A stretch of DNA of 43,561 nt from Octopus bimaculoides. Its lineage: Eukaryota. The translations under genes and the position numbers were made by a program. Below are positions 1 through 43,561 of this stretch, one piece after another. Position 1 is the first letter of the stretch; each line of letters starts with the position of its first letter. The notes under the pieces are model-generated. The model did no database searches, was not told the DNA's origin, and saw nothing but the letters and a program-made list of their open reading frames with translations. The stretch spans positions 43,759,169 to 43,802,729 of the forward strand of contig NC_068985.1 of assembly GCF_001194135.2 (NCBI RefSeq). The letters are read 5' to 3'.

Positions 1-74
1 ATATCACAAACATATTTTAACTAACCTAGAGTTCACTTATGCCTAAACACTGCTTAGCGTTGACACTGCTGAAT

Positions 75-290
75 ACATACACACAAACACACACACATAC
101 ATACATACACACATGCATATATACATATATACACATACATACAAAAACTATAAAGACAGACAAACATACACACATACATACATACATATAAACACTCATA
201 TACATACATACATACATACACATACACACCTATACACATACATACATACATACATACATACATACATACATACATACATAAAAACACACA
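75..290. repeat. Compound (CA)n/(TACA)n microsatellite
   Basis: Directly visible; explains ORFs 26..229, 54..287 and 113..304. Confidence 0.95.
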
Positions 291-657
291 GAGAATATTT
301 ATGAATCTGTGAGTGTGTGTATAATAATAAGCGAGACTCTGGATAACTAAAGACCTCGTGGACGTAGGAGATACATTGAAAAAAAAAATGAAAACGAGGA
401 CTTAAATTCATTTCATATACAACATGTGACCTAAGGAAAACATTACTTATACCTTTATGGTGATGTTCAGAAAACACGGGAACATCAAAGAGTAAATATA
501 ACAAATAATATAATCGAGAGATGAAAAAAGGTGAAATTGTCAAAAAAAAAAAAAAAAAAAAAAAAAAATGGATCGTACATGATTTGTTGATTAAAAAACA
601 TAAGTAAAAAAAAAAAAGAAAAAGCTGATGCATAAAGTACAACTAGCCGTTACTCAC

Positions 658-706
658 GAAGCAGTATGATAAGATGTACCATACTTCTGTTAACTGTATC
701 AGGTAC
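658..706 (-). CDS. Candidate 49-nt internal exon of an unidentified host gene
   Basis: On the minus strand it is flanked by ...ctatacAG and a strong GTGAGTAA donor. Two of three frames are open (VPDTVNRSMVHLIILL or YLIQLTEVWYILSYCF). No homologue recognised. Confidence 0.3.
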
Positions 707-729
707 CTGTATAGTCAGTTACAAAGACA

Positions 730-973
730 TACTCTCCTGGGCCCCTCGACCTTCACCCAGCTGAGCATCCAGGATGTGGTAGCTAGTGGTATATCCAGGA
801 TGTGGTAGCTAGATGGGTGCACCAATATCTGGTTTGTGCACATTACAGCAGACTAGACAAGATCAACGTGAAATGGACTGCATCGCTTAAGGACATACTG
901 CACTACCAAGTCCAGATATCGAACCTCTACCTTATATAAGCCGGGCACCCTAACCACAAGGCCACGCACCTTC
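730..973 (-). mobile_element. Degenerate tRNA-derived SINE (family S3)
   Basis: Minus-strand head GAAGGTGCGTGGCCTTGTGGTTAGG...GGTTCGAT (A/B-box-like), similar to the 40398-40747 copy. Internal 20-bp direct repeat at 767-786 and 793-812. Confidence 0.6.
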
Positions 974-1049
974 ATTGAGACATAAAAGTCAGGTCCAAAA
1001 TAAAGATTAAATCATATTAACAATTTTTTCAGCCATGGAACAAAGAAGA

Positions 1050-3100
1050 AGCTGAGATCCCAGAGAGGCAAACAAACGGCGTGTAGCATGAGCGGAGTTT
1101 ATTAAACACCACACAGGAAGTCAGATTGCAGATGCAACAGCAGCAAAGCGAGATGAAGATGTTGAAAGTCATCATCTGAGACGATGACTTTCCCTGGAGT
1201 TACCTTAAAAAACTAAGATTAGAAAACAGCAAGATAGAAGAAGACATACGAGAACATTTGAGATAACTGTTAATGAAGAAAGAGAAACTATCGGAGCGCG
1301 AGCAAAACAAAGTAGCAACACAACTGCAAAAGGAAACTAAAGAACACAGGTAAAGAAGAATAGGAGAAATGAGGTAAAGAATGACAGCAAGAGTTTCTAA
1401 TGAGAGTCTGGAACAAAGAAATATTTTTAAAATGAGGTTGTAAGACTAAGAGTTGGTACAAGATTACAGCATATTACTGAAGAACACAAAACAAGAAGAA
1501 TAGATAACTTAAGACAAAAAGCTTAAACGATATTATGAGATGATATTCAAGAACAGAGAAGTGCGAGGCATAGAAACGAAAGAATATGCGCCGGTGAAGG
1601 AAGAGAAAATGAAACAGATGATGATAGAAATGGCATATTTCACAATGGTTTCAAATTTTGGCACAAACTCAGCAATTTCGGGGAGGGAATAAGTCGATTA
1701 CATCGACCCCAGTGCTCAACTGGTACTTATTTCATCGACTTCGAAAGAATGAAAGGCAAAGTCCACCTCGGTTGAATTTGAACTCAGAACGCGAAGATGG
1801 ACGAAATGCCGCAAAGCATTTTGTCCGCCGCGCTAACGATTCTGCCAGCTCGCCGCCTTCAGTGGCATATTTCATAATGTTGAGAACAAGAAGTAAACAC
1901 GGCTTGACAGAATGCTGTACCTAAATAATTTTAACAGATTCTGAAAGAAATACTGCGCCAGCCAGGTCATTCCCATTATTCTTGGAATTATTACCATAAG
2001 TTTAAGAACAGCATTAGACTTTATATAGATCGGCACTGTGGTTTATTTCAATGGAAGCTCAAAATGTAAACCAAAATTGCTGGCCTCGTGCCTATTACTG
2101 AGAGGATTATTACTGTATGTAAAAAGCGTTACAAACTATGAAGATACTTCCACTTAAGACGGTATCGCTCATAACAATTTTAAAGCTGCAGCTGAAAATA
2201 GATATTTGCAAAATAAATACGGGGAAATAGGTGCGATGTATATCAGAAGTAGTAAAACTTGGGATATTTCTCTAACTGAGAGATCTGTTAACCATTATAG
2301 ACGTCAAAAATATACCGAGTGATCCTCTGTCCCTTCTAGCAATTTGAGCAGCATTTTATTCTGGAATTCATAAAAGAGTGGTAAAAAGAGCCCCCAAATA
2401 GCGCACAGCATGATAGTCATCAAACGCCTATTATTCACGGTCTATTCTGATACGACTTAGGATTACCGAGATGTACACTAATTTGTAATGATGACAGAGT
2501 AATGAAGTTCACGTGGAGAATGCTGTTGATGTTGGCATTAAAATACATTAATTGATTTGTAACGTCGCGCATCAGTGACATAGAAATTTTATATTATGAG
2601 ATTGCTGAGTATTAGCTCTCGTTTCATGATGGTCCCGGAGGTTCAGGTAAAACATACCCGTACAACATATAGTATATTAGTAGGTATGCGGTAAGAATGT
2701 TTTCTCTTGCATATGGTATTACTGTTGATTCGCTAAAGGGCAACATGATAATTCGCGTAAGGTTTCGTCTTCCCGTACCCAACCTAGAAAATTTTCAAAG
2801 AATAAAAAAATGCTACTCTGATGTTACTGTCTGAAGCGGCAGTGTTGTCTGTGGACGCTCCACATATAATGAACATTCCATCGAAAACAATAATGGGGGA
2901 AAATAATCTATTAGGAATAAACTTTCTTATTGTTTAATGAAACTTTTATCGAACAGTGTGCATAGTCCCAAGAACTTCCAACACAGACATAATAGATAAT
3001 TATATCAAACAATTATCATTTGAAAATATTGAAGATTATCAGACTCTTCACCAACATGATATCACAGTAATGCAGCATTCAGTGGTTGCCATAGATATCA
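1050..3100 (+). mobile_element. Highly decayed Helitron RepHel remnant (N-terminal E-x-R repeats plus PIF1-like helicase)
   Basis: Manual translation gives Walker A FHDGPGGSGKT (2622-2654), then ...YGITVDSLKG...RFRLPV, LLLYVKSVTNYED..DGIAHNNFKAAAE, IVPRTSNTDII and IRLFTNM, all matching Helitron helicase blocks. Region 1300-1650 has ETKEHR/EEHKTRR/QEQRSAR/ETDDDR repeats. Many stops and frameshifts. Confidence 0.8.
1646..1860 (-). mobile_element. tRNA-derived SINE (family S1) with 17-bp TSD
   Basis: Head GAAGGCGGCGAGCTGGCAGAA..GAGTTCAAATT, end AATTTGAAACCA. TSD TGGCATATTTCA(C/T)AATG at 1631-1647 and 1863-1879. Homologous copies elsewhere in the window. Confidence 0.9.
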
Positions 3101-4149
3101 ACTTAACTGTGTTTGCTCGCCGTTAGTTATTTCGAAGATGGGAGACCGACTGGCTGATGCTTTGTCCTTGATTTGGTTGGCGAGAGCCGAGTTATATTCT
3201 TTTCGAATTCCATCAGAACTCTGTTTGATTTTTAGCGCTAAACTGTTTGAGCGGAGAAAAGAGCACATATCTCAAGAACGTTTGAGATGGTGTTCTATCT
3301 GGTGTCATGATCTCCGGCACACTGACAGGCCAATAAATAGTGTGTTCAGGTGAAAATCGCATGCTCCAAATGTAGCTCACTCACAATAGTGAACTGAAAA
3401 TTAAGCGAAAGGGTTTCAAATCCCTACAGATGTATGGAAACTGTAAGTAAGGATTATGATTTAGTATAAACACTGAAATACCATTAAAAAATGACTGAAT
3501 CTAATGGTTTTTGCTTTAAGATGGAATAAAACATTTTTTTCTCACAGGTATAATATCGTTATATAAATTGTGTTTGTCAAATGTGAAAAGTAATATTATT
3601 ACGAGACTTAAAATAATATTTGCTTAATTACTTCATTATTTAGGATATTTAAATGAAGTAAGATTTTCCTGTGATATTTTTATTCTAGCAAAAATTGTGA
3701 CTCTTTCTGCGACATTTTTTTTATATTCCGTGACTTTATTTAACTTCTCAGTTGTAGATTCTAATCAAAATTCATTTACGGGTTTAATATCATATGTACC
3801 AAGATCCATAAATAGGTTTACCATTCACTTCAGATTAACTGAGACGATCTCGGTTTTCATCCTTTGTCTTGACATACCAGGCTGCTCAGTTTATCTCGGG
3901 AGAGTTTGAAACAGTGACGAAGTTTTAAAACTTCATGAGAATTTGAGAGATTATATTTCATCATTTTGGGACTTAAGTACTTAATCATACATCATAAATC
4001 GGTGACTAGAGTATATGTTACTATGTTATGGGCACAAGGCACCAGCAGTAAGGTAGTTGACTTGAGAGGGAAAGAGAGAGAGGGAGAGAGAGGGNNNNNN
4101 NNNNAGGGGGAGAGAGAGGGGGGGAGAGAGAGAGAGAAATACAAATAAT

Positions 4150-4920
4150 AAGGACAAAGAAAGAAACAAAGCTGATACTAAGACAAAAAAAGGGGAGTAA
4201 GTAAGACAGGGGTAGGTCAGGACACGTTACAATAGTAATGTAGTTAAAAAATAAAGGGTCCGAGTTTCCTTTGAAATAAACGGCACAAAATCAACAGTAC
4301 AACTGTAGAGAACTAACTTAACATCTTAATTTTAGGATGTCAACGATAATAGTTATTTTTAATACGCGCCTGGAAAATATTTTCTCCTCTATCTTCACAT
4401 GATGAAAATTACGATATTCTTTGGGGTATGAGAATAGCTTCGAAATACAATGGCTGTTGTTCAGATCCATGTCAGCTCTGGTCGTATGGATGGTCAAGGC
4501 TATTTCAGTCATGACCATCCTATCATTTATTCAGACTTGGTGTATCTAAGACTATATCATTTAACGTGTTCTTTGTTGTTGTTTCTGTTAAGAGCAGTCC
4601 TGATCCGAGGACAAAAAGGACATTAAGGAATAACGGTGATATAACAACACCGAACCCAATACAGAATTTCTTTTGCTGCCACCGTAACCGAGTCTGCCTT
4701 TACTTGTATTGACGTCGTTAACCACCAGCAAACCTGCTTTCGAAATAGACAGCCCCTTCAAACGAATTTTCACCACAAAGTTAAGTTCTAACGAGAGTAA
4801 AGTATATGACATCCGAGACTGCTCATTTGTGCTCTTAAGCTGAACAAACGATATGGGATAAAATATTTTTGCCTTTTGCTGAAATGACAAAGGACGGGCT
4901 CTTAGTAATGGGTAACGAGT
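4150..4920 (-). mobile_element. Older degenerate Tx1-like ORF2 C-terminal/3' UTR remnant (unit D)
   Basis: Minus frames give TVAAKEILYWVR and YRNFHHVKIEEKIFSRR, resembling VAIAEEAVWKTR and KVRLERRCLSEKMFNDRW of the adjacent element. Heavily decayed. Confidence 0.4.
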
Positions 4921-5156
4921 CTGATTTTTTTATTGCCCACTAGGGGCTAACATAGAGAGGACAACATAATCTAATTTTGAGGTCAGATGAAAACGTATGT
5001 TACAACATTGAAATACGATTAAAAATTAAATAAAAAACATATACACGGGTGATAGGCAACACAAGAAACAAAACAGATGGAGTGATGGTTGAGTTAAGCT
5101 CCTGACTCCACGAGCCCCAGTCCACCACTGGTACCGGTGATAGACCTTTGTCATGT

Positions 5157-8100
5157 TCACGTGGTTACATTCATACGCAACACTCGTACCACATACTTCC
5201 ATCTATCGTTAAACATTTTCTCTGACAGGCATCTTCTCTCCAGTCTCACTTTCCTTTTCAGATGAAAAGCGAAATATCTTTGCAGACCGAGGCCTGTCGT
5301 CATTCCTTTCATTCTCGTCTTCCATACCGCCTCTTCCGCGATTGCAACTACTATGAGAAAACAATTCTTACCTTCTTTCGTCAGGAAATCAGGTGGGTCA
5401 ATTTTTAAAATCGACTCAGACGATAGCTGTACTCTTCCTGTACCAGACAACAGATGTTCCGCATAAGCCCACACCTCCGACACCTCTGAACACTGAACAA
5501 TAGCGTGCAAGACGGTTTCCCTTTCCTGCCCGCATCTTGGACAGGTCGATGTGTTGCATTGACCATGCCTTGTGAGCTAATCCTGAATGGGCAAGGCTTC
5601 TCGGTAACATTGCCAGGTCAAAGACTTTTGGAAATTATCCAGTGTCTTCGGCTCGAATGTCAGATTCAACCTCGACCAAACCACTATAGAAAAATGCGGT
5701 TGAACCATCACCGCTGGCATTGCCCGAGCGACGGAATAGCAGGAGTGCTTTGCGATACTCTGTACGTCATGTACCCAACTTAGATCTTCGATAGCACTAG
5801 GCTTCCCGTTCACCGAAACTAGTGAACTTGGGAAACGTCCGTTTTGCCAGCGGAGACCACACCCGTTCACCATCCAAGAGGAGCCAAAGATGCCTCAACC
5901 TCAGCGCATGTTTGCACATCATCAACCAAAGCATCCATAGTCCCCCCTTTAACGGTTTTTGACAGCAGATAGAAGTCTCACAAGTGGTTTCGAGCCCTTC
6001 CACAAAAGCGAAAGAGCTGTCTTTCCAACTTGGTCAACCACGAATCTGGGCAAGGAACGACGGTTAGGCGGTAAGTGATGACCGATGCGAGGAACACATT
6101 GGTTACCTCCGCCCTTCTTTTCAGGTATAGTCCCCGCCCAGACCAGGTCTTGGTTATGTGGTCGACCCAGCTCGAAACCTCAGACCAGTTCTTTTCTACC
6201 TGGAGATCTGGGTCAAACCAGACTCCTAGCAACTTAACCGGGCCCTCCGTCCAACGTTCCACGACGCTGATNNNNNNNNNNNNNNNNNNNNNNNNNNNNN
6301 NNNNNNNNNNNNNNNNNNNNNNNNNNNNNNNNNNNNNNNNNNNNNNNNNNNNNNNNNNNNNNNNNNNNNNNNNNNNNNNNNNNNNNNNNNNNNNNNNNNN
6401 NNNNNNNNNNNNNNNNNNNNNNNNNNNNNNNNNNNNNNNNNNNNNNNNNNNNNNNNNNNNNNNNNNNNNNNNNNNNNNNNNNNNNNNNNNNNNNNNNNNN
6501 NNNNNNNNNNNNNNNNNNNNNNNNNNNNNNNNNNNNNNNNNNNNNNNNNNNNNNNNNNNNNNNNNNNNNNNNNNNNNNNNNNNNNNNNNNNNNNNNNNNN
6601 NNNNNNNNNNNNNNNNNNNNNNNNNNNNNNNNNNNNNNNNNNNNNNNNNNNNNNNNNNNNNNNNNNNNNNNNNNNNNNNNNNNNNNNNNNNNNNNNNNNN
6701 NNNNNNNNNNNNNNNNNNNNNNNNNNNNNNNNNNNNNNNNNNNNNNNNNNNNNNNNNNNNNNNNNNNNNNNNNNNNNNNNNNNNNNNNNNNNNNNNNNNN
6801 NNNNNNNNNNNNNNNNNNNNTTGCTAGCATCTTGGCCAAAATCTTCAACTCTGTGTTTAGCAGAGTGATGGGCCGGAAATTATCTATACAATCCTTCTTG
6901 TCAGGGTCCTTTCTGATCAGTGTCACCACTCCTCAGCGCACAGATTTAGGAATAAACCGATTCTGTTGCCACTTCTTGTACACACTGGCCAGCAGGTGCC
7001 CGAACAAGTTTGGCATACACTTATACAACTCGTAGGGTAGACCATCCAGTCCCGGTGACTTACCTACGCCACAGTCTGCTATAGCCTCAATTGCTTTCTC
7101 AGGTGTGATTGGCCCTTCACAAGACTCCGTATCCTGCCCAGAGTGGCGCGGTAGCCTGGTGAGGAAGTTCATTAGATCACTCCCACTATCCGGTTCATCA
7201 ACCCCACCGGAAAGCTGGGCGAAGTGCTCCTGAAAGGCTTCACATATCTCCTCGTGCTCATTTATCAACTCACCTTGATGGTTCACCAAAGATCGAACTG
7301 TGAAATTATTTCCGCGTTGAACTTCCACCACTCGGGCCCATCCAGCGGCCCTGATTCCCTCGCAACCCACTGCACGTAGTCTAACCCTGACAATGCACCC
7401 TATGTTCTTGGCTTCGTGGTGCTGTTTTAGTTCCAGTCTCTTCGCCTTCACCTGGGTTGAACTGCCAGTCCTCATGGTTTCCTCTAAAGCCTTAACTAAA
7501 CTCTGTTCCTGCCTACGTTCACTAGCCACTAAACCTATGATATATCTAATAAACTCGAATTTAATGGCTCGTTTGAGGGCATACCACCGTTTGTTATTAA
7601 TGATGGCTCCTGTTAACGCCCTCTGTATTAACTTAATCCACTTTCTGTACTCCTCAGTCGCCAAAAAGGGAAGTATTGAGTTTCCAGTAGCCAGATCCTT
7701 GACTATATACTTTATCTAGGTTCAACTCACAAGTGACCAACTTATGATCACTGTAGCTGACCAGATAAAACTGTGGACACTTAGCTATGTTCTTGTCTGC
7801 TATTCTAATTAAAATCTTATCCACAAGGAGTGTTCGGGTGTTCCATCCTATATGGATCTACTAGCTGAAAACGACTTAACAGTTCCCAGAAGCTAATATT
7901 ACTTCTATCTGGTCGCGAGCCAACACAATCTACGCGTGCGTCGCAGATTGTGTTAAAGTCTCCTAATAAAACTAGTGAATGTGACGTACCCAGAAACTTC
8001 TCTAGGTCACGAAAATACTCACTTTGACTGGAATTGGGTGCATAAATCGCAACCAGTCTGATCGTGTTACTACAACTAAATGTCAAGTCCATAACGACCA

Positions 8101-8376
8101 GCCTACCTTCTGGATCAGAAAGAAAAATAATCAACCTTTTCTCTGAAACCCGGTTTCTTTTTGATAGGGTTGACCTGGAGAAATGAATTTCTTGTAGCCT
8201 CCCAGCAACGGGAGCAGATCTCTTGGCTCCTTTAACCAGGTTTCTGTAGCTACAATAACATCCAAATTGCGTGACCTGATGTCATTTAGGAAGCGCCCTT
8301 GCTTCCAACTCGACGACAGGCCACGCACATTTAAACAACCAACGTGAACTGACATAAGTTTTACCTTTCTATTCAT
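5157..8376 (-). pseudogene. ORF2 (APE endonuclease plus reverse transcriptase) of unit C, frameshifted; RT core partly in an N-gap
   Basis: Motifs GCLNVRGL, VIVATETW, AIYAPN, LLGDFN, SDH, GYWKLN, KSPGLDGLPYELY, NFRPITLLNTELKILAK, VKLLGVWF and C-terminal ERRCLSEKMFNDRW. Confidence 0.93.
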
Positions 8377-8530
8377 TGGAAGGGGGTGAAGGGGTCTCCA
8401 CCTCTTCTCTTTTCCGGGCTCGCGGGACTGGAGGAGGTAGGCCCTCGAAAATTGTAGGTGAAAAATCTTTTCGTAGAGGGCCTACATCTTTTCTATAGTC
8501 ACTGCTTAGAATATTATAATTTAAGTCTAT

Positions 8531-9596
8531 TCAGTAACTGTCGTAGTTTATGTATTTATCGGATAATTCCTCAATTCGTTTGGCATTCTTAATAATCTTC
8601 AACCGATTTATTAGTGTATTGTTGTCTGTTTTTACCGCTACTAGGTTATCTTCTGTCTTTTTCCTCCTAACAACTTTTTTCTTGGTTTTCTTGTCAGCTA
8701 CCTTCGTTGGGGAGGTTGGATGGATTTTTCTTTTTCCATTATTCTCCCCTTGGTTGCTGCTTACGTCTTCCATTTCTTTTGCTTCTTTCTCTTCCTCCTC
8801 TTCATCTTCATCATCTTTCCGGGGAGGGTTGCATTCTGCGCATACGTGTCCCAGCTTTCCACATTTGAAGCACCACGATTTTCGGTCTTCCACGAACACT
8901 ATCAGACTCTCCTCCCCTATTTCAATAGTCTTTGGTATTTCTTCTAAAGTTTGTGGCTGTCTGTATTAACATGTTCAATGTCTGGCCTTGCCAGTTTTGT
9001 TTTTCCGTGACAGAGGCTTGGAGGAGTGTGATCTTCTTCAAGTCCACTGTCACAGCCGCCACCAGCCAGGCTGCATCCACTTCTTGAGGAATTTTAGTTA
9101 TTCTCACTTTGGAGGTTCTCCTCCCCCCATATACATTGGGGGGAGAATTACCTCGTCTGTTTTTAATGTTTCTATCGAATGGATTTGAGCCTTTTCTTCA
9201 CTCACCACTCGAACTTCCACTGTGTCAAATCGTTTGCCTCTCGTGTTCTTCAAACATTTCTATATTGTTTCTTCCTGCACTTTTTCTATTTTCTTTGTCT
9301 TAATATTAAACATTTTATATATAATTATTTTCCCTTTTTCGGCTTCCATTATTTTCTTTGGTGGAATTATTTCCACTTTTGTATCATCTTTTAAAAACAT
9401 TTTTATACTTTAAAAGTTCACTTTTCTCAGTTGAGATTTTCCTTGTTTTCCCCCCGGTTGCCATGGTGAAACTTTTCTTTTCAGTTGGAGTCACACTTAG
9501 CTCTCCACTTTTTACACTTGGGACATCAATATTCCTTTTCACACATATTTTTTTCTTTTTAAGGAGTTTTGTCTTCATTTTTTCTTGGCGATACAA
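8531..9596 (-). pseudogene. ORF1 (gag-like, single CCHC zinc knuckle) of unit C
   Basis: CFKCGKLGHVCAEC knuckle. Upstream blocks IIIYKMFNIK, FDTVEVR and RRTSKVRITKIPQEVDAAWLVAAV are homologous to units A and B. Confidence 0.85.
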
Positions 9597-9996
9597 CCGG
9601 AGATAAGACCGGTGAGACCGGTTAGATAGGCGAAAGAAATGGGAATTCTTTTTCGTAATCCATTACGAAAATTGGCGAACACGCCAACTACACAAAATTT
9701 TGTTCACAGGCTTATCGCCGCACAAAATTTTTTTTTTTCTTCACACAATTCAAGTAATTCCCTCCTCCCCGCGGGAGAATTAGTAATAAAATGCTTCAAA
9801 CAAGCAAAAAATAATTCAACAGTTCTAACAATGCAATAACTATAAATTCAACAATACTTTAACAATCTTACCTTATTAAACAGAGCCGAATATATCAAAA
9901 ACAAGCCAAACATAAAAAAAAACACATTCTTTTTGTCTTAGTAAAGTAGGAGTGTGCAAAGCTTTATAATTTGCAAGAGTGAATGAAAGCACTTTG

Positions 9997-11527
9997 TTTC
10001 TTTATTGCCCACAAGGGGCCAATGAAGAGGGGACAATACAAAGACATGTGGGGACATAGAACAAACGAAACAAAGTAAAAATATCAAAAACGTATGTTAC
10101 AAGATGAATGATAAATGAAAATGAAAAAAATGTAATGAAGCTACTCGGCCCCACCTAAACCTCGTTCCTTCTAAAATAGCTATCTTGTACTCTCTCATGA
10201 GTTCCATGTATTCCTTACAATCCAGCATCCCTTCTTTATCTATATTCACTCTCCAAATGGTGAATCCATACTTATACCTTTCTATATCTGCCTTCCGCTC
10301 CTCCGAAATCAACATAAATACTCCCTCTTCACATAATCCTCGTCCATTTTAATAAATGCTGTGTCCTTCCAATACCATGATTCTGCGAGCAGTTCCCGGT
10401 TTGAGTCATCTATCATGCACGCAAAGCAATTCTTTCGTTTGGCCNNNNNNNNNNNNNNNNNNNAATTGGTATTGTAGTTAGAACCGTACTGTTTTTGTTT
10501 TCCTTCTTCCACTTATTATTTTCCACGTTTCTTCCTTGGTCAATATTTCTTCCTCTTTTTCGGTCATCTCCACTGGTTCTTATGATTTCTCTGTTTATTC
10601 CTCCGTTGTTCTCTTGGGCGGTGAAGGACAGTCCACTCTAATGTGGTGTTTCTTGGCTACATTTATAACATCGAGGGATTCTGCCCTCCACCTTAACTCA
10701 TTTCCACTTCATCTAACAATCATTTCTGTCATTTTTTCCAGAGTTTCTATCGGTGCTTTTATCGTCATTTCTAACGTTTTTCCCTTTCACATTTCACAGT
10801 TTGTACCTGTGATCTAGAGCACCGTCATATCGTCCTCGTTTCCTTTGAGGACTGCAGTTGCTATCCAGGTCACATCTATTTCTGGTGGTATTCCTTCAAC
10901 ACTGACCTTTGCTGCACGTCTACCCATGTAGGTGGGTAACAGCACCATGTCCTCGTCTTTTACATTTTTTGCTGCGTGTCTTATTACATTTTCTTCCTTT
11001 CTAAATCTTACTTCTGCCGTTCCAAATCTTGCTCCTCTCTTGATATATACGATGTCGTGCCACAAGGGCCTCAACACCTTTACCACTTGACTTGTGGTCA
11101 CAATGTCAAGCTTTCCTGCCTTTATTGAGAAAGTCTTGTAAATAATCGTTTTTGTTCTGATATCTTTTAATATTTCCTTCGGAGGGGACAATTCTACGTT
11201 GAAACCTTTTTGAACTTTTCCATTTTCTTTAAATCTATTTCTTCCTGTTGTCTTTTTGCCACATCTGCAAATCTTTTCTCTCCTATAACTCTTAACAGTT
11301 CGTCTTCAGAAGTCGACAACTCAGACCCACTAAGTCTGAATAAAACATTTTCTTCTTATCCATGGCTAACTTTTCTCATAAGAGGAGAGAAAGCACAAAC
11401 TGCCACAAGGCAGCACAATTCAATAAACAGAGTATTTAAAAACACTTACACAAAAATCAAACACAAAAATTTAACACGTCTTAACAGCAGCAAAACGACT
11501 CACCAACCAAAAGTGAATGAAAACACC
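9997..11527 (-). mobile_element. ORF1-only Tx1-related element, unit B (about 1.5 kb, putative non-autonomous)
   Basis: Has the 5' motif, an ATG at 11363, the ORF1 homologue, a knuckle C-YK-C-SQKH-H-IRVD-C (one frameshift), a C-terminal CFAC/WKD domain and the 3' motif at 10001-10018. No EN or RT. Confidence 0.8.
10097..11363 (-). pseudogene. Extended ORF1-like protein of unit B (frameshifted)
   Basis: ORF-track pieces 10814..11191, 10309..10512 and 10097..10315, plus manually read N-terminus (YSDL.GSELSTSEDE) and knuckle. Confidence 0.75.
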
Positions 11528-11530
11528 GGA

Positions 11531-13274
11531 TTTCTTTATTACCCACGAGGGGCATACATAGACAGGACAACACAAGACATGTGGGGACATATAACAATTA
11601 AAATTAGAATTATGAAAAACATGGACGATAAATGATAATATGAAAAATGTGCCACCTACCACACCTCAACAGCATCATTTACGTCCTTTACATATCCAGT
11701 TAAAGTTGACCCCATATTGTTCCTCTAATTTCTCATTTTCTATCTCGTCCGGTACGTTCTTTATATCACATACCACCTCTCTATATCTCACTCCCTCTTT
11801 ACACTCTCTGATCATTTTCATTCTACACTCCGGCACCAATGCGCCTAAGACCATATTTTCTTTTTTATTTCCTTTCATGTTTATAACTTTCACATCCTTC
11901 CATTGCAACAATTTATTTTTCGCTTCCATTTTTACACCCTTAAACACAGCACAAGCATAACAAGTGGGAGGGGGCATTTTGTGTGTTTTTTTTGTATGAT
12001 TGTTGCTCTTTTTTTTTCTTTTCTGTGTCGGTGGGGAATGGGTAGCTTCGATGTATGTNNNNNNNNNNNNNNNNNNNNNNNNNNNNNNNNNNNNNNNNNN
12101 NNNNNNNNNNNNNNNNNNNNNNNNNNNNNNNNNNNNNNNNNNNNNNNNNNNNNNNNNNNNNNNNNNNNNNNNNNNNNNNNNNNNNNNNNNNNNNNNNNNN
12201 NNNNNNNNNNNNNNNNNNNNNNNNNNNNNNNNNNNNNNNNNNNNNNNNNNNNNNNNNNNNNNNNNNNNNNNNACTTAAACTGTTCTTTTCCCTCTTCCTC
12301 TGTTTTCTTTCAGTAATTTGCTATCCATCTTCCTCATTTCTGGTTCCTTCTCTGCTTTCTCTTGGGTTTGCTTATTTTTCAGAGGGCAGTCCGCTCTAAT
12401 GTGGCCCTTTTAGCCACATTTATAGCAACGAGGGATTCTGCCCTCAATCCACACTTTCATTATTGTTTCTCCGACCGTCACTGTTTGTGCAAGCTTCTAA
12501 ATTTTCTATCTTACTTTGTATTATAATTTCCAGAATTTTACCATGCCAATTAGTGGCTTCTGTTTCTGTGGCCTGGAGTACGGTGACCTCTTTCTCGCTT
12601 CCTAGAAGTACAGCCGCCGCCACCAAAGCCACATCTATTTCAGGGGAGATTCCCTCCACCCTGACCTTGGAAGTTCTTTTTCCAAGGTTTGTGGGTAGGA
12701 GGATTGCCCTTTCCGTTTTCATTGATTTTACAGAGTTATCTTTTGCTTTTTCTTTGTTCTTGAAATATACCTCAACAGTGCCGGATCTGGCAAGATACGT
12801 TATGTCTTGCCAGATTGGCCCTCAACGCCTTTTCAATTTCTCCTGTCTGTTCATTTTCTAATCTTTTCTCCTTGATACAATAAACTTTATACACAATTTT
12901 CTTTTCTTCCATTTTCTCTAGTATTTCTTGTGGTGGTGAAGTTTCACGTTACCACCTTTTTTTTTTTTTAACATTTTTTTCAAAGTTTTTAAAGTTTTTG
13001 AGGCTTACCTCTTTCTTTGACACTTCCGTCACTTCCTCAAAACTTTTCTCCTTTAAAACCTTGTCCATCTTCTTTACAGCTACCACAAACTCCTCTTCAG
13101 ACGACGACAGTTCCGAGTACGCCACTTCTGATTCACTTAAGTCCGAATAAGACGCAGCCATCTTTCCTCAAAATGTTGAGGGGCAGCACAACCACATAAA
13201 CTCACGTTTAAGAAACCACAAGGATTTTAACCAGAAAAACACTACACTGTACACCAAAAGTGTATGAAAAAACC
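11531..13274 (-). mobile_element. ORF1-only Tx1-related element, unit A (about 1.7 kb including a roughly 214-N gap)
   Basis: 5' motif at 13253-13274, ATG at 13161 (MAASYSDLSESE), knuckle EGRIPRCYKCG*KGHIRADC, C-terminal CYAC/WKD domain and 3' motif at 11535-11552. Confidence 0.8.
11675..13161 (-). pseudogene. Extended ORF1-like protein of unit A (frameshifted)
   Basis: ORF-track pieces 12949..13161, 12444..12722 and 11675..11977 align block by block with unit B. Confidence 0.75.
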
Positions 13275-13969
13275 TCTGGCAAGTGCATATTGCATTTTAT
13301 NNNNNNNNNNNNNNNNNNNNNNNNNNNNNNNNNNNNNNNNNNNNNNNNNNNNNNNNNNNNNNNNNNNNNNNNNNNNNNNNNNNNNNNNNNNNNNNNNNNN
13401 NNNNNNNNNNNNNNNNNNNNNNNNNNNNNNNNNNNNNNNNNNNNNNNNNNNNNNNNNNNNNNNNNNNNNNNNNNNNNNNNNNNNNNNNNNNNNNNNNNNN
13501 NNNNNNNNNNNNNNNNNNNNNNNNNNNNNNNNNNNNNNNNNNNNNNNNNNNNNNNNNNNNNNNNNNNNNNNNNNNNNNNNNNNNNNNNNNNNNNNNNNNN
13601 NNNNNNNNNNNNNNNNNNNNNNNNNNNNNNNNNNNNNNNNNNNNNNNNNNNNNNNNNNNNNNNNNNNNNNNNNNNNNNNNNNNNNNNNNNNNNNNNNNNN
13701 NNNNNNNNNNNNNNNNNNNNNNNNNNNNNNNNNNNNNNNNNNNNNNNNNNNNNNNNNNNNNNNNNNNNNNNNNNNNNNNNNNNNNNNNNNNNNNNNNNNN
13801 NNNNNNNNNNNNNNNNNNNNNNNNNNNNNNNNNNNNNNNNNNNNNNNNNNNNNNNNNNNNNNNNNNNNNNNNNNNNNNNNNNNNNNNNNNNNNNNNNNNN
13901 NNNNNNNNNNNNNNNNNNNNNNNNNNNNNNNNNNNNNNNNNNNNNNNNNNNNNNNNNNNNNNACATATA

Positions 13970-14190
13970 TATTTGTGTCTTTGTGTCTGTGTTTATTCTC
14001 CCCACCATCGCTTGACAACCAATGTTCCTGTGTTTATGTCCCTGTAACTTTGCGCTTTGGCAAAAGAGACTGATAGAATAAGTACCAGGGTTACAAAGAA
14101 TAAATCCTGGGATCGATTTTTTCGACTAAAAAGACGGTGCTCCAGCATGGCCGCAGTCAAATGACTGAAACAAGTAAAAGAATAAAAGAA
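13970..14190 (+). mobile_element. SINE family S2, 3' half (head presumably in the gap)
   Basis: Ends CAGCATGGCCGCAGTC...GAAACAAGTAAAAGAATAAAAGAA, the same tail as 41600-41784 and 18637-18840. Confidence 0.8.
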
Positions 14191-14822
14191 AAAAAAAACA
14201 AGAATACCCAGGACTCTAATCTTCCTGACAAATATATAGGGCACAGTATTAGGATCGTTTTGACCAAAGAATAAATATAGACTAAATAAAATAAAAGTGA
14301 TGGCATACAGTTGAGGGATTGAGAGAACAAACATTAGAAGTTATTATCCGATTGAGAAAATATTTAATGAATGATTTTGTAAAATAATCATATTTTCCTC
14401 TAAATGGGCGATAGTACATTTATTATGTTTTATTGTAAAATGGTAAGCTATAAATGTATAATGTAAATATAATACTTGTAATGTCTTCTTTATTGTCGTT
14501 TTATTTCATAACCATTACTGATTACGTTACATAATTAGATTACGTTACCTAGGTAATTACTTATAGTGAATACATACACACACACACACACACATATATA
14601 ATCCAAATAATAAGAAGACAACGAAAATTCTTTAATAGAATGTGTTTAAAAATTCTCTTTATCTTATTATTATTTAGATTGTTTACTCTTCGCCAAACCC
14701 ACTTTATGGTGTGATCGTTGTGATCGTCGTGAAACTTGGATTTTCTACACCTAGAACCCAGCCCCAGTATTCGGGTCGAGTGCTTCTCTGGAAATACCCT
14801 AACTTTACACCCTACCAAGATC

Positions 14823-14933
<111 letters not shown>

Positions 14934-15194
14934 GTTGAAAATGCACTGAGTCTTATCTATTCATTTATTTTTTTTTAGAAGGAACTGTCTTGCTGTTGCA
15001 TTGTCCCACGTCTTTCTGTCATCAGAGAAATCTGTGAAACCGGATAAGTTTTAAAAAATAAAAAATCTAAACGGCACCCAGTGCATTTTCAAATTCTATT
15101 TTTTATATTTCCACCCTTATAGACAAAAAGAACTTTGTCTTCTATATATACCATATACGACAAACTTTTTTCATTTTGTATACAATTGTATGCA

Positions 15195-15335
15195 GTGCTC
15201 CATCTACCAAATCCATTCGCAGGGCTTTGGTCAGCCTGAAGCTATGGTAGGAGACACTTTCGCAAGGTGCTGCACAGTGGGCTTGAACTCAAGAGCAGAT
15301 GGTTGGGAAGCAAGCTTCTTACCACATAACCACAT
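15195..15335 (-). mobile_element. SINE family S2, tRNA-like head fragment
   Basis: Minus strand GTGGTAAGAAGCTTGCTTCCCAACC...GAGTTCAAGCCCACTG; homologous to 19330-19490 and 41387-41550. Confidence 0.75.
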
Positions 15336-16221
15336 CCACCATAAGAAAATGTAAAAAAGTCAATTAAAAATACACACACACACACACAAAAAAGAACGGT
15401 GTTATTTTAAGGGATTTTTTGGTTGCTATTTTTACGAGAACGAACGACTACCAAGGGGGCCACTCTAATTCCTTATCCTTCCCTACCACCCTGCTGGCTC
15501 GTGTAAAACATATACAGAACTGACATATCCCTTCCCAGTAAAGGAAGATGTCTATCAACTGTTAAGTGTCGTGTGACAGATTGATATCAGCCAGCTTCTG
15601 TATTACACACAGCGCCCACCCGACAGAGGCAGATGACATCCAGCCAATCAGTCAACAATCAGCCCTTACCAATTACCAAGATCCCTCATTATTACCCCTT
15701 CTCGATATCAAGGCCTTCACCGTCACATCCGTTAATAACCCTCAACTTTTGTTATGTGCTGTGTTGTGTCGCGTTTTCTGTGTATGTGTGTGTATGTTTG
15801 TTTGTTGAGCAGCTACCACAAGAAATAAATGAATGAAATGTGGAACTCCCTTTCTGTTTAGGATATATTTTTCTTATTTTTCCTACCAATTATACTCACT
15901 GCACCCACACACTTCCAGTGCGGTGGGGAAGGGTTTCATTCAGAGTGTGCGTGTGGGCGCAGCCTTCACGAAAGTTAACACGAAATCGAATAAATAAACA
16001 AAAGAAAAAGGAAAAGAGAAACGGTTGGCTAGAACGGACTAAGGAAGGACTATACAGGAGTGTGAACATGAAAAACTAGACGATTAGTTGGCAAAAATAA
16101 ATGTTTACACACGCATACACGCGCACGAGCACACACACACTCGCGCGCGCGCACTTACACTACTACTGCCATCCACAAGCATATACTCACCTATCCAGTT
16201 TCCGCTGATTAACCGGTGAAT

Positions 16222-16258
<37 letters not shown>

Positions 16259-16268
16259 TATATACACA

Positions 16269-16855
16269 CAGACATGCAGGAAGTAAATAGACACGTTCAA
16301 TTTTCAGAATCTTTTATTTAATTCGCAAAGCGAACAATTGAAATGTAATCGATAAGTAGGACTACATACTTTAGTATTTAGTTGACATTCCCTTTGCAAT
16401 TTTTAATTCAGAAACTCTTTTTGGTATTGAACTGATGAGCTTTGTGATTGTCTCTTGTGGAATTTCTGCCCATTTTTCACTCAACAATCGAAATAATTCA
16501 TCTTTAGATTTAGGTTCTGTCGAGTTTTTCGTATAGCTCTATCTATCTATCAATTGGGTTCATGTCAGGAGATTGGCTCGGCCAAGGAAGCTTTTTGATC
16601 CCATTTTCAGTCAGCCATTATTGATTCCTTTTCGCTGTGTGGCATGGAGCCCCATCTTCCATGATTAAAAACTCATTTTTCGTTATGTTATCGTGTGAAT
16701 ACATCGGAAGTAGTCCTTGCTTAAGTATTTCGATGTATTTTTCAGAGTTTATGGTTCCAACACATTGAATCAGCTCAGAATGACCATTGCTGGTGACAGC
16801 TCCCCATACCATTACAGAGATACCGCCATGTTTCACAGTTGATCGGAGTCGTTTC
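16269..16855 (-). mobile_element. Tc1-family DNA transposon remnant (3' part of transposase plus candidate TIR)
   Basis: TVKHGGISVMVWG, EDGAPCH, WPSQSPDMNPI and C-terminal IAKGMSTKY* (stop 16371-16373). DD34E-type spacing. The rest lies in the N-gap. Confidence 0.92.
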
Positions 16856-17699
16856 NNNNNNNNNNNNNNNNNNNNNNNNNNNNNNNNNNNNNNNNNNNNN
16901 NNNNNNNNNNNNNNNNNNNNNNNNNNNNNNNNNNNNNNNNNNNNNNNNNNNNNNNNNNNNNNNNNNNNNNNNNNNNNNNNNNNNNNNNNNNNNNNNNNNN
17001 NNNNNNNNNNNNNNNNNNNNNNNNNNNNNNNNNNNNNNNNNNNNNNNNNNNNNNNNNNNNNNNNNNNNNNNNNNNNNNNNNNNNNNNNNNNNNNNNNNNN
17101 NNNNNNNNNNNNNNNNNNNNNNNNNNNNNNNNNNNNNNNNNNNNNNNNNNNNNNNNNNNNNNNNNNNNNNNNNNNNNNNNNNNNNNNNNNNNNNNNNNNN
17201 NNNNNNNNNNNNNNNNNNNNNNNNNNNNNNNNNNNNNNNNNNNNNNNNNNNNNNNNNNNNNNNNNNNNNNNNNNNNNNNNNNNNNNNNNNNNNNNNNNNN
17301 NNNNNNNNNNNNNNNNNNNNNNNNNNNNNNNNNNNNNNNNNNNNNNNNNNNNNNNNNNNNNNNNNNNNNNNNNNNNNNNNNNNNNNNNNNNNNNNNNNNN
17401 NNNNNNNNNNNNNNNNNNNNNNNNNNNNNNNNNNNNNNNNNNNNNNNNNNNNNNNNNNNNNNNNNNNNNNNNNNNNNNNNNNNNNNNNNNNNNNNNNNNN
17501 NNNNNNNNNNNNNNNNNNNNNNNNNNNNNNNNNNNNNNNNNNNNNNNNNNNNNNNNNNNNNNNNNNNNNNNNNNNNNNNNNNNNNNNNNNNNNNNNNNNN
17601 NNNNNNNNNNNNNNNNNNNNNNNNNNNNNNNATATATATATATATATATACATACACACACACACACACACACACACATATATGCAGTCAAAAAAAAAA

Positions 17700-17900
17700 A
17701 CACCGAGAAAAAGAAAAAAAACAAACAAACGTTTGGACGTGGCACAAGTAATATATTAATAAAACGCCCAGAGAAGGAAAAGAATAGAAGTTTAACGCTT
17801 CGAGCATAGCTCTTCTTCGGAAACAGGAAGGAACAGGAAAATCCAAGACGAGAGAGGAGTAAAATCGCCAACAGTCAGGTGCGGTTACATTTTTGAAATA
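17700..17900 (-). mobile_element. Penelope-like terminal-repeat fragment with hammerhead-like core
   Basis: Minus strand GTTT CCGAAGA A GAGC-TAT-GCTC GAAGC GTT AAAC (17790-17824). Confidence 0.55.
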
Positions 17901-17967
17901 AGTGACCAGAAGTAGGAATGGAGTGAAAATGCATTCTGGAACAGGAAAGTGCGAAAATGGTCAGAAT

Positions 17968-18184
17968 GCGTGTGCACGCGCGCGTGTGTGATAGCGTAGT
18001 GTGTGTGTGTGTCTATGTGTATTTGTGTGTGTGCGTGGTAGCATGTGTGTGTGTGGTGATATATATATATATGTATGTATGTATATATGTGTGTGTGTGT
18101 GTATGTATGTGTGTGTATGTGTGTGTATGTGTGTATATAATATATATGTTTGTATGTGTGTGTATACATGTATGTAATGTGTGC

Positions 18185-18232
<48 letters not shown>
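17968..18232. repeat. Compound (GT)n/(TA)n microsatellite
   Basis: Directly visible. Confidence 0.95.
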
Positions 18233-18238
<6 letters not shown>

Positions 18239-18480
18239 GGTACTTAGGTGTCCTCCGAGAGTGGAGGCTAGTTTTGTTATTGTCGGTTTGTTCGCCGAAG
18301 AATTTTTACCGAATGTCCTCCTCTCTTTCCCCATCTTCTTCCAACCCTCCTCCATCCCTTAACGAACGGGGGACCTCCAGCATCAATGGTTCCTTATCTT
18401 TTTGATTGCACGGTATCCTGGGAATTAAACAAAACGTTACTGGCTTACTTTGAATGGAATATGTTTCATAGTTTAAAATC

Positions 18481-18533
18481 TCTCTCTCTCTCTATCCATC
18501 CATCCATCCATCCATCCATCCATCCATCCATCC

Positions 18534-18577
<44 letters not shown>

Positions 18578-18631
18578 GTCTGTCTATCTATCTATCTATC
18601 TATCTGTCTGTCTGTCTGTCTGTCTGTCTGT
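18481..18631. repeat. (CT)-(CCAT)-(CTAT)-(CTGT) graded tetranucleotide array
   Basis: Directly visible. Confidence 0.95.
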
Positions 18632-18636
18632 CCCCC

Positions 18637-18854
18637 TTTTATCTTCTACTTGTTTCCGTCGCTGGACTGTGGTCATGCTGGGGCAGTGCTTTGAAGGGCT
18701 TAGTCGAACAAATCGACCTCAGTACTTAACATTTTAAAGCCTAATACTTATTCAATTGGTCTCTTTTGCTGAACTGTTTTGTTACGGGGATGTAAACAAA
18801 CCAACACCGGTTGTCAAGCGGTGGTGGAGGACCGACACAAAGACATACATACAT

Positions 18855-18924
<70 letters not shown>

Positions 18925-19490
18925 CAAAAACACAATAACAAAAAAACAAAAAAACAACAAGGTGAGGACGTGATATGGATAGTATTATTGGACGCTCAGG
19001 AAAGGAAAGAGAGAGTGTATGACGTTTCGGGCGTAGCCCTTCGTCGGAAAGATGGAAAGTTCGGAGAATGGAAGAACGGAGAAAGAGGAAAATGNNNNNN
19101 NNNNNNNNNNNNNNNNNNNNNNNNNNNNNNNNNNNNNNNNNNNNNNNNNNNNNNNNNNNNNNNNNNNNNNNNNNNNNNNNNNNNNNNNNNNNNNNNNNNN
19201 NNNNNNNNNNNNNNNNNNNNNNNNNNNNNNNNNNNNNNNNNNNNNNNNNNNNNNNNNNNNNNNNNNNNNNNNNNNNNNNNNNNNNNNNNNNNNNNNNNNN
19301 NNNNNNATATATATATATATACACACGATGGCGTGCGACAGATTTCTTTCAGATTGCGTCTACCAAATCCTCTCACAAGGATTTGGTCAGCCTAGAGCTA
19401 TAGTAGAAGACGACCAAGATGCCAGACGGTGGGACTGAACCCGGAACTATGTGGTTGGGAAGCAGGCTTCTTACCACTCAGCAACGCTTG
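18637..19490 (-). mobile_element. Full SINE S2 (head, internal microsatellite, tail) interrupted by a PLE-like repeat and a gap
   Basis: Head at 19330-19490 and tail at 18637-18840, with the same architecture as 41387-41784. Confidence 0.8.
18921..19094 (-). mobile_element. Penelope-like terminal-repeat fragment with hammerhead-like core
   Basis: Minus strand CCGACGA A GGGC-TAC-GCCC GAAAC GTC (19021-19047), translating as SDEGLRPKR, typical of PLE ends. Confidence 0.6.
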
Positions 19491-19644
19491 TTGCTTATCA
19501 TTCACTATTAATCATACTTATATCTAACAGAATTATGAATAACACGATTTTCAGAACATTCAAGTATATGTATGTTTTCTAAAGACTTTATTTATAGTTG
19601 GAAAAATCAGTAGTACACGTAAGTTTCCTAGTACGACATATTAT

Positions 19645-19657
19645 TTGAGAACCACTG
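19645..19657 (-). mobile_element. Isolated hAT/Charlie-like terminal inverted repeat
   Basis: Minus strand CAGTGGTTCTCAA; a similar end CAGTAGTTCGCAAC lies at 20015-20028. No partner TIR or TSD found. Confidence 0.3.
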
Positions 19658-20727
19658 CTCTGCACGATTCCCAGTTGGTTTAAAATAAAAGCTAAATCTG
19701 TACTCGGACTCTTGAGGGTTATATGCACTATGAACATGGAGTCAAAATCTAGATTCTTGACGTTGACTTCATGTTCATAGTATGCTCGATAATCGGTGTT
19801 TTTGACCATTTTTTGCCTGTGGATCCCTTTGATTCCTGTTTTACTTGGAGTGGCCCTCACAGCAATTCGATGTTTAAAAAATCCTGTTATATTTTTATAA
19901 TTAAATATTATTAGAAATTGTAGAAAAATAATCATTAAAATATTTTGTATATTGTAGACGTATAATCAATTTATTGCAGATAAATTTTAACAGTAAAATC
20001 TTATATGGACCTCAGTTGCGAACTACTGGCCTAGAAGTTCTGAACTAAGTATTGTCTAGACATTTTGCTACTAATTCTAATCAACCTTTCACTGATCCAA
20101 GAATAGGGATTTTGTGGAAGTTAATAGAAGGAGTGGGGTTAGAAGTAGATGGCAAAAGAGGGGAACGCAGGGTCTCCGAGAAAAATTTTGCCACAGAACA
20201 GAACAATTCAAGACATTTGTGGTGCCTGTTTTTCTTTTCAGGAAAGTACCCGGCAAAAATGAGGGACTCACCTCTTATAGGGCCTTGCTTCTAGGTGGTC
20301 TCTTGTCCAGTTAAAATATTCAGCTGAATCTCCCCGCAAGCTGTCCACTACCGTCTTAAAAGATAATGTAATTTAAGATACACTGTGCCTAAAATAAAAT
20401 GAAGAAGCTGATTTGCAGTGGAACAATAAAGTTTTCCTCACAAATTAATATGTATTTCAGAAGTTATTCCCTTAAAATTTTTCATTATCTTTTACAGTCG
20501 AACACTAGCAGTTTTTGTTTACACGATCCCTTTATCTGTTAGATGTTGTGAAATCTATCCCAAATCATATCCTACAAACTTAATGAAGTAAAAGCATATT
20601 AAAGTCGCTGAGACCTGCAAGATATATCAGCCCTGTCAGGCTGATCTGGAATAAAACAACCACAATAGGTAGTAACATATTGGTTTGAACTTTTGACACA
20701 AGGCCAACAATTGTGAGGAGAGAGAGA

Positions 20728-20892
20728 GAGCAAATTGATTACATCGACTTCTATACATGGTATTTATTTTATCGACCCCAAACGGATGAAAGACAAAGTC
20801 AACCTCAACGGAATTTGAACTAGGAGCGTAAAGAATCCCAAGAAATATCATTAAACATTTTATTCGACATACTAATGATGCTACCAGCCCGC
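20728..20892 (-). mobile_element. Degenerate SINE S1
   Basis: ATCGACCCCAAACGGATGAAAG..GGAATTTGAACT is shared with 21855-22071. Confidence 0.75.
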
Positions 20893-21149
20893 AATATTTT
20901 GGCGTGAAGTATTGCTGATTTGAACATACAGAAATTCCTGACTTAATTACAAGATGATCTTTTTTCCAGAAAAGATGATTTCTTGTTGTATCGACCCAAC
21001 AATATTTCTGGTACATATTTTATCACCACCTCAGGTAGGAAATATGGAGACGACTGCAGAGGAATTTTAATTCAGATCTACAGATGTAAGTCTGGCTTCC
21101 TAGCACTCTATATACTCACCGTCCTTATGTATTCTGTAATTCTTTTCCT

Positions 21150-21560
21150 AGTTCTAGTCACTGGACTGCAGCCATGCCCGAGCACCGACTTCAGGGATTT
21201 ACTCAATTTTATCGCCTCAAAAACTTCAGTATTAATTTTATCGATCTTTGTTTAAGGGATGGCTCAATTTATCTATCGAGCTTATCCCTTTAACAAATTA
21301 CTCCTCCCGTGGAACAAATACCGTAAGAAATTTACACCACTTTACATCGGTAAGCACGTAGGCACAGTTACCCCACTTTGTACATATACATATACGACGG
21401 GCTTCCACACAGATTCTGTTCACTAAATTTCTTTGAAAAGGCACTGGTGAATCTGTGGTTATAATGGGAGACACATGCTAAGATGCCGCACAGTGCAATC
21501 GTAGACAGAAACACGTGAATGCACAGCGGCCATACGTTACTGAATTCAAATTCCACCAAC
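21150..21560 (-). mobile_element. Degenerate SINE S2 (tail about 21150-21260, head about 21390-21560)
   Basis: Partial matches to the S2 tail (ACTGGACTGCAGCCATGC) and head (ACGACGGGCTTCCACACAG). Confidence 0.5.
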
Positions 21561-21854
21561 AGTTTATAGGAAAACAGCATACTTTTTATAGTCACCTAGT
21601 CAGAGATGAAAGGACAGATGTCAGGATAACTTTTCGGGGCCTCTGGAACTGGTGGAGCGAAAGGTAGTAGTGATATCTAGACTAGAATCATGGTCAAGCA
21701 GTTAAGGAGCTAAAGGTGAAGGCTAAACTGGGCTATAGGTGAAATCTATGATTACATCAAGTCTAGTATGAATTTGAACTCAAAACGTATTTTAAAGGAA
21801 TTTTGTTCGGCCCTCTATCAATTCTGCGTTTCCCCGCTTTAAATGTAAGTCATA

Positions 21855-22071
21855 TTGGTTTCAAATGTTGGCACACGGCCAGCAATTCTGGGAGAGGGGG
21901 TAAGTCGATTATATCGACCCTAGTGCTCAACTGGTACTTATTTGATCGACCCCAAACGGATGAAAACGCAAAGTTGACCCCGGTGGAATTTGAACTCAGA
22001 ACGTAAAGACAGACGAAATGCCGCTAAGCATTTTGCCCAGTGTGTTAATGATCTTGCCAGCTTGCTGCCTT
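21855..22071 (-). mobile_element. SINE S1
   Basis: Collinear with 1646-1860 over its full length. Confidence 0.9.
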
Positions 22072-34944: not shown

Positions 34945-34986
<42 letters not shown>

Positions 34987-35088
34987 CAAACATCAGGTGA
35001 AATGGACGTCTATGTATGTGTGTGTGAGAGAGAGGGGGAGAGACAGAGACAGAGAAAATGAGAGAGTGATATCTAAGTGGCACACACT

Positions 35089-35130
<42 letters not shown>

Positions 35131-35394
35131 CGTAAACACACACACGTACATAAATGTATACAAACGTACATAAATGTATACAAACGTACATACAAAAACA
35201 TACGTGTGCGTGTATGACTGACTGAAAACGGCGCGCAAAAAGTAAATAAATAGAAAAAAGTTTGGGATGCCCCATGTTGAATTGCAAAATTCTAATGTGA
35301 TATTTATGTAATAACGAAACCAAACCTTGAGACAGTGTGTGCGTGTATGTGTGTGTGTGTGTGTATGTGTATGTGTGTGTGAGGGAGAGAGAGG

Positions 35395-35430
<36 letters not shown>
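34926..35430. repeat. Compound (CA)/(GA)/(CT)/(GT) microsatellite region
   Basis: Directly visible; includes a 20-bp tandem duplication ACGTACATAAATGTATACAA. Confidence 0.9.
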
Positions 35431-35434
<4 letters not shown>

Positions 35435-35510
35435 AAGAACCGTGCAAACAACGAATGAAATAAACATGAAATGAAAAAAATCGTATACTTAAAAGCTCGT
35501 TAAAAACTAC

Positions 35511-35612
35511 CTTGTACCGAATATTTAAATTTGTGGACTTAGTAAATATTTCTTTCGGTAATTTATCGCAGTTGTTTGCAAAGAGCGAATTAAAAACTTC
35601 AAATGAAAACAT
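35511..35612 (-). CDS. Candidate first coding exon (MFSFEVFNSLFANNCDKLPKEIFTKSTNLNIRYK)
   Basis: ATG about 60 bp from an ETS motif, 34 open codons and an AAG|GTAGTT donor. Weak Kozak context; no homologue recognised. Confidence 0.25.
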
Positions 35613-35673
35613 TAAAATAGTAAGTGAGAGGTTTCGCAAATGAAAACGAAAACTTCGCCGTTGTTACGTCCAT

Positions 35674-35682
35674 ACCGGAAGT
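35674..35682. promoter_or_regulatory. Perfect ETS-class motif ACCGGAAGT in a CpG-containing unique patch (possible promoter)
   Basis: Sequence match to the class I ETS consensus; function is inferred. Confidence 0.35.
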
Positions 35683-35852
35683 TGACATTGAGAAACCTTT
35701 TTAAAGAAGCGAATCATATATATAAAACAATATTATTTATTTTTAATTTAAAAAAAACAAAAACTGAAGACCCTATTATGTATCCGAGGTCAAATTATTC
35801 ATGCATTCTAAGTATGGAAGCAATTCGCGCAGCGGTTTTTGTGTGAAAAGCG

Positions 35853-35917
<65 letters not shown>

Positions 35918-35926
35918 GCACACACG
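35853..35926. repeat. (CA)n microsatellite
   Basis: Directly visible. Confidence 0.97.
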
Positions 35927-35975
35927 CTTAATCAACGACTTCAAATTGTTCTCGAGGGCGTATGTTGTATACGAG

Positions 35976-36350
35976 GGAGTCTACAGTAAATGTGGAGCTT
36001 CCTCCATTGGGAGCACCACAAGGATTTGCATGTTCGAATCAAAGAACATGCGTGCACAGACACTTCAATAAAATAAAAAACACCAACGGAAGTGCCAGAC
36101 CCAGAATTTCAAGGTATCCATCAGGGCCACTGAACGCAACAGAGAAAAACTCAGTATCATGGAAGCCCTCCTATCTAATAAACTAAGACCGGCCATAAAC
36201 AACAGATAAATGCTACACGAAGCTGAATGGTTACTATAGCAACACCAGTCTGTATGTAACCTTCCTCCCCAACACATCTGAGCAATGACCTTTTTCCATC
36301 TCTTGCTTTTCCACATGTCCTGAGAAAGAGGTAATAGTCACGAAATATAG
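35976..36350 (+). mobile_element. Penelope-like element 3' fragment (GIY-YIG endonuclease remnant plus terminal repeat)
   Basis: GVYSKCGASSIGSTTR/LHVRIKEH and FKVSIRATERNREKLSIMEALLSNKLRPAINNR*, followed by degenerate CTGA..GAAA at 36320-36345. Confidence 0.75.
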
Positions 36351-36807
36351 AAATATAAGGTAAAACGACAACTTTGGTTAGTTTTTTTTTATAGTTTACT
36401 TTATATATTCCTGCATTGTTCCAACCTTACCTATCAAGTCTCTTTAATGTAATATCACACAATGCTTCACCAAAACCACTTTCTCTCTCTCTTTCTCTAT
36501 GTATGTGTGTATATATATATTCTCTCGCATGATAAGAGCATATGTCATTAATCTAGTGACAAAGCTTGTTTTGTTTGATTTTCTAAACGGATTTTGAATA
36601 TTGATAGTAGGTATATATTTTTTAAAGTATACATTATATTTACACAACTATGAATATACTGTATGCATAATTTATATAGCGTACACACACATACGCACAC
36701 GAAACCTCCAATATACAAATTCTCGACAGCAAATACTGACCAACATATATTCATTATTCATAAGCTCATGTTCCTCAACATTTTGATAGTAGTAAAAAAA
36801 AGCCAAC

Positions 36808-36930
36808 CTATAAGAGTGTTGCCACTCTGACCAGAGAAACCTTTATAACCATATCCTTTATAGCCATGTCCATGCATAATGCTTACACATTCCCTTTCCT
36901 TAGAAGTGATTGTCCCTTGTACTATAACTA
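36808..36930 (-). CDS. Candidate 123-nt phase 1-1 exon (G/Y/H-rich)
   Basis: CTAAC branch motif, pyrimidine tract and TAG acceptor. Open frame VIVQGTITSKERECVSIMHGHGYKGYGYKGFSGQSGNTLI. Donor AG|GTTGGC is weak. Confidence 0.25.
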
Positions 36931-39389
36931 CTAGATAAGAGACAATAAAATCAGAGACAGTTAGAATTTCTGCCTAGAACCAATTACTAGCCTGATAGCC
37001 TTGGCTATGTCAAGATGGATTTTTATGTATTCTTCTTCTCACTTGGATTTGAAATGTTGCCACAATTATAATATGTCTATTCTACTGTAATTTTCTGCAT
37101 TTTCGTGCAGCTGAAGATTGCTCTACATATTGCATTTAATGTAATGCTCGCATTACTTAAATAAATGGAGTAGCATGAAACGTGCGTACTGCAATCATCT
37201 TTAAAATCTGTGTTGCTTATTTTGATTTTTTGATCACCTCGTTTTTGGAATGGTTTTTGTATAATACCATACCATACTATNNNNNNNNNNNNNNNNNNNN
37301 NNNNNNNNNNNNNNNNNNNNNNNNNNNNNNNNNNNNNNNNNNNNNNNNNNNNNNNNNNNNNNNNNNNNNNNNNNNNNNNNNNNNNNNNNNNNNNNNNNNN
37401 NNNNNNNNNNNNNNNNNNNNNNNNNNNNNNNNNNNNNNNNNNNNNNNNNNNNNNNNNNNNNNNNNNNNNNNNNNNNNNNNNNNNNNNNNNNNNNNNNNNN
37501 NNNNNNNNNNNNNNNNNNNNNNNNNNNNNNNNNNNNNNNNNNNNNNNNNNNNNNNNNNNNNNNNNNNNNNNNNNNNNNNNNNNNNNNNNNNNNNNNNNNN
37601 NNNNNNNNNNNNNNNNNNNNNNNNNNNNNNNNNNNNNNNNNNNNNNNNNNNNNNNNNNNNNNNNNNNNNNNNNNNNNNNNNNNNNNNNNNNNNNNNNNNN
37701 NNNNNNNNNNNNNNNNNNNNNNNNNNNNNNNNNNNNNNNNNNNNNNNNNNNNNNNNNNNNNNNNNNNNNNNNNNNNNNNNNNNNNNNNNNNNNNNNNNNN
37801 NNNNNNNNNNNNNNNNNNNNNNNNNNNNNNNNNNNNNNNNNNNNNNNNNNNNNNNNNNNNNNNNNNNNNNNNNNNNNNNNNNNNNNNNNNNNNNNNNNNN
37901 NNNNNNNNNNNNNNNNNNNNNNNNATATATATATATATATACATACATATGTATACAGACACACACACGACAAAGAACCTAACAATTAAGTCCCTGGCGA
38001 TGTAGTGAATGAATAATATTGACTTAAAACTTTGGTTTTATTCAGTATTAAGTGACAGGACAATTAAATTTGCTATTGTTCAGGGAAACACTCGATAAAG
38101 ATGTTCCAAGCGTCATGATCGGGAATTAACAACTACACTGAATGGGAGCACAAAAGCAGATTTGTTTGAACAAAAACAGTAGGTCTATGAAGACGCGTTT
38201 GAACAAAAGTATACAGTAACCTTACAATAATTGGCAACTCCTCCGACCAATGACCGTCACTATATAGTTAATACGACACGAACTTGCTTTATTTCACAAT
38301 GCGTGTCAAAAGTTCAACATTTTTCGTGGAGAAAAAGGTTATTGGTAGCACACTTCTCTGTGTGTCTCTTAAGAGCATCAGAGTCAGAGCATTAATTTAG
38401 CAGTCCCTACTACCCCTTCCACCAAATCCCATTTCCCAAGACTATCTAAACATGCGTAGCGTCGTTAATAAGAGCCCCTTGTTTTCCTTTCTCTGCTTAG
38501 CATTAATTGTCGTCATTCGTCTTTTTCTCCTTCTTCCAGTTCCATGCTCTTGTTTACTGTGGGTGAAACTATTGCAGTCGTGATATCAGCTTAATCCCGC
38601 CAATGAAAATACTTTAAATTACCACTGTGACTGGAATATAAAATTAAGTAAATAAACACAGATAATTACTAATATTCTTCATGTTCTTCGATTTAATTTT
38701 CTTTTTTGTGTGCCAAACTGTATTCGTATTCATTAAGTGAACTTGCGTATGTACGTAACTTTGTGTATAAACGTCCGGTTTACGCATTAATGTTCGTGTG
38801 TCAACGTGACTTTGTGTATAGATGTGTGTTTGTGTACAAACGTGTTTGAATGGAAGAAAATATCTGTGTTCTAATGTAGTTTTTGTTTCTGTATATTAAA
38901 TACGGAACCAATGTTGCAGTGACTGTAATAAAGAGTCAAACGTAACAATTACTCCCTATGAGACAAAGGTTGGACATACTACGCTGGTTAGGGTTTATTG
39001 AAGGGTCACAATTCAATCTGTCGCTGATCGTGTTTCATTGTTAATGAATGAATGCTGTTAACCCATGTGTGACAACCATGGCTATAACTTTGTTACTGAA
39101 CAATAGTCTAGTTGTATGTAAGTGTGTAATAGATGGCGAAGGTTTGAGTAATAAATTATATTATAAAATACAACAAAGTAACGGTAGTTACATAGTTGAG
39201 TAGTCTAACCTATTAGTTTCCTCCGAGTCACAGGTTCGAATCTCGCTGTTAACGATGTGCTTGAGTGCGTTGCATTGTAATGTTAACGTTCAAGTTCCCG
39301 GTGCGTGAATCTGTAACGAAAGTTTAATAAGTGCATAATTGTAGAGAGAGGATGGGGTGGAACATAGCCCCACCACCACCACCTCTAAA

Positions 39390-39595
39390 ATGCGTGTCCT
39401 ATAGCTCAACGGACAAAATGGCTTTCGGTATTAATTTCTTCTGGCTTTTTACGTTCTGAGTTCAAATCTCACTGGGGTCTATTTTGCTTTTCATCACTCC
39501 GTCTCTCCGTGGTAAGTAAAATAAAACACCAGCCAAATACTTGTATCGGAGTTTCGACTTAACCACTTCCTTTGTATTTAAAATGGAAGCAATTA
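39390..39595 (+). mobile_element. Highly degenerate SINE S1
   Basis: TTTACGTTCTGAGTTCAAAT..GGGGTCTATTTTGCTTTTCATC. Confidence 0.55.
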
Positions 39596-40397
39596 TTACA
39601 TTTAAAAACTAAAATTTATAAAAATCACATAGATTTGCTTCAAATCGATATACAAGAGAAAGAAATTAGTATTTCAGACTTACTAAGAAAGTGACAACTA
39701 GAGAATGCAGTATAATATTGACTTTATTACAGGAAGTAGATCTTTAAAAGGCGGTAATTTCCTATAATTGACAGCTAATTTTTTTTTGTTTACCATAAAA
39801 TTAGTAAATAAACTATTATACTCATGAGACGGATGTTAATAGAAGATCAGCGAACTTTCGGAATTGCTATCACTTTTTCATAGAGACGGAAAAGGGTAAG
39901 GAATTAGATAATTGCTTCCTTCTATGAAAGAATTTTATTACCCGAAACATTTAATTTTCAACATTTTTTGCCCCCCAATTTCATGCCATTTTCCGGTAAA
40001 TTTTTACTGGAATTTTTTCTACTAAGTAGTGATAACTATTTCCGAAAGTTCGCCAATCAATTGTTAAAACTGTCTCACTAGTGTATTTACTAACCCTTTA
40101 GTAAAAAAAAAAAAAAAAAAAATCGGTTGTCGATAATAGAAAAGCATCTAAAAGATTTCAGGTGAAATGTGGTATACGCAATCGAGGCAGTATTTAATTA
40201 AAATAGCCTTTTATATAGAAAAGTAATATATACGCACTGTCGAAAGGCCAGTTACTTCAGAATTTGACCTGAGATAGTATCTCTAATGAATTTGCTGCGT
40301 TAAAAACTCAATAAATATCTGAGGGAGACGAAAATTCGTCCCTGATATTTACTGTGTTTTGAACAAAGAAAATCAATGAGAGATGTTATAGCAGAAC

Positions 40398-40747
40398 AGG
40401 GTAAAGGGTAAAGAACCCCTTCGGTCATAAATGACCGTGGAATTGCACCTTGAGAGTTCTCTTCCGAGGCACAAGTCCGGGCAAAGTTGTTTATGGAAGA
40501 CTGGCAGTCGCTCATGCATACGAGCCTCCCTTCTCTACGCCACTGATGTTATCCAAGGGAAAGATAAAGGCTGATACAACTTGGCACCAGTAATGACATT
40601 GCAACTCATTTCTACAATGGATTGAACTGGAACAACGTGAAATAAAGTGTCTTGCTCAAGAACACAACATACACCCAGGTTCAGGAATCGAACTCACTAC
40701 CTCATGATTGTGAGCCCAATGCTCTAACCACTGAGTCACGTGCCTTC
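40398..40747 (-). mobile_element. tRNA-derived SINE S3 with (CTTTACC)n tail
   Basis: Head GAAGGCACGTGACTCAGTGGTTAGAGC..GAGTTCGATTCC (A/B boxes), TTCTTGAGCAAGACACTT central block and short tandem tail. Confidence 0.85.
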
Positions 40748-40792
40748 AGGACAAATGCTGCAATAACTAGTGTGTATACATTAAGTTTCTGT

Positions 40793-41175
40793 GGAGGCGC
40801 AATGGCCCAGTGGTTAGGGCAGCAGACTCGCGGTCATAGGATCGCAGTTTCGATTCCCAGACCGGGCGTTGTGAGTGTTTATTGAGTGAAAACACCTAAA
40901 GCTCCACGAGGCTCCGGCAGGGGATGCTGGCGAACCCTGCTGTACTCTTTCTGTAACTCTTTCTTCCTGTTTCTGTTGTACCTGTATTTCCATGGGCCAG
41001 CCTTGTCACACTGTGTCACGCTGAATATCCCCGAGAACTACGTTAAGTGTACACGTGTCTGTGGAGAGCTCAGCCACTTGCACGTTAATTTTACGAACAG
41101 GCTGTTCCGTTGATCGGATCAACTGGAACCCTCGACGTCGTAAGCGACGGAGTGCCAAAAAAAAACAAAAAAACA
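40793..41175 (+). mobile_element. tRNA-derived SINE S4
   Basis: GGAGGCGCAATGGCCCAGTGGTTAGGG..GTTTCGATTCC (A/B boxes) and A-rich tail. Confidence 0.85.
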
Positions 41176-41386
41176 TTAAGTTTTTATATAGATGGCTATA
41201 TGAAATCATTTAAGCTACGATGGCGAATTGTATTGTAAAGCTTCATTGTCATTTTTTTTACTCAGTGACAATGGATGGCCTTTATATTTTTCCCAGTGAA
41301 CGGAGCAGGAAGTGGTGGATTGATATCTTAAATGATAACCAATAATGGGAATCAGAATGTAAAGGGACATAACTAAATACATACAC

Positions 41387-41784
41387 AGGCGCAAACATGG
41401 TTGTTTGGTTAAGAAGCTCGCTTTGTAGCCACGTAGTTTACATTCAGTCCCACTGCGGGGTATCTGGATAAATATCTGCTTCTATAACCTCGGGCAGGTC
41501 GGCCAATACCTTGCGAACTACTTTGGTAAGCGGAAACAGTATGAAAGCTTGTCATATAAATATGTATGTTTGTATGTATGTATGTATGTATGTTTGTCCC
41601 ACCCATCACTTGATAACCGGGGTTGGTTTATTCACGTCCCCGTAACTTAGCAGTTCGGCATAAGAGACCGATAGAATAAGTACTAAATTTTAAAATTAAG
41701 GACAAGAGTCGATTTGTTCCACCAAAACCCTTCCAAGAGTGCTACAGCATGGCCGCAGTCCAGTGACTGAAACAAGTAAATGAT
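41387..41784 (+). mobile_element. Full SINE S2 (head, internal TATG microsatellite, tail)
   Basis: Collinear with the other S2 heads and tails in the window. Confidence 0.85.
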
Positions 41785-41853
41785 ACATGTAGTCCGGCAC
41801 TTTACCAGTTCAGTCATTCTCTGAAATATATTAAAATGTTTTTTTCTTTTGTA

Positions 41854-41895
<42 letters not shown>

Positions 41896-42500
41896 GGGTA
41901 CATAAAGTGACTTCAGATTTGAACCCGTGTGATTCACTCTCGTTGAGGATCAACGTGCTATGTATGGAGCAAGCCCCCACGTGATGGCTCGACCTGCTAG
42001 AAATAGCTATGTGCCTCACATCGGACTCTGCTATCGTCTTCATTTCCGAGAGGACACATTAGATAATGTAGTAGTTACTGATATACAGGCTAGATGGTCA
42101 CGACTTTAATAGGTTTACTCCACCACAGCTACCATCACCACCACCACCGCCACCGTTGTCGTCATCATCGGTATAATTTCAGTTCAAAATTAACCCAACC
42201 TTTACATCTCTAAAATTGAGGTGATGCCTTTTTCTTTAATTTATTTTAGAAAAAAAATGTTGGAAGACTTATCTTTAATCCTCATCGCTTATGTTATACC
42301 TCATCATTTTCTTTCAAACTTCACTTGTGAGGAGAGTATTGGAATCTGTCCTGTAAGCTAGCGAAATACTCGTCGTAGTGAAAGTATACTCAACGCTTAC
42401 TTCTTATGTCGTCCGTAACAGAACACTAGTCATGAACCCCTTAGTCATCAGTTCGATAACTAAATCCTTTCGGTAAAATATGAATGTCTGAAATTTGTCT

Positions 42501-42660
42501 CAGTGGCGTAACTAGAGTGTATGCCACTCGGGCCAGCCTTGAGTTTGCCGTATCCCTCCGCTTCCCATACAGGCTTATACAGTAGGCCTCAAAATGCTGC
42601 CCCTTTAAAAGCATCGCCCAAGGTGGACCGCCTCCTCGCCAACCCCCAGCTACAATACTG
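42501..42660 (+). mobile_element. hAT-family MITE (160 bp)
   Basis: Left end CAGTGGCGTAACTAG, right end CCAGCTACAATACTG (imperfect TIR), and 8-bp TSD ATTTGTCT/ATTTGCCC (6/8). Confidence 0.7.
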
Positions 42661-43561
42661 ATTTGCCCTTTAAGTAGTGAGTTCCTTAGAATCACAACTA
42701 GCTGATTCCGTAATTCAGTTTCAGTTTCCAACATTTAACCATTTTACTTCACTTACATCGCTAAATATAAAATGTCATACAATCTTCTTTTACTTTCAGT
42801 TTCTCTCATGTCTGTCATGTCCTTGTAAGTAAGCGAATATGTATCTACAGAATTTTATTTTTCCTAAACTACTTACTCCATTCTTAACGTTTCTTCCTTT
42901 TTTCCTGCTTTATCTCCAGTTTTAAAATTCCTCTGTCCTAAACTCTCTTATCTCTAGACCGATATTTCAATCAATAACTACATTCTTTTCGCTTTAAACT
43001 ATCACGCATCTGGTAGATTAAAGTTACCCACACAACGGAGACGATCTAGCCTGACATATAAGCGCGCACACACACACATACGCGCGCGCGCAATTTCTGT
43101 CGCCCTCTCCCCACCCTCTCTCTCTTCTGCTCTCTCAAGTGGACGCACGCAAGTACTCAAATGAATCCGATTTGTTATTTTGGTAAAACTTCAATCACCG
43201 TGAGAAGATGGAAACAGTTTTAACATCGGACGAAAGTATATTTGATCGGATGCATTAAGTGCAGAGGAAACTAGCCCTGCTTGTAGTGTGCAATGAAAGA
43301 ATTCTTTAAGCTGGCTGGGATGACGGCATTACGTGAGATAGTTGAGAAACATGGGAAGGTTCAGTACTTGATATAAACGACTTTCATCGCTATTCTGTCT
43401 GAGCTGTGCGGATTATTGTAGCTGCACACAGAACAAGTGTAAATTTAATTCCATTTTGATTAAAAACAGAACTTTTTTTAATGAAAATGGAGAATGTGAT
43501 TATAATGTTCCGAATTACATCGATATTTTGATAATTTTATTGTTTATTTATGATATTGTTC

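What the first reader, a model, noticed from the sequence alone, without database searches (positions are those of the whole stretch)
4925..13274. Flush head-to-tail array of three 5'-intact Tx1-clade elements: candidate self-targeting retrotransposon system
On the minus strand the order is A (13274-11531), B (11527-9997), C (9992-4925). At both internal junctions the AATAAAGAAA end of one unit is followed within a few bases by the conserved 5' motif of the next (A|B ...AATAAAGAAATCC GGTGTTTTCATTCACT; B|C ...AATAAAGAAACAAA GTGCTTTCATTCACT). The units are diverged paralogues, so this is not a simple tandem duplication. Many Tx1-clade elements are known to be target-sequence specific. The inference is that this family targets the 5' terminus of its own relatives and builds arrays of autonomous plus ORF1-only members, reminiscent of HeT-A/TART/TAHRE arrays but at an interstitial site.
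Basis: partly seen in the sequence, partly recalled or inferred. Interest (0 to 1): 0.85.

Follow-up and report, generated by a model that had tools for sequence, protein, structure and literature searches.

The report
End-to-end array of three LINEs
Three decayed, only distantly related LINE-type retrotransposons (one full-length, two short ones lacking the enzyme gene) sit joined tail-to-head within 3-4 bases in a cephalopod-like genome; the arrangement is real, but whether it comes from self-targeted insertion or from the reverse transcriptase jumping between RNAs cannot be decided here.

Summary
On the minus strand, units A (13274-11531), B (11527-9997) and C (9992-4925) are joined as ...GGGTAATAAAGAAA-TCC-GGTGTTTTCATTCACT and ...GGGCAATAAAGAAA-CAAA-GTGCTTTCATTCACT. 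This composite pattern has 0 matches in 100 shuffles. Both junctions lie inside contiguous sequence, not across gaps.

The units are not duplicates: their ORF1 proteins are 42-50% identical. C is a broken ORF1 + APE + RT + zinc-finger LINE of L1/Tx1 type. A and B have ORF1 plus a small Cys-rich ORF and no ORF2. All three share about 45-126 nt of 3' tail and a roughly 19-nt head.

A related element on public contigs (L009, assembled in at least 3 sequencing runs) also shows an ORF2/3'-tail followed within about 200 nt by an ORF1-bearing unit. Tandem joining therefore recurs in this group.

Four of seven 3' tails abut unrelated DNA (C's flank resembles the head with P about 0.6), so strict targeting of the 5' end is not supported.

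My best reading (confidence about 0.4) is serial end-to-end template jumping during one integration event. Tx1-clade membership could not be tested. Only a genome-wide census of junctions can decide.

The parts
11531..13274 (-). Unit A. The head GGTTTTTTCATACACT lies at 13274-13259. ORF1 runs from the ATG at 13161 to the assembly gap (12272-12059) and is broken by about 5 stops or frameshifts; its CCHC knuckle is at about 12427-12386. A small intact 100-codon Cys-rich ORF lies at 11977-11675. The 3' UTR and tail end in GGGTAATAAAGAAA at 11531. There is no ORF2.
11528..11530 (-). A|B junction filler TCC (TCCG if the head is taken to start at GTG).
9997..11527 (-). Unit B. The head GGTGTTTTCATTCACT lies at 11527-11512. 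ORF1 runs from the ATG at 11363 to the gap (10463-10445) and is broken about 10 times; its CCHC is at about 10670. The broken homologue of the small Cys-rich ORF lies at 10443-10100. The tail ends in GGGCAATAAAGAAA at 9997. There is no ORF2.
9993..9996 (-). B|C junction filler CAAA.
4925..9992 (-). Unit C, an autonomous-type LINE pseudogene. The head GTGCTTTCATTCACT lies at 9992-9978 and the 5' UTR is about 530 nt. ORF1 lies at about 9464-8531 and includes a CCHC knuckle. ORF2 lies at 8376-5157: APE at 8376-7820, the RT N-terminal part at 7661-6936, the RT core hidden in gap 6820-6272, the RT C-terminal part at 6271-5981, and the zf-RVT-type CX2CX8HX4C at about 5545. The 3' UTR (5156-4925) ends in GGGCAATAAAAAAA. 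There are many frameshifts and stops.
4885..4924 (-). Right flank of the array (TCAGACTCGTTACCCATTACT...). It is not a LINE head; its resemblance to the head motif is no better than random windows (P about 0.6).
13275..13300 (-). Left flank of the array (ATAAAATGCAATATGCACTTGCCAGAG, the last G being ambiguous with the head). It is not a 3' tail, so the array has three units. It may share a 4-5 nt target-site duplication, CAGA(G/C), with the right flank; this evidence is weak. The gap begins at 13301.
32276..32335 (-). A fourth copy of the LINE-type 3' tail (…ACCCTTGTGGCCAATAAAAGAA). It sits at the end of a PIF1-like helicase pseudogene fragment and is followed by (ATT)n, not by a head.

Best explanation
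The array is a product of the retrotransposition machinery joining complete RNA-derived units end to end. The most likely route is a single target-primed reverse transcription event. In that event the C-type reverse transcriptase copied a C RNA to its very 5' end and added a few untemplated bases. It then jumped onto the 3' tail of a B RNA, copied that RNA fully, and jumped again onto an A RNA. A and B are non-autonomous partners that qualify as acceptor templates because they carry the same 3' tail. The array landed at an ordinary genomic site.

What is shown: the structure, the shared tails and heads, the fillers, and the recurrence of tandems in relatives.

What is inferred: the jumping itself, trans-mobilisation through the shared tail, and the idea that the conserved head is a transcription-start module (it contains TCATTC).
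For: 1. Both internal junctions join an exact 3' tail to a complete head with 3-4 extra bases. This is the signature of end-to-end template jumping. R2 proteins extend full-length cDNA onto further RNA molecules bearing the 3' UTR, and head-to-tail repeats are seen in cells (PMC11371274).
2. The three units are different families that share only the tail (A/B 75% over 126 nt; C 82-84% over 40-45 nt) and a roughly 19-nt head. A shared tail is what acceptor choice by the RT would require.
3. The array's outer right flank is not head-like. Related tails also end at unrelated DNA (L004, L008, 32276). The endonuclease therefore does not need a head as its target.
4. A count of units that must be 5'-intact 'by luck' favours jumping. 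Jumping needs one such unit (A). Insertion upstream of heads needs two (A and B). Insertion into tails needs three (B, C and the downstream unit of L009). In Drosophila, tandems made by repeated insertion are mostly tail-to-internal (PMC5932611).
5. A related C-type pair is also tandem in L009/L010/L011, which were assembled from at least 3 runs.
Against: - No direct evidence shows that the three units share one age. ORF1 disruption counts differ (A about 5, B about 10, C about 4 per roughly 0.9 kb).
- The single target-site duplication expected around the whole array is at best 4-5 nt, CAGA(G/C), and only 27 nt of left flank are read.
- Two successive jumps plus the L009 case would need a high jump rate in vivo. 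Such a rate is documented for R2 in vitro but not for L1/Tx1-type elements in genomes.
- The head is conserved across families whose 5' UTRs are otherwise unalignable. That would also suit a DNA target.
- In L009 the head directly after the tail is only weakly recognisable (P about 0.05).
Confidence: 0.4

Rival explanations
1. Sequential self-targeted insertion. The endonuclease, or the integration complex, prefers the DNA just upstream of the conserved head of a resident relative. B would have been inserted in front of C, and A in front of B.
For: - Tx1-clade elements are known for target preferences, including for other transposons such as Tx1D, Mariner-N4_AMi and LTR elements (PMC4494074).
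- The head is conserved (17/19 between B and C) although the rest of the 5' UTRs do not align.
- The fillers are 4 nt at both junctions if the head starts at GTG, which would fit a fixed nick position.
- Three of the four heads seen are occupied by an upstream tail.
Against: - Four of seven tails abut DNA with no head, and C's flank is no more head-like than random windows, so the specificity is not strict.
- Fillers sit at what would be the newcomer's 3' junction, which is normally precise in target-primed reverse transcription (established knowledge).
- Both upstream units are 5'-intact, which this model does not require.
- No empty or partly filled site is available.
Confidence: 0.25
2. Insertion into the A-rich 3' tail of a resident copy (tail targeting). 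The L1-type endonuclease nicks the T-rich bottom strand of ...AATAAAGAAA, so that newcomers (B, then C) are added downstream of residents. The fillers are the usual extra bases at 5' junctions.
For: - The tails are A-rich, and L1-type endonucleases favour such sites (established knowledge).
- Fillers at 5' junctions are common.
- The A|B filler TCC and C's right flank TCAGAC share TC, as a target-site duplication would.
- Flanks after tails often start with T(C).
Against: - It needs three of three newcomers (B, C and the downstream unit of L009) to be full-length, whereas such tandems are usually tail-to-internal (PMC5932611).
- No tail-to-internal junction was seen among the seven tails.
Confidence: 0.1
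3. A composite element. A tandem that arose once by any route is transcribed as a read-through RNA ending in a valid tail and is then retrotransposed as a unit, so the window holds one copy of an A-B-C composite family.
For: - The tail AATAAAGAAA ends only 4 nt after AATAAA, so termination must depend on downstream sequence and read-through is likely.
- The L009 junction was recovered identically in several runs.
Against: - L009 is a C-type|C-type pair, not A-B-C.
- No second copy of the A|B or B|C junction was found in any data reachable here.
- The first tandem still has to be explained.
Confidence: 0.12
4. An assembly artefact or a tandem duplication followed by divergence.
For: The scaffold has nine gaps, three of them inside the array.
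Against: - Both junctions lie inside contigs.
- The units are too diverged to collapse or to be mis-joined through shared k-mers.
- With 42-50% ORF1 identity and different gene content, recent duplication is excluded.
- An independent tandem exists in other data (L009).
Confidence: 0.03

Closest known systems
Target-specific Tx1-clade LINEs (Tx1L in Tx1D, Tx1-Mar in Mariner-N4_AMi, Keno in U2 snRNA genes)
   Same: Unit C has an APE + RT LINE architecture of L1/Tx1 type, with a CCHC-bearing ORF1. A LINE sitting at a fixed point of another mobile element is known for this clade (PMC4494074).
   Different: Here the neighbour is a relative's terminus, not a DNA transposon or an RNA gene. More than half of the tails seen lie at unrelated sites. 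Clade membership was not tested.
Drosophila telomeric HeT-A / TART / TAHRE arrays
   Same: Both are head-to-tail mixed arrays of an RT-encoding element and gag-only partners that share 3' features.
   Different: The array here is interstitial: there are no telomeric repeats and there is flanking DNA on both sides. C encodes an endonuclease. The array is short and decayed, and no host function is implied.
Template-jump concatemers of non-LTR reverse transcriptases (R2 in vitro and PRINT head-to-tail repeats; L1 chimeric retrocopies)
   Same: In both, an exact 3' end is joined to a complete 5' end with a few extra bases, and the acceptor is defined by the 3' UTR (PMC11371274).
   Different: The known cases involve R2 (RLE-type) or U6/L1 chimeras with truncated partners. 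Here three full-length heterologous elements of an APE-type family are fixed in a genome.
Non-LTR tandem dimers by double insertion at one target (R1 arrays, jockey, DMRT1B; McGurk and Barbash 2018)
   Same: Both are tandem LINE copies generated by transposition rather than by recombination (PMC5932611).
   Different: Those junctions usually carry a target-site duplication and a 5'-truncated downstream copy of the same family. Here the downstream copies are 5'-intact and belong to different families.
HAL1 (half-L1) and HeT-A: ORF1/gag-only non-autonomous LINE derivatives
   Same: A and B have ORF1 but no EN/RT, and they share the 3' end with an autonomous type (PMC5753468 for HAL1).
   Different: A and B are not simple deletion derivatives of C, since ORF1 identity is only 42-48%. 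They also carry an extra small Cys-rich ORF that has no match in Pfam or PDB.

Membership tests
APE-type LINE of the L1/Tx1 group (unit C) | ORF2 with an N-terminal apurinic-like endonuclease | tested here: met
   The piece 8140-7820 hits Exo_endo_phos at E=5.8e-4, which is below Pfam's cut-off because the gene is broken. Intact relatives P0030 and P0109 carry Exo_endo_phos above the cut-off.
APE-type LINE of the L1/Tx1 group (unit C) | Reverse transcriptase domain related to L1 ORF2p | tested here: met
   The RT N-terminal piece matches human L1 ORF2p structures as its only meaningful PDB hits (E about 1e-5). It has 734 relatives in the representative library, and the full-length ones carry RVT_1. 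The catalytic core itself lies in gap 6272-6820 and is unread.
APE-type LINE of the L1/Tx1 group (unit C) | C-terminal Cys/His motif (zf-RVT) and an ORF1 with a CCHC knuckle | tested here: met
   zf-RVT hits at E=2.2e-4, and CX2CX8HX4C can be read at about 5545. The ORF1 knuckle CFKCGKLGHVCAEC hits zf-CCHC weakly.
Tx1 clade in the strict sense | RT phylogeny places the element with Tx1L/Keno rather than with L1 proper | not testable with these tools
   No labelled Tx1 or L1 reference set could be fetched, and the relatives found carry no clade names. The literature lists 'L1-Tx1' families in octopus genomes (PMC13282606, PMC8967140), so membership is plausible.
Tx1 clade in the strict sense | Insertion confined to one target sequence | tested here: not met
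   Three of seven 3' tails abut a head (A|B, B|C, L009). Four abut unrelated DNA (C, L004, L008, 32276), and C's flank resembles the head with P about 0.6. The sample is small and the window was chosen for its array.
Telomeric retrotransposon arrays (HeT-A/TART/TAHRE type) | Arrays at chromosome ends, with attachment independent of an endonuclease | tested here: not met
   The window has no telomeric repeats. There is non-LINE DNA on both sides, and C encodes an APE domain.
Telomeric retrotransposon arrays (HeT-A/TART/TAHRE type) | Head-to-tail mixed arrays of RT-encoding and gag-only elements | tested here: met
ORF1-only non-autonomous LINE derivatives (HAL1 type) (units A and B) | ORF1 present, EN/RT absent, 3' end shared with an autonomous element | tested here: met
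   tblastn with C's ORF2 pieces finds nothing in A or B. ORF1 is homologous at 42-50%, and the tails are shared. One caveat: each unit holds an assembly gap (214 and 19 N), which is too short by estimate to hide an ORF2.
ORF1-only non-autonomous LINE derivatives (HAL1 type) (units A and B) | Derived from the autonomous partner by loss of ORF2 | tested here: inconclusive
   A and B are distant from C. They also have a small extra ORF (A 11977-11675 intact; B 10443-10100 broken) that is absent from C. Their true autonomous partner was not found.
Single-event template-jump concatemer | Exact 3' end joined to a complete 5' end with 0-5 untemplated bases | tested here: met
   The fillers are TCC and CAAA.
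Single-event template-jump concatemer | One target-site duplication around the whole array and equal age of all units | tested here: inconclusive
   Only CAGA(G/C) is shared by the two outer flanks, and only 27 nt of the left flank are read. Disruption densities differ but the counts are small. No family consensus is available.

The most novel reading that the evidence does not exclude
A cephalopod L1/Tx1-type LINE lineage and its two-ORF non-autonomous partners habitually build interstitial head-to-tail arrays. This would happen because their integration machinery recognises element termini: either the conserved head as a DNA target or the shared tail as the acceptor for RT jumping. Each unit's 3' region would then be placed to influence transcription of its downstream neighbour. 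That would be an internal-chromosome counterpart of the Drosophila telomere arrays.
Probability: 0.25. Interest if true: 0.7.

Novelty: new variant of a known kind. Interest (0 to 1): 0.45.

Why it matters
If terminus-directed joining is a regular property of this lineage, it would give a natural system in which LINE arrays grow away from telomeres. It would also bear on how telomere-building retrotransposons could arise from ordinary LINEs, and on how LINE tandems seed satellite DNA. If the cause is template jumping, the array is a rare fixed in-vivo record of serial end-to-end jumps by an APE-type LINE reverse transcriptase. That property is of practical interest for RNA-templated gene insertion. 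Either way, the two short elements with ORF1 plus an unknown Cys-rich ORF are a new kind of partner worth cataloguing in cephalopod repeat libraries.

Tried and rejected
- Known RNA families (ribozymes at 5' ends, snRNA or tRNA targets): Rfam found nothing at gathering level and only noise at E<=5. There are no tRNAs.
- The idea that the head is part of a host RNA gene or satellite target was rejected. The array's outer flanks lack the motif, and the window has no further copies apart from one unrelated 11-mer.
- Terminal repeat (LTR-like) structure: the first 150 nt and the last 200-250 nt of the units show no significant similarity (z<=3.2).
- A conserved tail hairpin as the RT recognition element: RNAalifold gives only -3.2 kcal/mol and few covarying pairs. 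I make no claim on this.
- Collecting genomic copies:
  - The ORF1 search found nothing.
  - DNA pattern scans of metagenome and viral collections gave one bacterial chance hit.
  - An exact look-up of A's small ORF found nothing.
  - Extending the L009 locus failed, because all contigs break at the same ends.
  - The distant relative L002 has neither these termini nor an array.
- Naming the clade through relatives' names: only 'hypothetical' or 'unnamed' proteins came back, from Argonauta hians, Acanthosepion pharaonis and Lepidochelys olivacea.
- Structure of A's small ORF: the AlphaFold2 model has pLDDT 58, which is too poor for a fold search. There is no PDB or Pfam match.
- The species of the Logan runs SRR11869384-94 could not be identified.


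Full report
**What the window is.** The 43.5-kb window is eukaryotic, AT-rich (about 36% GC) and full of microsatellites, SINE-like repeats and nine N gaps. The nearest named relatives of its LINE proteins come from cephalopods: Argonauta hians at 42% and Acanthosepion pharaonis at 28%. It is therefore most likely an octopod-type genome. There are no telomeric repeats.

**Checking the observation.**
- A|B is ...CCCCTCGTGGGTAATAAAGAAA TCC GGTGTTTTCATTCACTTTTGG.
- B|C is ...CCCCTTGTGGGCAATAAAGAAA CAAA GTGCTTTCATTCACTCTTG.
- C ends ...CCCCTAGTGGGCAATAAAAAAA and is followed by TCAGACTCGTTACCC.
- A begins GGTTTTTTCATACACTTTTGG, 27 bases after a gap.

The combined tail-filler-head pattern occurs twice, against none in 100 shuffles. 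The tail occurs three times against none expected. The head core occurs three times against 0.06 expected, and the third copy lies in unrelated sequence.

**Gaps, tested first.**
- Both junctions lie inside contiguous stretches: 10464-12058 and 6821-10444.
- The gap in C's RT (6272-6820) is bridged collinearly by related public contigs. L009 has 570 nt between anchors against 567 in the window. L001 has 447 against 583. Order and size are sound, but the frame cannot be known.
- The gaps in A and B lie at the same homologous point, just after a stop that closes ORF1 in both (..GKRTV* and ..KTVRF*). Nothing outside the window spans them.
- The distance from CCHC to the Cys motif is 465 nt in A (214 of them N) and 242 nt in B. 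The A gap is probably overestimated, and neither gap is likely to hide an ORF2.

**Anatomy of unit C.** C is a decayed autonomous-type LINE with these parts:
- a 5' UTR of about 530 nt;
- ORF1 with a CCHC knuckle;
- ORF2 with an APE domain (Exo_endo_phos, E=5.8e-4);
- an RT whose N-terminal part matches human L1 ORF2p structures (E about 1e-5);
- a zf-RVT type C-terminal motif;
- a 230-nt 3' UTR.

Intact relatives in the protein library have the full APE + RVT_1 + zf-RVT architecture.

**Anatomy of units A and B.**
- Each has an ORF1 homologous to C's (A/B 50% identical; A or B against C 42-48%).
- Each has a small Cys-rich ORF: 100 uninterrupted codons in A (11977-11675) and a broken copy in B. 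This ORF has no match in C, Pfam or PDB.
- Neither shows any trace of ORF2.

**What the units share.** At the DNA level the three units share only two things:
- the tail: A/B 75% over 126 nt, and C 82-84% over the last 40-45 nt;
- the first roughly 19 nt: B against C 17/19.

All three units are pseudogenes. This rules out tandem duplication.

**Related sequences from elsewhere.** Only the C-terminal ORF2 piece retrieved close relatives (50-80% identity). All are on short Logan/ENA contigs from runs SRR11869384-94, whose species is unknown.
- L009 is the same locus as L010 and L011, which are 99.95-100% identical and come from at least three runs.
  - It carries an ORF2 3' half and a 3' UTR whose tail ends at about position 2850. 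That end is set by its distance from the conserved CAGATCAG anchor shared with L004 and C.
  - About 200 nt further on there is an ORF1 with a CCHC knuckle, an inter-ORF region and an ORF2 start, 73% identical to C's.
  - L009 is therefore an independent tail-to-head tandem of two C-type elements. The head directly after its tail is only weakly recognisable (P about 0.05), so 'flush' is not proven for it.
- Three other tails end at unrelated DNA: L004/L005, L008 (minus strand) and the window's own fourth tail at 32276.
- C's right flank resembles the head no better than random windows (P about 0.6).

In total, three of seven tails abut a head. That is far above chance for random insertion, but far from strict target specificity.

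**Mechanism.** Four routes would give this picture:
2. serial end-to-end template jumping in one TPRT event;
3. insertion into a resident's A-rich tail;
4. retrotransposition of a read-through composite RNA.

The literature supports the building blocks. Tx1-clade elements can target other transposons (PMC4494074). Repeated insertion makes LINE tandems in Drosophila, though mostly with 5'-truncated downstream copies (PMC5932611). R2 proteins jump from full-length cDNA to further RNAs bearing the 3' UTR and give head-to-tail repeats (PMC11371274).

I prefer route 2 (confidence about 0.4) for three reasons:
- It alone makes complete internal units obligatory. One unit must be intact by luck under route 2, against two under route 1 and three under route 3.
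- It explains the 3-4 nt fillers, the heterologous partners linked only by the tail, and the ordinary outer flank.
- It does not need an endonuclease that is specific in some insertions and unspecific in others.

Four points count against it:
- equal age of the units is unproven;
- the whole-array target-site duplication is only CAGA(G/C);
- a high in-vivo jump rate would be needed;
- the conserved head could equally be a DNA target rather than a start-site module (it contains TCATTC).

Route 1 keeps about 0.25, route 3 about 0.1, route 4 about 0.12, and artefact about 0.03.

**Comparison with known systems.**
- The array works like the Drosophila HeT-A/TART/TAHRE arrays in composition, but it is interstitial and its RT element has an endonuclease.
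- A and B resemble HAL1 or HeT-A as partners lacking EN and RT, but they are not deletion derivatives of C and they carry an extra ORF.
- Membership in the Tx1 clade could not be tested for lack of labelled references. Only L1/Tx1-type architecture is shown, and octopus genomes are reported to hold L1-Tx1 families (PMC13282606, PMC8967140).

**Verdict.** The self-targeting interpretation is possible but is neither the only nor the best-supported reading. I rate it a new variant of a known kind and of moderate interest. A genome-wide census of tail and head flanks, unit ages and orthologous empty sites would settle the mechanism.

Noticed in passing
window 32276-34700 (-): A PIF1-like helicase pseudogene fragment, probably Helitron-derived (PF05970, E=2.8e-13 on one piece), ends in a ~60-nt copy of the LINE 3' tail (P<1/4000 against random windows) and is followed by (ATT)n. 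It is either a severely 5'-truncated LINE copy or a template-switch chimera.
   Followed up: partly
window 11675-11977 (-) and 10100-10443 (-): A has an uninterrupted 100-codon Cys-rich ORF (MPPPTCYAC...WKD...), and B has a broken homologue. In both, it follows a stop that ends ORF1 and an assembly gap at the same position. There is no Pfam or PDB match, and the AlphaFold2 model is poor (pLDDT 58). The units may therefore be two-ORF elements rather than ORF1-only.
   Followed up: partly
L004 1143-1157: The 3' UTR of a related element contains GTGCTTTCATTCAAT, a 14/15 match to the head motif, about 130 nt before its 3' end. The 3' UTRs of A and B also carry TTTTCAT-type runs. No longer 5'/3' similarity was found.
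   Followed up: partly
L009 2851-2920: Two successive weak matches to the head module follow the upstream tail: TTCATAGCAC...GTGAGT, then GGTCTGTTTCATATCC...GGTGAGTC. This may be a duplicated 5' terminal module.
   Followed up: partly
window 1680-1860, 21891-22072, 26217-26397 (inverted); 13996-14181 and 41594-41783; 15203-15325 and 19359-19477: There are several dispersed short repeats, SINE-like and 75-91% identical between copies. One copy lies directly beyond the gap upstream of unit A.
   Followed up: no
L009, L010, L013 contig ends: All Logan contigs of this locus, from different runs, break at the same two positions. This suggests repeat boundaries in the assembly graphs, that is, many copies of the flanking LINE parts in that organism.
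   Followed up: no
protein P0017 (Lepidochelys olivacea, 1555 aa): A turtle predicted protein matches the RT N-terminal piece in four separate stretches. It may be a read-through of tandem LINE fragments.
   Followed up: no
window gaps 4095-4104, 17632, 24100-24326, 37925: Several assembly gaps are bordered by long microsatellites ((GA)n, (AC)n, (AT)n). This is the probable reason for the breaks.
   Followed up: no
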